From NCBI RefSeq assembly GCF_009931435.1, contig NZ_CP043414.1: a DNA stretch of 64,000 nucleotides; one strand, 5' to 3'. The stretch is from Escherichia coli. Lineage in GTDB: Bacteria > Pseudomonadota > Gammaproteobacteria > Enterobacterales > Enterobacteriaceae. Within the stretch, counting starts at the first letter, position 1, and the number at the start of each line of letters is the position of its first letter. This document shows positions 1 through 64,000 of this stretch, one piece after another. The notes under the pieces were generated by a model. It was given only the letters and a program-made list of their open reading frames with translations, had not been told where the DNA came from and searched no databases. The translations under genes were made by a program, and so were the position numbers.

Positions 1-298
1 CGGGCAGGAAGGTCAGCATATCGTCCAGCACCGGGCGTTGGCTGGCGAATGAGATACCAAAGTCAAGATGCAGCGCTTTCCACAACCAGGTTCCGTACTG
101 CACGTACAACGGCTGATCCAGCCCCAGCATGGTGCGGGTAGAAGCCAGCATTTCCGGCGTCGGCGGTAGGTTAGACAGACGCAGATAATCGAGCGCCGGG
201 TCGCCGGTGCCGAGGCGCAGCATCAGAAAAATGATCACCGAGGCGGCGAGCACCATCGGGATCAGCAGCAGAAAGCGGCGTAATACATAACGCAACAT
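1..298 (-). CDS. nikB: nickel ABC transporter permease NikB, N-terminal ~99 codons (gene runs off the window start)
   Basis: ATG at 298-296 overlaps nikA stop (TAATG); translation [26 protein letters not shown]... is a DppB/NikB-type permease N-terminus; lies directly downstream of nikA. Confidence 0.85.
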
Positions 299-1872
299 TA
301 AGGTTTCACCGGTTTAATCTGTTCGAACGGGATTTCGGTGGCGATCGGCGCGTAGGGGATGTTACCCAGTTCCGGTTTTGAAACCACCATCATTGAGATA
401 TAGCTGATGGGCAGATAAACCGCCTCGTCATGCAGACGGGTCAGAATGTCGCGATACAGTGCCTGACGTTGGGTTTCGTCGTGTGTCGCCAGCACTTCGC
501 CAATCTCTTTATCAATCAGTGGCTTGTCGGCTAAACCTTGCTGTGCCTGGAAGTCAGCGTGCGACGGTACGCGCATTGAACTCAGGAAGGCGTGTGGATC
601 GTATGGCGCGCCCCAGGTACGGTGGAAAATCATGCCAAAACGACCGTCGCGCTGACGAGCATAGATACTGCTCTCTTCTTCGCCGATCAGCGTGACATCC
701 GCGCCAATCTGGCGCATATCAGCCTGAATGATTTCGGCCATTGATTTGCTTAACGCATCGGTGCCGATGAACGACAGTTCAATGCGCAGCGGCTGACCAT
801 TTTTCTCGCGGATGTCTTTGCCTGCGGGCAGCGTCCAGCCTGCTTGTTCCAGCAACGCTTTCGCTTTCTGCGGATCGTACTGGCGCGGTTTCAGGCCGAG
901 ATTGGCATAGGGCACGGAAGGGGCAAACAGGGTGTCGGCGACCTGCTGGGTGCCATACAACGCGTTATCGATCAGCGATTTTTTGTTTACCGCGTAATTG
1001 AGCGCTTCACGTACGGCCAGCTCGTTGGTGGGGGCTTTGGCAGTATTGAGCGCCAGCATCACGGTTTCGATCGGCTGTGACAGTTGGGTGTGGTAAGCCG
1101 GGTTCTGGCTAAAGCGGGCGAAGGTATCGAGCGGTAATAGCCCTTCATTACCGTATAGTAGATCGATATCGCCGGTTTCAAACGCTACTGCGCGGGTAGT
1201 CGGGTCTGGGATGACGTTAAAAGTGATCTTCTTAATCGCCGGCTTTTCGCCCCAGTAGTTTTCGTTACGGACGAAGACATCGTACTGATTCAGTTTCGAT
1301 TCCTGCAAAACCCACGGCCCGGTGCCAATCGGCGCTTTAATCCCATTCATGGTTTCATGGTTTTTAAACTGCGAAGGGGCGATAAAGCGGAAAGGACGGG
1401 GCAGGGCCAGTTCTTGCAGGAAAGGGTAGTAGGCGCTTTTCAGGGTGATTTGCAGCTCGGTTTTACTGAGAGCTTTGACATCAACAATCTGGTTTGCCAG
1501 CTCCAGCCAGGCGTGACGTTGACGGTTGTCGAGCACAGCGCGGAAGTTTTCTGCCGCGGCCTCTGCATCAAACGGTTCACCGTTAGAGAATTTCACATCA
1601 TCACGCAGGGTGAAGGTCCAGGTTTTGCCATCTTCTGAATGGGTCCAGCTTTTTGCCAGCCACGGGATCACCGAACCGTCTGCCTGATATTTCACCAGTG
1701 GTTCATAAACCATGCTCTGGGCGAACATCTGGTTGGGTGTGTAAAGGTGCGGGTTTAGTGGCCCGACATTCACCGGCCAGGCGGTGGTGATTTCATCTGG
1801 TGCAGCGGCATGGACGATAAAAGACGCACAAGCCAGCAGCGCAAATAGAGTGCGGCGTAGTGTGGAGAGCAT
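298..1872 (-). CDS. nikA: periplasmic nickel-binding protein NikA
   Basis: 524-aa ORF with signal peptide; sequence matches recalled E. coli NikA; NikR operator lies upstream. Confidence 0.95.
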
Positions 1873-1909
1873 TGTAACCCCAATGGATTAAAATAGATGG
1901 CGGAAATAA

Positions 1910-1937
1910 GTATGACGATTTTAAGTATTCGTCATAC
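1910..1937 (-). promoter_or_regulatory. NikR operator in the nikA promoter (GTATGA-N16-TCATAC)
   Basis: Perfect inverted repeat GTATGA(1910-1915)-16 nt-TCATAC(1932-1937), 38-65 bp upstream of the nikA ATG; matches the published NikR operator architecture. Confidence 0.8.
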
Positions 1938-1982
1938 TGATAACCTGTTCTGGATCAATAGATGGGCAGTCGGATGGGCTGA

Positions 1983-2570
1983 TCAGTTAACTGAATCGAT
2001 CCATTGCACACTGTCGGCGGTGAGCGTAAAGGGAGTAGGGGTGCAGATCGCCAGACTTAAATTTTCAAGCTGACAATGGCTGACTGACAGCGAGGACTGA
2101 TAGGTGCTGTCTACGCTGACGATTTGCCAGGCGCTGCCGCCACGTTGTTTAACGATGGCTTCTTTGCGTGTCCAGATGCGCCAGAACATTTCCAGTTGCT
2201 GATCTGGATGCACGGCGTCCATCTCGGCATGTTCTCCGAGGCTGAACACCGCGTTCGCCAGCCAGCGCCAGTTGGCACGCGGGCGAATCACTTCGATATC
2301 GCAGCCGACTTCGCCCTCATCGCTCAACAGTAGGGCAATATCGTCACCGCTATGGCTTAAGTTGAACCATAGCGGCGTTTCCGATGCGAATGCGGGTTTG
2401 CCTTGTTCGCCGTAGATGATCTCAGGTAGCGGGGAAAGCGTGTGTGAAAGCAATGCACGCCCCGCCAGCCAGCGTTCGCGCCGTGGACCTTGCGGTGCTT
2501 TATCGCGTAAAGCCGGTGGCAGTGGAGCTGCGCTTAAGGTCGAAACTTTCCCCAGAACTATCCGATACAT
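1983..2570 (-). CDS. acpT: 4'-phosphopantetheinyl transferase AcpT
   Basis: 195-aa ORF matching recalled AcpT; conserved position next to nikA. Confidence 0.9.
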   Translation of the reverse strand: MYRIVLGKVSTLSAAPLPPALRDKAPQGPRRERWLAGRALLSHTLSPLPEIIYGEQGKPAFASETPLWFNLSHSGDDIALLLSDEGEVGCDIEVIRPRANWRWLANAVFSLGEHAEMDAVHPDQQLEMFWRIWTRKEAIVKQRGGSAWQIVSVDSTYQSSLSVSHCQLENLSLAICTPTPFTLTADSVQWIDSVN

Positions 2571-2624
2571 ATCAGGGCCAACGTTTAATGGAAAATGAAA
2601 GTGCGTATCGTATCACTTGTCGCC

Positions 2625-3674
2625 TCATCCCGGTAACCGACTTTTCGGTCTGCCCGGCCCCAGTAAGATCGCCAGTTTGCTGCCGCCTTTGGTGGTTTCC
2701 ATCCAGATTTTACACACGCTAGTTAATGGCACCGAAAGCAACATACCTACCGGGCCGAGCAGCCATCCCCAAATCAATAATGAAAGAAATACCACCATGG
2801 TGGACATCCCCAGGCGATGGCCCATCATTCGCGGTTCTAAAATATTGCCGATGACCATATGGACAACTAAAAACAATGCGCCGACCAGAATACATTCGTA
2901 AACGCCATTAAACAGCAGCACCTGAATCATTGGCGGTACGGCGGAAATTACCGCGCCGATATTGGGCACGTAGTTGAGCAAAAACGCCAGTACTGCCCAC
3001 ATCAGCGCAAACTGTACGCCCATAAGTTCCAGCCCCAGCCAGACGATAATGCCTGTCCATAAACTTAGCAGTGTCTTCAATGCAAGATAGTGCGAAACAC
3101 CTTTTAAGGCGCGGTGTAGTCCGGCGATGTGAATCTGTGGATTATTCAACGCAAAACGCATTTTGTAAGGGACGTGGCGCACTTCAAACAGCATGAAAAC
3201 TACGGTCATCACCAGCAAAAGCACGCTCGCCATTGCCCCGGAAAGCCCGGTCATTAGCGCCGTGGTGAAGGTAACCACTTTTTCCGAGTCCATCCGCTGC
3301 AGCATTCGCTCCGGCGACATATGCAAATTAAGAAAAGGCAACATCTCCTGCAATTTAAAAAGTTTGCGCGTCAGCTCCTTATTAAACTTCGGCAGCATAG
3401 AGATGAATTCGTTAAACGAAGCTGCCAGTACACCGACCAGCGCGGTTAGTGCGATCAGCATCACCACCACCACAATCGTAATTGCAACGGGGCGTTGTAC
3501 TCCGCGACGAATAAACCAGGTGACGAGCGGGTTGAGGACGATGGCAAAAAACAGCGCCAGTAACAGTTGCACAATGATATCTGCCGCTGCGTGAATTCCC
3601 GCGAGGATCACTACCAGCGAGGCCAGCTTGAGCAGAATGTGCATGCCCGTTTTATCGGGTTGAGGGGTTTCCAT
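2625..3674 (-). CDS. yhhT: AI-2E/PerM-family membrane transporter YhhT
   Basis: Track ORF 2625..3755; start moved to internal ATG (3674-3672) giving the 349-aa YhhT; polytopic membrane protein. Confidence 0.85.
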   Translation of the reverse strand: METPQPDKTGMHILLKLASLVVILAGIHAAADIIVQLLLALFFAIVLNPLVTWFIRRGVQRPVAITIVVVVMLIALTALVGVLAASFNEFISMLPKFNKELTRKLFKLQEMLPFLNLHMSPERMLQRMDSEKVVTFTTALMTGLSGAMASVLLLVMTVVFMLFEVRHVPYKMRFALNNPQIHIAGLHRALKGVSHYLALKTLLSLWTGIIVWLGLELMGVQFALMWAVLAFLLNYVPNIGAVISAVPPMIQVLLFNGVYECILVGALFLVVHMVIGNILEPRMMGHRLGMSTMVVFLSLLIWGWLLGPVGMLLSVPLTSVCKIWMETTKGGSKLAILLGPGRPKSRLPG

Positions 3675-3805
3675 TGGGGCTTCCTTGTGACTTTTTGTAT
3701 TAAGTGTAGCGGGAGTCACGCCAGCAATATTCTGATTCTTCCTGCTGATTTTCACGTCAGCACGTGGTAAAAATGAAACACTGTTGTAAAAATGTGGTGA
3801 TCCTC

Positions 3806-5023
3806 ATGCCCGAACCCGTAGCCGAACCCGCGCTAAACGGATTGCGCCTGAATTTGCGCATTGTCTCCATTGTCATGTTTAACTTCGCCAGCTACCTCAC
3901 CATCGGGTTGCCGCTCGCTGTATTACCGGGCTATGTCCATGATGTGATGGGCTTTAGCGCTTTCTGGGCAGGATTGGTTATCAGCCTGCAATATTTCGCC
4001 ACCTTGCTGAGCCGCCCTCATGCCGGACGTTACGCCGATTTGCTGGGACCCAAAAAGATTGTCGTCTTCGGTTTATGCGGCTGCTTTTTGAGCGGTTTGG
4101 GGTATCTGACGGCAGGGTTAACCGCCAGTCTGCCCGTCATCAGCCTGTTATTACTGTGCCTGGGGCGCGTGATCCTTGGGATTGGGCAAAGTTTTGCCGG
4201 AACGGGATCGACCCTATGGGGCGTTGGCGTGGTTGGTTCGCTGCATATCGGGCGGGTGATTTCGTGGAACGGCATTGTCACTTACGGGGCGATGGCAATG
4301 GGCGCGCCGTTAGGTGTGGTGTTTTATCACTGGGGCGGCTTGCAGGCGTTAGCGTTAATCATTATGGGTGTGGCGCTGGTGGCCATTTTGTTAGCGATCC
4401 CGCGTCCGACGGTAAAAGCCAGCAAAGGCAAACCGCTGCCGTTTCGCGCGGTGCTTGGGCGTGTCTGGTTATACGGCATGGCGCTGGCGTTGGCTTCTGC
4501 CGGATTTGGCGTTATCGCCACCTTTATCACATTGTTTTATGACGCTAAAGGCTGGGACGGTGCGGCTTTTGCGCTGACGCTGTTTAGCTGTGCGTTTGTC
4601 GGTACGCGTTTGTTATTTCCTAACGGCATTAACCGTATCGGCGGCTTAAATGTGGCGATGCTCTGCTTTAGCGTTGAGATTATTGGCCTGCTGTTGGTCG
4701 GCGTGGCGACCATGCCGTGGATGGCGAAAATTGGCGTCTTACTGGCAGGGGCGGGGTTTTCGCTGGTGTTCCCGGCGCTTGGTGTGGTGGCGGTCAAAGC
4801 AGTGCCGCAGCAGAATCAGGGGGCGGCGCTGGCAACTTACACCGTATTTATGGATTTATCGCTTGGCGTGACCGGACCACTGGCTGGGCTGGTGATGAGT
4901 TGGGCGGGCGTCCCGGTGATTTATCTGGCGGCGGCGGGACTGGTCGCAATCGCGTTATTACTGACGTGGCGATTAAAAAAACGGCCTCCGGTGGAAGTAC
5001 CTGAGGCCATCTCATCATCTTAA
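3806..5023 (+). CDS. yhhS: MFS transporter YhhS
   Basis: Track ORF begins at GTG 3764; ATG at 3806 gives MPEPVAEPALNG..., the 405-aa YhhS. Confidence 0.85.
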   Translation: MPEPVAEPALNGLRLNLRIVSIVMFNFASYLTIGLPLAVLPGYVHDVMGFSAFWAGLVISLQYFATLLSRPHAGRYADLLGPKKIVVFGLCGCFLSGLGYLTAGLTASLPVISLLLLCLGRVILGIGQSFAGTGSTLWGVGVVGSLHIGRVISWNGIVTYGAMAMGAPLGVVFYHWGGLQALALIIMGVALVAILLAIPRPTVKASKGKPLPFRAVLGRVWLYGMALALASAGFGVIATFITLFYDAKGWDGAAFALTLFSCAFVGTRLLFPNGINRIGGLNVAMLCFSVEIIGLLLVGVATMPWMAKIGVLLAGAGFSLVFPALGVVAVKAVPQQNQGAALATYTVFMDLSLGVTGPLAGLVMSWAGVPVIYLAAAGLVAIALLLTWRLKKRPPVEVPEAISSS

Positions 5024-5026
5024 AAC

Positions 5027-5584
5027 TTACTGAATAACCAGCGTATTAATGATGTTTTCTGCGGTGGTCTGTGCTTTTTGCTGATCGTCAGCTGGCAGCG
5101 TAATTTGCATGGTCAGCAGTTGATTACCCACGTTACCCAGAATAACGGAAGAGTACGCCGTCTGGCCTTTCGCGGAGATAATGCTGTCTAACTGCTGCAT
5201 TTTGTGACCTTTCAGCTCAATGGCTTTATTGGTTACCACTTGCAGCTGCGGATCGCGGCTACGTTGCTGATCTTCCAGGCGCTTCGCCAGCACCGCCAGA
5301 TCTTCTTTCGGATCATCGCCCATGATGACGATGACTGCTTTTTGCCCGGTGGCGTCGGACCAGACATGCATGTTATTAGCCTGCGTTCCCAGCTTACCGC
5401 TCTGGTCGGTCATATCCGCTGGCAGCGAGAAACTTAACTTGCCATCAAGCAGGTTGACGGGATTCCCGGTAGCGTTACTTTCCGCGACCGAACCCTGCGC
5501 CGTAGCGTTAGTGTTTTTATCATCACAGGCCGCAAGCCCCATAACCAGCAGGCCAATTCCGACATATTTAACCAGATTGCGCAT
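5027..5584 (-). CDS. dcrB: periplasmic lipoprotein DcrB
   Basis: Start [20 protein letters not shown] has a lipobox; 185 aa; matches DcrB. Confidence 0.85.
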
Positions 5585-5656
5585 TGACTTCTTCCTTTCG
5601 ATAAACGGCCATAACGGCTCATTCATCCATCTTATCACAACTCTGATAACGAACCT

Positions 5657-6322
5657 TTAACTCGCCTGCAAAGCGTTGATTTCGGATTTATCTGCCAGTC
5701 TTTTCAACAGCATATTGAGTAATACGCCATACATTGGCAGGAAGAAAACGATACTGATTAACACTTTGAAACAGTAATCGACCAGCGCGATTTCCATCCA
5801 GTGTTCAGCCATAAAGGCATCTGGGCTGCGCCAGAAGGCAATGAAGAAGAAGGCCAGCGTGTCGCTGACGTTCCCAAACAGGGTGGAAGCCGTCGGTGCC
5901 AGCCACCAGCGACGACTCTGACGCAGGCGGTTAAAAACGTGCACGTCGAGGATTTGCCCCAGCGCGTAGGCCATGAAACTGGCGGTGGCGATACGGGCGA
6001 CAAACAGGTTGAAGTGGGCGAGCGCGCCGAACCCCTGCCATGAACCCATATAGAACAGCGACGAGATGACGTAGGAGATCAGCAATGCGGGGATCATCAC
6101 CGCAAAGATGATGCGACGAGCCAGCGGCGCGCCAAAAATACGCACAGTCAGGTCGGTAGCAAGGAAAATAAACGGAAAGCTAAACGCGCCCCAGGTGGTA
6201 TGGAAACCAAAAATGGATACGGGAAGCTGAACCAGATAGTTACTGGAGGTGATCACCAACAGATGAAATAACGATAACCAGAACAACGCCTTATAGCGTT
6301 GAGTTTGCGAGAAAACGTTCAT
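5657..6322 (-). CDS. yhhQ: queuosine-precursor transporter YhhQ
   Basis: 221-aa polytopic membrane ORF matching YhhQ. Confidence 0.9.
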   Translation of the reverse strand: MNVFSQTQRYKALFWLSLFHLLVITSSNYLVQLPVSIFGFHTTWGAFSFPFIFLATDLTVRIFGAPLARRIIFAVMIPALLISYVISSLFYMGSWQGFGALAHFNLFVARIATASFMAYALGQILDVHVFNRLRQSRRWWLAPTASTLFGNVSDTLAFFFIAFWRSPDAFMAEHWMEIALVDYCFKVLISIVFFLPMYGVLLNMLLKRLADKSEINALQAS

Positions 6323-6542
6323 ATTGTACCTTTTTGATTAACCATTGGGGTGAGGGAACCCAATACGTACGACACGTCTGTTACCTTAACATAATAACGT
6401 GCTGACCCTTTTTTCGAGCCGCCGCATGATACTGCTTTACGTTGACAATGCAATGGTTAATTTTCACGCAATCGTTAACCTGGTTTGCTTACGGACTCAC
6501 AGGGCGTAAACTAGCGCCGTTTTTTTATGTGATGAGAAGAAA

Positions 6543-6788
6543 ATGACCGATCTCTTTTCCAGCCCTGACCACACACTCGACGCACTTGGCCTGCGCTGCC
6601 CGGAACCAGTAATGATGGTGCGCAAAACTGTGCGCAATATGCAGCCAGGTGAAACGTTGCTGATTATTGCTGACGATCCGGCGACGACACGCGATATTCC
6701 TGGGTTTTGTACCTTTATGGAACACGAACTGGTTGCGAAAGAGACCGATGGACTGCCTTATCGTTATTTGATTCGCAAATCGGGGTAA
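6543..6788 (+). CDS. tusA: sulfur carrier protein TusA
   Basis: 81-aa ORF with the conserved [11 protein letters not shown] motif; matches TusA. Confidence 0.95.
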
Positions 6789-6843
6789 GGTGGATCAGGC
6801 TAGCGGACCGATCGCGCTCAATTTTGCGGCTTGAAACCGGTTT

Positions 6844-7079
6844 GTAGGACGGATAAGGCGTTCAAGCTGCATCTGGCGATACGGTGCACAATGCCTGATG
6901 CGACGCTGTCGCGTCTTATCATGCCTACGAGTTCTATGCTCTGTGTAGGACGGATAAGGCGTTCACGCCGCATCCGGCGGTTGTGTGTGGATGCCTGATG
7001 CGACGCTGTCGCGTCTTATCATGCCTACGAGTTCAATGCCCTGTGTAGGCCAGATAAGGCGTTTACGCCGCATCCGGCA
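6844..7079. repeat. BIME cluster of five REP units in alternating orientation
   Basis: GTAGGACGGATAAGGCGTTCA..GCATC.GGCG and its inverted partner GCCTGATGCGACGCTGTCGCGTCTTATCATGCCTAC recur with ~100-bp periodicity (units start near 6844, 6893, 6946, 6993, 7045). Confidence 0.8.
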
Positions 7080-7102
7080 CGCAAACGTAATGGAATGCAC
7101 AA

Positions 7103-7411
7103 ATGGATTATTTAATTCCAGTTTGTCTGGCATTGCTGGGATTGCTCGCGATCTTCACCCCCAATTGGCTGATCCCTGTTTTTATCGTCGTGGGGGGATG
7201 GCTGGGGGTACTTGCCTGGGGTTGGCTCTGGCTAATGATTTTTTTACCTTTACTTAACGGTGTCGGGCTTGCTTATGCCCTGTGGTTGATGTTCAAAAGG
7301 CCATCCATAGCATCCCGCCTGGTTGCTGCATGCTGTGTTATCTCCGTCATTCTGATGTTAGCGCTTTATTATGCTTTCCTGACTATGCCGCCGTTCCCGC
7401 CTCAGCACTAA
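7103..7411 (+). CDS. hypothetical small membrane protein (102 aa, about 3 predicted TM segments), unnamed
   Basis: ORF with strongly hydrophobic, Trp/Leu-rich, CTG-biased coding; weak GGAA upstream of ATG; followed by a 10-bp-stem hairpin; no match recalled to a named K-12 gene. Confidence 0.45.
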   Translation: MDYLIPVCLALLGLLAIFTPNWLIPVFIVVGGWLGVLAWGWLWLMIFLPLLNGVGLAYALWLMFKRPSIASRLVAACCVISVILMLALYYAFLTMPPFPPQH

Positions 7412-7436
7412 GCCTGATAGCCAGAGGCTATCAGGC
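7412..7436. terminator. bidirectional hairpin between the 102-aa ORF and convergent zntA
   Basis: GCCTGATAGC-CAGAG-GCTATCAGGC, perfect 10-bp stem, flanked by T-rich sequence on the + strand and lying 8 bp downstream of the zntA stop. Confidence 0.6.
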
Positions 7437-7443
7437 AACACTT

Positions 7444-9642
7444 TTACTTCCTGCGCAACAATCTTAACGCATTCGCTGTTACCAGCACCGTCGCACCCGT
7501 ATCTGCCAGCACCGCCAGCCATAGTCCGGTCATCCCTAACAGCGTTGTGACGAGGAAGATCCCTTTCAGCCCCAGCGCAATGGTGATGTTCTGGCGGATG
7601 TTGGCGTGAGTGGCGCGTGCCAGTTCAATCATCTGCGCCAGGCCGCGCAGGTGGTTATGGGTTAATGCTGCGTCGGCGGTTTCCAGCGCCACATCTGTGC
7701 CACTGCCCATTGCAATTCCTATGGCGGCAGCTTTCATGGCGGGCGCGTCGTTAATACCGTCACCGACCATCGCCAGAGGCGCATGTTGATTCAGCTCGGT
7801 CACCGCTTTGACTTTATCTTCTGGTAATAGGCCCGCTTTAAATTCCAGCCCCAGTTCACCGGCGATTGCCGCCGCTGCGCGTGGATTATCGCCAGTGAGG
7901 ATCACCCCTTTGACACCCAGGGCGCTCAGTTCGCTGATGGCAGTTGCGGCGTCGGCGCGCAGGGTATCCTGCAATGCAATTACGCCAAGCACGTCATCGT
8001 TACGCACCACCAGTACTACCGTTTGCCCGGCGCTTTCCAGTTCGTTAATTAAACCAGCAAATGCAACAGCCGGATGTTTTCCGGCAGCGCATATCAACAC
8101 GCGCTCGCCGTTAATCAGTGCTTCAATACCAGACCCGACCAGCGCCCGCTGTGATTCGGCGGCGGGAATGGCGAGTTCAGCAACCTGTGCTTCGCGTACG
8201 ATGGCTTGCGCCAATGGATGCGTCGCGCCTTGCTCGACCGCCGCTGCCAGTGTCAGCAGTTCAGATTCACTAATACCCGTTGCCGGATGAATCGCGGTAA
8301 CGCGCGGTTTACCGACGGTCAGCGTACCGGTTTTATCAAACGCCACCTGGGTAACACGACCTAGTTGTTCCAGCGCCGCACCGCCTTTAATCAACGCCCC
8401 ACGACGCGCTGCGGCTGCCAGCCCGGAGGTGATCGCCGCAGGTGTTGAGATCACCAGCGCACACGGGCAGCCAATCAGCAGCAGCGTCAGCCCTTTATAA
8501 ATCCACTCCTGCCAGCTTGCGGCAAACAGCAGCGGCGGCACCAGCGTCACCAGCAGGGCGACGGCCATAATCGCTGGCGTGTAAATACGGCTGAAACGGT
8601 CGATAAACCGCTCAATCGGTGCGCGGCGCTCTTCAGCTTCTTCGATCAGTTTCAGAATCCGGTCAATGGCGCTGGCACCCGGTTCTGACAGCACTTCCAG
8701 CGTTACCAGACGGTCTACGCTGGTGGCGCCTGCAGGAACTTTATCACCCGTCGCGCGTTCCACCGGAATGGATTCGCCGGTCAGGGCGCTTTCATCAAAA
8801 CTGGCAAAGGGCGAGAGCAGTTTACCGTCGGCAGGTAAACGCCCACCTGCCGCAACTTCGATAACATCGCCCGGACGCAGGCTGTTAATTGCTACCTCTT
8901 CACGCTTGCCATTACGCAGGCGCGTGGCGGTTTCCGGTTTCAGCGCCATTAACGCGCTGACCCCTTGACGCGCGCGGCTGGCGGCCCAGCCTTCCAGTCG
9001 TTCACCAATCAAAAACAGCAGCAACACCATCGCAGCTTCAGCCGTTGCGCCAATAAACAGCGCACCAATAGCGGCTACGCTCATTAAGGTTTCAATAGCG
9101 AAGTAGCTGCCGGATTTGATCAGCCGTAATGCCTGACGAGCAATCGGGTACAGCCCAACCAGCGTGGTCGCGATAAACGCCAGTTGACCGAACGGATGAT
9201 TAAACTGCTCCAGACCCCAGCTGATTGCCATCAACACGATTAGCGTAATCAGCGGCAGATTCTCTTTCAGGCGTGATTCTTGTTGTTCGTCGGCGGACTG
9301 TTCATCGCGCAGGGAATAGCCCGCTTTTTGCACCGCAGATTCAACTTGTGCACGGATGTCATTGTCGGCATCAACCACCAGTTTTTCGGTGGCGAACAGC
9401 ACCTGCACCTGATTCACGCCTGCAAGCTGGCGCACGGCATTTTCTACCTTGCGCGCGCAGGCGGCGCAGTCCATGCCGCTGACTTTCCAGCTATAGCGGG
9501 TGCCGGAGACGTTTTCAGAGAGCGTTGGCGTGCTGGAACATGCGCCGTCGCAGCAACAGTCGTTGACGTTCTGTACCGTGGTTAGCGGTTTGAACGCAGA
9601 AAATTGAGGGGCTTTCTTGCCGTGATTGTCAGGAGTCGACAT
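7444..9642 (-). CDS. zntA: Zn/Cd/Pb-exporting P-type ATPase ZntA
   Basis: 732-aa ORF with N-terminal metal-binding GMDCAAC, CPC motif and DKTGTLT phosphorylation motif. Confidence 0.95.
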   Translation of the reverse strand: MSTPDNHGKKAPQFSAFKPLTTVQNVNDCCCDGACSSTPTLSENVSGTRYSWKVSGMDCAACARKVENAVRQLAGVNQVQVLFATEKLVVDADNDIRAQVESAVQKAGYSLRDEQSADEQQESRLKENLPLITLIVLMAISWGLEQFNHPFGQLAFIATTLVGLYPIARQALRLIKSGSYFAIETLMSVAAIGALFIGATAEAAMVLLLFLIGERLEGWAASRARQGVSALMALKPETATRLRNGKREEVAINSLRPGDVIEVAAGGRLPADGKLLSPFASFDESALTGESIPVERATGDKVPAGATSVDRLVTLEVLSEPGASAIDRILKLIEEAEERRAPIERFIDRFSRIYTPAIMAVALLVTLVPPLLFAASWQEWIYKGLTLLLIGCPCALVISTPAAITSGLAAAARRGALIKGGAALEQLGRVTQVAFDKTGTLTVGKPRVTAIHPATGISESELLTLAAAVEQGATHPLAQAIVREAQVAELAIPAAESQRALVGSGIEALINGERVLICAAGKHPAVAFAGLINELESAGQTVVLVVRNDDVLGVIALQDTLRADAATAISELSALGVKGVILTGDNPRAAAAIAGELGLEFKAGLLPEDKVKAVTELNQHAPLAMVGDGINDAPAMKAAAIGIAMGSGTDVALETADAALTHNHLRGLAQMIELARATHANIRQNITIALGLKGIFLVTTLLGMTGLWLAVLADTGATVLVTANALRLLRRK

Positions 9643-9677
9643 GGCATCCTCCGGTTAAGTTTTTTCTCATTAACCGA

Positions 9678-9709
9678 AGGATACACTCTGGAGTCGACTC
9701 CAGAGTCAA
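9678..9709 (-). promoter_or_regulatory. zntA promoter with ZntR (MerR-type) operator
   Basis: On the minus strand: -35 TTGACT, 20-bp spacer containing the perfect dyad ACTCTGGAGTC-GACTCCAGAGT (9685-9706), -10 TATCCT; the long spacer is the MerR-family hallmark. Confidence 0.85.
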
Positions 9710-9715
9710 GTTTTA

Positions 9716-10342
9716 TCAGAGATACAGCGAGCGGACGATGAGGAAATGTCCGGCAAAATAACAAGCGGCGGCAATCGCGTTATCCGCACGGAAGCGTCGG
9801 CGATAGTGGCTACCCAGCCAGACAAAGTTACTGATAAACAGCAACGAAGCGCCGACAAATGCAGAAAGTGCCGGAGCGGTTGGACGGAAGAACCACAGTT
9901 CACCTGCCAGCCATACCATCACCAGCGTCATGCCGATAAACGTGCAGATAGGCCAACGATACTCTTCCAGACGCGTCCAGATAATCGCCAGTAACAGCGC
10001 GCCCAGAACCAGCAATACCAGTGGCAGAGGCCAGAAGAAAGAGAGCGTCATCTGACTGGCGAAATAGATGGTGTAAAGCAGGTGCGAGAGGAAAAACGCG
10101 CCGATGGCGTACATCAGACGTTGACGTGGCAACAGGGTTAGCGCATCGCCCAGCAGTGAGGCGCACAGCCCCGCCAGCACCAGATAGCTAATGGCGTCGA
10201 ACATCGGCGCTTGCCATGCCAGTAACAGCAGGAGAAGAAGGGTTAACGGTTTAAACACCCAGCGTTGCCAGGTTGGCCCACGATACGATGCATCCACAGA
10301 TAGCCATGCGGAAAGACAGACTGCGATAAACGACCAAAGCAT
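9716..10342 (-). CDS. yhhN: YhhN-family membrane protein (lysoplasmalogenase-like)
   Basis: 208-aa polytopic membrane ORF matching YhhN; immediately upstream of zntA. Confidence 0.85.
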
Positions 10343-10482
10343 CTTAGTTCCTTGAATTCGTTATTTTTTCGTAAGCGGAATGCCTACGGTCTTGCTTCCA
10401 GTTTAGTGGCGAGGGTGGACGGATGACAACACCATAACTGGCAGGGTATGCTTATTTCCGCATTTTCCGATGAGGGATAAAG

Positions 10483-10842
10483 ATGAGCAAACCACCTCTT
10501 TTCTTTATTGTTATCATTGGCTTAATTATCGTCGCCGCATCGTTTCGTTTTATGCAACAGCGACGGGAAAAAGCTGATAATGATATAGCGCCACTCCAGC
10601 AAAAGTTGGTGGTGGTGAGCAATAAGCGGGAAAAACCGATTAACGATCGCCGTTCGCGCCAGCAGGAAGTAACTCCGGCAGGCACCAGCATGCGCTATGA
10701 GGCGAGCTTCAAACCGCAAAGCGGAGGAATGGAACAGACGTTTCGCCTCGACGCCCAGCAGTACCATGCCCTGACAGTGGGCGATAAAGGTACGCTGAGC
10801 TATAAAGGAACGCGCTTTGTCAGCTTTGTCAGCAAACAATAA
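10483..10842 (+). CDS. yhhM: YhhM (DUF2500) protein
   Basis: 119-aa ORF with N-terminal TM anchor; matches YhhM. Confidence 0.85.
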   Translation: MSKPPLFFIVIIGLIIVAASFRFMQQRREKADNDIAPLQQKLVVVSNKREKPINDRRSRQQEVTPAGTSMRYEASFKPQSGGMEQTFRLDAQQYHALTVGDKGTLSYKGTRFVSFVSKQ

Positions 10843-10844
10843 GG

Positions 10845-11114
10845 TTATTTTTTAACGTTAAATTTCTTCTGCCAGACCAGCAGTTCAAACACGCCGAAAA
10901 GGAAAATGCGCACCTTTTCGGCGGTGGTCATCTGCGGGCCATCTTTCGGTAAAGTGGATTTCAACAGCGCCAGCTGCATACCATGCATCAGCACGGTAAA
11001 AATCAGCGCCACGTTAACGAAAATATTCAGCGGACGCGGGAAGGGATGCACCAGGTTGAGGATTAAAAATCCCCAAACACAGAGCATTAACACACGACCA
11101 ATATTAATCAGCAT
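10845..11114 (-). CDS. yhhL: small membrane protein YhhL (DUF1145)
   Basis: Track ORF extends to 11237; internal ATG at 11114 gives the 89-aa MLINIGRVLMLCVWGF... protein; start overlaps rsmD 3' end by 11 nt. Confidence 0.75.
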   Translation of the reverse strand: MLINIGRVLMLCVWGFLILNLVHPFPRPLNIFVNVALIFTVLMHGMQLALLKSTLPKDGPQMTTAEKVRIFLFGVFELLVWQKKFNVKK

Positions 11115-11700
11115 CACTTTCTCCTTGTGCTTCGCGTTGATACAGGCGGTAAGCCACCTGACCTGCCACTTTTTCCCGATGTAATGACCAGTTCGCCGGA
11201 ACGGTGGGGAGCCCGTTTTCGACTTCGCTTTCGACATAAATCAGGGCTTCGTCAGCCAGCCAGCCGTTATCTTCCAGTAAATTTATCGTCTCTTCTAACA
11301 AGCCACGGCGGAACGGTGGATCGACAAAAACGATATTATGCGGTGTGCCTTTTTGCGCCAGGAATGACATCGCGTTGCTGTTCACCACGCGTGCATTACC
11401 TGCTTTTAGTGTCGCCAGATTCTTAATTAACTGTTGAGAAACCGCGCGATCCATCTCAATCAACGTGGCCCCCGCAGCGTAGCGCGATAACGCTTCCAGC
11501 CCCAGCGCGCCGCTCCCGGCGAAGCAATCCAGACATTGGGCGTCAACAATGACCGGAGCCAGCCAGTTAAACAACGTTTCGCGTACGCGGTCGGTGGTGG
11601 GGCGCAGACCTGGGCTATCAGGAACCGGGAGTTTACGGCCTCGCCACTGCCCGCCAATAATGCGGATTTGGCCGCTGCCGGAATGATTCGGTTTTTTCAT
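11104..11700 (-). CDS. rsmD: 16S rRNA m2G966 methyltransferase RsmD
   Basis: 198-aa ORF with SAM-MTase motifs (LDCFAGSGALGLEALSR, DPPF); divergent from ftsY. Confidence 0.9.
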   Translation of the reverse strand: MKKPNHSGSGQIRIIGGQWRGRKLPVPDSPGLRPTTDRVRETLFNWLAPVIVDAQCLDCFAGSGALGLEALSRYAAGATLIEMDRAVSQQLIKNLATLKAGNARVVNSNAMSFLAQKGTPHNIVFVDPPFRRGLLEETINLLEDNGWLADEALIYVESEVENGLPTVPANWSLHREKVAGQVAYRLYQREAQGESDAD

Positions 11701-11849
11701 GATAAATTGCTCAATCCGCCAGATAACACATACTTGCAGGCGGTGATGTGAATTAAGTTAAGTGATAGACTATTTCATCATTTTTTTAGCTGCTATGTAC
11801 ATAGCGTTAACGCTGTGCCATGAAGCAACAGCGAGGAGTGTAGTCGCAA

Positions 11850-13388
11850 ATGGCGAAAGAAAAAAAACGTGGCTTTTTTTCCTGGCTGGGCTTTGGTCAA
11901 AAAGAGCAGACCCCGGAAAAAGAGACAGAAGTCCAGAACGAACAACCGGTTGTAGAAGAAATCGTTCCGGCGCAAGAGCCTGCGAAGGCTTCTGAACAAG
12001 CCGTTGAAGAGCAGCCGCAGGCGCATACTGAAGCCGAGGCGGAAACTTTTGCTGCCGACGTTGTGGAAGTTACTGAACAGGTTGCTGAAAGTGAAAAAGC
12101 GCAGCCTGAAGCTGTTGCTGAACCGGAAGTTATTACTGAGCCGGAAACGATAGTTGAAGAAACGCCAGCGTCAGTCATTGAACCTGAAGTTACGCCAGAG
12201 CCTGTGGCTATCGAGCGTGAAGAGCTGCCGTTGCCGGAAGACGTCAAAGCCGAAGAGGTTTCGCCAGAAGAGTGGCAGGCCGAAGCGGAAACCGTAGAGA
12301 TTGTCGAAGCGGCGGAAGAAGAAGCGGCTAAAGACGAAATCACCGACGAAGAGCTGGAAGCACAGGCGCTGGCTGCCGAAGCGGCAGAAGAGGCGGTGAT
12401 GGTGGTTCCTCCGGCAGAAGAAGAGCAGCCGGTGGAAGAAATCGCTCAGGAGCAGGAAAAACCGACCAAAGAAGGTTTCTTCGCGCGCCTGAAACGCAGC
12501 CTGTTAAAAACCAAAGAAAACCTCGGTTCCGGATTTATCAGCCTGTTCCGCGGTAAAAAAATCGACGATGATCTGTTTGAAGAATTGGAAGAGCAATTGC
12601 TCATCGCCGATGTGGGCGTGGAAACCACGCGTAAAATTATCACCAATCTAACAGAAGGTGCGACCCGCAAGCAGCTTCGTGATGCCGAGGCGCTCTATGG
12701 CCTATTGAAAGAAGAGATGGGTGAGATTCTGGCGAAAGTCGATGAACCGCTGAACGTTGAAGGTAAAACGCCGTTCGTGATCCTGATGGTGGGCGTCAAC
12801 GGTGTGGGTAAAACCACGACGATCGGTAAGCTGGCGCGTCAGTTTGAGCAGCAGGGTAAATCAGTGATGCTGGCGGCGGGCGATACTTTCCGTGCAGCAG
12901 CGGTTGAACAGCTTCAGGTCTGGGGTCAGCGTAATAATATTCCGGTGATTGCCCAGCATACCGGTGCGGATTCCGCTTCTGTTATCTTCGACGCCATTCA
13001 GGCCGCTAAAGCGCGTAACATCGACGTTCTGATTGCCGATACCGCCGGACGCCTGCAGAACAAATCGCACTTGATGGAAGAGTTGAAGAAAATCGTCCGC
13101 GTGATGAAGAAACTCGACGTTGAAGCTCCGCATGAAGTTATGCTGACTATCGACGCCAGTACCGGGCAGAATGCAGTAAGCCAGGCCAAACTGTTCCACG
13201 AAGCCGTTGGCTTAACCGGCATCACGCTAACGAAACTGGACGGCACGGCGAAAGGCGGGGTAATTTTCTCGGTGGCTGACCAGTTTGGTATCCCTATCCG
13301 CTACATTGGTGTCGGCGAACGTATTGAGGATTTGCGTCCGTTTAAGGCGGACGACTTTATAGAGGCACTTTTTGCCCGAGAGGATTAA
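11850..13388 (+). CDS. ftsY: signal recognition particle receptor FtsY
   Basis: 512-aa ORF: acidic low-complexity A domain followed by NG GTPase domain (GVNGVGKTTTIGKLA, DTAGR, TKLDG). Confidence 0.95.
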   Translation: MAKEKKRGFFSWLGFGQKEQTPEKETEVQNEQPVVEEIVPAQEPAKASEQAVEEQPQAHTEAEAETFAADVVEVTEQVAESEKAQPEAVAEPEVITEPETIVEETPASVIEPEVTPEPVAIEREELPLPEDVKAEEVSPEEWQAEAETVEIVEAAEEEAAKDEITDEELEAQALAAEAAEEAVMVVPPAEEEQPVEEIAQEQEKPTKEGFFARLKRSLLKTKENLGSGFISLFRGKKIDDDLFEELEEQLLIADVGVETTRKIITNLTEGATRKQLRDAEALYGLLKEEMGEILAKVDEPLNVEGKTPFVILMVGVNGVGKTTTIGKLARQFEQQGKSVMLAAGDTFRAAAVEQLQVWGQRNNIPVIAQHTGADSASVIFDAIQAAKARNIDVLIADTAGRLQNKSHLMEELKKIVRVMKKLDVEAPHEVMLTIDASTGQNAVSQAKLFHEAVGLTGITLTKLDGTAKGGVIFSVADQFGIPIRYIGVGERIEDLRPFKADDFIEALFARED

Positions 13389-13390
13389 CA

Positions 13391-14059
13391 ATGATTCGCT
13401 TTGAACATGTCAGCAAGGCTTATCTCGGTGGGAGACAGGCGCTGCAGGGCGTTACGTTCCATATGCAGCCGGGTGAGATGGCGTTTCTGACCGGTCATTC
13501 CGGCGCAGGGAAAAGTACCCTCCTGAAGCTGATCTGTGGGATTGAGCGGCCCAGCGCCGGGAAAATCTGGTTTAGCGGCCATGACATCACGCGTCTGAAA
13601 AACCGTGAAGTTCCGTTTCTGCGCCGCCAGATTGGCATGATTTTCCAGGATCACCATCTACTGATGGACCGTACTGTCTACGATAACGTGGCGATCCCGC
13701 TGATTATCGCCGGTGCCAGCGGTGACGATATTCGTCGTCGTGTATCGGCGGCGCTGGATAAAGTCGGGCTACTGGACAAAGCGAAGAACTTCCCTATTCA
13801 GCTTTCCGGCGGTGAACAACAGCGTGTTGGCATTGCCCGCGCGGTGGTGAACAAGCCCGCGGTACTGCTGGCGGATGAACCGACCGGTAACCTTGACGAC
13901 GCGTTGTCAGAAGGAATTCTACGTCTGTTTGAAGAATTTAACCGCGTTGGGGTAACCGTATTGATGGCAACGCACGACATCAACCTGATTTCGCGGCGTT
14001 CCTATCGCATGCTCACCCTGAGCGATGGTCACTTGCATGGAGGCGTGGGCCATGAATAA
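13391..14059 (+). CDS. ftsE: cell division ABC ATPase FtsE
   Basis: 222-aa ORF with Walker [18 protein letters not shown] signature and Walker B. Confidence 0.95.
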
Positions 14060-15110
14060 GCGCGATGCAATCAATCATATCCGGCAGTTTGGCGGGCGTC
14101 TGGATCGCTTCCGTAAATCGGTCGGCGGCTCTGGCGACGGCGGTCGTAACGCGCCAAAACGGGCGAAATCCTCGCCAAAACCGGTAAATCGCAAAACCAA
14201 CGTTTTCAACGAACAGGTGCGCTATGCCTTCCACGGCGCATTGCAGGATCTGAAAAGTAAACCGTTCGCCACGTTTTTAACGGTGATGGTTATCGCCATC
14301 TCCCTGACGCTGCCCAGCGTCTGTTATATGGTGTACAAAAACGTTAACCAGGCGGCGACGCAGTATTATCCGTCACCGCAAATCACTGTTTATCTGCAAA
14401 AAACGCTGGATGATGACGCCGCTGCGGGTGTGGTGGCACAGTTGCAGGCCGAGCAAGGCGTAGAGAAAGTAAACTATCTTTCTCGTGAAGACGCACTGGG
14501 CGAGTTCCGTAACTGGTCTGGTTTTGGTGGTGCGCTGGATATGCTGGAGGAAAACCCGCTTCCGGCAGTGGCGGTGGTAATCCCGAAACTCGATTTTCAG
14601 GGGACCGAGTCACTGAATACCTTGCGCGATCGTATCACCCAGATCAACGGCATTGACGAAGTGCGAATGGATGACAGCTGGTTTGCCCGTCTGGCGGCGT
14701 TGACCGGGCTGGTCGGGCGCGTTTCGGCAATGATCGGCGTATTGATGGTGGCGGCAGTGTTCCTCGTCATCGGTAACAGTGTGCGTCTGAGCATCTTTGC
14801 TCGCCGTGACTCCATTAACGTACAGAAACTGATTGGTGCGACAGATGGTTTCATCCTGCGCCCGTTCCTGTACGGTGGCGCATTGCTGGGATTTTCTGGC
14901 GCATTGTTGTCATTAATTTTGTCAGAGATTCTGGTACTGCGTTTGTCTTCGGCGGTTGCGGAAGTGGCACAGGTTTTCGGAACGAGGTTTGATATCAATG
15001 GCTTATCTTTCGATGAATGTCTGCTTTTGCTGCTGGTGTGTTCGATGATTGGCTGGGTGGCAGCCTGGCTTGCCACGGTACAACATTTACGCCACTTTAC
15101 GCCTGAATAA
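14052..15110 (+). CDS. ftsX: cell division permease-like protein FtsX
   Basis: ATG at 14052 ([13 protein letters not shown]...) overlaps ftsE 3' end by 8 nt; 352 aa. Confidence 0.9.
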
Positions 15111-15234
15111 TAAAAGCGTGTTATACTCTTTCCCTGCAATGGGTTCCGTAGCAGGGAAAGAGACCCCGTTGTCTCTTCCCGGTATTTCATCTCTATGTCA
15201 CATTTTGTGCGTAATTTATTCACAGCGTTGCATT

Positions 15235-15261
15235 GAACTTGTGGATAAAATCACGGTCTGA
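15235..15261 (+). promoter_or_regulatory. rpoH sigma-E-type promoter (P3-like) with embedded DnaA box
   Basis: GAACTT-16 nt-TCTGA matches the sigma-E consensus; TGTGGATAA (DnaA box) sits in the spacer. Confidence 0.65.
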
Positions 15262-15298
15262 TAAAACAGTGAATGATAACCTCGTTGCTCTTAAGCTC

Positions 15299-15313
15299 TG
15301 GCACAGTTGTTGC
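15299..15313 (+). promoter_or_regulatory. sigma-54 consensus promoter element upstream of rpoH
   Basis: TGGCAC-N5-TTGC with GG and GC exactly 12 bp apart, about 40 bp upstream of the rpoH ATG. Confidence 0.6.
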
Positions 15314-15354
15314 TACCACTGAAGCGCCAGAAGATATCGATTGAGAGGATTTGG

Positions 15355-16209
15355 ATGACTGACAAAATGCAAAGTTTAGCTTTAGCCCCAGTTGGCAACC
15401 TGGATTCCTACATCCGGGCAGCTAACGCGTGGCCGATGTTGTCGGCTGACGAGGAGCGGGCGCTGGCTGAAAAGCTGCATTACCATGGCGATCTGGAAGC
15501 AGCAAAAACGCTGATCCTGTCTCACCTGCGGTTTGTTGTTCATATTGCTCGTAATTATGCGGGCTATGGCCTGCCACAGGCGGATTTGATTCAGGAAGGT
15601 AACATCGGCCTGATGAAAGCAGTGCGCCGTTTTAACCCGGAAGTGGGTGTGCGCCTGGTCTCCTTCGCCGTTCACTGGATCAAAGCAGAGATCCACGAAT
15701 ACGTTCTGCGCAACTGGCGTATCGTCAAAGTTGCGACCACCAAAGCGCAGCGCAAACTGTTCTTCAACCTGCGTAAAACCAAGCAGCGTCTGGGCTGGTT
15801 TAATCAGGATGAAGTCGAAATGGTGGCCCGTGAACTGGGCGTAACCAGCAAAGACGTACGTGAGATGGAATCGCGTATGGCGGCACAGGACATGACCTTT
15901 GACCTGTCTTCCGATGACGATTCCGACAGCCAGCCGATGGCTCCGGTGCTTTATCTGCAGGATAAATCGTCCAACTTTGCCGACGGCATTGAAGATGATA
16001 ACTGGGAAGAGCAGGCGGCAAACCGTCTGACCGACGCGATGCAGGGCCTGGATGAGCGTAGCCAGGACATTATCCGCGCACGCTGGTTGGACGAAGACAA
16101 CAAGTCCACGTTGCAGGAACTGGCTGACCGTTACGGTGTTTCCGCTGAGCGTGTGCGCCAGCTGGAAAAGAACGCGATGAAAAAACTTCGCGCTGCTATT
16201 GAAGCGTAA
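15355..16209 (+). CDS. rpoH: heat-shock sigma factor sigma-32 (RpoH)
   Basis: ATG at 15355 gives the 284-aa [12 protein letters not shown]... protein; sigma-70-family regions 2 and 4. Confidence 0.95.
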
Positions 16210-16230
16210 TTTCCACTATTAATCAGAGAA

Positions 16231-16262
16231 CCCTGGATGAGAGTCCGGGGTTTTTGTTTTTT
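16231..16262 (+). terminator. rho-independent terminator of rpoH
   Basis: 7-bp stem CCCTGGA/TCCGGGG with 6-nt loop, followed by TTTTTGTTTTTT. Confidence 0.75.
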
Positions 16263-16480
16263 GGACCTCTGCAATAATCAATTACCCCCTCCGACAAAAC
16301 GCCAATCCCCACGCAGATTGTTAATAAACTGTCAAAATAGCTATTCCAATATCATAAAAATCGGGTATGTTTTAGCAGAGTATGCTGCTAAAGCACGGGT
16401 AGTCATGCATAAAACGAAATAAAGTGCTGAACAACAACATCACAACACACGTAATAACCAGATGAATGGGGATTCTCAGG

Positions 16481-17584
16481 ATGAATATAAAGGGTAAAGC
16501 GTTACTGGCAGGATGTATCGCGCTGGCATTCAGCAATATGGCTCTGGCAGAAGATATTAAAGTCGCGGTTGTGGGCGCAATGTCCGGTCCGGTGGCCCAG
16601 TACGGCGACCAGGAGTTTACTGGCGCAGAGCAGGCAGTTGCGGATATTAACGCTAAAGGCGGTATCAAAGGCAACAAACTGCAAATCGTAAAATATGACG
16701 ATGCCTGTGACCCGAAACAGGCGGTCGCGGTGGCGAACAAAGTCGTTAACGACGGCATTAAATATGTCATTGGCCACCTCTGTTCTTCATCAACGCAGCC
16801 AGCGTCTGACATCTACGAAGACGAAGGCATTTTAATGATCACCCCAGCAGCAACCGCACCAGAGCTGACCGCCCGTGGCTATCAGCTGATCCTGCGCACC
16901 ACCGGCCTGGATTCCGACCAGGGGCCGACGGCGGCGAAATATATTCTTGAGAAAGTGAAACCGCAGCGTATTGCTATCGTTCACGACAAACAGCAGTACG
17001 GCGAAGGTCTGGCGCGTGCGGTGCAGGACGGCCTGAAGAAAGGCAATGCTAACGTGGTGTTCTTTGACGGCATCACCGCCGGGGAAAAAGATTTCTCAAC
17101 GCTGGTGGCGCGTTTGAAGAAAGAGAATATCGACTTCGTTTACTACGGTGGTTACCACCCGGAAATGGGGCAGATCCTGCGTCAGGCACGCGCGGCAGGG
17201 CTGAAAACTCAGTTTATGGGGCCGGAAGGCGTGGCTAACGTCTCGCTGTCTAACATTGCGGGCGAGTCAGCTGAAGGGTTGCTGGTAACCAAGCCGAAGA
17301 ACTACGATCAGGTTCCGGCGAACAAACCAATTGTTGACGCGATCAAAGCGAAAAAACAGGACCCAAGCGGCGCGTTCGTCTGGACCACCTACGCCGCGCT
17401 GCAATCTTTGCAGGCGGGCCTGAATCAGTCTGACGATCCGGCTGAAATCGCCAAATACCTGAAAGCGAACTCCGTGGATACCGTGATGGGGCCGCTGACC
17501 TGGGATGAGAAAGGTGATCTGAAAGGCTTTGAGTTCGGCGTATTTGACTGGCACGCCAACGGCACGGCGACCGATGCGAAGTAA
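16481..17584 (+). CDS. livJ: Leu/Ile/Val-binding periplasmic protein LivJ
   Basis: ATG at 16481 ([23 protein letters not shown] signal peptide); 367 aa; paralog of LivK. Confidence 0.9.
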
Positions 17585-17644
17585 TCATTAATCGGCAACT
17601 TTGGGTTGCCGCCAAATTGCTAATATCGAGTACGCATGCTTCAT

Positions 17645-17743
<99 letters not shown>

Positions 17744-17784
17744 AATTTCTCGTTGGTCATCACTTTTGAAATCAAACTTGACGA

Positions 17785-18168
17785 TTAACGCTTCTCCCAG
17801 CCGCCCTGTTGTGCCGTAAACCCCAGCGCCTGCATAAACGCCGTCATCACGCCGCGATCTTCCACGCCTGCATCCGCCATCCACCAGCCTGAAACGCCAG
17901 GATTGTTACGCAAAACCTCTTCCAGCAGATATTGCCCCACACCGCGACGTCGGGTGACTTCCCGCACGTGCAGGGAATCCAGTGCCCCCTCGGTGCCGTT
18001 TAAGGTTACCCGCACGGCCGCGAGCAGGCGCTCGTTAAAACGCGCGGCGTAGATGCGGTGGTTATCGTCAACCTGTAAAGAGGAAGGGGAGTACTCCGGC
18101 CAGATCTTTTGCAGGTCAATCCGGTCCTGGTCGCTAAAGTGTTCTAAACGAATGATGGTCAGCTTCAT
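17785..18168 (-). CDS. panM: PanD maturation factor PanM (PanZ/YhhK), GNAT fold
   Basis: 127-aa ORF matching PanM; lies between livJ and livK. Confidence 0.85.
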   Translation of the reverse strand: MKLTIIRLEHFSDQDRIDLQKIWPEYSPSSLQVDDNHRIYAARFNERLLAAVRVTLNGTEGALDSLHVREVTRRRGVGQYLLEEVLRNNPGVSGWWMADAGVEDRGVMTAFMQALGFTAQQGGWEKR

Positions 18169-18591
18169 GGGAAACCCGTGTAAATCACAAAAGTGGAACC
18201 AGTGTAGCGAAATAATTTAATCGGAGGCTTTCTCTTTTTTATTTCTTTTGGCAGGTGATTAATTTTTTAACAGCAATAATTACAAATTAAAAACATTAGA
18301 GAATGAAAAATGTCCAGCATAATCCCCTGAATGGTAGTGAATTATTCCGCCCTTTGTACCGTTATTTTATGCTGACAACGGCGCTTTTTTCTGTTTATCT
18401 ATCAATAAATTCAGAATATTATCTGTTCTTAATCGACTGAAAAATAGGGATTTTAATCGCTATTATCACAAAATACTGCGCTAAACCCTTAATCAGACAG
18501 GCAAAAACAGTGCAGTATAAAAAAAGTACAGTCTGATTTGTTAACACATAAAAACAAAGCAACACAACATCACGAATGGGGATTTTTGACT

Positions 18592-19701
18592 ATGAAACGG
18601 AATGCGAAAACTATCATCGCAGGGATGATTGCACTGACAATTTCACACACCGCTATGGCCGACGATATTAAAGTCGCCGTTGTCGGCGCGATGTCCGGTC
18701 CGATTGCCCAGTGGGGCGATATGGAATTTAACGGCGCGCGTCAGGCGATTAAAGACATTAATGCCAAAGGGGGAATTAAAGGCGATAAGCTGGTGGGCGT
18801 GGAATATGACGACGCCTGCGACCCGAAACAAGCCGTTGCGGTCGCCAACAAAATCGTTAACGACGGCATTAAATACGTTATTGGTCATCTGTGTTCTTCT
18901 TCTACCCAACCTGCATCAGATATCTACGAAGATGAAGGTATTTTGATGATCTCGCCGGGGGCGACCAACCCGGAGCTGACTCAACGCGGTTATCAACACA
19001 TCATGCGGACTGCCGGGCTGGACTCTTCCCAGGGGCCAACAGCGGCAAAATACATTCTTGATACGGTGAAGCCCCAGCGCATCGCCATCATTCACGACAA
19101 ACAACAGTATGGCGAAGGGCTGGCGCGTTCGGTGCAGGACGGATTGAAAGCAGCCAATGCCAACGTCGTCTTCTTCGACGGTATTACCGCTGGTGAGAAA
19201 GATTTCTCCGCGCTGATCGCCCGCCTGAAAAAAGAAAACATCGACTTCGTTTACTACGGCGGTTACTACCCGGAAATGGGGCAGATGCTGCGCCAGGCCC
19301 GTTCCGTTGGCCTGAAAACTCAGTTTATGGGGCCGGAAGGGGTGGGTAATGCGTCGCTGTCGAACATTGCTGGTGATGCCGCCGAAGGTATGTTGGTCAC
19401 TATGCCAAAACGCTATGACCAGGACCCGGCAAACAAAGGCATCGTTGATGCGCTGAAAGCAGACAAGAAAGATCCGTCCGGGCCATATGTCTGGATCACC
19501 TACGCGGCGGTGCAATCTCTGGCGACTGCCCTTGAGCGTACCGGCAGCGATGAGCCGCTGGCGCTGGTGAAAGATTTAAAAGCTAACGGTGCAAACACCG
19601 TGATTGGGCCGCTGAACTGGGATGAAAAAGGCGATCTTAAGGGATTTGATTTTGGTGTCTTCCAGTGGCACGCCGACGGTTCATCGACGGCAGCCAAGTG
19701 A
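18592..19701 (+). CDS. livK: leucine-specific binding protein LivK
   Basis: ATG at 18592 ([23 protein letters not shown] signal peptide); 369 aa; first gene of livKHMGF. Confidence 0.9.
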
Positions 19702-19748
19702 TCATCCCACCGCCCGTGAAATGCGGGCGGTTTTAGAAAGGTTACCTT

Positions 19749-20675
19749 ATGTCTGAGCAGTTTTTGTATTTCTTGCAGCAGATGTTTAACGGCGTCACGC
19801 TGGGCAGTACCTACGCGCTGATAGCCATCGGCTACACCATGGTTTACGGCATTATCGGCATGATCAACTTCGCCCACGGCGAGGTTTATATGATCGGCAG
19901 CTACGTCTCTTTTATGATCATCGCCGCACTGATGATGCTGGGCATTGATACCGGCTGGCTGCTGGTGGCGGCGGGATTCGTCGGCGCAATCGTCATTGCC
20001 AGCGCCTATGGCTGGAGTATCGAACGTGTGGCTTACCGCCCGGTGCGTAACTCTAAGCGCCTGATTGCGCTCATCTCGGCAATCGGCATGTCCATCTTCC
20101 TGCAAAACTACGTCAGCCTGACCGAAGGTTCGCGCGACGTGGCGCTACCCAGCCTGTTTAACGGTCAGTGGGTTGTGGGCCATAGTGAAAACTTCTCTGC
20201 CTCTATTACCACCATGCAGGCGGTGATCTGGATTGTTACCTTCCTTGCCATGCTGGCGCTGACAATTTTCATCCGCTATTCCCGCATGGGGCGCGCCTGT
20301 CGTGCCTGCGCGGAAGACCTGAAAATGGCGAGCCTGCTTGGCATCAACACTGACCGGGTGATTGCGCTGACCTTTGTGATTGGCGCGGCGATGGCGGCGG
20401 TGGCAGGTGTGCTGCTCGGTCAGTTCTATGGCGTAATTAACCCCTACATCGGCTTTATGGCCGGGATGAAAGCCTTTACTGCTGCGGTACTCGGTGGGAT
20501 TGGCAGTATTCCGGGAGCGATGATTGGCGGCCTGATCCTGGGGATTGCGGAAGCGCTCTCTTCTGCCTATCTGAGTACGGAATATAAGGATGTGGTTTCA
20601 TTTGCCCTGCTGATTCTGGTACTGCTGGTGATGCCGACCGGTATTCTGGGTCGCCCGGAGGTAGAGAAAGTATGA
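19749..20675 (+). CDS. livH: branched-chain amino acid ABC permease LivH
   Basis: 308-aa polytopic ORF; operon context. Confidence 0.95.
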
Positions 20676-21949
20676 AACCGATGCATATTGCAATGGCGCT
20701 GCTCTCTGCCGCCATGTTCTTTGTTCTCGCGGGCGTCTTTATGGGTGTGCAACTGGAGCTGGACGGCACCAAACTGGTGGTCGACACGGCTTCAGACATC
20801 CGATGGCAGTGGGTGTTTATTGGCACTGCGGTGGTCTTTTTCTTCCAGCTTGTGCGACCTGCGTTTCAGAAAGGATTGAAAAGCGTTTCCGGGCCGAAGT
20901 TTATTCTGCCCGCGATTGATGGCTCCACGGTGAAGCAAAAGCTGTTCCTCGTCGCACTGTTGGTGCTTGCGGTGGCGTGGCCGTTTATGGTGTCGCGCGG
21001 GACGGTGGATATCGCCACCCTGACCATGATCTACATTATCCTCGGCCTCGGGCTGAACGTGGTGGTGGGGCTGTCTGGCTTACTGGTACTGGGTTACGGT
21101 GGTTTTTACGCCATCGGCGCTTACACCTTTGCCTTGCTCAATCACTATTACGGTCTTGGCTTCTGGACCTGTTTGCCGATTGCCGGGTTGATGGCGGCGG
21201 CGGCGGGCTTCCTGCTCGGCTTCCCGGTGTTGCGTTTACGTGGCGACTATCTGGCGATCGTTACTCTCGGTTTCGGCGAAATTGTGCGCATATTGCTGCT
21301 CAATAACACGGAAATCACCGGCGGTCCGAACGGAATCAGTCAGATCCCGAAACCGACACTCTTCGGACTCGAGTTCAGTCGCACCGCCCGCGAAGGCGGC
21401 TGGGATACGTTCAGCAATTTCTTTGGCCTGAAATACGACCCGTCCGATCGCGTCATCTTCCTCTACCTGGTGGCGTTACTGTTGGTGGTGTTAAGCCTGT
21501 TTGTCATTAACCGCTTACTGCGAATGCCGCTGGGCCGCGCGTGGGAAGCGTTGCGTGAAGATGAAATCGCTTGTCGTTCGCTGGGCTTAAGCCCGCGTCG
21601 TATCAAGCTGACTGCCTTTACCATCAGCGCTGCGTTTGCCGGTTTTGCCGGAACGCTGTTCGCGGCGCGTCAGGGATTTGTCAGCCCGGAATCTTTCACC
21701 TTTGCCGAATCGGCGTTTGTGCTGGCGATAGTGGTGCTCGGTGGTATGGGTTCGCAATTTGCGGTGATTCTGGCGGCAATTTTGCTGGTGGTGTCGCGAG
21801 AGTTGATGCGTGATTTCAACGAATACAGCATGTTAATGCTCGGTGGTTTGATGGTGCTGATGATGATCTGGCGTCCGCAGGGCTTGCTGCCCATGACGCG
21901 CCCGCAACTCAAGCTGAAAAACGGCGCAGCGAAAGGAGAGCAGGCATGA
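20672..21949 (+). CDS. livM: branched-chain amino acid ABC permease LivM
   Basis: 425-aa polytopic ORF; start overlaps livH stop. Confidence 0.95.
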
Positions 21950-22713
21950 GTCAGCCATTATTATCTGTTAACGGCCTGATGATGCGCTTCGGCGGCCTGC
22001 TGGCGGTGAATAACGTCAATCTTGAACTGTACCCGCAGGAGATCGTCTCGTTAATCGGCCCTAACGGTGCCGGAAAAACCACGGTTTTTAACTGCCTGAC
22101 CGGTTTCTACAAACCCACCGGTGGCACTATTTTACTGCGCGATCAGCATCTGGAAGGTTTGCCCGGCCAGCAAATCGCCCGCATGGGCGTGGTGCGCACC
22201 TTCCAGCATGTGCGTCTGTTTCGTGAAATGACGGTGATTGAAAACTTGCTGGTGGCGCAGCATCAGCAACTGAAAACCGGGCTGTTCTCCGGCCTGTTGA
22301 AAACGCCTTCTTTCCGCCGCGCCCAGAGCGAAGCCCTCGACCGTGCCGCAACCTGGCTTGAGCGCATTGGTTTGCTCGAACACGCTAACCGTCAGGCGAG
22401 TAACCTGGCCTACGGTGACCAGCGCCGTCTGGAGATCGCCCGCTGCATGGTAACGCAGCCGGAGATTTTAATGCTCGACGAACCGGCAGCAGGTCTTAAC
22501 CCGAAAGAGACGAAAGAGCTGGATGAGCTGATTGCCGAACTGCGTAACCATCACAACACCACTATCTTGTTGATTGAACACGATATGAAGCTGGTGATGG
22601 GGATTTCAGACAGAATTTACGTGGTCAATCAGGGGACGCCGCTGGCAAACGGTACGCCGGAGCAGATCCGTAATAACCCGGACGTGATCCGTGCCTATTT
22701 AGGTGAGGCATAA
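21946..22713 (+). CDS. livG: branched-chain amino acid ABC ATPase LivG
   Basis: 255 aa; Walker [22 protein letters not shown] signature region. Confidence 0.95.
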
Positions 22714-22714
22714 G

Positions 22715-23428
22715 ATGGAAAAAGTCATATTGTCCTTTGACAAAGTCAGCGCCCACTACGGCAAAATCCAGGCGCTGCATGAGGTGAGCCTGCATATCAA
22801 TCAGGGCGAAATTGTCACGCTGATTGGCGCGAACGGGGCGGGGAAAACCACCTTGCTCGGCACGTTATGCGGCGACCCACGCGCCACCAGCGGGCGAATT
22901 GTGTTTGATGATAAAGACATTACCGACTGGCAGACGGCGAAAATCATGCGCGAAGCGGTGGCGATTGTCCCGGAAGGACGTCGCGTCTTCTCACGCATGA
23001 CGGTGGAAGAGAATCTGGCGATGGGCGGCTTTTTTGCTGAACGCGACCAGTTCCAGGAGCGCATAAAGTGGGTGTATGAACTGTTTCCACGTCTGCATGA
23101 GCGCCGTGTTCAGCGGGCGGGCACCATGTCCGGCGGTGAGCAGCAGATGCTGGCGATTGGTCGCGCGCTGATGAGTAACCCACGTTTGCTATTGCTTGAT
23201 GAACCCTCGCTCGGACTGGCACCGATTATCATCCAGCAAATTTTCGACACCATCGAGCAACTGCGCGAGCAGGGGATGACCATCTTCCTCGTCGAGCAGA
23301 ACGCCAACCAGGCGCTAAAGCTGGCGGATCGCGGCTATGTGCTGGAAAACGGTCATGTCGTGCTTTCCGATACCGGCGACGCGCTACTGGCGAATGAAGC
23401 GGTGAGAAGTGCGTATTTAGGCGGGTAA
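22715..23428 (+). CDS. livF: branched-chain amino acid ABC ATPase LivF
   Basis: ATG at 22715 (MEKVILSFDKV...); 237 aa; Walker A GANGAGKTT. Confidence 0.9.
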   Translation: MEKVILSFDKVSAHYGKIQALHEVSLHINQGEIVTLIGANGAGKTTLLGTLCGDPRATSGRIVFDDKDITDWQTAKIMREAVAIVPEGRRVFSRMTVEENLAMGGFFAERDQFQERIKWVYELFPRLHERRVQRAGTMSGGEQQMLAIGRALMSNPRLLLLDEPSLGLAPIIIQQIFDTIEQLREQGMTIFLVEQNANQALKLADRGYVLENGHVVLSDTGDALLANEAVRSAYLGG

Positions 23429-23489
23429 TAACACGTTGATTGATAAGGAGTCAAAAGACTCCTTTGAGACAGGTTACAAATGTAAAATT

Positions 23490-23589
<100 letters not shown>

Positions 23590-23688
23590 TGAAACGATGA
23601 GCAATCTGTAGAGTTTGATTAAGACCTTCTATTTTTCCCGCTTATCCGTGCCCCATCTCCCATTTTCCCTCACCCGCGCCGTCACCGC

Positions 23689-23766
23689 CTTGTCATCTTT
23701 CTGACACCTTACTATCTTAAAAATGTAACAAAAAAGTTATTTTTCTGTAATTCGAGCATGTCATGT
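23689..23766 (+). promoter_or_regulatory. ugp promoter region with Pho-box-like direct repeats
   Basis: CTTGTCAT-CTTT-CTGACAC (23689-23707) and CTGTAAT-N4-GCATGTCAT (23745-23766) resemble PhoB boxes (7-bp repeats spaced 11 bp), 60-135 bp upstream of ugpB. Confidence 0.55.
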
Positions 23767-23825
23767 TACCCCGCGAGCATAAAACGCGTGAATTCGCGCA
23801 TTCGGTACAACAAGAGAGATAAACG

Positions 23826-25142
23826 ATGAAACCGTTACATTATACAGCTTCAGCACTGGCGCTCGGACTGGCGTTAATGGGGAATGCACAGGCAGTGACG
23901 ACCATTCCGTTCTGGCATTCTATGGAAGGGGAATTGGGTAAAGAGGTGGATTCTCTGGCCCAACGTTTTAACGCCGAAAACCCGGATTACAAAATTGTAC
24001 CGACCTATAAAGGCAACTACGAACAGAATTTAAGTGCGGGAATTGCCGCATTTCGTACCGGCAACGCGCCGGCTATTTTGCAGGTTTATGAAGTTGGCAC
24101 CGCCACCATGATGGCGTCGAAAGCCATTAAACCGGTGTATGACGTGTTTAAAGAAGCGGGGATTCAATTCGATGAGTCGCAGTTTGTGCCGACGGTTTCA
24201 GGCTACTACTCCGACAGCAAAACCGGACATTTACTCTCCCAGCCGTTCAACAGCTCGACTCCTGTTCTCTATTACAACAAAGATGCTTTCAAGAAAGCGG
24301 GATTAGACCCGGAACAGCCGCCGAAAACCTGGCAGGATCTGGCAGACTATGCCGCGAAACTGAAAGCCTCCGGTATGAAGTGCGGCTACGCCAGCGGCTG
24401 GCAGGGCTGGATCCAACTGGAAAACTTTAGCGCCTGGAACGGTCTGCCGTTTGCCAGCAAAAACAACGGCTTTGACGGCACGGACGCGGTGCTTGAGTTC
24501 AACAAGCCGGAGCAGGTGAAACACATCGCCATGCTCGAAGAGATGAACAAGAAGGGCGACTTCAGCTACGTCGGTCGTAAGGATGAATCCACCGAGAAGT
24601 TCTATAACGGTGATTGCGCGATGACCACCGCCTCTTCTGGTTCTCTTGCCAATATTCGTGAGTACGCCAAATTCAACTACGGCGTAGGTATGATGCCTTA
24701 CGACGCCGATGCGAAAGATGCGCCACAAAACGCCATTATCGGCGGAGCCAGCCTGTGGGTGATGCAGGGCAAAGATAAAGAAACTTACACCGGCGTGGCG
24801 AAGTTCCTCGACTTCCTTGCTAAGCCAGAAAACGCTGCCGAGTGGCATCAGAAAACCGGTTATCTGCCAATCACCAAAGCGGCGTATGACCTGACCCGTG
24901 AGCAGGGCTTTTACGAGAAAAACCCAGGGGCGGATACCGCGACGCGTCAGATGCTGAACAAGCCGCCGTTGCCGTTCACCAAAGGGCTGCGTCTGGGCAA
25001 TATGCCGCAGATCCGCGTGATTGTGGATGAAGAGCTGGAAAGCGTGTGGACCGGTAAGAAGACGCCACAGCAGGCGCTGGATACCGCTGTTGAGCGTGGG
25101 AACCAGTTACTGCGCCGCTTTGAGAAATCTACGAAGTCTTAA
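23826..25142 (+). CDS. ugpB: sn-glycerol-3-phosphate-binding periplasmic protein UgpB
   Basis: 438-aa ORF with signal peptide; first gene of ugpBAECQ. Confidence 0.95.
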
Positions 25143-25152
25143 CCAGTGAAAT

Positions 25153-25219
25153 GTCGGATGCGTTTCGCTTATCTGACCTGGCATCGCGTGTAGGCCGGAT
25201 AAGCGAAGCGCATCCGGCA
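25153..25219. repeat. REP element(s) between ugpB and ugpA
   Basis: GTAGGCCGGATAAGCGAAGCGCATCCGGCA preceded by a degenerate REP-like palindrome. Confidence 0.65.
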
Positions 25220-25239
25220 CAGTTCAGGAATTAACCGTA

Positions 25240-26127
25240 ATGTCATCATCCCGTCCGGTGTTCCGCTCGCGCTGGCTGCCTTATTTGCTGGTCGCGCCGC
25301 AGCTTATCATCACCGTTATCTTTTTTATCTGGCCTGCGGGCGAAGCGTTGTGGTACTCGCTACAAAGCGTCGATCCGTTTGGCTTTTCCAGCCAGTTTGT
25401 CGGCCTGGATAACTTCGTCACGCTGTTTCATGACAGCTACTATCTCGACTCCTTCTGGACGACGATAAAATTCAGCACCTTTGTCACGGTCAGCGGTTTG
25501 CTGGTGTCGCTGTTCTTCGCGGCGCTGGTGGAGTACATCGTGCGCGGCAGCCGTTTCTATCAAACCTTAATGCTGCTGCCGTATGCCGTGGCTCCCGCCG
25601 TTGCCGCCGTATTGTGGATCTTCCTGTTTAACCCTGGTCGCGGGCTGATCACTCATTTTCTCGCTGAGTTCGGCTACGACTGGAACCATGCGCAAAACAG
25701 CGGTCAGGCAATGTTCCTGGTGGTGTTTGCCTCAGTATGGAAGCAAATCAGCTACAACTTTCTGTTCTTCTATGCCGCGCTGCAATCCATTCCCCGTTCG
25801 TTGATTGAAGCCGCAGCCATCGACGGTGCAGGCCCGATTCGCCGCTTCTTTAAGATTGCGCTGCCGCTGATTGCGCCGGTGAGTTTCTTCCTGCTGGTGG
25901 TGAACCTGGTGTATGCCTTCTTCGACACCTTCCCGGTGATCGACGCCGCCACGTCCGGCGGACCGGTTCAGGCCACCACGACGCTGATTTATAAGATCTA
26001 CCGCGAAGGCTTTACCGGACTGGATCTGGCTTCGTCTGCCGCGCAGTCGGTGGTGTTGATGTTCCTCGTCATCGTGCTGACGGTGGTGCAGTTCCGCTAT
26101 GTTGAAAGCAAGGTGCGTTACCAATGA
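25240..26127 (+). CDS. ugpA: G3P ABC transporter permease UgpA
   Basis: 295-aa polytopic ORF; operon context. Confidence 0.95.
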
Positions 26128-26969
26128 TTGAGAACCGTCCGTGGCTGACGATATTCAGCCATACCATGCTGATCCTCGGGATCGCGGTGATCCTCTTCCC
26201 GCTGTACGTGGCGTTTGTCGCGGCGACGCTGGATAAACAGGCCGTCTACGCCGCGCCGATGACGCTAATCCCCGGCACACATCTGCTGGAAAACATCCAC
26301 AACATCTGGGTAAACGGGGTAGGCACGAATAGCGCGCCGTTCTGGCGGATGTTGCTTAACAGCTTTGTGATGGCGTTCAGCATTACGCTCGGCAAGATTA
26401 CCGTCTCGATGCTCTCGGCATTTGCCATTGTCTGGTTTCGTTTTCCGCTGCGTAACCTCTTCTTCTGGATGATTTTTATCACCCTGATGCTGCCAGTTGA
26501 AGTGCGTATTTTCCCGACGGTGGAAGTCATCGCCAATCTGAAGATGCTCGACAGCTACGCCGGTTTAACGCTGCCGCTGATGGCCTCGGCGACCGCCACG
26601 TTTCTGTTCCGCCAGTTCTTTATGACGCTGCCGGATGAGCTGGTGGAAGCGGCGCGGATCGACGGCGCGTCGCCAATGCGTTTCTTTTGCGACATCGTTT
26701 TTCCGCTGTCGAAAACCAATCTGGCGGCGCTGTTTGTGATCACTTTTATTTACGGCTGGAACCAGTATTTGTGGCCGTTGTTGATTATTACCGACGTTGA
26801 TCTCGGCACCACTGTGGCAGGGATCAAAGGGATGATCGCTACAGGCGAAGGCACCACGGAATGGAATTCGGTGATGGCGGCGATGTTGTTAACGCTTATC
26901 CCTCCGGTGGTGATTGTTTTAGTGATGCAGCGTGCCTTCGTGCGCGGCCTGGTCGATAGTGAGAAATAA
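26124..26969 (+). CDS. ugpE: G3P ABC transporter permease UgpE
   Basis: 281-aa polytopic ORF; start overlaps ugpA stop. Confidence 0.95.
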
Positions 26970-26970
26970 G

Positions 26971-28041
26971 ATGGCAGGACTGAAATTACAGGCAGTAACC
27001 AAAAGCTGGGATGGCAAAACCCAGGTCATTAAACCCCTGACCCTTGATGTGGCGGATGGCGAATTTATCGTGATGGTCGGGCCGTCTGGCTGCGGGAAAT
27101 CCACGCTGCTGCGCATGGTTGCCGGGCTGGAGCGGGTCACCGAAGGCGATATCTGGATTAACGACCAACGCGTGACCGAAATGGAGCCGAAAGATCGCGG
27201 GATTGCGATGGTGTTCCAGAACTACGCGCTTTATCCGCATATGAGTGTCGAAGAAAACATGGCGTGGGGGCTGAAAATTCGCGGCATGGGCAAGCAACAA
27301 ATTGCCGAACGTGTTAAAGAAGCGGCGCGTATTCTGGAGCTGGATGGCCTGCTCAAGCGTCGTCCGCGTGAGCTTTCTGGCGGTCAGCGTCAGCGTGTAG
27401 CGATGGGCCGCGCGATTGTGCGCGATCCGGCGGTGTTCCTGTTTGATGAGCCGCTCTCTAACCTCGACGCCAAGCTGCGCGTGCAGATGCGCCTTGAGCT
27501 GCAACAACTGCACCGTCGCCTGAAAACGACTTCACTCTACGTTACTCACGATCAGGTTGAGGCGATGACGCTCGCTCAGCGGGTAATGGTGATGAACGGC
27601 GGCATTGCTGAACAGATTGGCACACCAGTTGAAGTCTACGAAAAGCCCGCCAGCCTGTTTGTGGCGAGTTTTATCGGTAGTCCGGCGATGAACCTGCTGA
27701 CAGGCCGCGTGAATAACGAAGGCACGCATTTCGAACTGGATGGCGGTATCGCGCTACCGCTAAACGGTGGCTACCGTCAGTATGCCGGGCGTAAAATGAC
27801 TCTTGGCATTCGCCCGGAACATATTGCGTTAAGCTCGCAGGCAGAAGGCGGCATACCGCTGGTGATGGACACGCTGGAGATCCTCGGCGCAGATAACCTG
27901 GCGCACGGACGCTGGGGCGAACAGAAGCTGGTGGTGCGACTGGCGCATCAGGAGCGCCCGACGACAGGCAGCACGCTGTGGCTGCATCTGCCGGAAAATC
28001 AGCTGCATCTTTTTGATGGTGAAACAGGACAACGAGTATGA
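26971..28041 (+). CDS. ugpC: G3P ABC transporter ATPase UgpC
   Basis: ATG at 26971 ([13 protein letters not shown]...); 356 aa; Walker [18 protein letters not shown]. Confidence 0.9.
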
Positions 28042-28781
28042 GTAACTGGCCTTATCCCCGCATCGTCGCCCACCGTGGCGGCGGTAAACTGGCCCCGGAA
28101 AACACCCTGGCGGCAATCGACGTTGGGGCAAAATACGGTCATAAGATGATCGAATTTGACGCGAAGTTATCGAAAGATGGTGAGATCTTCCTGCTGCATG
28201 ACGATAATCTCGAACGCACCAGCAACGGCTGGGGCGTCGCGGGCGATCTGAACTGGCAGGATTTACTGCGCGTGGATGCAGGCAGTTGGTACAGCAAAGC
28301 GTTTAAAGGTGAGCCGCTGCCGTTGCTTTCGCAGGTGGCGGAACGCTGCCGTGAACATGGGATGATGGCAAATATTGAAATCAAACCCACCACTGGCACT
28401 GGTCCATTAACGGGCAAAATGGTATCGCTGGCGGCGCGCGAACTGTGGGCTGGTATGACGCCGCCGCTGCTGTCATCGTTTGAGATTGATGCTTTAGACG
28501 CCGCACACCAGGCTGCACCGGAACTGCCGCGCGGTTTGTTGCTGGATGAGTGGCGCGACGACTGGCGCGAACTGACCACGCGGCTGGGCTGCGTCTCTAT
28601 TCATCTCAATCATAAGTTGCTCGATAAAGCGCGAGTGATGCAGTTGAAAGACGCTGGATTACGGATTCTGGTTTATACCGTCAACAAACCCCAGCGCGCG
28701 GCAGAGTTGCTGCGCTGGGGCGTGGATTGCATCTGTACCGATGCGATTGATGTGATTGGCCCGAACTTTACGGCCCAATAG
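28038..28781 (+). CDS. ugpQ: glycerophosphodiester phosphodiesterase UgpQ
   Basis: 247 aa; GDPD-family motif HRGG at N-terminus. Confidence 0.95.
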
Positions 28782-29208
28782 TTTTCAACGGAATATCAGG
28801 CTGCGGCGTGCTGGGCGGATTCAGCATGTCGCCGTTTCTTCTCTCTGGCAACATATGCTGCTGATTCAACGAACTATCCGGATTACGGTTGCTGTTTAAC
28901 ATCCCGCCGTTGGTGTTGGGCAGCATTTGCTGCCGGGCGGGATTTTGCTCCCCCGGCTGTGACTGCAATACCCGCTGCGAGTTACTGTTTATCTGGTTTT
29001 CTAAATGCTGCTGTTGCAACTGTGTTTGCGTTTTCAGTTGCTGATTCAGCATCCCTTTTTGCTGGATTTGCTGCGTTTGCATTTGAGTTTGCATTCGCTG
29101 CTGGCTGGGGATCTGATACCCCGGCTGGTTAGGGTTGTTCAGAGTGTTAATGGGCTGTGCAAAGCCGACAAAAGGCAGGAGTGCCGTCAAAAGCAGAAGT
29201 CGTTTCAT
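28768..29208 (-). CDS. yhhA: Q/N-rich secreted protein YhhA
   Basis: 146-aa ORF with signal peptide and glutamine-rich low-complexity body; convergent with ugpQ (3' ends overlap). Confidence 0.85.
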
Positions 29209-29327
29209 CGCGTATCCTCCTCTGAAGATATTCTTTAAGTTTACTCCTTTCCTGCAATCATCAGGATTAATTCAGAGTTATATACCAGGCTTAGCTGGGG
29301 TTGCCCCTTAATCTCTGGAGTATAACG

Positions 29328-31073
29328 ATGATAAAACCGACGTTTTTACGCCGGGTGGCTATTGCTGCTCTGCTCACAGGAAGTTGTTTTAGTGCTGTCG
29401 CCGCGCCACCTGCGCCGCCGCCAGTCTCGTATGGCGTGGAGGAGGATGTCTTCCATCCGGTACGCGCGAAGCAGGGGATGGTAGCATCTGTGGACGCCAC
29501 TGCCACTCAGGTGGGGGTAGATATCCTTAAACAGGGCGGGAATGCCGTTGATGCTGCCGTGGCAGTGGGCTACGCGCTGGCGGTAACGCATCCGCAGGCA
29601 GGGAATCTGGGCGGCGGCGGTTTTATGCTGATCCGCACTAAAGATGGCAATACCACCGCCATCGATTTCCGCGAAATGGCACCCGCCAAAGCGACCCGCG
29701 ATATGTTCCTTGATGATCAGGGCAACCCGGACAGCAAAAAATCTCTCACTTCGCATCTTGCTTCTGGCACACCCGGTACGGTAGCGGGCTTCTCGTTGGC
29801 GCTGGAGAAATACGGCACCATGCCGCTGAACAAAGTTGTGCAGCCTGCGTTTAAACTGGCACGCGATGGTTTTATCGTTAACGATGCGCTGGCAGACGAT
29901 CTCAAAACCTACGGCAGTGAAGTGCTACCAAATCACGAAAACAGCAAAGCTATCTTCTGGAAAGAGGGCGAACCGCTGAAAAAGGGCGACAAGCTGGTAC
30001 AGACGAATCTGGCAAAGAGCCTGGAGATGATTGCCGAAAACGGCCCGGATGAATTCTACAAAGGCACGATAGCGGAACAGATCGCCCAGGAGATGCAGAA
30101 AAACGGTGGCTTGATCACTAAAGAAGATTTAGCGGCCTATAAAGCGGTCGAACGTACACCAATAAGTGGCGATTATCGCGGGTATCAGGTTTACTCCATG
30201 CCACCGCCATCTTCCGGCGGGATCCATATCGTGCAGATCCTCAATATTCTGGAAAACTTCGATATGCAGAAATACGGCTTTGGCAGCGCCGACGCGATGC
30301 AAATCATGGCAGAAGCGGAGAAACATGCCTACGCCGATCGCTCGGAATATCTTGGCGACCCGGATTTTGTCAAAGTACCGTGGCAGGCGCTGACCAATAA
30401 AGCCTATGCCAAATCTATTGCCGATCAAATCGATATCAATAAAGCGAAGCCATCCAGCGAAATTCGTCCTGGCAAGCTTGCGCCTTATGAGAGTAATCAA
30501 ACTACCCATTACTCAGTGGTGGATAAAGACGGTAACGCCGTGGCGGTGACTTATACGCTGAACACCACCTTCGGTACGGGCATTGTCGCGGGCGAGAGCG
30601 GTATTTTGCTCAATAACCAGATGGATGATTTCTCCGCCAAACCAGGCGTACCGAACGTTTACGGGCTGGTGGGCGGCGATGCCAACGCCGTCGGGCCGAA
30701 TAAACGTCCGCTGTCATCGATGTCACCAACCATTGTGGTGAAAGACGGAAAAACCTGGCTGGTGACCGGAAGCCCAGGTGGTAGCCGGATTATCACCACT
30801 GTGCTGCAAATGGTGGTGAACAGCATCGATTATGGCATGAATGTCGCCGAAGCGACCAATGCGCCGCGTTTCCACCATCAGTGGCTGCCGGACGAGCTGC
30901 GTGTCGAGAAAGGATTTAGCCCGGATACGCTCAAGCTGCTGGAAGCAAAAGGTCAGAAAGTGGCGCTAAAAGAGGCGATGGGCAGTACGCAAAGTATTAT
31001 GGTTGGGCCGGACGGTGAGTTATACGGCGCATCCGACCCACGTTCGGTAGATGATTTAACGGCGGGGTATTAA
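29328..31073 (+). CDS. ggt: gamma-glutamyltranspeptidase Ggt
   Basis: ATG at 29328 (MIKPTFLRRVAIAALL...); 580 aa; autoprocessing Thr within ...SNQTTHYSV... Confidence 0.9.
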   Translation: MIKPTFLRRVAIAALLTGSCFSAVAAPPAPPPVSYGVEEDVFHPVRAKQGMVASVDATATQVGVDILKQGGNAVDAAVAVGYALAVTHPQAGNLGGGGFMLIRTKDGNTTAIDFREMAPAKATRDMFLDDQGNPDSKKSLTSHLASGTPGTVAGFSLALEKYGTMPLNKVVQPAFKLARDGFIVNDALADDLKTYGSEVLPNHENSKAIFWKEGEPLKKGDKLVQTNLAKSLEMIAENGPDEFYKGTIAEQIAQEMQKNGGLITKEDLAAYKAVERTPISGDYRGYQVYSMPPPSSGGIHIVQILNILENFDMQKYGFGSADAMQIMAEAEKHAYADRSEYLGDPDFVKVPWQALTNKAYAKSIADQIDINKAKPSSEIRPGKLAPYESNQTTHYSVVDKDGNAVAVTYTLNTTFGTGIVAGESGILLNNQMDDFSAKPGVPNVYGLVGGDANAVGPNKRPLSSMSPTIVVKDGKTWLVTGSPGGSRIITTVLQMVVNSIDYGMNVAEATNAPRFHHQWLPDELRVEKGFSPDTLKLLEAKGQKVALKEAMGSTQSIMVGPDGELYGASDPRSVDDLTAGY

Positions 31074-31080
31074 TATCTTA

Positions 31081-31108
31081 AGCCCTCTCCCGGTAGGTGA
31101 GGGCTTTT
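31081..31108. terminator. hairpin terminator in the 49-bp ggt/yhhY convergent gap
   Basis: AGCCCTC-11 nt loop-GAGGGCT followed by TTTTAG; directly after the ggt stop. Confidence 0.65.
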
Positions 31109-31122
31109 AGATTACAAATTCT

Positions 31123-31611
31123 CTATTTCACCCGCGCCATATAATACGCATCGACATATTCGCCATTACGAAAAGCGTAATTTTTGCCGGTACCTTCTAT
31201 GAGAAATCCGAATTTTTTATAGACTGCGATTGCTGGGGCGTTATCCGCAAACACCGTCAACTCAATACGATCTATCCGTAACCAGTTGTCGCACATTTCA
31301 ATCAATTCGCGGATCAGGGCGCTGGCGATGCCACGGTTGTGCCAGCGGGAGTCAACACAGATACCAAAAGTTGCAACATGACTGCGACGTGGGCCTTGAT
31401 AAGCTTCCACGAAAAGATGACCCACCACGATACTATCAATGCAGGCAACCAGTTGTTTAAATCCCTGGCGATCTTTCAATCTTTCTGGCCACCAGCCTTC
31501 CGAAGGATGAGGTAGTTGTAGCGTGTTGTAATACACCTCCGGTTGGGCGTGAATCTGCCTGATGGCCTCGTAATCCCGTGTTTCTGCGTGGCGTATTACT
31601 ATCTCACTCAT
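31123..31611 (-). CDS. yhhY: GNAT-family N-acetyltransferase YhhY
   Basis: Track ORF extends to 31689; ATG at 31611 gives the 162-aa MSEIVIRHAETRDYEAIRQIH... protein. Confidence 0.85.
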   Translation of the reverse strand: MSEIVIRHAETRDYEAIRQIHAQPEVYYNTLQLPHPSEGWWPERLKDRQGFKQLVACIDSIVVGHLFVEAYQGPRRSHVATFGICVDSRWHNRGIASALIRELIEMCDNWLRIDRIELTVFADNAPAIAVYKKFGFLIEGTGKNYAFRNGEYVDAYYMARVK

Positions 31612-31707
31612 TCCTTTGTCCTCTTTGGGGTAAATGTCCCTTTCAACATCATTGACTTTCACATACGAGTCAAATGCATTTTTTTGCAAAAAGTGTTGGA
31701 CAAGTGC

Positions 31708-31730
31708 GAATGAGAATGATTATTATTGTC
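31708..31730 (+). promoter_or_regulatory. Fur box overlapping the ryhB promoter
   Basis: AATGAGAATGATTATTATTGTC, an AT-rich GATAAT-type repeat array ending 3 nt before the RyhB 5' end. Confidence 0.7.
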
Positions 31731-31732
31731 TC

Positions 31733-31822
31733 GCGATCAGGAAGACCCTCGCGGAGAACCTGAAAGCACGACATTGCTCACATTGCTTCCAGTATTACTT
31801 AGCCAGCCGGGTGCTGGCTTTT
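31733..31822 (+). ncRNA. ryhB: iron-responsive small RNA RyhB
   Basis: 90 nt GCGATCAGGAAGACCCTCGCGGAGAACCTGAAAGCACGACATTGCTCACATTGCTTCCAGTATTACTTAGCCAGCCGGGTGCTGGCTTTT matches recalled RyhB; ends in a GCCAGC/GCTGGC hairpin plus T9; sits in the yhhY-yhhX intergenic region. Confidence 0.9.
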
Positions 31823-31945
31823 TTTTTTGACCTTTCGTTCTCAATTTATCCACGGGAAGTGCTTGTGTTTGTTATGCGCACTCCTGTAGGAACCGCGTCC
31901 GCTTTGCGCTAAGGTGTAAATAACCACCTTAAAAAGGACGAAATC

Positions 31946-32983
31946 ATGGTCATCAACTGCGCCTTTATTGGCTTCGGCAAAAGCACCACCCGTTACCATC
32001 TGCCGTATGTACTTAACCGCAAGGATAGCTGGCATGTCGCGCATATTTTTCGCCGCCATGCGAAGCCGGAAGAACAGGCTCCCATTTATTCCCATATTCA
32101 TTTCACCAGCGATCTCGACGAAGTGCTAAACGATCCCGACGTTAAGTTGATTGTCGTCTGCACTCATGCGGACAGCCACTTCGAGTACGCGAAACGCGCG
32201 CTGGAAGCCGGGAAAAATGTGCTGGTCGAAAAACCGTTCACCCCGACACTTGCGCAGGCGAAAGAGCTGTTTGCGCTGGCGAAAAGCAAAGGGCTGACCG
32301 TTACGCCGTATCAGAATCGTCGCTTTGACTCCTGTTTTCTGATGGCGAAAAAAGCGATTGAAAGCGGCAAGCTGGGAGAGATTGTTGAAATGGAAAGCCA
32401 TTTTGACTATTACCGCCCGGTGGCAGAAACCAAACCCGGGCTGCCGCAGGATGGCGCGTTCTATGGCCTTGGTGTGCATACGATGGACCAGATTATCTCG
32501 CTGTTCGGTCGCCCGGATCACGTCGCTTATGACATCCGCAGCCTGCGTAATAAAGCCAATCCTGACGACACCTTTGAAGCGCAGCTATTTTATGGCGATC
32601 TAAAAGCCATCGTCAAAACCAGCCATCTGGTGAAAATCGATTATCCGAAATTTATCGTTCACGGGAAGAAAGGTTCGTTTATTAAATACGGTATCGACCA
32701 GCAGGAAACCAGCCTGAAGGCTAATATTATGCCAGGCGAGCCGGGATTCGCAGCGGATGATTCGGTCGGTGTGCTGGAGTATGTCAATGACGAGGGCGTT
32801 ACGGTCAGAGAAGAGATGAAGCCGGAGATGGGCGATTATGGGCGCGTTTATGATGCGTTGTATCAAACCATCACCAACGGTGCACCAAATTACGTCAAGG
32901 AATCTGAAGTTCTTACCAATCTTGAAATCCTTGAACGCGGATTTGAGCAAGCCTCTCCCTCCACAGTGACTCTCGCGAAGTAA
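31946..32983 (+). CDS. yhhX: Gfo/Idh/MocA-family oxidoreductase YhhX
   Basis: 345-aa ORF with N-terminal Rossmann motif AFIGFGKS; matches YhhX. Confidence 0.9.
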   Translation: MVINCAFIGFGKSTTRYHLPYVLNRKDSWHVAHIFRRHAKPEEQAPIYSHIHFTSDLDEVLNDPDVKLIVVCTHADSHFEYAKRALEAGKNVLVEKPFTPTLAQAKELFALAKSKGLTVTPYQNRRFDSCFLMAKKAIESGKLGEIVEMESHFDYYRPVAETKPGLPQDGAFYGLGVHTMDQIISLFGRPDHVAYDIRSLRNKANPDDTFEAQLFYGDLKAIVKTSHLVKIDYPKFIVHGKKGSFIKYGIDQQETSLKANIMPGEPGFAADDSVGVLEYVNDEGVTVREEMKPEMGDYGRVYDALYQTITNGAPNYVKESEVLTNLEILERGFEQASPSTVTLAK

Positions 32984-33105
32984 GTTTGATGGCCCCTCAA
33001 ATAGTTCAATTTTTTTGAACAGAGGGGTCAATTTTCACCCTCTATCATCCCAGGCGGATCGGGTCCACACTAAGCCCATCGAAATCATTCAGGGGGCGAA
33101 TACAA

Positions 33106-33801
33106 ATGATCTACTTACGCAAAGCAAATGAACGTGGTCATGCAAATCATGGCTGGCTGGACTCCTGACATACTTTCTCTTTTGCCAACTATTACGACCC
33201 GAACTTTATGGGCTTCTCCGCGCTGCGCGTGATTAACGACGACGTGATTGAAGCAGGGCAGGGCTTCGGCACTCACCCGCATAAAGATATGGAAATTTTG
33301 ACCTACGTGCTGGAAGGTACTGTTGAGCACCAGGACAGCATGGGCAATAAAGAGCAGGTTCCGGCGGGCGAGTTCCAGATTATGAGTGCGGGTACGGGTA
33401 TTCGTCACTCAGAGTACAACCCAAGCAGCACTGAGCGTCTGCACCTGTATCAGATCTGGATCATGCCAGAAGAAAACGGTATTACGCCGCGTTATGAACA
33501 GCGTCGCTTTGATGCCGTACAGGGTAAACAGCTGGTGCTCTCGCCGGATGCGCGAGATGGTTCATTGAAAGTGCATCAGGATATGGAGCTATACCGCTGG
33601 GCGCTGCTGAAAGATGAGCAGTCGGTGCATCAGATTGCCGCTGAACGCCGCGTCTGGATCCAGGTGGTGAAAGGCAATGTTACCATTAACGGCGTGAAAG
33701 CCTCGACCAGCGATGGTCTGGCAATCTGGGATGAGCAGGCAATCTCCATCCACGCTGACAGCGACAGCGAAGTGTTACTGTTCGATCTGCCGCCGGTTTA
33801 A
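33106..33801 (+). pseudogene. yhhW: yhhW (pirin-like quercetin 2,3-dioxygenase) interrupted by an in-frame TGA at codon 21
   Basis: From ATG 33106: MIYLRKANERGHANHGWLDS-TGA(33166-33168)-HTFSFANYYDPNFMGFSALRV...; the rest (to 33801) is an intact in-frame YhhW; track ORF restarts at internal ATG 33208. Confidence 0.8.
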
Positions 33802-33850
33802 AACTTAACGGCATTTTTGAAGCCTGCCTTTTTGCGGGCTTCATCGCTCG

Positions 33851-33887
33851 CCCCGGTCGCGTGCTGATGTACGCGACCGGGGTTTTG
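33851..33887 (+). terminator. rho-independent terminator downstream of yhhW
   Basis: CCCCGGTCGCG-10 nt loop-CGCGACCGGGG followed by TTTTG. Confidence 0.75.
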
Positions 33888-34024
33888 TCGCGTCTTTAGC
33901 ACAATGCGATGCAATTGATTTAGTGTATATCTAATTATTGTAAACAAGCACTGTTTTCTCCGGGAAGGTTCTGATGCGTCCGTGTTAAACTAAGAGAATC
34001 TATCTCTTTTGTACCTTCAGGACG

Positions 34025-35020
34025 ATGAAAAAGAAAAGACCCGTACTTCAGGATGTGGCTGACCGTGTTGGCGTGACCAAAATGACGGTCAGCCGTTTTT
34101 TACGCAACCCGGAGCAGGTTTCCGTCGCTCTACGTGGCAAGATTGCCGCCGCTCTTGATGAACTGGGTTATATTCCCAATCGCGCGCCCGATATCCTCTC
34201 TAATGCCACCAGCCGGGCGATTGGCGTCCTGTTACCTTCACTCACCAACCAGGTTTTCGCTGAAGTATTACGCGGTATCGAAAGCGTCACCGACGCACAC
34301 GGTTATCAGACGATGCTGGCGCACTACGGTTATAAACCGGAAATGGAGCAAGAACGCCTCGAATCAATGCTTTCCTGGAATATCGACGGACTTATTCTCA
34401 CCGAACGTACCCACACGCCCCGCACCTTAAAGATGATTGAAGTAGCGGGTATTCCGGTGGTGGAGCTGATGGACAGTAAGTCGCCGTGTCTCGATATCGC
34501 CGTCGGTTTTGATAACTTTGAAGCGGCACGCCAGATGACCACCGCCATTATTGCTCGCGGGCATCGTCACATTGCCTATCTCGGCGCACGCCTCGACGAA
34601 CGTACTATCATCAAACAGAAGGGATATGAGCAGGCGATGCTGGATGCAGGCCTGGTGCCGTATAGCGTGATGGTCGAGCAATCTTCTTCTTACTCTTCCG
34701 GTATTGAACTGATTCGCCAGGCGCGGCGGGAATATCCGCAGTTGGATGGCGTATTTTGTACTAATGATGACCTGGCGGTCGGCGCGGCGTTTGAATGTCA
34801 GCGTCTGGGGCTGAAAGTTCCTGACGATATGGCGATTGCCGGTTTCCACGGTCATGACATTGGTCAGGTGATGGAGCCACGGCTGGCGAGCGTGCTGACG
34901 CCGCGTGAGCGGATGGGCAGCATTGGCGCTGAGCGCCTGCTGGCGCGTATTCGTGGCGAATCTGTGACACCGAAAATGTTAGATTTAGGTTTCACCTTGT
35001 CACCGGGCGGATCTATTTAA
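34025..35020 (+). CDS. gntR: gluconate repressor GntR (LacI family)
   Basis: 331 aa; N-terminal HTH (LQDVADRVGVTKMTVSRFL) and periplasmic-binding-like effector domain. Confidence 0.95.
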   Translation: MKKKRPVLQDVADRVGVTKMTVSRFLRNPEQVSVALRGKIAAALDELGYIPNRAPDILSNATSRAIGVLLPSLTNQVFAEVLRGIESVTDAHGYQTMLAHYGYKPEMEQERLESMLSWNIDGLILTERTHTPRTLKMIEVAGIPVVELMDSKSPCLDIAVGFDNFEAARQMTTAIIARGHRHIAYLGARLDERTIIKQKGYEQAMLDAGLVPYSVMVEQSSSYSSGIELIRQARREYPQLDGVFCTNDDLAVGAAFECQRLGLKVPDDMAIAGFHGHDIGQVMEPRLASVLTPRERMGSIGAERLLARIRGESVTPKMLDLGFTLSPGGSI

Positions 35021-35099
35021 GCTCACAAATTTGAAGTAGCTCACACTTATACACTTAAGGCACGGATGGATATTGCTTCTGTTTTTGTCCGGCTGGACA

Positions 35100-35128
35100 A
35101 TGTTACCGATAACAGTTACCCGTAACAT
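35100..35128 (+). promoter_or_regulatory. GntR operator(s) in the gntKU promoter
   Basis: ATGTTACCGATAACAGTTACCCGTAACAT: two overlapping imperfect palindromes of the ATGTTACCCGTAACAT type, 30-60 bp upstream of gntK. Confidence 0.75.
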
Positions 35129-35159
35129 TTTCTGATTCTTGTATTGTGGGGGCACCACT

Positions 35160-35687
35160 TTGAGCACGACTAACCATGATCACCACATTTACGTCTTGAT
35201 GGGCGTATCGGGCAGCGGCAAATCTGCAGTCGCCAGTGAAGTGGCGCATCAACTTCATGCCGCGTTTCTTGATGGCGATTTCCTCCATCCGCGCTGCAAT
35301 ATCGAAAAAATGGCGTCTGGCGAACCGCTGAATGACGACGATCGCAAACCGTGGTTACAGGCGCTTAACGACGCCGCGTTTGCCATGCAGCGCACCAATA
35401 AAGTGTCGCTGATCGTCTGTTCTGCACTGAAAAAGCACTATCGCGACCTGCTGCGTGAAGGTAATCCGAATCTCTCTTTCATCTACCTGAAAGGCGATTT
35501 TGATGTAATTGAAAGCCGTCTGAAAGCGCGCAAAGGCCATTTCTTTAAAACCCAAATGCTGGTGACGCAGTTTGAAACGCTGCAGGAGCCGGGTGCGGAC
35601 GAAACCGATGTACTGGTGGTGGATATCGATCAACCGCTGGAAGGTGTTGTGGCAAGCACCATTGAGGTTATTAAAAAAGGCAAATAA
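35160..35687 (+). CDS. gntK: gluconokinase GntK (TTG start)
   Basis: TTG at 35160 then STTNHDHHIYVLMGVSGSGKSAV... (P-loop) gives the 175-aa protein; track ORF begins at an upstream TTG (35139). Confidence 0.85.
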   Translation: MSTTNHDHHIYVLMGVSGSGKSAVASEVAHQLHAAFLDGDFLHPRCNIEKMASGEPLNDDDRKPWLQALNDAAFAMQRTNKVSLIVCSALKKHYRDLLREGNPNLSFIYLKGDFDVIESRLKARKGHFFKTQMLVTQFETLQEPGADETDVLVVDIDQPLEGVVASTIEVIKKGK

Positions 35688-35690
35688 GTA

Positions 35691-37031
35691 GTGACTACAT
35701 TAACGCTTGTTTTAACAGCAGTAGGGTCTGTTTTACTGCTGCTGTTTTTAGTCATGAAGGCGCGTATGCACGCTTTCCTGGCTTTGATGGTGGTGTCTAT
35801 GGGGGCTGGCCTTTTTTCCGGTATGCCGCTCGATAAAATCGCAGCGACGATGGAAAAAGGGATGGGAGGCACCCTCGGCTTCCTGGCGGTAGTTGTCGCC
35901 CTGGGAGCCATGTTTGGCAAGATCTTACATGAAACCGGCGCAGTCGATCAGATTGCCGTCAAAATGCTCAAATCCTTCGGTCACAGTCGTGCGCATTATG
36001 CCATTGGCCTTGCGGGCCTGGTTTGTGCGCTACCACTGTTCTTTGAAGTGGCGATTGTTCTGCTGATTAGCGTTGCTTTCTCAATGGCGCGCCACACCGG
36101 TACGAACCTGGTGAAACTGGTAATCCCATTATTCGCAGGCGTGGCGGCAGCGGCGGCGTTCCTGGTGCCGGGGCCTGCGCCAATGCTATTGGCATCGCAG
36201 ATGAATGCTGACTTTGGCTGGATGATCCTGATTGGCCTGTGTGCGGCAATCCCGGGAATGATTATTGCCGGGCCGCTGTGGGGTAATTTCATCAGCCGCT
36301 ATGTGGAGCTGCATATTCCTGACGATATCAGCGAACCGCATCTCGGCGAAGGCAAAATGCCGTCCTTCGGATTCAGCCTGTCGCTGATCCTGCTGCCGCT
36401 GGTGCTGGTGGGGCTGAAAACCATTGCCGCACGTTTTGTGCCGGAAGGCTCTACCGCTTACGAATGGTTCGAGTTTATCGGTCATCCGTTTACCGCAATT
36501 CTGGTCGCTTGCCTGGTAGCAATTTACGGCCTGGCGATGCGTCAGGGTATGCCGAAAGACAAAGTGATGGAGATTTGCGGTCACGCGCTGCAACCGGCGG
36601 GGATTATTCTGCTGGTGATTGGTGCAGGCGGCGTGTTCAAACAGGTGCTGGTTGACTCTGGCGTAGGTCCGGCGCTGGGCGAAGCGTTAACCGGCATGGG
36701 CCTGCCGATTGCCATCACCTGCTTCGTGCTGGCAGCTGCAGTGCGCATCATTCAGGGTTCTGCCACCGTTGCCTGTTTAACGGCGGTGGGACTGGTGATG
36801 CCGGTTATTGAACAGCTGAACTACTCCGGTGCGCAAATGGCGGCGCTGTCAATTTGTATCGCCGGTGGTTCGATTGTTGTCAGCCACGTTAACGACGCCG
36901 GTTTCTGGTTGTTCGGTAAATTTACCGGCGCGACCGAAGCCGAAACGCTGAAAACCTGGACCATGATGGAAACCATCCTCGGCACCGTTGGTGCCATCGT
37001 CGGGATGATTGCGTTCCAGCTGTTGAGTTAA
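35691..37031 (+). CDS. gntU: low-affinity gluconate transporter GntU (GntP family), GTG start
   Basis: 446-aa polytopic ORF starting at GTG, 4 nt after the gntK stop. Confidence 0.85.
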   Translation: MTTLTLVLTAVGSVLLLLFLVMKARMHAFLALMVVSMGAGLFSGMPLDKIAATMEKGMGGTLGFLAVVVALGAMFGKILHETGAVDQIAVKMLKSFGHSRAHYAIGLAGLVCALPLFFEVAIVLLISVAFSMARHTGTNLVKLVIPLFAGVAAAAAFLVPGPAPMLLASQMNADFGWMILIGLCAAIPGMIIAGPLWGNFISRYVELHIPDDISEPHLGEGKMPSFGFSLSLILLPLVLVGLKTIAARFVPEGSTAYEWFEFIGHPFTAILVACLVAIYGLAMRQGMPKDKVMEICGHALQPAGIILLVIGAGGVFKQVLVDSGVGPALGEALTGMGLPIAITCFVLAAAVRIIQGSATVACLTAVGLVMPVIEQLNYSGAQMAALSICIAGGSIVVSHVNDAGFWLFGKFTGATEAETLKTWTMMETILGTVGAIVGMIAFQLLS

Positions 37032-37087
37032 GTTTGTTCGCCCGGTAGTTGTGACGCTACCGGGCTCTTTTCGAAAAACTCTCCTCG

Positions 37088-37681
37088 TTACCCCTTCATC
37101 CACATTCGAATGCCGTCGAGGAACATCTGAGTTGCCATCATCACCAGAATCAATCCCATCAGGCGTTCAAGTGCATTCACCCCTTTCTCGCCCAGCAGAC
37201 GTAAAAATAGCGAAGACTGTAGCAGGATAACAAAGGTGCCGCCCCAGGCCAGTAGCAGAGCAATTACCAGATGTCCCATCTGATTCGGGTACTGATGAGA
37301 CAACAACATCAGCGTGGCGAGAATAGTCGGCCCGGCGACTAACGGAATTGCCAACGGCACGATAAACGGCTCTTCACCTGCCGGAAGCCCGCTGCTATTT
37401 CCTGAAGCACTGGGGAAAATCATCTTAATGGCGATCAGAAACAGAATGATGCCGCCAGAAATGGAGACGGTTTCTGCCCGCAGGCTAAGAAATGCCAGAA
37501 TTTTCTCACCCGCAAACAGGAACACCAGCATCACCAGGAGAGCAATAAGCAACTCTCGCACCATGATTGCCCGCCGTCTTTTCGGTTCAGTATGTTTCAG
37601 TACGGACATGAAAATAGGTAGGTTTCCGAGCGGATCCATAATCAGGATCAATAAAACTGCTGCAGAAATGATTTCATTCAT
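37088..37681 (-). CDS. yhgN: MarC-family membrane protein YhgN
   Basis: 197-aa polytopic ORF matching YhgN. Confidence 0.9.
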   Translation of the reverse strand: MNEIISAAVLLILIMDPLGNLPIFMSVLKHTEPKRRRAIMVRELLIALLVMLVFLFAGEKILAFLSLRAETVSISGGIILFLIAIKMIFPSASGNSSGLPAGEEPFIVPLAIPLVAGPTILATLMLLSHQYPNQMGHLVIALLLAWGGTFVILLQSSLFLRLLGEKGVNALERLMGLILVMMATQMFLDGIRMWMKG

Positions 37682-37873
37682 AACTCAAATTCCCTGATAA
37701 TTGCCGCGGACTTTCTGCGTGCTAACAAAGCAGGATAAGTCGCATTACTGATGGCTTCGCTATCATTGATTAATTTCACTTGCGACTTTGGCTGCTTTTT
37801 GTATGGTGAAAGATGTGCCACGAGGAGACCGGCACATTTATACAGCACACATCTTTGCAGGAAAAAAACGCTT

Positions 37874-38977
37874 ATGAAAAATGTTGGTTTTATCGGCTGG
37901 CGCGGTATGGTCGGCTCCGTTCTCATGCAACGCATGGTTGAAGAGCGCGACTTCGACGCCATTCGCCCTGTCTTCTTTTCTACTTCTCAGCTTGGTCAGG
38001 CTGCGCCGTCTTTTGGCGGAACCACTGACACACTTCAGGATGCCTTTGATCTGGAGGCGCTAAAGGCCCTCGATATCATTGTGACCTGTCAGGGCGGCGA
38101 TTATACCAACGAAATCTATCCAAAGCTTCGTGAAAGCGGATGGCAAGGTTACTGGATTGACGCAGCATCATCTCTGCGCATGAAAGATGACGCCATCATC
38201 ATTCTTGACCCCGTCAATCAGGACGTCATTACCGACGGATTAAATAATGGCATCAGGACTTTTGTTGGCGGTAACTGTACCGTAAGCCTGATGTTGATGT
38301 CGTTGGGTGGTTTATTCGCCAATGATCTTGTTGATTGGGTGTCCGTTGCAACCTACCAGGCCGCTTCCGGCGGTGGTGCGCGACATATGCGTGAGTTATT
38401 AACCCAGATGGGCCATCTGTATGGCCATGTGGCAGATGAACTCGCGACCCCGTCCTCTGCTATTCTCGATATCGAACGCAAAGTCACAACCTTAACCCGT
38501 AGCGGTGAGCTGCCGGTGGATAACTTTGGCGTGCCGCTGGCGGGTAGCCTGATTCCGTGGATCGACAAACAGCTCGATAACGGTCAGAGCCGCGAAGAGT
38601 GGAAAGGGCAGGCGGAAACCAACAAGATCCTCAACACATCTTCCGTAATTCCGGTAGATGGTTTATGTGTGCGTGTCGGGGCATTGCGCTGCCACAGCCA
38701 GGCATTCACTATTAAATTGAAAAAAGATGTGTCTATTCCGACCGTGGAAGAACTGCTGGCTGCGCACAATCCGTGGGCGAAAGTCGTTCCGAACGATCGG
38801 GAAATCACTATGCGTGAGCTAACCCCAGCTGCCGTTACCGGCACGCTGACCACGCCGGTAGGCCGTTTGCGTAAGCTGAATATGGGACCGGAGTTCCTGT
38901 CAGCCTTTACCGTGGGCGACCAGCTGCTGTGGGGGGCCGCGGAGCCGCTGCGTCGGATGCTTCGTCAACTGGCGTAA
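37874..38977 (+). CDS. asd: aspartate-semialdehyde dehydrogenase Asd
   Basis: ATG at 37874 ([17 protein letters not shown]...); 367 aa; track ORF has a 41-codon upstream extension. Confidence 0.95.
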
Positions 38978-39249
38978 TCTTTATTCATTAAATCTGGGGC
39001 GCGTTGCCGCCCCTGTTAGTGCGTAATACAGGAGTAAGCGCAGATGTTTCATGATTTACCGGGAGTTAAATAGAGCATTGGCTATTCTTTAAGGGTGGCT
39101 GAATACATGAGTATTCACAGCCTTACCTGAAGTGAGGACGACGCAGAGAGGATGCACAGAGTGCTGCGCCGTTCAGGTCAAAAAAATGTCACAACCAGAA
39201 GTCAAAAATTCAGTTGGATGGGGTGACACAATAAAACAGGAAGACAAGC

Positions 39250-41436
39250 ATGTCCGATCGTATCGATAGAGACGTGATTAACGCGCTAATTGCAGGCCAT
39301 TTTGCGGATCCTTTTTCCGTACTGGGGATGCATAAAACCACCGCGGGACTGGAAGTCCGTGCCCTTTTACCCGACGCTACCGATGTGTGGGTGATTGAAC
39401 CGAAAACCGGGCGTAAACTCGCAAAACTGGAGTGTCTCGACTCACGTGGATTCTTTAGCGGTGTCATTCCGCGACGTAAGAATTTTTTCCGCTATCAGTT
39501 GGCTGTTGTCTGGCATGGTCAGCAAAACCTGATAGATGATCCTTACCGTTTTGGTCCGCTAATCCAGGAAATGGATGCCTGGCTATTATCTGAAGGTACG
39601 CATCTGCGCCCATATGAAACCTTAGGCGCGCATGCAGATACTATGGATGGCGTCACAGGTACGCGTTTTTCTGTCTGGGCTCCAAACGCCCGTCGGGTCT
39701 CGGTGGTTGGGCAATTCAACTACTGGGACGGTCGCCGTCATCCGATGCGCCTGCGTAAAGAGAGCGGCATCTGGGAACTGTTTATCCCTGGGGCGCATAA
39801 CGGTCAGCTCTATAAATACGAGATGATTGATGCCAATGGCAACTTGCGTCTGAAGTCCGACCCTTATGCCTTCGAAGCGCAAATGCGCCCGGAAACCGCG
39901 TCTCTTATTTGCGGGCTGCCGGAAAAGGTTGTGCAGACTGAAGAGCGCAAAAAAGCGAATCAGTTTGATGCGCCAATCTCTATTTATGAAGTTCACCTGG
40001 GCTCCTGGCGTCGCCACACCGACAACAATTTCTGGTTGAGCTACCGCGAGCTGGCCGATCAACTGGTGCCTTATGCTAAATGGATGGGCTTTACCCACCT
40101 CGAACTGCTGCCCATTAACGAGCATCCGTTCGATGGCAGTTGGGGTTATCAGCCAACCGGCCTGTATGCACCGACCCGCCGTTTTGGTACCCGCGACGAC
40201 TTCCGTTATTTCATTGATGCCGCACACGCAGCTGGTCTGAACGTGATTCTCGACTGGGTACCAGGCCACTTCCCGACCGATGACTTTGCGCTTGCCGAAT
40301 TTGATGGCACGAACTTGTATGAACACAGCGATCCGCGCGAAGGCTACCATCAGGACTGGAATACGCTGATCTACAACTATGGTCGCCGTGAAGTCAGTAA
40401 CTTCCTTGTCGGTAATGCGCTTTACTGGATCGAACGTTTTGGTATTGATGCGCTGCGCGTCGATGCTGTGGCATCAATGATTTATCGCGACTACAGCCGC
40501 AAAGAGGGGGAGTGGATCCCGAACGAATTTGGCGGGCGCGAGAATCTTGAAGCGATTGAATTCTTGCGTAATACCAACCGTATTCTTGGTGAGCAGGTTT
40601 CCGGTGCGGTGACAATGGCGGAAGAGTCTACCGATTTCCCTGGCGTTTCTCGTCCGCAGGACATGGGCGGTCTGGGCTTCTGGTACAAGTGGAACCTAGG
40701 CTGGATGCATGACACCCTGGACTACATGAAGCTCGACCCGGTTTATCGTCAGTATCATCACGATAAACTGACCTTCGGGATGCTCTACAACTACACTGAA
40801 AACTTCGTCCTGCCGTTGTCGCATGATGAAGTGGTCCACGGTAAAAAATCGATTCTCGACCGGATGCCGGGCGACGCATGGCAGAAATTCGCTAACCTGC
40901 GCGCCTACTACGGCTGGATGTGGGCATTCCCGGGCAAGAAACTGCTGTTCATGGGGAACGAATTTGCCCAGGGCCGCGAGTGGAACCATGACGCCAGCCT
41001 CGACTGGCATCTGTTGGAAGGCGGCGATAACTGGCACCACGGTGTCCAGCGTCTGGTGCGCGATCTGAACCTCACCTACCGCCACCATAAAGCGATGCAT
41101 GAACTGGATTTTGACCCGTACGGTTTTGAATGGCTGGTGGTGGATGACAAAGAACGCTCGGTGCTGATCTTTGTGCGTCGCGATAAAGAGGGTAACGAAA
41201 TCATCGTTGCCAGTAACTTTACTCCGGTGCCGCGTCATGATTATCGCTTCGGCATTAACCAGCCGGGTAAATGGCGTGAGATCCTCAATACCGATTCCAT
41301 GCACTATCACGGCAGTAATGCAGGCAATGGCGGCACGGTACACAGCGATGAGATTGCCAGCCATGGTCGTCAGCATTCACTGAGCCTGACGCTACCACCG
41401 CTGGCCACTATCTGGCTGGTTCGGGAGGCAGAATGA
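39250..41436 (+). CDS. glgB: 1,4-alpha-glucan branching enzyme GlgB
   Basis: 728 aa, GH13 family; first gene of glgBX. Confidence 0.95.
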
Positions 41437-43406
41437 CACAACTCGCCATTGGCAAACCCGCACCCCTCGGCGCGCATTACGACGGTCAGGGCGTCAACTT
41501 CACACTTTTCTCCGCTCATGCCGAGCGGGTAGAACTGTGTATCTTTGACGCCAATGGCCAGGAACATCGCTATGACTTGCCAGGGCACAGTGGCGACATT
41601 TGGCACGGTTATCTGCCGGATGCGCGCCCGGGTTTGCGTTATGGTTATCGCGTTCATGGCCCCTGGCGACCCGCCGAGGGACATCGCTTTAACCCGGCGA
41701 AGTTGTTGATTGATCCTTGCGCGCGGCAAATTGACGGGGAGTTTAAAGATAACCCGCTGCTGCACGCAGGTCATAATGAACCTGACTATCGCGACAACGC
41801 CGCCATTGCGCCGAAATGTGTAGTGGTGGTTGATCACTATGACTGGGAGGATGATGCCCCGCCGCGCACGCCGTGGGGCAGCACTATCATTTATGAAGCC
41901 CATGTCAAAGGATTAACGTATCTGCACCCGGAGATCCCCGTCGATATCCGCGGCACTTATAAAGCCCTGGGGCATCCGGTGATGATCAACTATTTGAAAC
42001 AGTTGGGCATTACTGCGCTGGAGTTGCTGCCGGTGGCACAATTTGCCAGCGAACCACGCCTGCAACGTATGGGGTTAAGTAACTACTGGGGCTATAACCC
42101 GGTAGCGATGTTTGCGCTGCATCCGGCGTATGCCTGCTCGCCAGAAACGGCGCTGAATGAGTTTCGCGATGCAATCAAAGCACTGCATAAAGCGGGTATC
42201 GAAGTCATTCTTGATATCGTGCTTAACCATAGTGCGGAACTGGACCTCGACGGTCCGTTATTCTCTCTGCGTGGGATCGACAACCGTAGCTATTATTGGA
42301 TAAGAGAAGACGGTGATTATCACAATTGGACAGGCTGTGGCAACACGCTCAATTTGAGTCATCCGGCGGTGGTGGATTATGCCAGCGCCTGCCTGCGTTA
42401 TTGGGTAGAAACCTGCCACGTCGATGGTTTCCGTTTTGATCTGGCGGCAGTCATGGGCCGTACGCCTGAGTTCCGTCAGGATGCTCCGTTGTTTACCGCA
42501 ATTCAGAACTGCCCGGTGCTCTCGCAGGTGAAGTTAATTGCCGAACCGTGGGATATTGCGCCTGGTGGTTATCAGGTGGGAAATTTCCCGCCACTGTTTG
42601 CTGAGTGGAACGATCATTTCCGCGATGCTGCCCGTCGTTTCTGGCTGCATTATGATTTGCCTCTGGGGGCGTTTGCCGGGCGTTTTGCTGCCTCCAGCGA
42701 TGTTTTTAAACGTAATGGTCGTCTGCCGAGTGCCGCGATTAATCTCGTCACCGCGCATGACGGTTTTACGCTTCGCGACTGCGTTTGCTTCAACCATAAA
42801 CACAATGAAGCAAACGGAGAAGAAAATCGCGACGGGACCAACAACAATTACAGTAACAATCATGGTAAAGAAGGATTAGGCGGTACTCTTGACCTGGTTG
42901 AACGGCGGCGCGACAGCATTCACGCCCTGTTAACAACGTTGTTGCTCTCCCAGGGTACGCCGATGTTACTGGCCGGTGACGAACATGGTCATAGCCAGCA
43001 TGGCAATAACAATGCCTACTGTCAGGATAATCAATTAACCTGGTTGGACTGGTCGCAGGCAAGCAGTGGTTTAACCGCATTTACCGCCGCGTTAATCCAT
43101 CTGCGCAAGCGCATTCCCGCTTTGGTGGAGAATCGCTGGTGGGAAGAAGGCGACGGCAATGTCCGTTGGCTAAATCGATATGCTCAACCTTTAAGCACGG
43201 ATGAGTGGCAAAACGGGCCGAAACAGCTGCAAATTCTGCTCTCGGATCGCTTTTTGATCGCAATTAACGCCACGCTTGAGGTAACAGAGATTGTTTTACC
43301 TGCTGGGGAGTGGCACGCCATTCCCCCATTCGCTGGAGAGGATAACCCAGTGATTACGGCTGTCTGGCAGGGACCTGCACACGGATTGTGTGTGTTCCAG
43401 AGATGA
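41433..43406 (+). CDS. glgX: glycogen debranching enzyme GlgX
   Basis: 657 aa, GH13; start overlaps glgB stop. Confidence 0.95.
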
Positions 43407-43423
43407 TAAAAAAGGAGTTAGTC
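43378..43423 (+). promoter_or_regulatory. glgC leader with CsrA-binding GGA hairpin and SD
   Basis: Hairpin CACAC-GGATT-GTGTG (43378-43392) presents GGA in the loop; second GGA inside the AGGAG SD (43413-43417); this is the known CsrA target architecture, here overlapping the glgX 3' end. Confidence 0.7.
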
Positions 43424-44719
43424 ATGGTTAGTTTAGAGAAGAACGATCACTTAATGTTGGCGCGCCAGCTGCCATTGAAATCTGTTGCCCTGATACTGGC
43501 GGGAGGACGTGGTACCCGCCTGAAGGATTTAACCAATAAGCGAGCAAAACCGGCCGTACACTTCGGCGGTAAGTTCCGCATTATCGACTTTGCACTGTCT
43601 AACTGCATCAACTCCGGGATCCGTCGTATGGGCGTGATCACCCAGTACCAGTCCCATACTCTGGTGCAGCACATTCAGCGCGGCTGGTCATTCTTCAATG
43701 AAGAAATGAACGAGTTTGTCGATCTGTTGCCAGCGCAGCAGAGAATGAAAGGGGAAAACTGGTATCGCGGCACCGCAGATGCGGTCACGCAAAACCTCGA
43801 CATTATTCGCCGTTACAAAGCGGAATATGTGGTGATCCTGGCGGGCGACCATATCTACAAGCAAGACTACTCGCGTATGCTTATCGACCACGTCGAAAAA
43901 GGCGCACGTTGCACCGTCGCTTGTATGCCTGTACCGATTGAAGAAGCCTCCGCATTTGGCGTTATGGCGGTTGATGAGAACGATAAAATTATCGAATTCG
44001 TTGAAAAACCCGCTAACCCGCCGTCAATGCCGAACGATCCGAGCAAATCTCTGGCGAGCATGGGTATCTACGTCTTTGACGCCGACTATCTGTATGAACT
44101 GCTGGAAGAAGACGATCGCGATGAGAACTCCAGCCACGACTTTGGTAAAGATTTGATTCCCAAAATCACCGAAGCCGGTCTGGCCTATGCGCACCCGTTC
44201 CCGCTCTCTTGCGTACAATCCGACCCGGATGCCGAGCCGTACTGGCGCGATGTGGGTACGCTTGAAGCTTACTGGAAAGCGAACCTCGATCTGGCATCAG
44301 TGGTGCCGGAACTGGATATGTACGATCGCAATTGGCCAATTCGCACCTACAATGAATCATTACCGCCAGCGAAATTCGTGCAAGATCGCTCCGGTAGCCA
44401 CGGGATGACCCTTAACTCACTGGTTTCCGGCGGTTGTGTGATCTCCGGTTCGGTGGTGGTGCAGTCCGTTCTGTTCTCGCGCGTTCGCGTGAATTCATTC
44501 TGCAACATTGATTCCGCCGTATTGTTACCGGAAGTATGGGTAGGTCGCTCGTGCCGTCTGCGCCGCTGCGTCATTGATCGTGCTTGTGTTATTCCGGAAG
44601 GCATGGTGATTGGTGAAAACGCAGAGGAAGATGCACGTCGTTTCTATCGTTCAGAAGAAGGCATCGTGCTGGTAACGCGCGAAATGCTACGGAAGTTAGG
44701 GCATAAACAGGAGCGATAA
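43424..44719 (+). CDS. glgC: glucose-1-phosphate adenylyltransferase GlgC
   Basis: ATG at 43424 ([17 protein letters not shown]...); 431 aa. Confidence 0.95.
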
Positions 44720-46152
44720 TGCAGGTTTTACATGTATGTTCAGAGATGTTCCCGCTGCTTAAAACCGGCGGTCTGGCTGATGTTATTGGGGCATTACCCG
44801 CAGCACAAATCGCAGACGGCGTTGACGCTCGCGTACTGTTGCCTGCATTTCCCGATATTCGCCGTGGCGTAACCGATGCGCAGGTGGTATCTCGCCGTGA
44901 TACCTTCGCAGGGCATATCACGCTGTTGTTCGGCCATTACAACGGGGTTGGCATTTACCTGATTGACGCGCCGCATCTCTATGATCGTCCGGGAAGCCCG
45001 TATCACGATACCAACTTATTTGCCTACACTGACAACGTATTGCGTTTTGCGCTTCTTGGGTGGGTTGGGGCAGAAATGGCCAGCGGGCTTGACCCATTCT
45101 GGCGCCCTGATGTGGTGCATGCGCACGACTGGCATGCGGGCCTTGCGCCTGCGTATCTGGCGGCGCGCGGGCGTCCGGCGAAGTCGGTGTTTACTGTGCA
45201 CAACCTGGCCTATCAAGGCATGTTTTATGCACATCACATGAATGACATCCAATTGCCATGGTCATTCTTTAATATTCATGGGCTGGAATTCAACGGACAA
45301 ATCTCTTTCCTGAAGGCTGGTCTGTACTATGCCGATCATATTACGGCGGTCAGCCCGACCTACGCTCGCGAGATCACCGAACCGCAGTTTGCCTACGGTA
45401 TGGAAGGTCTGTTGCAACAGCGTCACCGTGAAGGGCGTCTTTCCGGCGTACTAAACGGCGTGGATGAAAAAATCTGGAGTCCAGAGACGGACTTACTGTT
45501 GGCCTCGCGTTACACCCGCGATACGTTGGAAGATAAAGCGGAGAATAAGCGCCAGTTACAAATCGCAATGGGGCTTAAGGTTGACGATAAAGTGCCGCTT
45601 TTTGCAGTGGTGAGCCGTCTGACCAGCCAGAAAGGTCTCGACCTGGTGCTGGAAGCCTTACCAGGCCTTCTGGAGCAGGGCGGACAGCTGGCGCTACTCG
45701 GCGCGGGTGATCCGGTGTTGCAGGAAGGTTTCCTTGCCGCGGCCGCGGAATATCCCGGACAAGTGGGCGTTCAGATTGGCTATCACGAAGCATTTTCGCA
45801 TCGCATTATGGGCGGCGCGGACGTCATTCTGGTGCCCAGCCGTTTTGAACCGTGCGGCTTAACGCAACTTTATGGATTGAAGTACGGTACGCTGCCGTTA
45901 GTGCGGCGCACCGGTGGGCTTGCTGATACGGTTTCTGACTGTTCTCTTGAGAACCTTGCAGATGGCGTCGCCAGTGGGTTTGTCTTTGAAGATAGTAATG
46001 CCTGGTCGCTGTTACGGGCTATTCGACGTGCTTTTGTACTGTGGTCCCGTCCTTCACTGTGGCGGTTTGTGCAACGTCAGGCTATGGCAATGGATTTTAG
46101 CTGGCAGGTCGCGGCGAAGTCGTACCGTGAGCTTTACTATCGCTTGAAATAG
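44719..46152 (+). CDS. glgA: glycogen synthase GlgA
   Basis: 477 aa; N-terminal KTGGLADV motif; start overlaps glgC stop (TAATG). Confidence 0.95.
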
Positions 46153-48618
<2,466 letters not shown>

Positions 48619-48634
48619 GTTCACTAAAAAATAG

Positions 48635-48663
48635 AACGGGGCCAAATCGGTCCCGTTTTTTTT
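48635..48663 (+). terminator. rho-independent terminator of glgP
   Basis: 9-bp stem AACGGGGCC/GGTCCCGTT (one G-U pair) with loop AAATC, followed by T8. Confidence 0.8.
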
Positions 48664-48712
48664 CGCCTTTATTTCGGAGAAGTGTCCAGAGGGGCAAGGG
48701 GATTCGGGGGAG

Positions 48713-48718
48713 TATAAT
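48713..48718 (+). promoter_or_regulatory. candidate -10 hexamer (TATAAT) for the glgP-glpD cluster
   Basis: Perfect TATAAT 18 bp upstream of the first ATG of cluster gene 1 and downstream of the glgP terminator; no good -35 seen. Confidence 0.35.
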
Positions 48719-48735
48719 TTCGCCATTCAGAAAGA

Positions 48736-50253
48736 ATGGAAAGAATAATGCAAAACAGAAAATGGATTTTGACCTCGCTGATAATGACTTTTTTCGGCAT
48801 CCCCATACTGGCGCAATTTTTGGCAGCGGTTATTGCCATGCTGGGGGCCGGGCTTGCCGCTATTCTTGAGGCTTGCAATTTACTCTTTACGCCAACAATT
48901 TATCTTCTACTCAACATCTTTATGCTGACGCTGGGGGCGATAATCCTATTTTTCTCTGGTCGCGTGTGGGCCGGTGATAGCGCACCAGAAAACAGAGAAA
49001 TAGCCGTCTGGCGGCAATGCTTTTTTCTTTTACCTGCACTGTTAACTCTGGTTGGCTGGATAATCACGCTACATCTGGCAGATTATCAACTTCGCCAGCT
49101 GGGAGCGGGTTGGTTGGCAAATCTTATGCTCCCCTGGCTGGGCGTATTGTTAGTCTCATTAGTCGGTGGTGAGTACTGGTGGATAGTCATTATTCCCGTT
49201 GGCGCGCATATCAGTTTTTCGCTGGGGTACGGCTGGCCAACCAGACATCCTTTAACCGGCACGTACGGGTTACGTTGCCGTAATTCCCTCCTGTTTATCC
49301 TTCTCATGCTGGTTTTTGTCGCTGGTTATCAGGCTTATTTATATAAACAGCTTAATCCTGGTGTTGGTGTACGCGAAAATATTGATACCTGGGCCTGGCG
49401 ACCCGATAAACTCAATAATCAACTGACGCCACTGCGTGGTAAACCGCAAATTCAGTTTACACAAAACTGGCCGCGACTCGATGGTGCTACGGCGGCGTAC
49501 CCAATTTATGCTTCTGCCTTTTATGCGTTGAGCGTTATACCGGAAGATTTCCACACCTGGGAATATCTGGAGAACTCTCGTACCCCCGATGCATATAACA
49601 GGATTGTTAAAGGTGATGCCGATATTATTTTTGTGGCGCAACCTTCCGGTGGGCAGAAAAAACGTGCAGAGGAATCGGGCGTCACTTTGAACTACACTCC
49701 TTTCGCCCGTGAAGCATTCGTTTTCATCGTCAATGCGGATAACCCGGTTAATTCCCTGACTGACCAACAGGTGCGTGACATCTTCAGTGGCGTAATTACC
49801 AACTGGCGTACTGTTGGCGGTAACGATCAGGAGATCCAGACCTGGCAACGCCCGGAAGACTCTGGCAGCCAGACAGTGATGCAATCGCAGGTCATGAAAA
49901 ATGTCCGCATGATCTCGCCGCAGGAAACCGAAGTGGCAAGCATGATGGAGGGAATGATTAAAGTTGTTGCCGAATACCGTAATACAAACAACTCAATAGG
50001 CTACACCTTCCGCTATTACGCAACACAAATGAACGCCGATAAAAATATAAAACTGCTAGCTATTAACGGTATTGCACCGACTGCGGAAAATATTCGTAAC
50101 GGCAAATATCCGTATATCGTCGATGCCTTTATGGTAACGCGGGAAAATACTACGTCAGAAACACAAAAACTGGTCGAATGGTTTTTAATGCCGCAGGGGC
50201 AGAGTCTGGTGGAAGATGTGGGCTATGTGCCGCTGTATCCAACAATGAAATAA
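48736..50253 (+). CDS. fusion protein: N-terminal polytopic membrane module (about 200 aa, 5-6 TM) plus C-terminal PstS-family (phosphate-binding-protein-like) domain
   Basis: 505-aa ORF (alternative ATG at 48748 has better SD spacing); hydrophobic N-terminus; C-terminal half is about 60% identical by eye to the next gene and carries PstS-like motifs (DIFSGVITNWRTVGG; RPEDSGSQTVM; IGYTFRYY). Confidence 0.7.
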   Translation: MERIMQNRKWILTSLIMTFFGIPILAQFLAAVIAMLGAGLAAILEACNLLFTPTIYLLLNIFMLTLGAIILFFSGRVWAGDSAPENREIAVWRQCFFLLPALLTLVGWIITLHLADYQLRQLGAGWLANLMLPWLGVLLVSLVGGEYWWIVIIPVGAHISFSLGYGWPTRHPLTGTYGLRCRNSLLFILLMLVFVAGYQAYLYKQLNPGVGVRENIDTWAWRPDKLNNQLTPLRGKPQIQFTQNWPRLDGATAAYPIYASAFYALSVIPEDFHTWEYLENSRTPDAYNRIVKGDADIIFVAQPSGGQKKRAEESGVTLNYTPFAREAFVFIVNADNPVNSLTDQQVRDIFSGVITNWRTVGGNDQEIQTWQRPEDSGSQTVMQSQVMKNVRMISPQETEVASMMEGMIKVVAEYRNTNNSIGYTFRYYATQMNADKNIKLLAINGIAPTAENIRNGKYPYIVDAFMVTRENTTSETQKLVEWFLMPQGQSLVEDVGYVPLYPTMK

Positions 50254-50278
50254 CGCTCGAGAGAAAGGAATCAGCGCA

Positions 50279-51271
50279 ATGAATAAATTCACCGGTGTTT
50301 TACTATTAGGTACGGCGTTACTGGCGGGATGTGTCGACCGGGAAGGGTACTATAACAGCGTCAGGGAAGAAGAGAGTCATGGACTGACGTCTCTGCGGGG
50401 GCAACCTGAATTACGTTACAGCGATGATTGGTCAAGATGGCCGAGAGTGTACGGCGCTACAGCCTTATACCCGCTGTATGCCTCCGCGTATTATGAATTA
50501 GTACCCGAGCCAAAAGATAAGGATCGAACCTCGCTGGCCTGGCAGGCGTATGGTTTGCAACAAACCCGAACAGCTGAAGCCTACGATAGTCTGATCAAGG
50601 GTACCGCGACGGTTATTTTTGTTGCACAACCGTCGGAAGGACAGAAAAAACGTGCAGAAGAAGCAGGCGTTAAACTGAAATATACCGCGTTTGCCCGCGA
50701 AGCCTTTGTCTTTATCGTTGATATCAAAAACCCGGTTAATTCACTTAGCGAACAGCAGGTCAAAGACATTTTTAGCGGTAAAGTGAGTCGCTGGAATAAA
50801 GTGGGCGGCGGTGACGAAAGTATAAAAGTCTGGCAGCGGCCAGAAGATTCTGGAAGCCAAACGGTTATGAAGGGACTGGTTATGCAAGATACTCCAATGC
50901 TGCCAGCCAAAAAATCCACTGTTATCGATCTTATGGGCGGTTTAATTACCGAAGTCGCCGACTACCAAAACACACCATCTTCCATTGGATACACCTTCCA
51001 CTATTACGTCACACGTATGAATGACAATATGCTCAAAATGCGCAAACAGATCAAACTGCTGGCTATAAATGGCGTTGCACCTACAGAGGAAAATATCCGT
51101 AACGGCACTTATCCGTACATAATTGATGCTTATATGGTGACGCACGAAAACCCTACGCTGGAAACGCAGAAATTCGTCGACTGGTTTTTAAGCCCGCAGG
51201 GACAGCAATTGGTAGAGGATGTGGGGTATGTGCCGATTCATGACGCATCATACGAATCATCAGTGCAATAA
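50279..51271 (+). CDS. PstS-family (phosphate-binding-protein-like) lipoprotein
   Basis: 330 aa; lipobox LLAGC after signal peptide; AAGGAA SD 8 nt upstream; motifs GATALYPLYASAY, DIFSGKVSRWNKVGG, RPEDSGSQTVM, IGYTFHYY align to E. coli PstS motifs (GAGATFPAPVYAKW, IYLGKIKKWDD, RRADGSGTSFVF, IGYVEYAY). Confidence 0.75.
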   Translation: MNKFTGVLLLGTALLAGCVDREGYYNSVREEESHGLTSLRGQPELRYSDDWSRWPRVYGATALYPLYASAYYELVPEPKDKDRTSLAWQAYGLQQTRTAEAYDSLIKGTATVIFVAQPSEGQKKRAEEAGVKLKYTAFAREAFVFIVDIKNPVNSLSEQQVKDIFSGKVSRWNKVGGGDESIKVWQRPEDSGSQTVMKGLVMQDTPMLPAKKSTVIDLMGGLITEVADYQNTPSSIGYTFHYYVTRMNDNMLKMRKQIKLLAINGVAPTEENIRNGTYPYIIDAYMVTHENPTLETQKFVDWFLSPQGQQLVEDVGYVPIHDASYESSVQ

Positions 51272-51873
51272 TGATGAATAAAATCAGACTTTATATTCCT
51301 CCGTTAATTCTTGGTTTTGTTATTGTGCCGTTGTTGGTGTGGCCGACGGTGGTTGCGCTGGCTGCTTCTGTTATCACGCTGAGTTTTCTGGGAGAGATAC
51401 TGTTCTCTATCCCGCTCATGATCAGGCATATTTCGCTTCTGCAATTACAACTATGGTTATCGGCTGAATATGCGCTTTTCTGCTGTGCAATGGTGGGCGT
51501 TGGTTGGCAATTTGCTCGTATAACTCAATCTGAATTGAAAAGCAGACTGCATTGTTGGCTGGTATTTGCACCAGTTTATTTCTGGTTGCTCCTGTGGAAT
51601 ATCATTTTCTATGTCGCGCCAGCGAATATTGCGTTGCTGGAGAATATGCGCAGTTTCTTTCTGACAGTTGTCTGGCTCCCACTAAATTTTTCACCATTTT
51701 GGTCCCAACCGTGGATTGACTTTGTCGGTCCAATAAGCGCACAGCTTGGTTTTGCGTTGGGATATTATTGCCAGTGGCGTAGCAAAAATAGAAGCCAGAT
51801 ACGGAAGTGGAGTGAGTGGGGAACGTGCCTGAGTTTTGTTACGTTGGGTATGATGGCGTGGGCTTTGCGGTAA
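51271..51873 (+). CDS. polytopic membrane protein, paralog of the N-terminal module of cluster gene 1
   Basis: 200 aa; ATG overlaps previous stop (TAATG); segment VGPISAQLGFALGYY resembles VGAHISFSLGYGW in gene 1. Confidence 0.65.
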   Translation: MMNKIRLYIPPLILGFVIVPLLVWPTVVALAASVITLSFLGEILFSIPLMIRHISLLQLQLWLSAEYALFCCAMVGVGWQFARITQSELKSRLHCWLVFAPVYFWLLLWNIIFYVAPANIALLENMRSFFLTVVWLPLNFSPFWSQPWIDFVGPISAQLGFALGYYCQWRSKNRSQIRKWSEWGTCLSFVTLGMMAWALR

Positions 51874-51923
51874 TTCCCTGACTCAAAAAGTAGGTCAGAT
51901 TGTTGACAAAGTGCACTTTGTTC

Positions 51924-52023
51924 ATGCCGGATGCGACATGAACGTCTTATTGGCCTACAAGACCATGCAAATTCAATATATTGCATAAGCCACGTAGGCC
52001 TGATAAGCGTAGCGCATCAGGCA
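51924..52023. repeat. REP pair (BIME) between the cluster and glpD
   Basis: GCCGGATGCGACATGAACGTCTTATTGGCCTAC and inverted GTAGGCCTGATAAGCGTAGCGCATCAGGCA, followed by TTTTTTGTTT. Confidence 0.75.
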
Positions 52024-52085
52024 GTTTTTTGTTTATCATCAGTCTCAGGTCAGATTGAAATCTGACCTGGCCACATTACGTTAAT

Positions 52086-53591
52086 TTACGACGCCAGAGA
52101 CAACCTCTGCTGCGTATACTCCCCCAGCCACTGACTCACACGAGATTGTTGATCCGCATTCAGCCACATGCCTTGTTTTGTGCGACGCCACAGGGCATCG
52201 TCGGCGCGGCGGACCCATTCGTGATCCACAAGGTATTTCAGCTCCGCTTCGTAGAACTCATGACCGAAATCTTCCCCGAGATCGCCTATCGCCCCCGCAT
52301 TGCCGAGCAGCAGTTCGCTGTTGCTGCCGTAAGTGCGCGCGTAGTGACGTGCCAGCGATTCAGTCAGGAACGGGTAACGGCGGCGCAGGCGGGCGGCATA
52401 ATCGTCGCGATCGCCTTCAATGGCACCACCCGGCAGCACGCTCTCTTTCGTCCACGCCGGGCCAATGCCCTGATAATACGGCGTCAGTTTTTCCAGCGCG
52501 TGCTCCGCCAGTTTGCGGTAGGTGGTCAGCTTACCGCCGAATACCGATAACAGCGGAGCTTTGCCGTTTTCATCATGGATATCAAGGGTGTAATCACGGG
52601 TAATGGCCTGCGGCGAATCAGATTCATCATCACACAGCGGACGCACACCGGAGTAGGTCCAGACGATATCGTCCCGGCTTAGCGGCTTTTTAAAGTGCGC
52701 GTTATACACTTTCAGCAGGTAATTGATTTCACTCTCTTCAATCTTCACCGCTTTCGGATCGCCTTTATACTCCACATCGGTGGTGCCGATAATGGAAAAC
52801 TCGTCCATCCACGGGATCACGAAGACAATACGTTTATCTTCGTTTTGCAGAATGTAGGCTTGCTTCTGGGTATGCACACGCGGCACGACAATATGGCTGC
52901 CTTTGATCAGGCGAATGCCATAAGGTGAGGGTAGATGCATCCCGTCGTCGAAGAACTGCTTCACCCACGGGCCGGTGGCGTTCACCAGACCGCGTGCCTG
53001 CCAGCTGTATTTTTTACCGGTATCAATATCTTCTGCTTCTACAATCCACAGGCCGTTTTCGCGGCGAGCAGAAGTGGCACGAGTACGGGTAAGCACTTCA
53101 CCGCCTTTACGCACCACCATCTGGGCGTTGGCGAGTACCAGACGGGCGTCGTCTACCCAACAGTCGGAATATTCGAATCCGCGCTTAATTTCCGGTTTTA
53201 ACACTGAATTTGTGCCAAAACGCAAACCGGTTGATCCCGGCAGGCTGGTGCGTTTACCCAGATGATCGTACATAAACAGACCAATACGGATCATCCACGC
53301 CGGACGCAGATGCGGGCGATGCGGCAGGCGAAAACGCATCGGGAAAGCGATATGGGGGGCCATTTTCAGCAACACTTCACGTTCAGCCAGCGCCTCGCTG
53401 ACCAGACGGAATTCATAGTGCTCAAGGTAGCGCAGGCCACCATGAATGAGTTTTGAACTGGCGGAAGAGGTCGCACAAGCGAGATCCTGCGCCTCCAGCA
53501 TCAGCACGGATAAACCGCGTCCAGCGGCGTCTGCCGCGATACCAGCACCATTGATGCCGCCACCTATCACAATCAGATCTTTGGTTTCCAT
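52086..53591 (-). CDS. glpD: aerobic glycerol-3-phosphate dehydrogenase GlpD
   Basis: ATG at 53591 (METKDLIVIGGGINGAGIA..., FAD motif); 501 aa; track ORF starts at an upstream GTG. Confidence 0.95.
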   Translation of the reverse strand: METKDLIVIGGGINGAGIAADAAGRGLSVLMLEAQDLACATSSASSKLIHGGLRYLEHYEFRLVSEALAEREVLLKMAPHIAFPMRFRLPHRPHLRPAWMIRIGLFMYDHLGKRTSLPGSTGLRFGTNSVLKPEIKRGFEYSDCWVDDARLVLANAQMVVRKGGEVLTRTRATSARRENGLWIVEAEDIDTGKKYSWQARGLVNATGPWVKQFFDDGMHLPSPYGIRLIKGSHIVVPRVHTQKQAYILQNEDKRIVFVIPWMDEFSIIGTTDVEYKGDPKAVKIEESEINYLLKVYNAHFKKPLSRDDIVWTYSGVRPLCDDESDSPQAITRDYTLDIHDENGKAPLLSVFGGKLTTYRKLAEHALEKLTPYYQGIGPAWTKESVLPGGAIEGDRDDYAARLRRRYPFLTESLARHYARTYGSNSELLLGNAGAIGDLGEDFGHEFYEAELKYLVDHEWVRRADDALWRRTKQGMWLNADQQSRVSQWLGEYTQQRLSLAS

Positions 53592-53624
53592 GCTGCCCTC
53601 ATTCACTTTCGTTAAAGCTCATAA

Positions 53625-53642
53625 ATGTTCGTTATCGAACAT
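53625..53642. promoter_or_regulatory. GlpR operator in the glpD/glpE divergent control region
   Basis: Perfect palindrome ATGTTCG-TTAT-CGAACAT, matching the GlpR operator consensus, 34 bp upstream of the glpD ATG. Confidence 0.75.
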
Positions 53643-53702
53643 ATTAGCAAAGAATCGCGCTTTGAGTAACATTGAAAAAACATTTTAGAGTGATATGTAT
53701 AA

Positions 53703-54107
<405 letters not shown>

Positions 54108-54139
54108 CGCTTTATACTGTCCCCTTTTGTGTGGAATAA

Positions 54140-54982
<843 letters not shown>

Positions 54983-54998
54983 TTCCAGGGATTTATAA

Positions 54999-55757
54999 AT
55001 GAAACAAACACAACGTCACAACGGTATTATTGAACTGGTTAAACAGCAGGGTTATGTCAGCACCGAAGAACTGGTGGAACACTTCTCTGTCAGTCCGCAG
55101 ACTATTCGTCGTGACCTCAACGAGCTGGCGGAGCAAAACCTGATCCTGCGTCACCATGGCGGCGCGGCACTGCCTTCCAGTTCGGTTAACACGCCGTGGC
55201 ACGATCGTAAGGCCACCCAGACCGAAGAAAAAGAGCGTATTGCCCGCAAAGTGGCGGAGCAAATTCCTAACGGCTCGACGCTATTTATTGATATCGGCAC
55301 CACGCCGGAAGCGGTGGCGCACGCGCTGCTTAATCACAGCAATTTGCGCATTGTGACCAACAATCTCAACGTCGCTAACACGCTGATGGTAAAAGAAGAT
55401 TTTCGCATCATTCTTGCAGGTGGCGAATTACGCAGCCGCGATGGTGGGATCATTGGCGAAGCGACGCTCGATTTTATCTCCCAGTTCCGCCTTGATTTCG
55501 GGATTCTGGGGATCAGCGGCATCGATAGCGACGGCTCGCTGCTGGAGTTCGATTACCACGAAGTTCGCACCAAACGCGCTATTATTGAGAACTCGCGCCA
55601 CGTTATGCTGGTTGTCGATCACTCGAAATTTGGCCGTAATGCGATGGTCAATATGGGCAGCATCAGCATGGTCGATGCCGTCTACACCGACGCCCCGCCA
55701 CCAGCGAGCGTGATGCAGGTGCTGACAGACCATCATATTCAGCTGGAGCTGTGCTGA
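54999..55757 (+). CDS. glpR: glycerol-3-phosphate regulon repressor GlpR (DeoR family)
   Basis: 252 aa; N-terminal HTH; 3' end overlaps rtcR 3' end. Confidence 0.95.
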   Translation: MKQTQRHNGIIELVKQQGYVSTEELVEHFSVSPQTIRRDLNELAEQNLILRHHGGAALPSSSVNTPWHDRKATQTEEKERIARKVAEQIPNGSTLFIDIGTTPEAVAHALLNHSNLRIVTNNLNVANTLMVKEDFRIILAGGELRSRDGGIIGEATLDFISQFRLDFGILGISGIDSDGSLLEFDYHEVRTKRAIIENSRHVMLVVDHSKFGRNAMVNMGSISMVDAVYTDAPPPASVMQVLTDHHIQLELC

Positions 55758-57337
55758 TCCTGCACGGCTTCCCACGTCAGACCAAAACGCGCCAGGTATT
55801 TGCGTAGCCGATCCGCGTCGTTGACGCTGGCTTTGCCCTGGCGCGAAACATCAAAGAGTTCACGCCCGGCAGCGGAAAGCGATTTTGCCTGACGGCAGAT
55901 AGCGATAACGTGTTCCAGTTGCAGCCGATCAAAGAGGTCGATGTTTTCCGCTTCAGCGCCCAGTAGCTGCTTAAGCGCAGAAGAGCGGCTATCCTGCCAG
56001 TTGTAGCGTAGACGGTTTATCTCATCTTCTACGGTTTCAAGGGTGATACGCCCACTATCGGCAAACGTCGCCATGCGTGTGACGCTGGCAGAAAGCTCGC
56101 GAAAGTTACCGCGCCATGTTGCCTGGGGAGATGTCGCAAAGGCCAGCCAGGCGCGCCTCGCTTCGGTGTTAAAACGCACGCTGTCGCCGGTGAGTGAGGC
56201 GTGGCGCTCCACTTCATAATCCAGGTTCGGTTCAATATCTTCCTGGCGCTGGCGTAGACCCGGCAGGGTGAAGGTCCAGAGATTGATCCGCGCGTACAGG
56301 TCTTCGCGAAATTTGCCTTCGGCAACCAGCTGACGCAAATCGCGCACCGTTCCGGCGATCAGCTGAAAATCACTGCTCACCTGGCGATCGCTACCAAACG
56401 GGTGAAAGGTTTTCTCTTCAATGGCTTTTAGCAACATTGCCTGTTCGTCTGCGCCCAGTTCGCCAATCTCATCAAGAAACAACATGCCGCCGTTGGCGCT
56501 GCGTAATAACCCTTCACGAGATTCCCGCGCCCCGGTAAACGCGCCTTTCACATGACCAAACAGCGCGGACATGGCGGTATCGCCACGCAGAGTGGCGCAG
56601 TTCACTTCCACAAACTCGCCGCAAAACTGATGCCGCGCCTGTTTTAACTCGAAGATGCGTCGTGCCAGAAATGACTTACCCGCACCGGTCGGGCCGTTAA
56701 GCAGGATCGGTGCGCGGGATTTGATCGCCACTTTTTCGATCTGCTCAATCATGCGGTTGAAGTGGGCGTTACGCGTGGCAATGCCGGATTTGAGGAAATC
56801 GAGAGTTTGCTGGCGTTCTTCGGCAAAGCGGCTGGCAATAGCGTTATAACGGCTTAAATCGAGATCGATAATCGTCACCGCACCAGGGCTGTTGGGCTGT
56901 TCTTTTTTACGCGGTGGCGAAGATTGTATTAACCTGGCGGGCAGGTAACGCGCTTCTGCCAGTAGAAACCAGCAAATTTGCGCGACGTGGGTACCGGTGG
57001 TGATGTGAATTAAATAGTCTTCTTTATCAGGTTCGAACGCGTAACCACGGGCGAAATCATGCAGGCAGGCGTAAACCTCCTCGAAATCCCACGGGTTATG
57101 CAGTTCAATCTCAACGCTCACCACTTCTGTTTCTGGCGAAACATTGGCGATATCGCGTTTAAGCGTTTCAAACAGCGAGCGCGAGCGGGCGTCGTGCAAC
57201 AATTCCAGTCGATTGATGACTAACGATTCTTGCTGGCATAGACAGAGTGACGGACGCCATTTCGACCATCGCTGACTGCCGCGCCCGGCATAATCCAGTA
57301 CGGTGCCGACAAAGCCAAAAGCCACTGTTTTACGCAT
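55739..57337 (-). CDS. rtcR: sigma-54-dependent transcriptional activator RtcR
   Basis: 532 aa; AAA+ sigma-54 interaction domain (GPTGAGKS, GAFTGA); divergent from rtcBA. Confidence 0.95.
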   Translation of the reverse strand: MRKTVAFGFVGTVLDYAGRGSQRWSKWRPSLCLCQQESLVINRLELLHDARSRSLFETLKRDIANVSPETEVVSVEIELHNPWDFEEVYACLHDFARGYAFEPDKEDYLIHITTGTHVAQICWFLLAEARYLPARLIQSSPPRKKEQPNSPGAVTIIDLDLSRYNAIASRFAEERQQTLDFLKSGIATRNAHFNRMIEQIEKVAIKSRAPILLNGPTGAGKSFLARRIFELKQARHQFCGEFVEVNCATLRGDTAMSALFGHVKGAFTGARESREGLLRSANGGMLFLDEIGELGADEQAMLLKAIEEKTFHPFGSDRQVSSDFQLIAGTVRDLRQLVAEGKFREDLYARINLWTFTLPGLRQRQEDIEPNLDYEVERHASLTGDSVRFNTEARRAWLAFATSPQATWRGNFRELSASVTRMATFADSGRITLETVEDEINRLRYNWQDSRSSALKQLLGAEAENIDLFDRLQLEHVIAICRQAKSLSAAGRELFDVSRQGKASVNDADRLRKYLARFGLTWEAVQDQHSSS

Positions 57338-57471
57338 CTTAGATATCCTTATAAAAGACGATATTTCATTATCGGCGAATTGGCTTTGCGGGAAATCTCC
57401 GTTTACGGACGTACAGATTTTATCTATTTAAAAACAATGAATTAAAAAATTAATCTGCTTATTTAATTTTC

Positions 57472-57487
57472 TGGCACGGCGGATGCA
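57472..57487 (+). promoter_or_regulatory. sigma-54 promoter of rtcBA
   Basis: TGGCAC-GGCGGA-TGCA: GG (57473-57474) and GC (57485-57486) are 12 bp apart, about 40 bp upstream of the rtcB ATG, opposite the sigma-54 activator gene rtcR. Confidence 0.8.
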
Positions 57488-57525
57488 ATTATCTGGACAG
57501 CAAACAACGAAAAGAGAAAAACAAA

Positions 57526-58752
57526 ATGAATTACGAATTACTGACCACTGAAAATGTCCCGGTAAAAATGTGGACCAAAGGCGTACCGGTAGAAGACGAT
57601 GCGCGTCAGCAACTTATTAATACGGCGAAGATGACGTTTATTTTCAAACATATTGCGGTAATGCCTGATGTACATCTGGGTAAAGGTTCCACCATTGGTA
57701 GCGTTATCCCGACCAAAGGGGCGATTATTCCGGCGGCGGTGGGGGTAGATATCGGTTGTGGAATGAACGCACTGCGAACTGCGTTAACGGCGGCAGATCT
57801 GCCTGAAAACCTGGCGGAGCTGCGTCAGGCGATTGAAACTGCCGTGCCGCACGGACGTTCCAATAATCGTAGCCGTCGTGATAAAGGCGCATGGGAGAAT
57901 CCGCCTGTTAACGTCGATGCGAAATGGGCTGAGCTTGAAGCCGGTTATCAGTGGTTAACGCAAAAATATCCGCGTTTCCTTAATACCAATAACTATAAAC
58001 ACCTGGGAACGCTGGGAACGGGAAACCACTTTATTGAAATCTGCCTTGATGAGTCGGATCAGGTGTGGATTATGCTGCACTCCGGTTCACGCGGAATTGG
58101 TAATGCCATCGGGACTTACTTTATCGATCTGGCACAAAAAGAGATGCAGGAAACGCTTGAAACGTTGCCATCGCGTGACCTGGCGTACTTTATGGAAGGT
58201 ACGGAATACTTTGATGATTACCTGAAAGCGGTGGCCTGGGCGCAGCTTTTTGCCAGCCTTAACCGCGATGCGATGATGGAAAATGTGGTAACGGCGTTGC
58301 AGAGCGTTACGCAGAAAACGGTAAGACAGCCACAAACGCTGGCGATGGAAGAGATCAACTGTCACCACAACTATGTGCAAAAAGAACAGCACTTTGGCGA
58401 AGAGATCTATGTGACGCGTAAAGGCGCGGTGTCTGCGCGTGCTGGTCAATATGGAATTATTCCCGGTTCGATGGGGGCGAAAAGCTTTATTGTCCGTGGG
58501 CTGGGAAATGAAGAGTCGTTCTGTTCGTGCAGCCACGGTGCCGGGCGGGTAATGAGCCGTACTAAAGCGAAAAAACTGTTCAGCGTGGAAGATCAAATTC
58601 GTGCCACCGCGCATGTGGAATGCCGTAAAGATGCCGAAGTGATCGACGAAATCCCGATGGCGTATAAAGATATCGACGCGGTGATGGCGGCACAAAGCGA
58701 TCTGGTGGAAGTTATCTACACCCTGCGTCAGGTGGTGTGTGTAAAAGGATAA
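57526..58752 (+). CDS. rtcB: RNA-splicing ligase RtcB
   Basis: 408-aa ORF matching RtcB. Confidence 0.95.
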   Translation: MNYELLTTENVPVKMWTKGVPVEDDARQQLINTAKMTFIFKHIAVMPDVHLGKGSTIGSVIPTKGAIIPAAVGVDIGCGMNALRTALTAADLPENLAELRQAIETAVPHGRSNNRSRRDKGAWENPPVNVDAKWAELEAGYQWLTQKYPRFLNTNNYKHLGTLGTGNHFIEICLDESDQVWIMLHSGSRGIGNAIGTYFIDLAQKEMQETLETLPSRDLAYFMEGTEYFDDYLKAVAWAQLFASLNRDAMMENVVTALQSVTQKTVRQPQTLAMEEINCHHNYVQKEQHFGEEIYVTRKGAVSARAGQYGIIPGSMGAKSFIVRGLGNEESFCSCSHGAGRVMSRTKAKKLFSVEDQIRATAHVECRKDAEVIDEIPMAYKDIDAVMAAQSDLVEVIYTLRQVVCVKG

Positions 58753-59772
<1,020 letters not shown>

Positions 59773-59784
59773 TATAAAGATGTA

Positions 59785-59810
59785 AGCCGGATCCGACGTA
59801 TTATCCGGCT
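59785..59810. terminator. hairpin between convergent rtcA and malT
   Basis: AGCCGGAT-10 nt loop-ATCCGGCT, 8-bp stem, in the 42-bp gap. Confidence 0.6.
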
Positions 59811-59814
59811 AAAC

Positions 59815-62526
<2,712 letters not shown>

Positions 62527-62642
62527 TCACTTCACTGTGGAAAATGAGGAAATATTATTTTTTTTGCGCTTCGTAATTAATGGTTATAAGGTCGGCCAGA
62601 AACCCTTCTAATGCAAGCGATGACGTTTTTTTATGTGTCTGA

Positions 62643-62662
62643 ATTTGCACTGTGTCACAATT
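62643..62662 (-). promoter_or_regulatory. possible CRP site upstream of malT
   Basis: ATTTGCACTGTGTCACAATT contains a good TCACA half-site and a degenerate partner, about 125 bp upstream of the malT ATG. Confidence 0.4.
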
Positions 62663-63030
62663 CCAAATGTTTATTAACAACTCACCTAATAACGACGCTG
62701 ATGCAGCGTGAATACTGGGTTTTACGGTATTTTCCTCATGTTCATCAGTTTCATTTAAGCAAGGGAGTCTTCTCAATTCCTGATGAAAGAGCCATCTAAA
62801 AAGAGGATCTTAATAAACCTATTAAGAATGAGATGGAGCAAACTGAATGTTTTACTTATGAAACTGTTTCACTCCTTTACTTAATTTATAGAGTTACCTT
62901 CCGCCTTTTGAAAATACACAACGGCCATTTTTTGCACTTAGATACAGATTTTCTGCGCTGTATGGCATTGATTTGCTGCTAATCCTGTGGATTGCACTAG
63001 GTTTAAGTGGTCGAGATCACATTTCCTTGC

Positions 63031-63072
63031 TCATCCCCGCAACTCCTCCCTGCCTAATCCCCCGCAGGATGA
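63031..63072 (+). promoter_or_regulatory. MalT boxes of the malPQ promoter
   Basis: Three GGA(T/G)GA hexamers: TCATCC (63031-63036, inverted), TCCTCC (63044-63049, inverted) and GGATGA (63067-63072), 70-115 bp upstream of malP. Confidence 0.7.
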
Positions 63073-63119
63073 GGAAGGTCAACATCGAGCCTGGCAAACT
63101 AGCGATAACGTTGTGTTGA

Positions 63120-64000
<881 letters not shown>

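Follow-up and report, generated by a model that had tools for sequence, protein, structure and literature searches.

A three-gene cluster between glgP and glpD of Escherichia coli carries PstS-type binding domains and a six-helix membrane module in fused and split form

In a window of 64,000 nucleotides of an Escherichia coli genome (the whole stretch of DNA analysed here), the gap between glgP and glpD holds three intact, co-oriented genes, g1, g2 and g3, and no permease (pstC, pstA) or ATPase (pstB) gene. g1 encodes a six-helix membrane module joined through a linker to a PstS-type (PBP_like_2) periplasmic domain, g2 encodes a PstS-type lipoprotein, and profile comparisons strongly support g3 as a free-standing module, distantly paralogous to that of g1 and lacking a binding domain. 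Because g3 is such a paralogue, the cluster reads as one two-part system held twice, once fused (g1) and once split (g2 and g3). Purifying selection acts on each of the three genes. We tentatively favour the possibility that the cluster is an envelope system in which an oxyanion receptor, independent of ABC transporters, docks on its own membrane module.

As sequence the cluster is already known from O157 Sakai, where it is ECs_4270-4272, probably O-island 133. Searches of Pfam, NCBIfam, PADLOC, the PDB and the literature returned no assigned function for its proteins, in agreement with a preliminary description of the locus made from the sequence; PADLOC in particular had no family matching g1, g2 or g3, and none of the papers listed by a literature search on yzgL, the K-12 remnant of the cluster, characterises the locus.

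Locus layout and distribution

The features of the locus, in window coordinates, are as follows.

48633-48663, plus strand: glgP intrinsic terminator (hairpin 48633-48659), stem AACGGGGCC/GGTCCCGTT plus T8; upstream boundary of the cluster
48713-48718, plus strand: TATAAT hexamer without a good -35; possible weak or activator-dependent g1 promoter
48736-50253, plus strand: g1 open reading frame, 505 aa; start possibly at 48748 (MQNRKW)
48736-49353, plus strand: g1 membrane module, aa 1-206
49471-50250, plus strand: g1 PstS-type domain, aa ~246-505, from alignments to E. coli PstS and Foldseek
50265-50270, plus strand: Shine-Dalgarno-like AAGGAA inside the 25-bp g1-g2 gap
50279-51271, plus strand: g2 open reading frame, 330 aa
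51271-51873, plus strand: g3 open reading frame, 200 aa
51924-52023, no strand assigned: REP pair (BIME-like); downstream boundary of the cluster
52044-52071, minus strand: glpD terminator-like hairpin (inverted repeat I1), stem CAGGTCAGATT/AATCTGACCTG

The tight packing given in the preliminary description, with a Shine-Dalgarno sequence in the 25-bp gap and a TAATG overlap of the g2 stop and g3 start, was recovered at every position, as were the two flanking elements. The glgP terminator hairpin folds at -17.6 kcal/mol (z = -4.0; 0 of 200 shuffles fold as well), and the glpD terminator-like hairpin at -15.9 kcal/mol (z = -2.9). One REP arm (51994-52022, minus strand) is an exact copy of a REP present four times in the window (expected 0), the other (~51926-51958), identified by eye, is degenerate, and the stretch is multicopy in E. 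coli genomes (hit H30; median 18 places per genome). The g1 reading frame itself holds; its start may be 48748, as in RefSeq homologues, instead of the proposed 48736. A consensus promoter scan upstream of g1 gave a weak overlapping site at 48720-48749 as its sole match. The best Pho box match there had 6 of 14 mismatches, which is the level of shuffled sequence, and the same search upstream of homologues in five genera was likewise negative. Coding in the cluster is AT-richer than its flanks, as had been judged by eye (GC 45-48% and GC3 0.48-0.50, against 50-55% and 0.59-0.60 for glgP and glpD), and the described absence of permease and ATPase genes holds among all reading frames of the gap.

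Among 5426 complete E. coli genomes, g1 was found in 62% and the whole g1-g2-g3 cluster in 16%. Alignment to K-12 gave a deletion remnant in place of the three intact genes: yzgL in K-12-type genomes is what a 2.9-kb deletion left, comprising the first ~73 codons of the membrane module and an out-of-frame g3 tail. It had been described as a short pseudogene with solute-binding-protein homology; the remnant is real, and since it keeps only the module start and the g3 tail, no binding-protein part survives in it. Likewise, the suggestion that this strain keeps an intact ancestral locus stands as to intactness, with ancestry clear only for g1 and not for g2 and g3, because it is g1 that the same gap holds in Salmonella and Klebsiella. 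Downstream of g1, the g2-g3 pair is one of several alternative gene sets: YbbD-family proteins follow g1 in other enterobacteria, and the 236-aa and 255-aa proteins that follow it in other E. coli had no match in Pfam. A recent tandem duplication as the source of g2 and g3 was rejected, g2 grouping in a separate lipoprotein clade with Pseudocitrobacter and Salmonella members and g3 being ~18% identical to the g1 module. We also rejected ancient divergent alleles as the source of the 9% nucleotide divergence: dS is like that of flanking genes, and the excess lies in dN.

Measured against an allele with dS of ~0.2-0.3, dN/dS is 0.15 for g1, 0.10 for g2 and 0.18 for g3, and 0.08 for the binding domain. 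The locus carries frameshifts in E2348/69 and E. albertii, many truncated fragments stand in protein databases, and its array signal in O157 is very low. g1-type proteins extend across many phyla, where they stand alone in unrelated housekeeping contexts. Neighbour clustering of 80 related loci, drawn from many phyla, found no conserved partner gene and no conserved ABC neighbour, the sole recurrent neighbour cluster being generic ABC ATPases at varying distances.

PstS-type binding domains

The earlier proposal of two PstS-family binding domains is borne out, as Pfam, TIGR02136 and Foldseek agree that the similarity is genuine. Pfam PBP_like_2 (PF12849) matches g1 over residues 250-484 (E 4.4e-29) and g2 (E 1.7e-29), NCBI names full-length g1 homologues at 91% identity as PstS family, and g2 is 58% identical to the g1 C-terminal domain. 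NCBIfam TIGR02136 matches the cluster proteins at E ~1e-34 with scores of 117.6 bits (g1) and 120.8 bits (g2), about half of the curated cutoff of 206.6 bits. In a Foldseek search of the PDB with the g1 binding domain, the top ~40 matches were phosphate-binding proteins (TM-score up to 0.79). The best of them, Synechocystis Sll0540 (PDB 9L8J; E 5e-15, TM-score 0.79 on target), is like g1 and g2 a PstS homologue whose gene lies outside a pst operon; unlike g1 it is soluble, has 240 aa and no membrane module, and shares only ~20% identity.

With PstS numbering checked against 1IXH, E. coli PstS residues T10, S38, R135, S139, G140 and T141 align with g1 T252, T283, R372, S376, G377 and S378, all six invariant or nearly so among 24 diverse homologues (alignment A5). 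Of the six side chains through which E. coli PstS holds phosphate, five appear by this alignment to be retained, and Asp56 would be replaced by Ala (A301, in the conserved motif IFVAQPS). In PstS, Asp56 accepts a hydrogen bond and so favours protonated phosphate over sulfate; its replacement by Ala301 means that free phosphate may not be the ligand. g1 and g2 share fold, superfamily and the ligand motifs GAT..., T283 and R-x-x-x-S-G-S with the PstS of PstSCAB (PF12849; TIGR02136/TIGR00975; PDB 1IXH, 4GD5, 4EXL). Unlike it, they have no pstCAB genes, no Pho box and Ala for Asp56, they carry the subfamily-specific motifs FAREAFVF, WQRPEDSGSQ and IGYTFRYY, and their binding domain comes with a six-helix membrane module, either fused to it or as a partner.

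That g2 is a lipoprotein, as had been proposed, is supported by its lipobox (L15-A16-G17-C18, MNKFTGVLLLGTALLAG-C18, with Val at +2), which fits the pattern [LVI][ASTVI][GAS]C at the signal-peptide end and is kept in the relatives P0239, P0241, P0246 and P0222. The g2 signal peptide aligns with helix 6 of the g1 module. By the usual sorting rule, Val at +2 sends a lipoprotein to the outer membrane, which would place g2 apart from g3.

The membrane module and its paralogue

The g1 module is predicted to span helices at residues 2-46, 53-81, 87-114, 124-144, 149-169 and 177-206 (pLDDT 89.4; 83.7 for the AF2 model of full-length g1), and its fusion to a PstS-like domain, claimed in the preliminary description, is upheld by the Pfam match and the NCBI naming. 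Residues conserved in the family are P23, G75, R93, W108, F119, P133, W148, P154, F161 and Q199. Pro, Trp, Phe and Gly predominate among them; the one Arg and the one Gln lie near the periplasmic surface, and this conservation extends across phyla. Firmicute members have a shorter membrane part.

The paralogy of the two membrane modules, also proposed earlier, was invisible to BLASTP, which gave no significant match of the g1 N-terminal module to g3, and reached only z ~3 against shuffles by Smith-Waterman; profile-profile comparison was therefore needed. hhalign of g3 against the g1 module family gave an alignment collinear from end to end at 98-99% probability (E 5e-15 to 5e-17), with a score of 95 against at most 19 for 30 shuffled and one reversed control. 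A g3 profile run against 1.84 billion representative proteins found no g1-type proteins or other families; its 42 matches were all Escherichia-type family fragments and P0268. Pfam and NCBIfam had no match to g3 or to the g1 N-terminal module, and word-indexed searches with both returned Escherichia sequences only, many of them truncated. Among solved and predicted structures, the only matches to the module came from its own family, in Enterobacterales and Firmicutes; none was a transporter.

An independent split pair occurs in Pseudocitrobacter: there, a gene for a g2-like lipoprotein shares 4 nt with a module gene whose product has only a vestigial binding domain. The module is thus kept beside a lipoprotein, which argues that it does more than anchor. 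The partner coupled to g3-like genes in other E. coli, and in one further contig (L097), is an unrelated protein of 255-278 aa without a signal peptide.

Possible modes of action

One part of the system is a periplasmic PstS-type Venus-flytrap domain that appears to keep an oxyanion-binding pocket, and the other would be a dedicated six-helix inner-membrane module of unclassified kind. g1 is the module followed by the binding domain, g2 the binding domain with a lipid anchor that would derive from the last module helix, and g3 the module alone, translationally coupled to g2. For ligand class, docking and output we infer the following. The binding domain would close on phosphate or a related tetrahedral, phosphoryl-type anion; the loaded domain would dock on the periplasmic face of the module, the site of conserved R93, W148, P154 and Q199; and the module would relay the bound state laterally to another membrane protein. 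The near absence of conserved polar residues in the membrane and the lack of a cytoplasmic domain suggest regulation or sensing over anion transport. As in LuxP-LuxQ and TorT-TorS, a periplasmic binding protein would report its occupancy to a membrane protein that is not a transporter, a mode of sensing covered by a review (PMC8050422); unlike those systems, no kinase, cyclase or chemoreceptor domain is found in the cluster or conserved nearby. A wider claim, that module and PstS-like domain together form an unrecognised ABC-independent, binding-protein-dependent membrane device, either transducer or transporter, from Enterobacterales to Firmicutes, Actinobacteria, spirochaetes and Verrucomicrobia, is more doubtful. 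Several observations sit awkwardly with the docked receptor: the loss of Asp56, Val at +2 in g2, the lack of a Pho box, the coupling of g3-like genes elsewhere to a non-binding protein, and the frequent deletion or frameshifting of the locus in E. coli.

Other readings weigh the same evidence differently. Were g1 and g2 orphan binding proteins serving housekeeping PstCAB, or some other ABC importer with genes elsewhere, and the modules mere anchors, g3 would hardly stay intact (dN/dS 0.18) without a binding domain, and a module would be needless beside a lipid-anchored binding protein, where it is kept in two genera. The conservation of module residues across phyla, the loss of Asp56, the lack of a Pho box and scores of 118 and 121 bits against the TIGR02136 cutoff of 206.6 point the same way, so that we hold this reading to be unlikely, despite PstS superfamily membership with most ligand residues kept, close structural matches that are all ABC-type phosphate receptors, and the existence of orphan PstS homologues such as Sll0540 (9l8j). 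Binding proteins are fused to, or encoded beside, the membrane component they serve in OpuA and GlnPQ (SBD fused to ABC TMD) and in TRAP, TTT and TAXI, and the cluster is arranged in the same manner. The module might be the translocation path, perhaps as an oligomer, of a new binding-protein-dependent transporter to which the PstS-like domain delivers the anion, comparable to TRAP, TTT and TAXI and unrelated to them. Binding and membrane parts found in fused form as well as in neighbouring coupled genes, in a widespread, stand-alone family, suit this idea, and new transporter classes of this type are still emerging (PMC12344293). We nevertheless regard it as quite improbable: TRAP and TTT have a 12-helix permease (DctM or TctA) and a small subunit, whereas only a six-helix, 200-aa module is found here, shorter still in Firmicutes; its conserved positions are dominated by Pro, Trp, Phe and Gly, next to one Arg and one Gln near the periplasmic surface; it has no fold likeness to any transporter and resembles no ABC, TRAP (DctQM) or TTT (TctAB) component; and there is neither a large permease nor an ATPase.

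It is very unlikely that the genes are of an envelope-protection or immunity type tied to polymorphic toxins, with binding and membrane proteins that neutralise an incoming toxin. Salmonella g2-like lipoprotein genes do lie within an orphan array of Rhs type, together with PAAR N-terminal fragments, an HExxH reading frame, an Ntox34 fragment and a YibA-like protein, though not directly after a toxin reading frame; g1 is followed in other enterobacteria by YbbD-family proteins, K-12 ybbD presumably lying in the rhsD array; and the gap is variable and AT-rich. However, the cluster in the window contains no toxin reading frame, PADLOC was blank, no paper listed by a literature search connects PstS-like proteins with Rhs immunity, g1-type proteins occur alone in many phyla in housekeeping contexts, the oxyanion pocket is conserved, and the low dN/dS (0.08 in the binding domain) is unlike an arms race. 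Equally improbable is a decaying relic without present function in E. coli, to which the K-12-type deletion, the frameshifts, the truncated database fragments, the completeness of g1 in only 62% and presence of g2 in only 16% of genomes, and the very low O157 array signal would point. Three intact reading frames, dN/dS of 0.10-0.18 against an allele with dS ~0.2-0.3, synteny kept in Salmonella and Klebsiella, and intact translational coupling signals all speak against decay.

If the docked-receptor reading is true, proteins labelled otherwise in thousands of genomes are not ABC transporter parts and belong to a widespread family that pairs a phosphate-type receptor with a small membrane module of its own; bacteria would have in it a new way of reading or handling periplasmic oxyanions. 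The lower type III secretion of EHEC after deletion of O-island 133 might also be explained in this way. Fused and split copies in one strain, together with natural deletion alleles (K-12 yzgL), offer an easy genetic entry point. In the O157 Sakai annotation, g2 is labelled "ABC transporter ATP-binding protein".

Cluster layout and PstS-type domains

The glgP-glpD gap of the window holds three co-oriented genes, at exactly the coordinates that the preliminary description had given:

48736-50253, + strand, g1: ORF of 505 aa, a six-helix membrane module fused to a PstS-type domain
50279-51271, + strand, g2: ORF of 330 aa, a PstS-type lipoprotein
51271-51873, + strand, g3: ORF of 200 aa, a membrane protein

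Comparison with RefSeq homologues indicates that the true start of g1 may be the second ATG, at 48748. The junctions and boundaries of the preliminary description also hold: a Shine-Dalgarno-like AAGGA is present in the 25-bp g1-g2 gap, the start codon of g3 shares a base with the stop codon of g2 (TAATG), and the glgP terminator upstream folds into a hairpin of -17.6 kcal/mol (z = -4). Of the REP pair proposed downstream, one arm (51994-52022) exactly repeats a REP that occurs four times in the window, and the whole stretch is multicopy across E. coli genomes. Between the REP arms, the Rfam model of the ES036 (CssrF) sRNA matches just below threshold (51959-52001, + strand; 35.4 bits vs. a gathering score of 37.6, E 1.7e-4). 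The cluster is indeed AT-richer than its flanks (GC 45–48% vs. 50–55% for glgP and glpD; GC3 0.48–0.50 vs. about 0.60).

Both predicted PstS-family domains were recovered by profile search: the C-terminal half of g1 and g2, which are 58% identical, match Pfam PBP_like_2 (E about 1e-29) and TIGR02136 (E about 1e-34), the latter at 118–121 bits, below its cutoff of 206.6. The full-length AF2 model of g1 (pLDDT 83.7) matches almost exclusively solved phosphate-binding proteins, the best being the orphan PstS-like Sll0540 (9L8J), followed by PstS from Borrelia, Clostridium and Streptococcus, and g2 carries a lipoprotein signal (LLAG-C18). Pocket residues were mapped by means of the E. coli PstS sequence, an exact match to 1IXH, and by aligning the family profile with HMMER to PstS proteins of solved structure.

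E. coli PstS pocket residues, their g1 counterparts and conservation in the g1 family
T10, T252: invariant
S38, T283: nearly invariant
D56, A301: nearly invariant, as Ala
R135, R372: invariant
S139, S376: invariant
G140, G377: nearly invariant
T141, S378: invariant

In PstS, D56 is the acceptor that tells protonated phosphate from sulfate; its counterpart A301 sits in a conserved motif, IFVAQPS. Because the ligand residues are mostly kept while D56 is replaced, g1-type domains appear to retain an oxyanion pocket in altered form, and what they bind may be phosphate, a different tetrahedral anion or the phosphoryl group of a larger compound. Although the C-terminal half of g1 and g2 share the binding fold of the PstS superfamily, they differ from ABC-linked PstS in operon context, Pho box, Asp56 and curated score. 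As the preliminary description had stated, no ABC genes accompany the cluster, nor is an ABC permease or ATPase linked to the family across 80 g1-type loci; the same 80 loci share no conserved neighbouring gene family, and no Pho box was found upstream of g1 and its orthologues.

A family-specific membrane module in fused and split forms

Residues 1–206 of g1 are modelled with confidence as six helices (pLDDT 89.4, pTM 0.85). This module is dedicated to the family: it has no match in Pfam or NCBIfam, and its AFDB50 matches are confined to members of its own family. Likewise, g3 matches no Pfam or NCBIfam family, finds only Escherichia-type sequences in both large protein searches, and has no pairwise BLAST similarity to the g1 module. 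The non-obvious proposal that the two are paralogous was substantiated by hhalign, which aligned the g3 profile with a g1-module profile built from 24 diverse species collinearly and end to end (probability 98–99%, E 5e-15 to 5e-17), scoring 95 vs. at most 19 for 30 column-shuffled controls and one reversed control. Motifs present in both include VPLL (helix 1) and P-x-(G/S)-x-Q-L-x-F-x-LGYY (helix 5). Moreover, the signal peptide of g2 (..LLAGC) lines up with the last residues of helix 6 in g1 (..FVAGYQ), the same helix from which the lipobox of a Superficieibacter relative derives. Given this paralogy and signal-peptide alignment, g2 and g3 together are, as judged from sequence, g1 in parts: one system, fused and split. 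We ruled out a recent copy of g1, since g2 falls in a separate lipoprotein clade with members from Pseudocitrobacter (74%) and Salmonella (65–67%) and g3 shares only about 18% identity with the g1 module.

Fused and split forms occur in two genera. In Pseudocitrobacter cyperus (L099:5001-7659), a g2-like lipoprotein gene directly after glgP overlaps by 4 nt a gene for a 351-aa protein in which the membrane module (hhalign 98.6%, E 5e-16) is joined to the vestige of a binding domain, its binding motifs lost; this arrangement lends independent support to the pairing of binding protein and module. It is followed by a 142-aa secreted protein of YRDxxG(H/N) repeats, also seen in two other loci (L097 and L098), and then by glpD.

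Full-length g1-type proteins (about 490–520 aa) are found in Salmonella, Klebsiella, Phytobacter, Budviciaceae, Leclercia and Betaproteobacteria, and further in Synergistaceae, Opitutaceae and Peptococcaceae; in Bacillales, shorter proteins of about 380–400 aa are common. The g1-type gene occupies the same glgP-glpD gap in Salmonella and Klebsiella oxytoca, and is therefore ancestral there. Salmonella has a second, more distant paralogue of this module-plus-PstS architecture between ruvC and ruvA (L011:7001-8497), and such a gene directly follows ruvB in a Brachymonas genome (L014:7001-8503).

Variation and selection at the glgP-glpD gap

Among 5426 complete E. coli genomes, g1 (counted at coverage of at least 80%) is present in 3347 (62%), g2 in 884 (16%) and the whole cluster in 883 (16%). 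In other E. coli, g2 is replaced: downstream of g1 come a YbbD-family protein of 236 aa and a Cys-rich one of 255 aa, both without a Pfam match, and then a g3-like gene 67–69% identical to g3 (gap gene sets at L004:2867-4955, L005:2564-4652 and L003:2956-4331). A distant metagenomic contig (L097:121-1499) conserves the pair formed by a 278-aa relative of the 255-aa protein (50% identity) and a g3-like gene (34% identity), which overlap by 13 nt, so g3-type modules also pair with a protein other than a binding protein. In E2348/69 g1 is frameshifted, and in the L005 lineage a fimbrial operon is inserted where g1 is expected. The K-12 remnant yzgL, contrasted by the preliminary description with the intact genes here, is a deletion of about 2.87 kb that runs about 73 g1 codons out of frame into the final 50 or so nt of g3, the junction lying at a GAGTG(G)GG microhomology; its 3′ end is of the window's g3 type, and the K-12 ancestor thus had a similar g3.

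YbbD_head/PRK09781 proteins also lie downstream of g1 in Salmonella and Klebsiella (L006:9564-10109; L007:9838-10958). In Klebsiella a conserved 45-aa YbbD head sits on a different tail and a 139-aa ORF of its own then encodes the rest of PRK09781, so that the head is constant and the tail displaced. In Salmonella enterica (L012:4234-9909), two g2-like lipoprotein genes lie among repeated PAAR-type N-terminal fragments (MSGKPAARQNDMT...), together with a 135-aa HExxH ORF that precedes a small lipoprotein and an Ntox34 fragment that precedes a YibA-like HEAT protein (PRK09687); the stretch looks like an Rhs-type array of orphan toxin/immunity genes.

dN/dS between the window allele and the O157:H7 Sakai allele
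g1 overall: 0.15
g1 membrane module: 0.24
g1 binding domain: 0.08
g2: 0.10
g3: 0.18
glgP: 0.003
glpD: 0.023

All three genes are under purifying selection. These ratios, with a dS of 0.19–0.33 that resembles that of the flanking genes, indicate that g1–g3 are functional coding sequences, less strongly constrained than housekeeping genes, and the roughly 9% nucleotide divergence does not call for ancient alleles. Against Sakai, dS is 0.19 in glgP (46171-48618) and 0.27 in glpD (52086-53591), and glgP is at least 99% identical to the window copy in only 17 of 5425 complete genomes (best match, strain 2020CK-00188), which puts the window in a fairly divergent lineage of E. coli.

Candidate roles

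The preliminary observation is confirmed and its interpretation supported, and the cluster is best filed as PstS-superfamily binding proteins that would work with an unclassified membrane module. Our tentative preference is for a receptor: the binding domain would capture a phosphate-like anion and, once loaded, dock on the module at R93, W148, P154 and Q199, which the helix pattern places on the periplasmic face, and the module would then regulate or sense laterally through another membrane protein. Since the module lacks a cytoplasmic domain and its conserved residues inside the membrane are very rarely polar, we favour such regulation or sensing over translocation and consider a new binding-protein-dependent transporter quite unlikely. 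However, Val at position +2 of g2 predicts outer-membrane sorting, and g3-like genes elsewhere pair with the unrelated 255–278-aa protein; both count against the sensing reading.

It is unlikely that these are orphan binding proteins supplying PstCAB, with the modules as mere anchors, given that g3 is retained and that Pseudocitrobacter pairs a lipoprotein with a module. The g2-like lipoproteins within the Salmonella Rhs-type array and the YbbD-family neighbours speak for an immunity-type role, which we nevertheless hold to be improbable; a decaying relic seems no more probable. Should the family prove to be a new ABC-independent binding-protein device, the cluster would matter more.

The cluster is already in public genomes, functionally uncharacterised and mislabelled. 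In O157:H7 Sakai the same three genes (ECs_4272, ECs_4271 and ECs_4270) are labelled "membrane protein", "ABC transporter ATP-binding protein" and "hypothetical protein", and some UniProt and NCBI entries bear a label similar to that of ECs_4271. This g2 orthologue (L096:5412-6404) is without an ATPase domain, so its label is a propagated annotation error. In line with the earlier statement that no function is assigned, our literature search yielded no characterisation of g1–g3. From gene numbering and the Sakai annotation, the cluster is probably O-island 133, whose deletion reduced type III secretion in a screen of O-island deletion mutants, without follow-up (PMC3378721), a result repeated in a review (PMC10877973).

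Follow-up and report, generated by a model that had tools for sequence, protein, structure and literature searches.

In the Escherichia coli sequence analysed here (a stretch of 64 kb, referred to below as the window), an operon of three genes, at positions 48748-51873, is inserted between glgP and glpD. Does this operon depend on transcription arriving from glgP, or does it carry a promoter of its own and, if so, of what type? A preliminary description of the region had proposed a promoter of the second kind, with a perfect TATAAT and no recognisable -35 element, leaving the translation start ambiguous. We examined these proposals on the window itself and across 16 orthologous loci (from Escherichia, Klebsiella, Salmonella, Pseudocitrobacter, Phytobacter and others).

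The inserted operon and its relatives

The coding sequences concerned are the following, with gene 1 counted from the second of its two in-frame ATG codons (ATG2).

46171..48618, + strand: glgP (glycogen phosphorylase), an open reading frame (ORF) of 815 aa, so annotated in 99%-identical E. coli records
48748..50253, + strand: gene 1, 501 aa from ATG2, with a 6-helix membrane domain at the N-terminus joined to a PstS-like periplasmic binding domain (Pfam, AF2 model)
50279..51271, + strand: gene 2, 330 aa, PstS-like, with a lipoprotein-type signal LLAGC read from the translation (Pfam)
51271..51873, + strand: gene 3, 200 aa, a membrane protein and free-standing homologue of the gene 1 membrane domain (hhalign)

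Genes 1 and 2 both match the Pfam family PBP_like_2 (E = 3.3e-29 and E = 1.5e-29, respectively), gene 2 also matching phosphate-binding proteins of the PDB (E = 4e-16). Gene 2 and the C-terminal domain of gene 1 are paralogues, gene 2 being 58% identical to gene 1 residues 216-505 (E = 1e-123). Residues 1-208 of gene 1 form six long helices and one short helix in the AF2 model (pLDDT 85), and no solved structural relative of this 6-TM domain was found. Gene 3 aligns with the gene 1 membrane domain over 185 columns (hhalign probability 97.4%, E = 1e-11); it has no Pfam or NCBIfam match, and its named homologues are nearly all Escherichia proteins. The binding domains share with PstS the PBP_like_2 fold and, as judged by eye, R-x3-SGS and GAT motifs at the phosphate-binding positions. 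They differ from it in scoring 117.6 (gene 1) and 120.8 bits against TIGR02136, below the cut-off of 206.6 that marks the PstS family, in having no pstCAB-like ABC permease or ATPase gene between glgP and glpD, and in that one copy is fused to a 6-TM domain. The genes are tightly packed, with a gap of 25 nt containing an AAGGA Shine-Dalgarno (SD) sequence before gene 2 and a TAATG stop/start overlap between genes 2 and 3.

What K-12 carries as the pseudogene yzgL is intact in this operon, which is named O-island 133 (OI-133) in EDL933. K-12 shares with the window the site between glgP and glpD, the glgP terminator, the conserved upstream 14-mer described below, the TATAAT and the start codon, retaining the promoter and the first ~75 codons, but differs by a deletion of ~2.9 kb that begins near codon 75 of gene 1 and reaches the 3' end of gene 3. 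The full operon is found in 882 of 5426 complete E. coli genomes (about one sixth), and relatives of gene 1 occur in Salmonella, Klebsiella and related genera. The window allele shares only 91-93% identity with most E. coli alleles, and 99% with that of a goat isolate. The alternative downstream cassettes have no Pfam match at E <= 0.01. Array data place expression of the operon near background in EDL933. The gene downstream in the Salmonella version of the locus is, we presume, STM3527. Co-regulation of STM3527 with SPI-2 has been reported (PMC2639726), and deletion of OI-133 lowers type III secretion in EHEC (PMC3378721).

A probable promoter downstream of the glgP terminator

The elements found between glgP and gene 1 are, in order:

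48633..48663, + strand: intrinsic glgP terminator, a GC-rich hairpin followed by eight T (RNA fold)
48671..48684, + strand: candidate activator site ATTTCGGAGAAGTG, at about -54 to -41, with its centre near -49
48691..48694, + strand: G-run GGGG in place of a -35 hexamer (ortholog alignment)
48713..48718, + strand: putative -10 hexamer TATAAT, 6/6 to consensus (sequence, ortholog alignment)
48725, + strand: predicted transcription start, an A 7 nt past the hexamer (usual -10-to-start spacing)
48725..48747, + strand: predicted 5' UTR of 23 nt, containing ATG1 (48736-48738) and a weak SD/GGA (48738-48743)

The 3' element of glgP has the GC-rich hairpin and U-run (8 U) that define Rho-independent terminators. 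Its hairpin (48633-48659, 11 pairs) overlaps the run of eight T (48656-48663), and the fold is strong (-17.6 kcal/mol, z = -3.86), none of 200 shuffled sequences being equally stable. A stem and T-run also follow glgP at the Escherichia, Pseudocitrobacter, K. oxytoca and Phytobacter loci. A perfect TATAAT is indeed present on the + strand at 48713-48718, starting 49-50 nt beyond the T-run, in agreement with the distance of 50 bp first given for it.

This hexamer is not a chance match, as is indicated by its rarity, its placement and its conservation. TATAAT is depleted in the window, with four copies on both strands where 19.45 +/- 4.6 are expected from dinucleotide-preserving shuffles. Three of the four lie within or antisense to long ORFs, leaving the copy at 48713 as the sole intergenic one oriented toward a downstream gene. 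It is unchanged in all aligned Escherichia alleles, including divergent ones with a varying spacer, and is represented in other genera by TATACT, TACAAT or TATCAT. In all 16 orthologous loci, where protein identity falls to ~50%, the conserved start codon is preceded at 29-32 nt by a TATAAT-like hexamer. The hexamer travels with the operon and not with glgP, since it is kept at Salmonella loci that have other upstream genes (one is preceded by an Fe-alcohol dehydrogenase gene and another has an extra ORF intervening). Given the strong terminator upstream, the tight gene packing and a -10 position kept in 16 orthologous loci, the three-gene cluster very probably has its own promoter, as originally suggested. 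The searchable literature describes no promoter for the yzgL/OI-133 locus.

The hexamer is the only canonical part of this promoter. The best -35 candidate is GGGGCA (3/6) at a spacing of 16 bp, followed by AGGGGC (1/6) at 17 bp and GAGGGG (1/6) at 18 bp, which bears out the earlier statement that no TTGACA-like sequence is present; a canonical sigma-70 promoter would have at least 4/6 at 16-18 bp. The consensus promoter scan that we used requires at least 4/6 in the -35, and the site at 48713 is not in its list. The three bases preceding TATAAT are GAG, so that the TG at -15/-14 of an extended -10 is lacking as well. Among the 16 orthologues there is no -35 better than 3/6 at 16-18 bp spacing and no TGn extension; the absence of both is an ancestral, conserved property. 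In the place of the -35, four or more consecutive G follow the 14-mer by a few bases (at about -39 to -31) in 11 of 12 aligned orthologues; the exception is the K. oxytoca locus, with GGG only.

What is conserved instead is a 14-mer further upstream, which forms an information-content peak in the anchored alignment. Its family consensus is ATTTC[A/G]GAAAAGTG, with a core palindrome TTTC-N-GAAA. In 15 of the 16 promoters compared, the distance from its start to the -10 is 41-42 nt; in Superficieibacter it is 30 nt and not 42 nt. Six of nine non-Escherichia loci have at most 3/14 mismatches to the Escherichia 14-mer (each p <= 0.003), and the element is weak by gapless matching in the three Phytobacter-group loci. 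A PWM scan of the 64-kb window returned it as the sole strong match (21.5 bits, against 15.7 for the next) and no further copies. That C, G and TG are fixed within it points to specific recognition by a protein, in preference to a plain A-tract. The position of its centre near -49 counts against reading it as an activator site, being neither the classical class I nor the class II position. In the window allele the right arm of the palindrome is altered (GAGAA rather than GAAAA), and because of this, together with the missing upstream GGA of the leader (see below), the window copy may respond less well.

Several known regulators were compared with the 14-mer by means of their consensus sequences. 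By eye, it is not fitted by the Pho box, the MalT box or the sites of CRP, CpxR, PhoP, GlpR, sigma-54, sigma-E and sigma-32. The MarA/SoxS/Rob box and OmpR half-sites resemble it with the register off by one base. IHF fits at 7/9 positions, leaving the conserved A-run unexplained, and the CsgD box AAAAGNG, which we did not find in the searchable literature, matches only half of the 14-mer. The CodY box AATTTTCWGAAAATT of Firmicutes also resembles it by eye, and was ruled out because Enterobacteriaceae are without CodY.

The leader and the translation start

With transcription predicted to start at 48725, ATG1 (48736) would lie at +12 and ATG2 (48748) at +24. The corresponding start for K-12 yzgL is predicted at about NC_000913.3 3564028, on the minus strand; parts of the supplements of PMC4782308 (Cappable-seq), PMC3415461 (Kim 2012), PMC10301672 (ROSE in vitro), PMC4161252 (Conway 2014) and PMC9104697 (ChIP-exo) contain no mapped 5' end for this gene.

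The two ATG codons are in frame, and GGAAAG (48738-48743) ends 4 nt before ATG2, as previously noted; the idea of a nearly leaderless start at ATG1 is not supported, as ATG1 would have a leader of ~11 nt without an SD and would add residues that homologues lack. SD pairing is calculated at -3.3 kcal/mol for ATG2 against +0.2 for ATG1, homologue N-termini have the form M(K/Q)N.KW that begins at ATG2, the MERI extension from ATG1 has no counterpart outside Escherichia, and the curated K-12 yzgL CDS begins at ATG2. The translation start of gene 1 is thus ATG2 (48748) and not ATG1, which corrects database entries whose start is a non-canonical ATA codon or is placed too far upstream.

It remains improbable in our view, if somewhat less so than the lack of any promoter, that the promoter is real and translation begins at ATG1 on a very short leader, giving a protein of 505 aa. 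In favour of ATG1, no other in-frame ATG of the ORF comes before it, it is conserved in all Escherichia alleles, and in O157-type alleles AGGAAG directly precedes it. In the window allele, however, ATG1 has no SD pairing, an mRNA with the predicted leader of 11 nt would be neither leaderless nor properly led, and the comparison of N-termini points to ATG2. The conservation of ATG1 is itself accounted for, because this codon overlaps the GGA Shine-Dalgarno of ATG2.

Upstream of the start codon, 15 of 16 orthologues carry a GGA at a distance of 4-11 nt (10-11 nt in 11 of those), and 11 of 16 have a second GGA at -17 to -19. Both are present in 10 of 16; the window has the SD-proximal one only. 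Most orthologue leaders resemble the CsrA-repressed leaders of the glgCAP type in having two GGA 8-13 nt apart, one of them at or near the SD, the other often in a CA(A/G)GGAUGA context or in the loop of a small hairpin, and the yzgL/OI-133 locus adjoins the CsrA-controlled glg operon. The window allele differs from leaders of that type in its single GGA and weak hairpin (AUUC/GAAU, -0.4 kcal/mol, not significant). RNAalifold gave no consensus pairs for the leaders, and a stable hairpin sequestering ATG1 was dropped on account of these two folding results; an Rfam scan of 48500-48900 gave nothing near a gathering score. The paired GGAs suggest that a second, post-transcriptional layer of the CsrA type could act on these leaders, and that it would be weakened in the window allele.

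Possible modes of expression and known promoter types

Taken together, we think it probable that TATAAT is the -10 of a sigma-70-type operon promoter with a start near 48725, translation from ATG2 and an activator recruited by the 14-mer. The hexamer at 48713-48718 would serve as the -10 for the operon 48748-51873, transcription would most likely begin at about 48725 to give a leader of 23 nt, and gene 1 would be translated from ATG2 using the weak GGA Shine-Dalgarno at 48738-48740. The 14-mer at 48671-48684 would recruit RNA polymerase through a DNA-binding activator, and the operon would be nearly silent in ordinary laboratory culture until some signal switches it on. Of the two promoter types first proposed, activator-dependent or extended, the extended one fails for want of TGn, and the activator is favoured by indirect indications: no -35 and no TG, a conserved 14-mer with fixed G and C positions, and near-background signals on the EDL933 arrays. 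Dependence on an activator is inferred from these indications, and the term "activator-dependent" may be too strong, since some basal transcription can come from a consensus -10 by itself.

The same perfect -10 could belong to a real but weak constitutive promoter, in which the alpha C-terminal domain contacts an A/T-rich tract resembling an UP element, the 14-mer being that tract. The proximal UP subsite has the consensus AAAAAARNR, which AGAAAAGTG within the 14-mer fits at 8/9 positions, and there is a T-rich stretch between the terminator and the 14-mer. We nevertheless regard this as unlikely, as the element is displaced upstream by ~3 nt relative to the canonical proximal subsite (-46 to -38), its conserved C, G and TG would not be needed by a pure A-tract, its TTTC-N-GAAA palindrome suggests a dimeric protein, and expression in EDL933 is at background. 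That there is no functional promoter at all, the operon being silent or transcribed by glgP read-through and TATAAT being a chance match or a relic, seems very improbable: it would have to be reconciled with the strong glgP terminator, with a hexamer position kept in 16 loci across genera, some of them not preceded by glgP, with the local depletion of TATAAT, and with an upstream motif conserved at fixed spacing.

If the 14-mer does recruit an activator, the preferred reading could be carried further, though here we are speculating and would not expect it to hold in full: TTTC-N-GAAA..GTG would be the operator of an uncharacterised activator found throughout the Enterobacteriaceae which, along with CsrA-type control of the leader, switches on a widespread envelope system. 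Such a system would join a membrane domain that has no solved structural relative with tethered PstS-like binding domains, and might feed into virulence regulation, given the links of OI-133 to type III secretion and of STM3527 to SPI-2. Whatever the regulator, a regulatory region is now defined for an operon that is intact in about one sixth of complete E. coli genomes. Its cross-genus footprint (14-mer, G-run, -10 and paired GGA) offers precise targets for mutagenesis and a bait for the regulator, and as K-12 retains the promoter ahead of the yzgL remnant, the search for that regulator is possible in a standard laboratory strain.

The promoter type itself is of an ordinary, known kind, sigma-70 promoters without a -35 being a common design. 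Extended -10 promoters (TGnTATAAT) likewise work without a -35, but carry TG at -15/-14 where the window has GAG and where TG is missing in the 15 other orthologues. Activator-dependent promoters of this design include those of the Pho regulon, in which the Pho box replaces the -35 (e.g. pstS), and those controlled by MalT (malP, malE/malK). They share with the present promoter a good -10, a missing -35 and a conserved upstream element, protein binding to the latter being only a candidate property here. PhoB and MalT were the obvious suspects because of the PstS-like products and the glycogen-gene neighbourhood. The Pho box is an 18-bp sequence, CTGTCATAWAWCTGTCAY, located ~10 bp upstream of the -10. 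The corresponding region here, -40 to -23 (48685-48702), is G-rich and unconserved and contains no Pho box, with one half-site-like GTGTCCA and 0/7 matches in the second repeat, so that by this consensus the promoter is not of the PhoB-dependent type. The MalT box is GGGGA(T/G)GAGG near -37.5, accompanied by upstream repeats. Only the GGGG of this decamer is kept across genera, the GGA(T/G)GA core being present in Phytobacter only, and by this consensus the promoter does not belong to the MalT-dependent class. The conserved element of the yzgL/OI-133 promoter differs from both boxes in sequence and in its more upstream position (-54 to -41).

The three-gene operon and its variable interval

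Three tightly packed genes fill the interval between glgP and glpD, the features of the locus being the following:

glgP, end at 48618; gene upstream of the promoter
Conserved upstream element (the 14-mer), 48671-48684; window sequence ATTTCGGAGAAGTG
Gene 1, 48748-50253; N-terminal membrane domain and C-terminal PBP_like_2 (PstS-like) domain
Gene 2, 50279-51271; PstS-like protein bearing an LLAGC signal of lipoprotein type
Gene 3, 51271-51873; 200-aa membrane protein
glpD, 52086-53606, minus strand; convergent with the three-gene cluster

The PBP_like_2 match of gene 1 has an E-value of 3.3e-29 (Pfam), and its score against TIGR02136 (117.6 bits) lies under the cut-off of 206.6. Gene 2 shares 58% identity with the C-terminal domain of gene 1, and its stop overlaps the ATG of gene 3 (TAATG). 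Gene 3 gave no family match, nor did BLAST detect similarity between it and the gene 1 membrane domain (48748-49380), but profile-profile comparison finds the two homologous (hhalign 97.4%, E = 1e-11, 185 columns). As genes 2 and 3 are homologous to the domains of gene 1, the operon consists of a membrane module and a PstS-like binding module present twice, fused in gene 1 and split over genes 2 and 3. The AlphaFold model of the membrane domain (pLDDT 85, pTM 0.83) has six long helices and one short one, and no relative was found among solved structures.

The window's glgP shares 95-99% identity with its counterpart in almost every complete E. coli genome, which makes the window E. coli, broadly defined. 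Of 5426 complete E. coli genomes, 882 carry all three genes; other strains retain gene 1 followed by other cassettes. The glgP-glpD interval is a hotspot of variation (loci L004 4209-6297, L085 5064-5609, L086 5019-7672 and L090 1-5152). In B2 strains such as ATCC 25922, the promoter and the greater part of gene 1 have given way to a fimbrial operon, and a 3' remnant of the gene persists. The small genes found 3' of gene 1 in other E. coli are annotated as YbbD family or hypothetical proteins; in Salmonella and Klebsiella the interval holds genes of YbbD-head and DUF4279-like type, or a second paralogue of gene 1. There is a mild contrast in G+C content between the cluster (44-49% over 48700-51900) and glgP and glpD (50-56%), which fits an acquired or fast-evolving insert. 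The K-12 pseudogene yzgL results from a deletion of ~2.9 kb between short similar sequences (window ~48965 and ~51818; 425-706 of the K-12 locus, L005), with ends reading ..CGAGT-ATGGG.. in OkiPb01717-type gene 1 and ..TGAGT-GGGG.. near the gene 3 end; promoter and start codon were spared. By eye, the spacer between gene 3 and glpD (51880-52075) resembles REP/BIME-type palindromic units, e.g. GCCGGATGCGACATGAACGTCTTATTGGCCTAC and GTAGGCCTGATAAGCGTAGCGCATCAGGC, and 3' of these lies a putative hairpin (about 52047-52072) that is the probable glpD terminator.

A probable promoter of the operon

The preliminary description proposed that the cluster has its own promoter, with a perfect TATAAT (48713-48718) and no recognisable -35. 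Both elements hold: the hexamer starts 49-50 nt past the T-run of the glgP terminator, and the best that can be found at the -35 place is GGGGCA (3/6) at 16 bp, AGGGGC (1/6) at 17 bp and GAGGGG (1/6) at 18 bp. A consensus promoter scan passed over the site solely on account of its -35 threshold of at least 4/6. The terminator hairpin (48633-48659, overlapping the eight-T run 48656-48663) is strong (-17.6 kcal/mol, z = -3.86), none of 200 shuffles being equally stable. Counting both strands, the window holds just 4 copies of TATAAT versus 19.45 +/- 4.6 expected (dinucleotide-preserving shuffles; 100/100 higher), the other three copies lying inside or antisense to long ORFs. This depletion is consistent with selection against spurious -10 elements, and the promoter hexamer is not a trivial chance event.

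We addressed the promoter question by comparing 16 orthologous loci. Across Escherichia, divergent alleles from E. coli lineages, E. albertii, E. whittamii and further species have an invariant TATAAT, the spacer 5' of it being variable. In the loci from Pseudocitrobacter, Klebsiella, Salmonella, Phytobacter, Superficieibacter and two other Enterobacteriaceae, the gene 1 product shares about 48-54% identity with that of the window and most intergenic DNA is unalignable. Every locus nevertheless has TATAAT, TATACT, TACAAT or TATCAT 29-32 nt before the conserved start codon, and across the 16 promoters no -35 candidate exceeds 3/6. Since the arrangement persists in Salmonella loci with an iron-type alcohol dehydrogenase upstream, or with an extra ORF after glgP, the hexamer goes with the operon rather than with glgP. 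When the strength of the terminator and the packing of the operon are also considered, the best reading of the sequences is that the three genes have their own promoter.

A conserved upstream element

When the sequences are aligned by their -10, another conserved block appears, ATTTC(A/G)GAAAAGTG. The first base of the 14-mer lies 41-42 nt 5' of the hexamer in 15/16 loci (30 nt in Superficieibacter), its distance to the terminator being variable. Outside Escherichia, six of nine loci differ from the Escherichia 14-mer at no more than 3 positions, a fit equalled in 0-6 of 2000 shuffles, and five of these six matches stand at the expected distance from the -10; under this gapless comparison the match is weak in the three Phytobacter-group loci. 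At the core is the palindrome TTTC-N-GAAA, whose centre falls near -49 and which comes with conserved C, G and TG positions. A few bases 3' of the 14-mer, at the -35 place, at least four Gs follow in 11/12 aligned orthologues (GGG only in K. oxytoca). A weight matrix of the 14-mer has one strong match in the 64-kb window, the 48671-48684 site (21.5 bits; second best 15.7). In the window allele the right arm of the palindrome has A replaced by G (GAGAA versus GAAAA in other Escherichia alleles).

This is the footprint expected of an activator binding site at a promoter without a -35, and the 14-mer is a putative site of this kind, although comparison with the Pho, MalT, CRP and MarA boxes gave no fit. 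The activator dependence suggested earlier is probable, its main support being the conserved 14-mer; the main alternative to an activator site is an UP-element-like role for the 14-mer. The extended -10 arrangement that had also been considered does not hold, as GAG directly precedes the hexamer and TGn is found in 0/16 orthologous promoters. As a type, the promoter is ordinary; the novelty lies in the conserved upstream element as candidate control of a widespread three-gene operon.

The gene adjoining glpD in the homologous Salmonella cluster is presumably STM3527, going by LT2 gene order. STM3527 groups with genes co-regulated with SPI-2 (PMC2639726), inducing Cpx alters yzgL, the K-12 remnant, by -2.0-fold (PMC2731931), and OI-133 deletion lowers type III secretion in EHEC (PMC3378721). 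These thin expression data are compatible with a regulated, normally quiet promoter.

Start codon and leader

Two in-frame ATGs are indeed present, at 48736 and 48748, with GGAAAG 4 nt upstream of the second. The near-leaderless start envisaged at the first is not borne out: it lacks Shine-Dalgarno pairing (+0.2 kcal/mol), and its MERI extension is found only in Escherichia. The ATG at 48748 pairs through GGA 48738-48740 (-3.3 kcal/mol, 7-nt spacing; glgP is comparable at -4.3), homologues from other genera begin at its position (M(K/Q)N.KW), and the curated K-12 CDS starts there; on these grounds we take it to be the start of gene 1. In strain R32_14_1F, which is 99% identical, RefSeq/PGAP begins gene 1 one codon earlier, at ATA (L001 1684-1689; window equivalent 48745). 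Only O157-type alleles have ATG at this codon (AATGATG versus AATAATG in the window), so the ATA looks like an artefact of start propagation, the true start probably being the next codon, equivalent to 48748. In some Salmonella entries (517 aa) the annotated start even lies 5' of the promoter.

From the usual -10 spacing, transcription would start at A 48725, placing the two ATGs at +12 and +24; counted from this predicted start, the leader is short (about 23 nt) and not leaderless. The orthologue leaders hold 27 GGA in total versus about 5.6 expected: one lies 17-19 nt before the AUG in 11/16, and a second, 4-11 nt before it, at or near the Shine-Dalgarno sequence in 15/16. The window leader lacks the upstream GGA (AGAAA versus AGGAA in O157-type alleles) and its hairpin is insignificant; no consensus structure was predicted among the orthologue leaders. 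Given the GAGAA arm and the missing upstream GGA, regulation of the window allele may be looser or weaker. Several of the leader GGA occur in CA(A/G)GGAUGA contexts or small loops, which resemble CsrA sites, and CsrA-like control of the leader is offered as a lead only.

Follow-up and report, generated by a model that had tools for sequence, protein, structure and literature searches.

A three-gene accessory island between glgP and glpD in Escherichia coli encodes a predicted membrane-tethered PstS-like protein, a PstS-like lipoprotein and a remote homologue of the tethering module

The window analysed here, a 64,000-nt stretch of Escherichia coli NZ_CP043414.1, carries three same-strand open reading frames (genes 1, 2 and 3) that occupy exactly positions 48736–51873 (+) and form an accessory island in the glgP–glpD interval. 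This site is O-island 133 (OI-133; named as such in PMC2907692), and in E. coli O157:H7 EDL933 the same locus has these three genes too, their nucleotide identity to the window's copies being 91.5%. The island in the window is the rarer allele, as only two complete genomes carry genes 1 and 2 at 99% identity. The glgP–glpD gap is a variable accessory island site, and the K-12 pseudogene yzgL, in which the start of gene 1 is joined to the end of gene 3, is a deletion scar of the island. Immediately 3' of glgP, a hairpin followed by a T-run (GAACGGGGCCAAATCGGTCCCGTTTTTTTT; 48635..48665, +), read by eye and absent from the pattern-scan list, probably terminates the glg transcript, in which case transcription of the island would have to start from a promoter of its own. 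A TATAAT hexamer (48713..48718, +), 30 nt 5' of the ATG at 48748, is a possible candidate for the −10 box of an island operon; it has no good −35 partner and is therefore missing from the promoter scan list. More generally, the promoter pattern scan of the window was uninformative, a search for a Pho box through the whole window found none, and no ABC permease or ATPase genes adjoin genes 1–3 in the window.

Gene 1 (48736–50253, +) contains two in-frame ATGs, at 48736 and 48748, of which the second is the more likely start because orthologues begin with MMQNRKW or MMPNRKW. It reads as the anchor gene of the island, with a product predicted to be a self-contained inner-membrane protein composed of a membrane module (M), a flexible linker of ~40 residues and a PstS-like periplasmic binding domain (P). 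The M module (residues 1–205 counted from ATG 48748; 48748..49362, +) has six predicted helices, placed by AlphaFold at residues 2–42, 49–77, 83–110, 120–140, 145–165 and 173–202, and in this model five of them probably cross the membrane and one is re-entrant, with the N-terminus in and the C-terminus out; residues P19, G71, R89, L101, W104, W144, P150 and Q195 are near-invariant across the family. The linker (residues 206–243; 49363..49476, +; pLDDT 47–66) bears a conserved LTPLRGxPxL motif, which is also retained in gene 2, after its lipid-anchor cysteine. The P domain (49477..50253, +; pLDDT ~85–94) was recognized through PF12849 (PBP_like_2, E 4.4e-29), TIGR02136, Foldseek, and hhalign against E. 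coli PstS (91.5%). Thousands of sequences share the fused architecture of ~500 aa, across Escherichia, Salmonella, Klebsiella, Rahnella, Budviciaceae and Betaproteobacteria. This conservation excludes a frameshift artefact as the origin of gene 1, a possibility raised in the preliminary description of the locus. The proposal made there of a binding domain tethered to its own membrane module is supported.

Functionally, the P domains of both gene 1 and gene 2 look like divergent members of the PstS family rather than standard PstS: they match TIGR02136 at 117.6 and 120.8 bits (E 6e-34 and 6e-35), respectively, under the curated NCBIfam cutoff of 206.6 bits. RefSeq names them PstS-family ABC substrate-binding proteins, and phmmer matches them to solved PstS proteins (E 4e-16). 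The AlphaFold model of the P domain retrieved 9l8j, 4gd5, 4q8r and 1twy with Foldseek (E 1e-14 to 6e-16, TMt 0.73–0.83), pointing to a type II periplasmic-binding-protein fold that matches phosphate-bound PstS structures. When aligned to K-12 PstS by hhalign, residues T10, F11, S38, D56, R135, S139, G140 and T141 correspond to T, A, T, A, R, S, G and S, such that six of the eight phosphate-ligating residues are retained or conservatively swapped, and ligand binding is a prediction. The retained positions are invariant or nearly so across the family, and the anion-binding motifs R-x-x-x-S-G-S/T and G-A-T are kept in both P domains. Asp56, which is important for phosphate selectivity in PstS, is replaced by an invariant Ala in the P family, so the ligand may not be phosphate.

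Gene 2 (50279..51271, +) encodes a P domain alone as a predicted lipoprotein. Its signal peptide and lipobox (50279–50332, +) read MNKFTGVLLLGTALLAG followed by the anchor cysteine, meeting the [LVI][ASTVI][GAS]C pattern in the sequence, and related members of its clade carry lipoboxes too. Under the Lol sorting rule, Val rather than Asp at position +2 predicts outer-membrane anchoring; the residue after the cysteine is Val, and the product is thus probably anchored in the outer membrane. Gene 2 and the C-terminal half of gene 1 had been described as paralogues, and this holds, with 58% identity over 292 residues by BLASTP (E 8e-120) and all of the quoted shared blocks present. Identity to gene 2 is 59.5% for the gene 1 P domain and ~60% for the fused proteins of Salmonella and Klebsiella. 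Evolutionarily, gene 2 falls within a monophyletic clade of ~320–335-aa lipoproteins nested inside the enterobacterial fused clade in a neighbour-joining tree, which is indicative only, and we assign it to an old lipoprotein lineage with a predicted signal peptide and lipid anchor in place of M. Its nearest relative outside Escherichia is found in Pseudocitrobacter (75% identity). Synonymous divergence between gene 2 and the gene 1 P domain is saturated (pS 0.74; longest identical run 17 nt), which rules out a recent tandem duplication of P. In addition, the 3' tail of gene 2 (51237..51271, +), which marks the right-hand junction of a cassette exchange in DNA alignments of the window and O157 against loci L002, L003 and L015, is a relic of another gene. 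In other E. coli an unrelated 255-aa gene (ending ...YDASSESPGK and the stop) occupies the slot 5' of gene 3, and its 3' end is homologous to the last ~33 nt of gene 2 (encoding ...HDASYESSVQ and the stop). Gene 2 thus came in by cassette replacement.

Gene 3 (51271..51873, +; 200 aa) consists of an M module alone, overlaps the gene 2 stop codon by 1 nt (TAATG) and ends just after its final membrane helix, at the point where the linker begins in gene 1. The preliminary description had likened it to the N-terminus of gene 1, and the likeness holds between families and fails between single sequences: pairwise BLASTP, Smith-Waterman with shuffles, and Escherichia-only HMMER and hhalign profiles did not detect it, and it becomes detectable only with profiles that include distant fused proteins. 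Using an M profile built from 22 N-domain sequences of the fused family from many genera, hhalign matched the gene 1 M family to the gene 3 family with 97–98% probability (E 5.8e-11 in local and 1.2e-12 in global mode), colinearly over 164–187 columns with a score of 71.6, whereas the controls remained far weaker (E 0.08 for a reversed alignment; E >= 0.05 and scores <= 18 for all 20 within-window column shuffles; best E 0.0018 and scores <= 27 for block permutations). When the N-domain profile was run exhaustively against 1.84e9 representatives, hmmsearch gave just 153 matches. They include P0021, which represents the gene 3 family (library-wide E 3e-4), and a bridging sequence, P0331, that matches the N-domain at E 9e-8 and shares 35% identity with gene 3 (E 3e-27). 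In word-indexed homologue searches, whether the query was gene 3 or the N-domain of gene 1, all sequences recovered were from Escherichia, and many of them were truncated. The AlphaFold model of gene 3 (pLDDT 81, pTM 0.79) has six helices in the same pattern as M, a match that is partly circular since the underlying alignment included fused-family N-domains, and with Foldseek it retrieved fused-family proteins only (E 5e-4, TMq 0.62). Loop charges also agree between the two families, being positive at the N-terminus, L2-3 and L5-6 and non-positive at L3-4 and L4-5. Gene 3 is therefore a remote homologue and M-only paralogue of the gene 1 membrane part. M itself belongs to no described family: Pfam, NCBIfam and PADLOC gave no match for M or gene 3, Foldseek gave no structural relatives of M outside its own family, and M contains no kinase, cyclase or other recognizable output domain. 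Among the best 150 M-domain representatives, 76 were M plus P, 10 were complete M without P, and 63 were partial M in which P was not detected; P, the domain that this screen covered, was the sole family domain found beside M.

The layout [M-P][P][M] proposed for the cluster is thus built from homologous modules, as judged by BLASTP for P and by profile comparison for M. The history proposed with it, tandem duplication at the locus and then a fusion or fission event, is not supported: besides the saturated divergence, the tail relic and the old lipoprotein clade, genes 2 and 3 are unequally distributed. Among 5,426 complete E. coli genomes, full-length gene 1 occurs in 3,347 (~62%) and full-length gene 3 in 3,828, compared with 884 for gene 2, and ~2,900 genomes retain gene 3 without gene 2, there behind the 255-aa gene. 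Gene 3 is thus the more constant partner of gene 1 in E. coli, the two occurring together in about 3,300–3,800 of these genomes. The pairing of a 255/278-aa gene with an M-only gene recurs in the much more divergent metagenomic scaffold L015, which argues that the adjacency of P and M in genes 2 and 3 is secondary. Elsewhere, fused genes stand solo and without transporter neighbours, including in Rahnella (between purB and phoPQ), Jinshanibacter, a betaproteobacterium, Salmonella (between ruvC and ruvA) and one further taxon, and no permease or ATPase gene lay beside M/P loci in the ~10 loci that we inspected in different genera. Comparison of fused and split forms among relatives thus shows a widespread and usually solo fused form, with the P-only lipoprotein clade nested inside it, and the fused form appears ancestral. 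On this basis the direction of change was loss; of the two events left open in the preliminary description, fission is favoured, through loss of M from the widespread fused form, and fusion is not.

Taken together, we posit that a solo M-P protein was the ancestral state, that gene 2 was derived from a cassette, that gene 3 is an M-only partner, and that the system serves as a tethered oxyanion sensor; this is the best explanation of the locus, and we give it about an even chance of being right as a whole. The functional part, a tethered periplasmic oxyanion sensor, is our best guess from sequence and is held with low confidence. P would sit in the periplasm and close on phosphate or a similar tetrahedral oxyanion, and M-P would act as an inner-membrane sensor or regulator rather than in uptake, because P is tethered and lacks a transporter. 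M would be the transducing or partner-binding part, with the M-only gene 3 protein hetero-oligomerizing with the gene 1 M. Gene 2, which entered the locus in exchange for other cassette genes, would provide an extra copy of the binder on a separate anchor and would not be the other half of gene 3. Against the sensor model stand an M module without an output domain or structural relative and a window without a Pho box. In its most far-reaching form, M could be a new signal-transducing or solute-conducting module, with M-P and M-only proteins forming an ATPase-independent oxyanion sensor or transceptor that feeds virulence regulation, and the P-type lipoproteins of Rhs arrays (below) being an offshoot co-opted for inter-bacterial competition; we regard this extension as unlikely. 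The reduced type III secretion reported for an OI-133 deletion in a published screen (PMC3378721) would fit an oxyanion sensor that feeds virulence regulation. That phenotype comes from deletion of the whole island, and a polar or indirect effect is possible. Literature searches by locus tag gave only expression tables and one island-deletion screen, the papers found list the island genes as 'unknown', and what we found on PBP_like_2 proteins with transmembrane segments does not describe the M-P architecture.

Several other readings of the same genes deserve consideration. The P domains could simply serve transport, with M-P and the lipoprotein as tethered binders that pass phosphate, or an anion related to it, on to PstCAB or to a different importer encoded elsewhere; the PstS-family assignment, the conservation of most ligand residues, the agreeing RefSeq names and the general precedent of ABC importers whose binding domains are fused or tethered all point that way. 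Yet the loci inspected lack permease and ATPase genes, M matches no ABC membrane domain in Pfam and no known structure, both P domains score under the TIGR02136 cutoff, and the window has no Pho box, and we thus hold transport to be improbable, if the least so of these alternatives. Genes 2 and 3 could instead together make up a second unit of the gene 1 type, joined non-covalently into an M plus P complex, since their modules are homologous to those of gene 1, their overlapping stop and start codons couple them translationally, and the order of a P-lipoprotein followed by M recurs in Pseudocitrobacter, where a relative of gene 2 overlaps by 4 nt the M gene that comes after it, whose P domain is decaying. 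However, the Pseudocitrobacter M is only ~23% identical to gene 3 whereas the P partners are 75% identical, so M and P were not inherited together; the tail relic marks the adjacency of genes 2 and 3 as one of replacement, gene 3 mostly occurs without gene 2 and follows the 255-aa gene elsewhere, with a similar pairing in the divergent scaffold, and the Val at +2 predicts an outer-membrane location for gene 2, apart from an inner-membrane M. We therefore place such a split complex somewhat behind transport, at a level of doubt similar to that of the extended sensor model.

A role in competition is slightly more credible than the split complex and slightly less so than transport. Here M-P, P and M would be envelope immunity or decoy factors of polymorphic-toxin (Rhs/T6SS) cassettes, with the glgP–glpD interval as a hot spot for orphan cassettes. 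Two P-type lipoproteins indeed lie inside a Salmonella Rhs orphan toxin/immunity array with Ntox34 and a HEAT-repeat immunity-like gene, and in other strains and genera the island carries small, immunity-like cargo, namely a 234–236-aa protein, a YbbD_head lipoprotein and a 255-aa all-alpha protein. The 234–236-aa protein has a faint DUF4279 match in its Klebsiella copy and no significant Pfam match in its 236-aa E. coli form, and the alternative cassette genes of 236 aa and 255 aa yielded nothing in Pfam, NCBIfam and PADLOC. The locus is also polymorphic for presence and absence and deeply divergent between alleles (~91% nucleotide identity versus 95–99.8% for neighbouring glgA). Against this, neither the island in the window nor the solo M-P loci contain a toxin gene, the Rhs association comes from one Salmonella locus type, genes 1–3 match no Pfam immunity family, and PADLOC, whose scope is phage defence only, had no match among the window genes. 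Moreover, invariant oxyanion-binding residues and low dN/dS are the opposite of what fast-evolving immunity proteins display: against O157, dN/dS is 0.10–0.24 over dS 0.19–0.33 for the three genes (gene 2 0.10, gene 3 0.18), and all three are under purifying selection. The P-type lipoproteins of Rhs arrays and the immunity-like island genes are left unexplained by the sensor model. The same dN/dS values rule out pseudogene status for genes 1–3 and make it very improbable that the three ORFs are non-functional remnants of a formerly larger island. Decay does occur in the family, as many database relatives are truncated or frameshifted, K-12 is left with the yzgL scar, and the Pseudocitrobacter P domain is degenerate, but the ORFs are intact both here and in O157, and full-length forms exist in hundreds to thousands of complete genomes.

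Although the tethered-sensor reading establishes no new principle, tethered binding proteins being already known, the module assignments have consequences beyond this strain. Relatives of gene 1 occur in Salmonella and Klebsiella, and the annotation 'PstS-family ABC substrate-binding' hides a conserved six-helix module and a missing transporter partner. Recognition of the M family, together with its M-only paralogue and the P-only lipoprotein offshoot, corrects the 'hypothetical protein' annotation of gene 3 and accounts for yzgL as a deletion scar, and O-island 133 thereby gains concrete, testable molecular content. The locus further illustrates cleanly, in a natural setting, how a domain can be lost and cassettes replaced at a chromosomal hot spot.

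Compared with known systems, the P domains share fold and anion-binding motifs with PstS of the PstSCAB importer (PF12849, TIGR02136), but PstS works with pstCAB and is free in the periplasm, whereas P has no pstCAB partner and is tethered by M in gene 1 or, as predicted, by a lipid anchor in gene 2; Asp56 of PstS and its invariant Ala counterpart, together with the sub-cutoff TIGR02136 scores, likewise set the two apart. In importers of the OpuA and GlnPQ types, binding domains are either joined covalently to the ABC membrane domains or anchored next to them by lipid. Gene 1 resembles these in that a flexible linker permanently attaches its binding domain to a membrane domain with several crossings. 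It differs in that M, with no Pfam or structural match, is not a membrane domain of the ABC type, has no ATPase encoded nearby, and is confined to a small family (153 matches in 1.84e9 representatives). For sensing, the nearest parallel is Pseudomonas aeruginosa, in which PstS signals to the chemoreceptor CtpL (PMC8050422): while that binder is free and its receptor has a recognizable signalling domain, as opposed to a binder fused to an M without a known output domain in gene 1, it is a PstS-type binder used for sensing rather than uptake and thus a precedent for reading gene 1 as a sensor.

Genomically, the island sits between glgP (46171-48618), which has a hairpin and T-run 3' of it, and glpD (52086-53606), which is oppositely oriented, and holds three genes read as ORFs on one strand: gene 1 (48736-50253), gene 2 (50279-51271) and gene 3 (51271-51873), the ATG of gene 3 overlapping the TAA of gene 2. 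G+C content falls from 50-57% in the flanking DNA to 45-49% in the island. Two in-frame ATGs make the gene 1 start ambiguous, ATG 48736 giving MERIMQNRKW and 505 aa and ATG 48748 giving MQNRKW and 501 aa; since its orthologues start MMQNRKW or MMPNRKW, ATG 48748 is the likelier. RefSeq models for orthologues have 502 aa, and the O157 model starts MMPNRKW one codon 5' of the window ATG 48748, at a codon that is ATA in the window. The adjoining glgA (44719-46152) matches every E. coli genome at 95-99.8% identity, which marks the host as E. coli proper. The island (48600-52100), by contrast, is only ~91% identical to common E. coli alleles (dS 0.19-0.33 against O157), and deep haplotypes are kept at this hot spot; the window alleles of genes 1 and 2 occur at 99% identity in only two complete genomes. 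The gap between gene 3 and glpD (51900-52030) contains REP-like palindromic sequence (e.g., GCCTGATAAGCGTAGCGCATCAGGC), and a full-region search found up to 40 match places per genome (median 18), consistent with a dispersed repeat there.

The preliminary description read these genes as a shuffled set of membrane (M) and binding (P) modules, [M-P][P][M]. For the P modules, all the shared blocks that it quoted are present, and gene 2 is a paralogue of the gene 1 C-terminal half, with 58% identity over 292 residues (BLASTP E 8e-120). Both match PBP_like_2 and, with scores below the curated cutoff, the PstS subfamily model TIGR02136, and the fold that AlphaFold predicts for gene 1 (mean pLDDT 83) superposes on experimental PstS structures. 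In a profile alignment to K-12 PstS, T10, S38, R135, S139, G140 and T141 are retained or conservatively substituted, and the Asp56 position is an invariant Ala across the P family. The P domains are divergent PstS family members.

The proposed resemblance between the gene 1 N-terminus and gene 3 was borne out by family profiles, not by pairwise statistics: BLASTP found nothing in the right region, Smith-Waterman gave z 3.3, HMMER with Escherichia-only profiles gave E ~0.1 even against a one-sequence database (no better than soluble gene 2), and hhalign with shallow profiles returned 1.3% probability. With an N-domain profile built from a 22-sequence alignment of fused proteins, hhalign gave a 97-98% probability match to the gene 3 family (E 5.8e-11 local, 1.2e-12 global), colinear across 164-187 columns with a score of 71.6. 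Controls gave E 0.08 for the reversed alignment, E of at least 0.05 and scores up to 18 for twenty column shuffles with hydrophobic segments held in place, and a best E of 0.0018 and scores up to 27 for block permutations. As independent evidence, an exhaustive HMMER scan with the N-domain profile matched only 153 of 1.84 billion representatives. These include P0021, which represents the gene 3 family (whole-library E 3e-4), and P0331 (E 9e-8), which shares 35% identity with gene 3 (E 3e-27) and therefore bridges both groups. Structurally, the gene 1 and gene 3 AlphaFold models each have six helices in the same order, and when the gene 3 model was searched against AFDB50 with Foldseek, the only hits besides its own orthologue were PstS-family proteins of the fused type (best E 5e-4, TMq 0.62), a fold match qualified by the presence of fused N-domains in the alignment behind that model. 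Loop charges are also alike in both groups, with the N-terminus, loop 2-3 and loop 5-6 positive and loops 3-4 and 4-5 non-positive; by the positive-inside rule, this pattern is compatible with an inside N-terminus, five membrane crossings, a re-entrant helix 4 and an outside C-terminus, so that P would be periplasmic. As gene 3 also terminates directly after its last helix, at the point where the gene 1 linker starts, the [M-P][P][M] layout is confirmed.

With whole gene 1 as query, the ~500-aa fused architecture proved widespread, occurring in Klebsiella, Salmonella, Intestinirhabdus, Phytobacter, Budviciaceae, Leminorella, Leclercia, Rahnella and Betaproteobacteria (98-100% coverage, 35-54% identity). 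Distant fused genes are solo insertions among housekeeping genes, such as purB/phoP (Rahnella) and ruvC/ruvA (Salmonella), and none of those inspected had ABC genes nearby. P accompanies M in 76 of the 150 top-ranking M-domain representatives; 10 have a complete M without P, and 63 a partial M with P undetected. Of 5,426 complete E. coli genomes, 3,347 have gene 1 at full length, 3,828 have gene 3 (any allele) and 884 have gene 2; almost all of these 884 carry the three-gene layout.

Evolutionarily, the modules are homologous as proposed, but the local tandem duplication followed by fusion or fission that had been invoked is a misfit. In a P-domain neighbour-joining tree, the ~320-335-aa lipobox forms, including gene 2, make up one clade within the enterobacterial fused proteins, and gene 2 is about as distant from Salmonella or Klebsiella fused proteins (~60%) as from the gene 1 P domain (59.5%). 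Between gene 2 and the gene 1 P domain, synonymous sites have reached saturation (pS 0.74) and no identical run exceeds 17 nt, which rules out recent duplication or gene conversion. Other E. coli have gene 1, a 236-aa and/or an unrelated 255-aa gene, and then a gene 3 allele, and in both the window and O157 the final ~33 nt of gene 2 (...HDASYESSVQ*) share homology with the 3' end of the 255-aa gene (...YDASSESPGK*), the homology running on into gene 3; gene 2 therefore entered by replacing these cassettes, its tail being a relic. Gene 3 is also found in far more genomes than gene 2. A much more divergent metagenomic scaffold (L015) carries a P-domain end, a 278-aa homologue of the 255-aa gene with 51% identity to it, a gene for M alone that shares 35% identity with gene 3, and a gene for a secreted protein with repeats, so the pairing of a 255-aa-type gene with M-only extends beyond E. 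coli; it is probably older than the [P][M] adjacency. Taken together, the tree, saturation, relic tail, L015, genome counts, solo fused genes and M-domain survey make fused M-P the likely ancestor, with P-only and M-only both arising by loss. Pseudocitrobacter has [P-lipoprotein][M with decaying P], the latter a 351-aa protein (L025, 8002-9057) whose degenerate P has an internal deletion (LDGEEGSWP for LDGATAAYP) and which looks like a natural intermediate from M-P to M-only.

Other combinations at the same locus include a fused gene with immunity-like genes (Klebsiella, Salmonella), [M-P][P][P] (strain TA054), a truncated M alone, and in K-12 the pseudogene yzgL, an island deletion scar in which approximately 220 nt from the start of gene 1 and ~60 nt from the end of gene 3 survive (window 48748-48970 and 51814-51873; L004 1644-1865). 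Alternative cassettes at this site (comparison loci L002 5668-7148, L007 7838-8958 and L010 8564-9109) include a YbbD_head lipoprotein, the all-alpha 255-aa protein, which belongs to no Pfam family, and a protein of 234-236 aa that is conserved in both E. coli and Klebsiella, with a faint DUF4279 match on the Klebsiella copy and no significant Pfam match for the E. coli copy; in Salmonella its first ~45 codons are fused to the YbbD_head gene, resembling a deletion junction. Secreted 141-143-aa proteins with (S/T)GxTTYRDxxGN-like repeats, absent from the window, flank the island in several Enterobacteriaceae (L016 6437-6868; L015 1686-2114; L020 3987-4412 and 9636-10064; L025 9231-9659). A Salmonella enterica Rhs orphan array (L005 1229-10291) holds two PstS-like lipoproteins (3234-4241 and 5986-6993) that belong to the same clade as gene 2. 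Interspersed with them are Rhs core-tail fragments, a toxin domain with an HExxH motif, a fragment of Ntox34, and immunity genes of HEAT- or Sel1-like type.

Functionally, dN/dS between the window and O157 (gene 1 M 0.24, gene 1 P 0.10, gene 2 0.10, gene 3 0.18) places all three genes under purifying selection. The lipobox of gene 2 is followed by Val, not Asp, which under the Lol sorting rule points to a putative outer-membrane location and argues against gene 2 being the half that gene 3 lacks. Genomic context does not support the functional class 'ABC substrate-binding protein'. We posit that M-P could serve in sensing or regulation as a tethered oxyanion binder, not in uptake, and that the M-only protein may hetero-oligomerise with gene 1 M. 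Against a sensor stand an M module without an output domain, the absence of Asp56 from P, a Pho box search of the window that found none, and the P-type lipoproteins of the Salmonella Rhs toxin/immunity array, for which it does not account. The locus is O-island 133 (PMC2907692), whose deletion was reported to reduce type III secretion in a screen (PMC3378721), weak evidence compatible with a regulatory role. Tethered binding domains are an already known kind. What is new here is a dedicated membrane module that is not of ABC type, together with offshoots of M and of P that stand alone, at a single hot spot.

Follow-up and report, generated by a model that had tools for sequence, protein, structure and literature searches.

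The 188-bp gap between rtcR and rtcB (57338-57525) is most probably the standard divergent control region of the Rtc RNA-repair system, which is an already known system; we put the probability of this reading at roughly 0.9. The gap lies in a window of 64,000 nucleotides, which is the whole stretch of DNA that was analysed. A textbook sigma-54 control region is present and intact in a divergent Escherichia lineage, and the significance of this result is limited. The value added by the analysis is a comparative map of the region, consisting of the start site, the IHF core and the candidate enhancer, together with a rare variant at position -15 of the promoter. The features are summarized in Table 1.

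Table 1. Features of the rtcR-rtcB gap and of the genes on either side of it
Feature	Position	Strand	Description
rtcR	55739-57337	-	sigma-54 enhancer-binding activator, 532 aa; RtcR/CARF-type N-terminal domain, AAA+ domain, HTH
rtcR Shine-Dalgarno	57346-57350	-	AAGGA on the minus strand, 8 nt before ATG; read directly
Dyad CGATA-N6-TATCG	57359-57374		candidate RtcR upstream activator sequence; centre at about -131 from the rtcB start
Palindrome TCCGTTTACGGA	57398-57409		-100 to -89; between candidate enhancer and IHF core
IHF-like core AAACAATGAATTA	57432-57444	+	one mismatch to WATCAANNNNTTR; centre at about -60; between candidate enhancer and promoter
Sigma-54 promoter TGGCACGGCGGATGCA	57472-57487	+	GG at -25/-24, GC at -13/-12
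Predicted rtcBA transcription start	57498	+	C, preceded by A57497; 28 nt before the rtcB ATG
rtcB leader	57498-57525	+	28 nt; purine-rich stretch AAAAGAGAAAAA, weak ribosome-binding site; read from sequence
rtcB	57526-58752	+	RNA 3'-phosphate/2',3'-cyclic phosphate ligase, 408 aa; RtcB-family matches
rtcA	58756-59772	+	RNA 3'-terminal phosphate cyclase, 338 aa

Layout of the locus and the sigma-54 promoter

The gap is bounded by the complement of the rtcR start codon (57335-57337) and by the rtcB ATG at 57526, and its G+C content is 31%. The G+C content in 100-nt windows is 31-35% in the gap versus 50-58% in the flanking coding sequence, which bears out the AT-richness claimed for the gap by an earlier sequence-only reading. 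RtcR matches the NCBIfam model NF038308 (RNA_repair_RtcR) over residues 1-527 with a score of 846.7 bits, against a cut-off of 650, and its Walker A (GPTGAGKS), GAFTGA and Walker B (LFLDEIGEL) motifs are intact. It differs from RtcR of K-12 at 24 of the 532 residues. The TCC core (57346-57348) of the rtcR Shine-Dalgarno sequence is kept in nine of the ten aligned enteric sequences, while its last two bases are variable. RtcB is equal in length to RtcB of K-12 and differs from it at 10 amino acids; the NCBIfam RtcB models listed represent other subfamilies, and RtcB scores below their cut-offs. RtcA matches NF003247 with 774.6 bits (cut-off 333), aligned from residue 2 of the longer open reading frame, and differs from its K-12 counterpart at 8 positions. 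Two in-frame ATG codons (58753 and 58756) directly follow the rtcB stop codon, and the second one at 58756 is favoured as the rtcA start, as the family model and the K-12 annotation agree on it. The reading frames of rtcR, rtcB and rtcA are all intact and of full length. The gene order glpG-glpR-rtcR / rtcB-rtcA / malT is that of K-12, in which the gap is likewise 188 bp long. The coordinates and the gene identities, as judged from the profile scores and the synteny with K-12, agree with the earlier assignment of this gap to rtcR and rtcBA, and the description of the system as a known one holds as well, with the same genes, synteny and gap length in K-12 and an orthologous promoter that is experimentally documented.

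The sigma-54 promoter consists of TGGCAC (57472-57477) and TGCA (57484-57487). When the spacing is recounted, exactly 10 nt (57475-57484) separate the GG doublet (57473-57474) from the GC doublet (57485-57486). The box matches the extended consensus TGGCAC-N5-TTGCW at 10 of the 11 specified bases. The proposal that a -24/-12 element lies upstream of rtcB and opposite rtcR is confirmed, except that the -12 element is not the standard TTGCA but a rare, derived ATGCA. The consensus TGGCACN5TTGCW is found with one mismatch or less five times in the window, as compared with 3.45 ± 1.86 times in shuffled sequences. This count is not above chance, and the argument for the box therefore rests on its placement and conservation.

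When the window is scored with a weight matrix made from 28 Salmonella intergenic sigma-54 ChIP sites (PMC3844500, Table 3; the rsr site omitted), position 57472 receives the highest score among about 128,000 positions. This score, 15.75 bits, is lower than those of all 28 training sites (16.1-23.1 bits), because the box carries A at -15 and G at -19. A GG-N10-GC box is present on the opposite strand, 133-167 bp from the rtcR start, at 15 of 16 rtcR loci of species-representative genomes ranging from Escherichia to Desulfobulbus, and at five of six further rtcR loci, the exception being an rtcR gene of Chitinimonas without an adjacent rtcB. Thus, a sigma-54 box is so placed at 20 of 22 rtcR loci of gamma-, beta- and deltaproteobacteria. 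The top matrix score and the fixed distance from rtcR at these loci indicate that the box at 57472 is a real sigma-54 element, as far as can be judged from sequence comparison; its occupancy is known for the K-12 and Salmonella orthologues. The second-best matrix match in the window, CTGGCACAGTTGTTGCT at 15298-15314 on the plus strand, has the same sequence as the K-12 ChIP-seq site OS36, the known sigma-54 promoter of rpoH; the ATG of rpoH (15356) follows after 41 nt.

The K-12 orthologue of the box, CTGGCACGACGGTTGCA, is the sigma-54 ChIP-seq site OS35 with a FAT (fold above threshold) value of 17 (PMC4591121, Table 1), and the K-12 rtcB promoter is marked as experimentally confirmed in EcoCyc (PMC4591121). 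The comparison with published promoter data that was recommended along with the earlier assignment thus gives agreement, including a distance of 28 bp to the ATG in both cases (PMC4591121). The Salmonella orthologue, TGGCACGCTGGTTGCAAT, is ChIP-positive and is induced 71-fold by a constitutive activator (PMC3844500). Both orthologues depend on sigma-54 and RtcR (PMC3844500, PMC5175333), and in vitro even the K-12 promoter is described as very weak (PMC9650030).

C57498 is the probable start of the rtcBA transcript according to three independent lines of evidence. C57498 is located 12 nt past the C of the -12 GC doublet. It is also the position obtained when 19 is added to the motif centre at 57479 according to the rule of PMC4591121, and it leaves 28 bp to the ATG, as in K-12. 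Finally, A57497-C57498 is ApC, the dinucleotide that primes transcription of native PrtcBA at -1/+1 (PMC9650030). The rtcB leader that would begin here is nearly identical in all of the Escherichia sequences aligned. A standard scan of 57200-57700 detects neither sigma-70 promoters nor terminators, and a looser scan gives only weak and tentative promoter candidates for rtcR, with scores of 8 of 12. Rfam gives no RNA family in or near the gap. Four short open reading frames (21-42 aa) that overlap the gap are dismissed; they are unsupported and overlap the rtcR start or the promoter.

Candidate RtcR enhancer and IHF-like core

An alignment of ten enteric sequences, seven from Escherichia and one each from Klebsiella, Intestinirhabdus and Superficieibacter, contains two conserved islands, which are separated by about 95 bp that are barely alignable across genera. 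One island is the sigma-54 box, and the other is a block adjoining rtcR that extends from TATAAA to the dyad CGATA-N6-TATCG. The half-sites of the dyad are invariant in all ten sequences, and GATA-N6-TATC is found at the same distance, with a different N6, at two further loci (Salmonella-like and Enterobacter). The N6 spacer varies among TTTCAT, TTTAAT, AATAAT, ATTTAT and GTAAAT, the last being that of the Salmonella-like locus. Invariant half-sites around a variable spacer are the signature of a site that binds a dimer.

The tetramers GATA and TATC are also enriched at more distant loci. In the 70 nt adjoining rtcR at 12 loci from several classes, they are found 36 times, as compared with 9.8 ± 3.1 times expected, whereas they are not enriched in the remaining upstream region (6 versus 9.8). 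They tend to be about 10 bp apart, as at -142/-132/-122/-112 in one Pseudomonas, at -134/-124 in Ralstonia and at -133/-123/-103 in Caballeronia. The Shine-Dalgarno core is part of GGATA on the rtcR strand, and the ribosome-binding site of rtcR may therefore account for some of the enrichment nearest to this gene. The dyad pattern is found once in the window and is by itself not rarer than expected by chance, and is therefore of no use in a search for further RtcR targets in the window.

A 175-nt fragment corresponding to 57351-57525 gives RtcR-dependent reporter activity (PMC5175333), and the dyad is located within this functional fragment. The plasmid that carries this fragment titrates RtcR in vivo when present in multicopy (PMC9650030). 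The RtcR enhancer is entered as 'NK' in a 2016 review (PMC4987338), and 'unknown binding sites' are ascribed to RtcR in another report of 2016 (PMC4888284). A literature search for RtcR binding sites gave nothing specific, and the sequences of the enhancer and of the IHF site are not given as text in the supplements of PMC9650030 and PMC4888284. The dyad is the best candidate for the RtcR enhancer and is not a mapped site.

An alternative, although an unlikely one, is that the dyad is the sigma-70 promoter of rtcR or the operator of another regulator, and that RtcR binds elsewhere, for example at TCCGTTTACGGA. The conservation of the dyad could partly reflect an rtcR promoter, because the dyad overlaps a weak -10-like GATAAT (57373-57368): its right half-site reads CGATAAT on the minus strand, a weak -35 sequence (TTTCCC) is located 16 nt upstream, and the rtcR ATG is only 22 bp away. 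The palindrome at 57398-57409 provides a second possible site. However, this palindrome is present in all seven Escherichia sequences (with one change in K-12) and absent from Klebsiella, Intestinirhabdus and Superficieibacter, and the -35 candidate is likewise conserved in Escherichia only. The invariant half-sites with a varying 6-nt spacer follow the pattern of a dimer site, and GATA/TATC tetramers about 10 bp apart are located beside rtcR not only in Pseudomonas, Ralstonia and Caballeronia but also in Iodobacter, Accumulibacter and Desulfovibrio. In addition, a position of about -131 is typical of the enhancers of this class of activator. These points favour the dyad as the candidate enhancer.

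The dyad extends from 22 to 37 bp from the rtcR start codon, and its centre is about 30 bp from the ATG. RtcR bound to an enhancer so near to the rtcR start should interfere with the transcription of rtcR. To judge from this arrangement, RtcR probably limits its own gene, as PspF does at pspF. The standard scan gives no sigma-70 promoter for rtcR, so that the geometry of this autoregulation is unproven. A wider proposal, to which somewhat less than an even chance is given, is that the RtcR enhancer consists of GATA/TATC half-sites one helical turn apart, arranged as CGATA-N6-TATCG in enterobacteria and as TATC-N6-GATA in beta-proteobacteria and pseudomonads, that it is placed over the rtcR leader or promoter such that RtcR would throttle its own synthesis, and that the region carries in addition a unique down-mutation at -15.

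Within the gap, the IHF core WATCAANNNNTTR is matched well only by AAACAATGAATTA and by a weaker sequence that overlaps it. AAACAATGAATTA is located 34 nt upstream of the T of TGGCAC. Perfect IHF cores are located on the same strand 34-36 nt upstream of this T in Iodobacter, in Accumulibacter and at three Pseudomonas loci; in Superficieibacter and at a Salmonella-like locus, the distance is 24-25 nt. A match to the core is present at 12 of 15 loci, as compared with 3.7 ± 1.6 in shuffled sequences. An 'rtc IHF binding site' in the promoter is mentioned without its sequence in PMC9650030. These results show that the IHF-like core is conserved in position, and occupancy by IHF is predicted. The earlier guess that the gap contains IHF and upstream activator sites is therefore borne out to the extent that motif scanning and comparison give a good candidate for each (57432-57444 and 57359-57374). 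The comparative map of the candidate enhancer and the IHF core can be tested with a single footprint and would be useful in the design of Rtc reporters and models.

The dyad, together with the Shine-Dalgarno sequence and the initial codons of rtcR, is enclosed by a perfect inverted repeat of 9 nt, CAAAGCCAA at 57310-57318 and TTGGCTTTG at 57380-57388. In Escherichia sp. MOD1-EC7003, both arms are changed in a compensating manner (CAAAACCAA / TTGGTTTTG); in E. whittamii, the pairing is broken. The putative rtcR leader folds with a z value of -2.3. The inverted repeat could be a leader structure, provided that transcription of rtcR starts upstream of 57388. A direct repeat, AAAAACAATGAATTA / AAACAAAATGAATTA, is a two-copy AT-rich match that probably arises by chance.

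The -15/-19 allele and the lineage of the window

The sigma-54 box carries A instead of T at 57483 (-15) and G instead of A at 57479 (-19). A at -15 is unique among the sigma-54 boxes found at 23 rtcR loci, and T is present at this position in all 21 other boxes. A perfect TGGCAC-N5-TTGCA is present in enteric relatives, K-12 and Iodobacter. None of 5,426 complete E. coli genomes contains a 28-mer that covers both changes, and the best match of a 40-mer among these genomes has two mismatches. The variant with A at -15 on the K-12 background is also absent from the 5,426 genomes, while a positive control, the consensus form with T, is found in 4,488 of them. The possibility that both changes are common alleles is thus rejected for E. 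coli by these genome searches, in which the lineage of the window itself is barely sampled.

According to the weight matrix, the changes at -15 and -19 cost 2.35 and 1.4 bits respectively, and the box scores 3.8 bits below the K-12 allele in total. Within TTGC, position -15 tolerates the most variation, with T at 18, C at 5, A at 3 and G at 2 of the 28 sites. G at -19 is also found in two other genera, at the Salmonella-like and Intestinirhabdus loci. GATGCA, with A at -15, is shared by the zraP and fdhF promoters of E. coli, to which sigma-54 binds well, with FAT values of 39 and 41 (PMC4591121). From these comparisons, the allele probably lowers the affinity for sigma-54 modestly without abolishing it, such that the promoter would be weakened but functional. 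The -15 variant is potentially a natural, ready-made weak allele of the rtcBA promoter.

At ggt/yhhX and at malT, the window shares only 90-95% identity with about 5,300 E. coli genomes, and the nearest genome is 98.7% identical. This level of identity to most E. coli genomes indicates that the window comes from a divergent Escherichia lineage. This lineage is poorly sampled, and private changes are therefore expected. When 52800-64000 is compared with E. coli 2013C-4282, malT (59815-62520) is 100% identical to that of this strain and to that of WL297, while the rtcR-rtcB-rtcA segment differs from that of 2013C-4282 by 1-2%, with the differences clustered. This mosaic similarity suggests a recombination boundary near 59.8 kb. 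The only Rfam families at gathering score in the window are the RyhB sRNA (31762-31826, plus strand, 83 bits) and naRNA4 (6948-7025, plus strand, 67.5 bits).

It is rather improbable, yet to be considered, that the control region is decaying in this lineage, and that the change at -15, together with that at -19, is a down-mutation that leaves rtcBA poorly inducible or silent. The uniqueness of A at -15 among the boxes found, its absence from the 5,426 E. coli genomes and a box score under the range of the 28 training ChIP sites would be accounted for in this way. The rtc locus is moreover dispensable and frequently lost or damaged in Escherichia: 570 of the 5,426 E. coli genomes have no match to the control region, rtcB is frameshifted in E. 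coli 2013C-4282 (4713-5938 of that locus), and many RtcR proteins of E. coli, Shigella and Salmonella are truncated (426-507 aa; 441-507 aa for E. coli and Shigella). RtcR in the window carries Y312H, at a position that is otherwise aromatic or hydrophobic (the residue is Y, F or L in each of the 19 other sequences of RtcR), and RtcB carries P37T. However, all three rtc frames are intact and the AAA+ catalytic motifs are unchanged. The affected base at -15 is the loosest one of TTGC (A in 3 of 28 sites), the zraP and fdhF promoters bind sigma-54 well with the same GATGCA (PMC4591121), and G at -19 recurs at the Salmonella-like and Intestinirhabdus loci. Private changes are, in addition, expected in a lineage of which the nearest genome is 98.7% identical. 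The allele is thus better regarded as a probably weakened but functional promoter.

Several further variants are observed at the locus. In one species-representative E. coli genome, rtcR is reduced to its last 33 codons. The RtcR substitutions S239C, A241E and Y312H are not found in K-12, RMDEC465 or 2013C-4282, and P37T of RtcB is not found in K-12 or RMDEC465, the two strains used for this comparison because rtcB of 2013C-4282 is frameshifted.

That the -24/-12 match arose by chance or is a sigma-54 site without a product, with rtcBA under the control of another promoter, is hardly credible, for although the motif is not enriched over shuffled sequences in the window and inert sigma-54 sites are numerous in E. 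coli (PMC4591121), the position, strand and spacing of the box are kept across three proteobacterial classes, the gene for the cognate activator adjoins it, its orthologues in K-12 and Salmonella require sigma-54 and RtcR (PMC3844500, PMC5175333), and the standard scan finds no sigma-70 promoter in the gap.

Proposed mechanism and comparison with known systems

The map is consistent with the following mechanism. Sigma-54 RNA polymerase would form a closed complex on the -24/-12 box (57472-57487), and RtcR would bind to an enhancer about 130 bp upstream, for which the dyad at 57359-57374 is the best candidate. IHF would bend the AT-rich DNA at about -60 (57432-57444), such that the RtcR and polymerase complexes could meet. 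A signal, which according to published work is a tRNA fragment with a 2',3'-cyclic phosphate end and in which RtcA and RtcB take part, would release the CARF-type N-terminal domain, upon which RtcR would oligomerise and hydrolyse ATP. Transcription of rtcBA would then begin at C57498. The occupancy of the upstream sites by RtcR and by IHF, and the consequences of replacing T by A at -15, enter this scheme as predictions.

The inducing signal was earlier described as poorly understood. This statement was true until about 2016 (PMC4987338) and is partly outdated since the appearance of PMC7790460 and PMC9650030. The 5' tRNA fragments ending in 2',3'-cyclic phosphate bind to the CARF domain of RtcR and lead to its oligomerisation (PMC7790460), and RtcA and RtcB bind to the CARF domain and are required for activation (PMC9650030). 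At the loci of Accumulibacter (1781-1853, minus strand) and Pseudomonas sp. GD03944 (2565-2710, minus strand), tRNA or tRNA-like genes are located just downstream of the sigma-54 promoter in the direction of the operon. They comprise a tRNA-Met-like gene, a tRNA-Ser(AGA)-like gene and a further one in which the anticodon loop is aberrant, and the Rfam tRNA scores are 51 and 60 bits. The location of tRNA genes beside this promoter is worthy of note, because RtcR senses tRNA fragments.

The closest known system is rtcR/rtcBA of K-12, which has the same flanking genes, synteny and 188-bp gap. The dyad, IHF-like core and leader are identical in the two, and the start is 28 nt before the ATG in both. 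The two gaps differ by about 13 substitutions, and the core box is TGGCACGACGGTTGCA in K-12 but TGGCACGGCGGATGCA here. The K-12 promoter rtcBp was reportedly mapped originally by Genschik et al. in 1998. The rsr-yrlBA-rtcBA operon of Salmonella Typhimurium, transcribed from rsrp, is likewise divergent from rtcR, and its sigma-54 box, TGGCACGCTGGTTGCAAT, is of this type as well; rsrp is RtcR-dependent and is induced by tRNA fragments (PMC3844500, PMC7790460). The Salmonella operon, however, starts with rsr and two Y RNAs, whereas rtcB directly follows the promoter in the window, where a search with Rfam finds no Y RNA.

The pspF/pspABCDE system, in which the activator gene is divergent from its sigma-54 target, IHF is located between the enhancer and the promoter, and the bound activator can repress its own gene, works alike, although the self-repression by RtcR in the rtc system is a prediction. 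PspF, which lacks a regulatory domain, is under the control of PspA, while RtcR has a CARF-type sensor. GATGCA with A at -15 is also the -12 element of the zraP and fdhF promoters (PMC4591121), which belong to other regulons and respond to other activators, ZraR and FhlA respectively.
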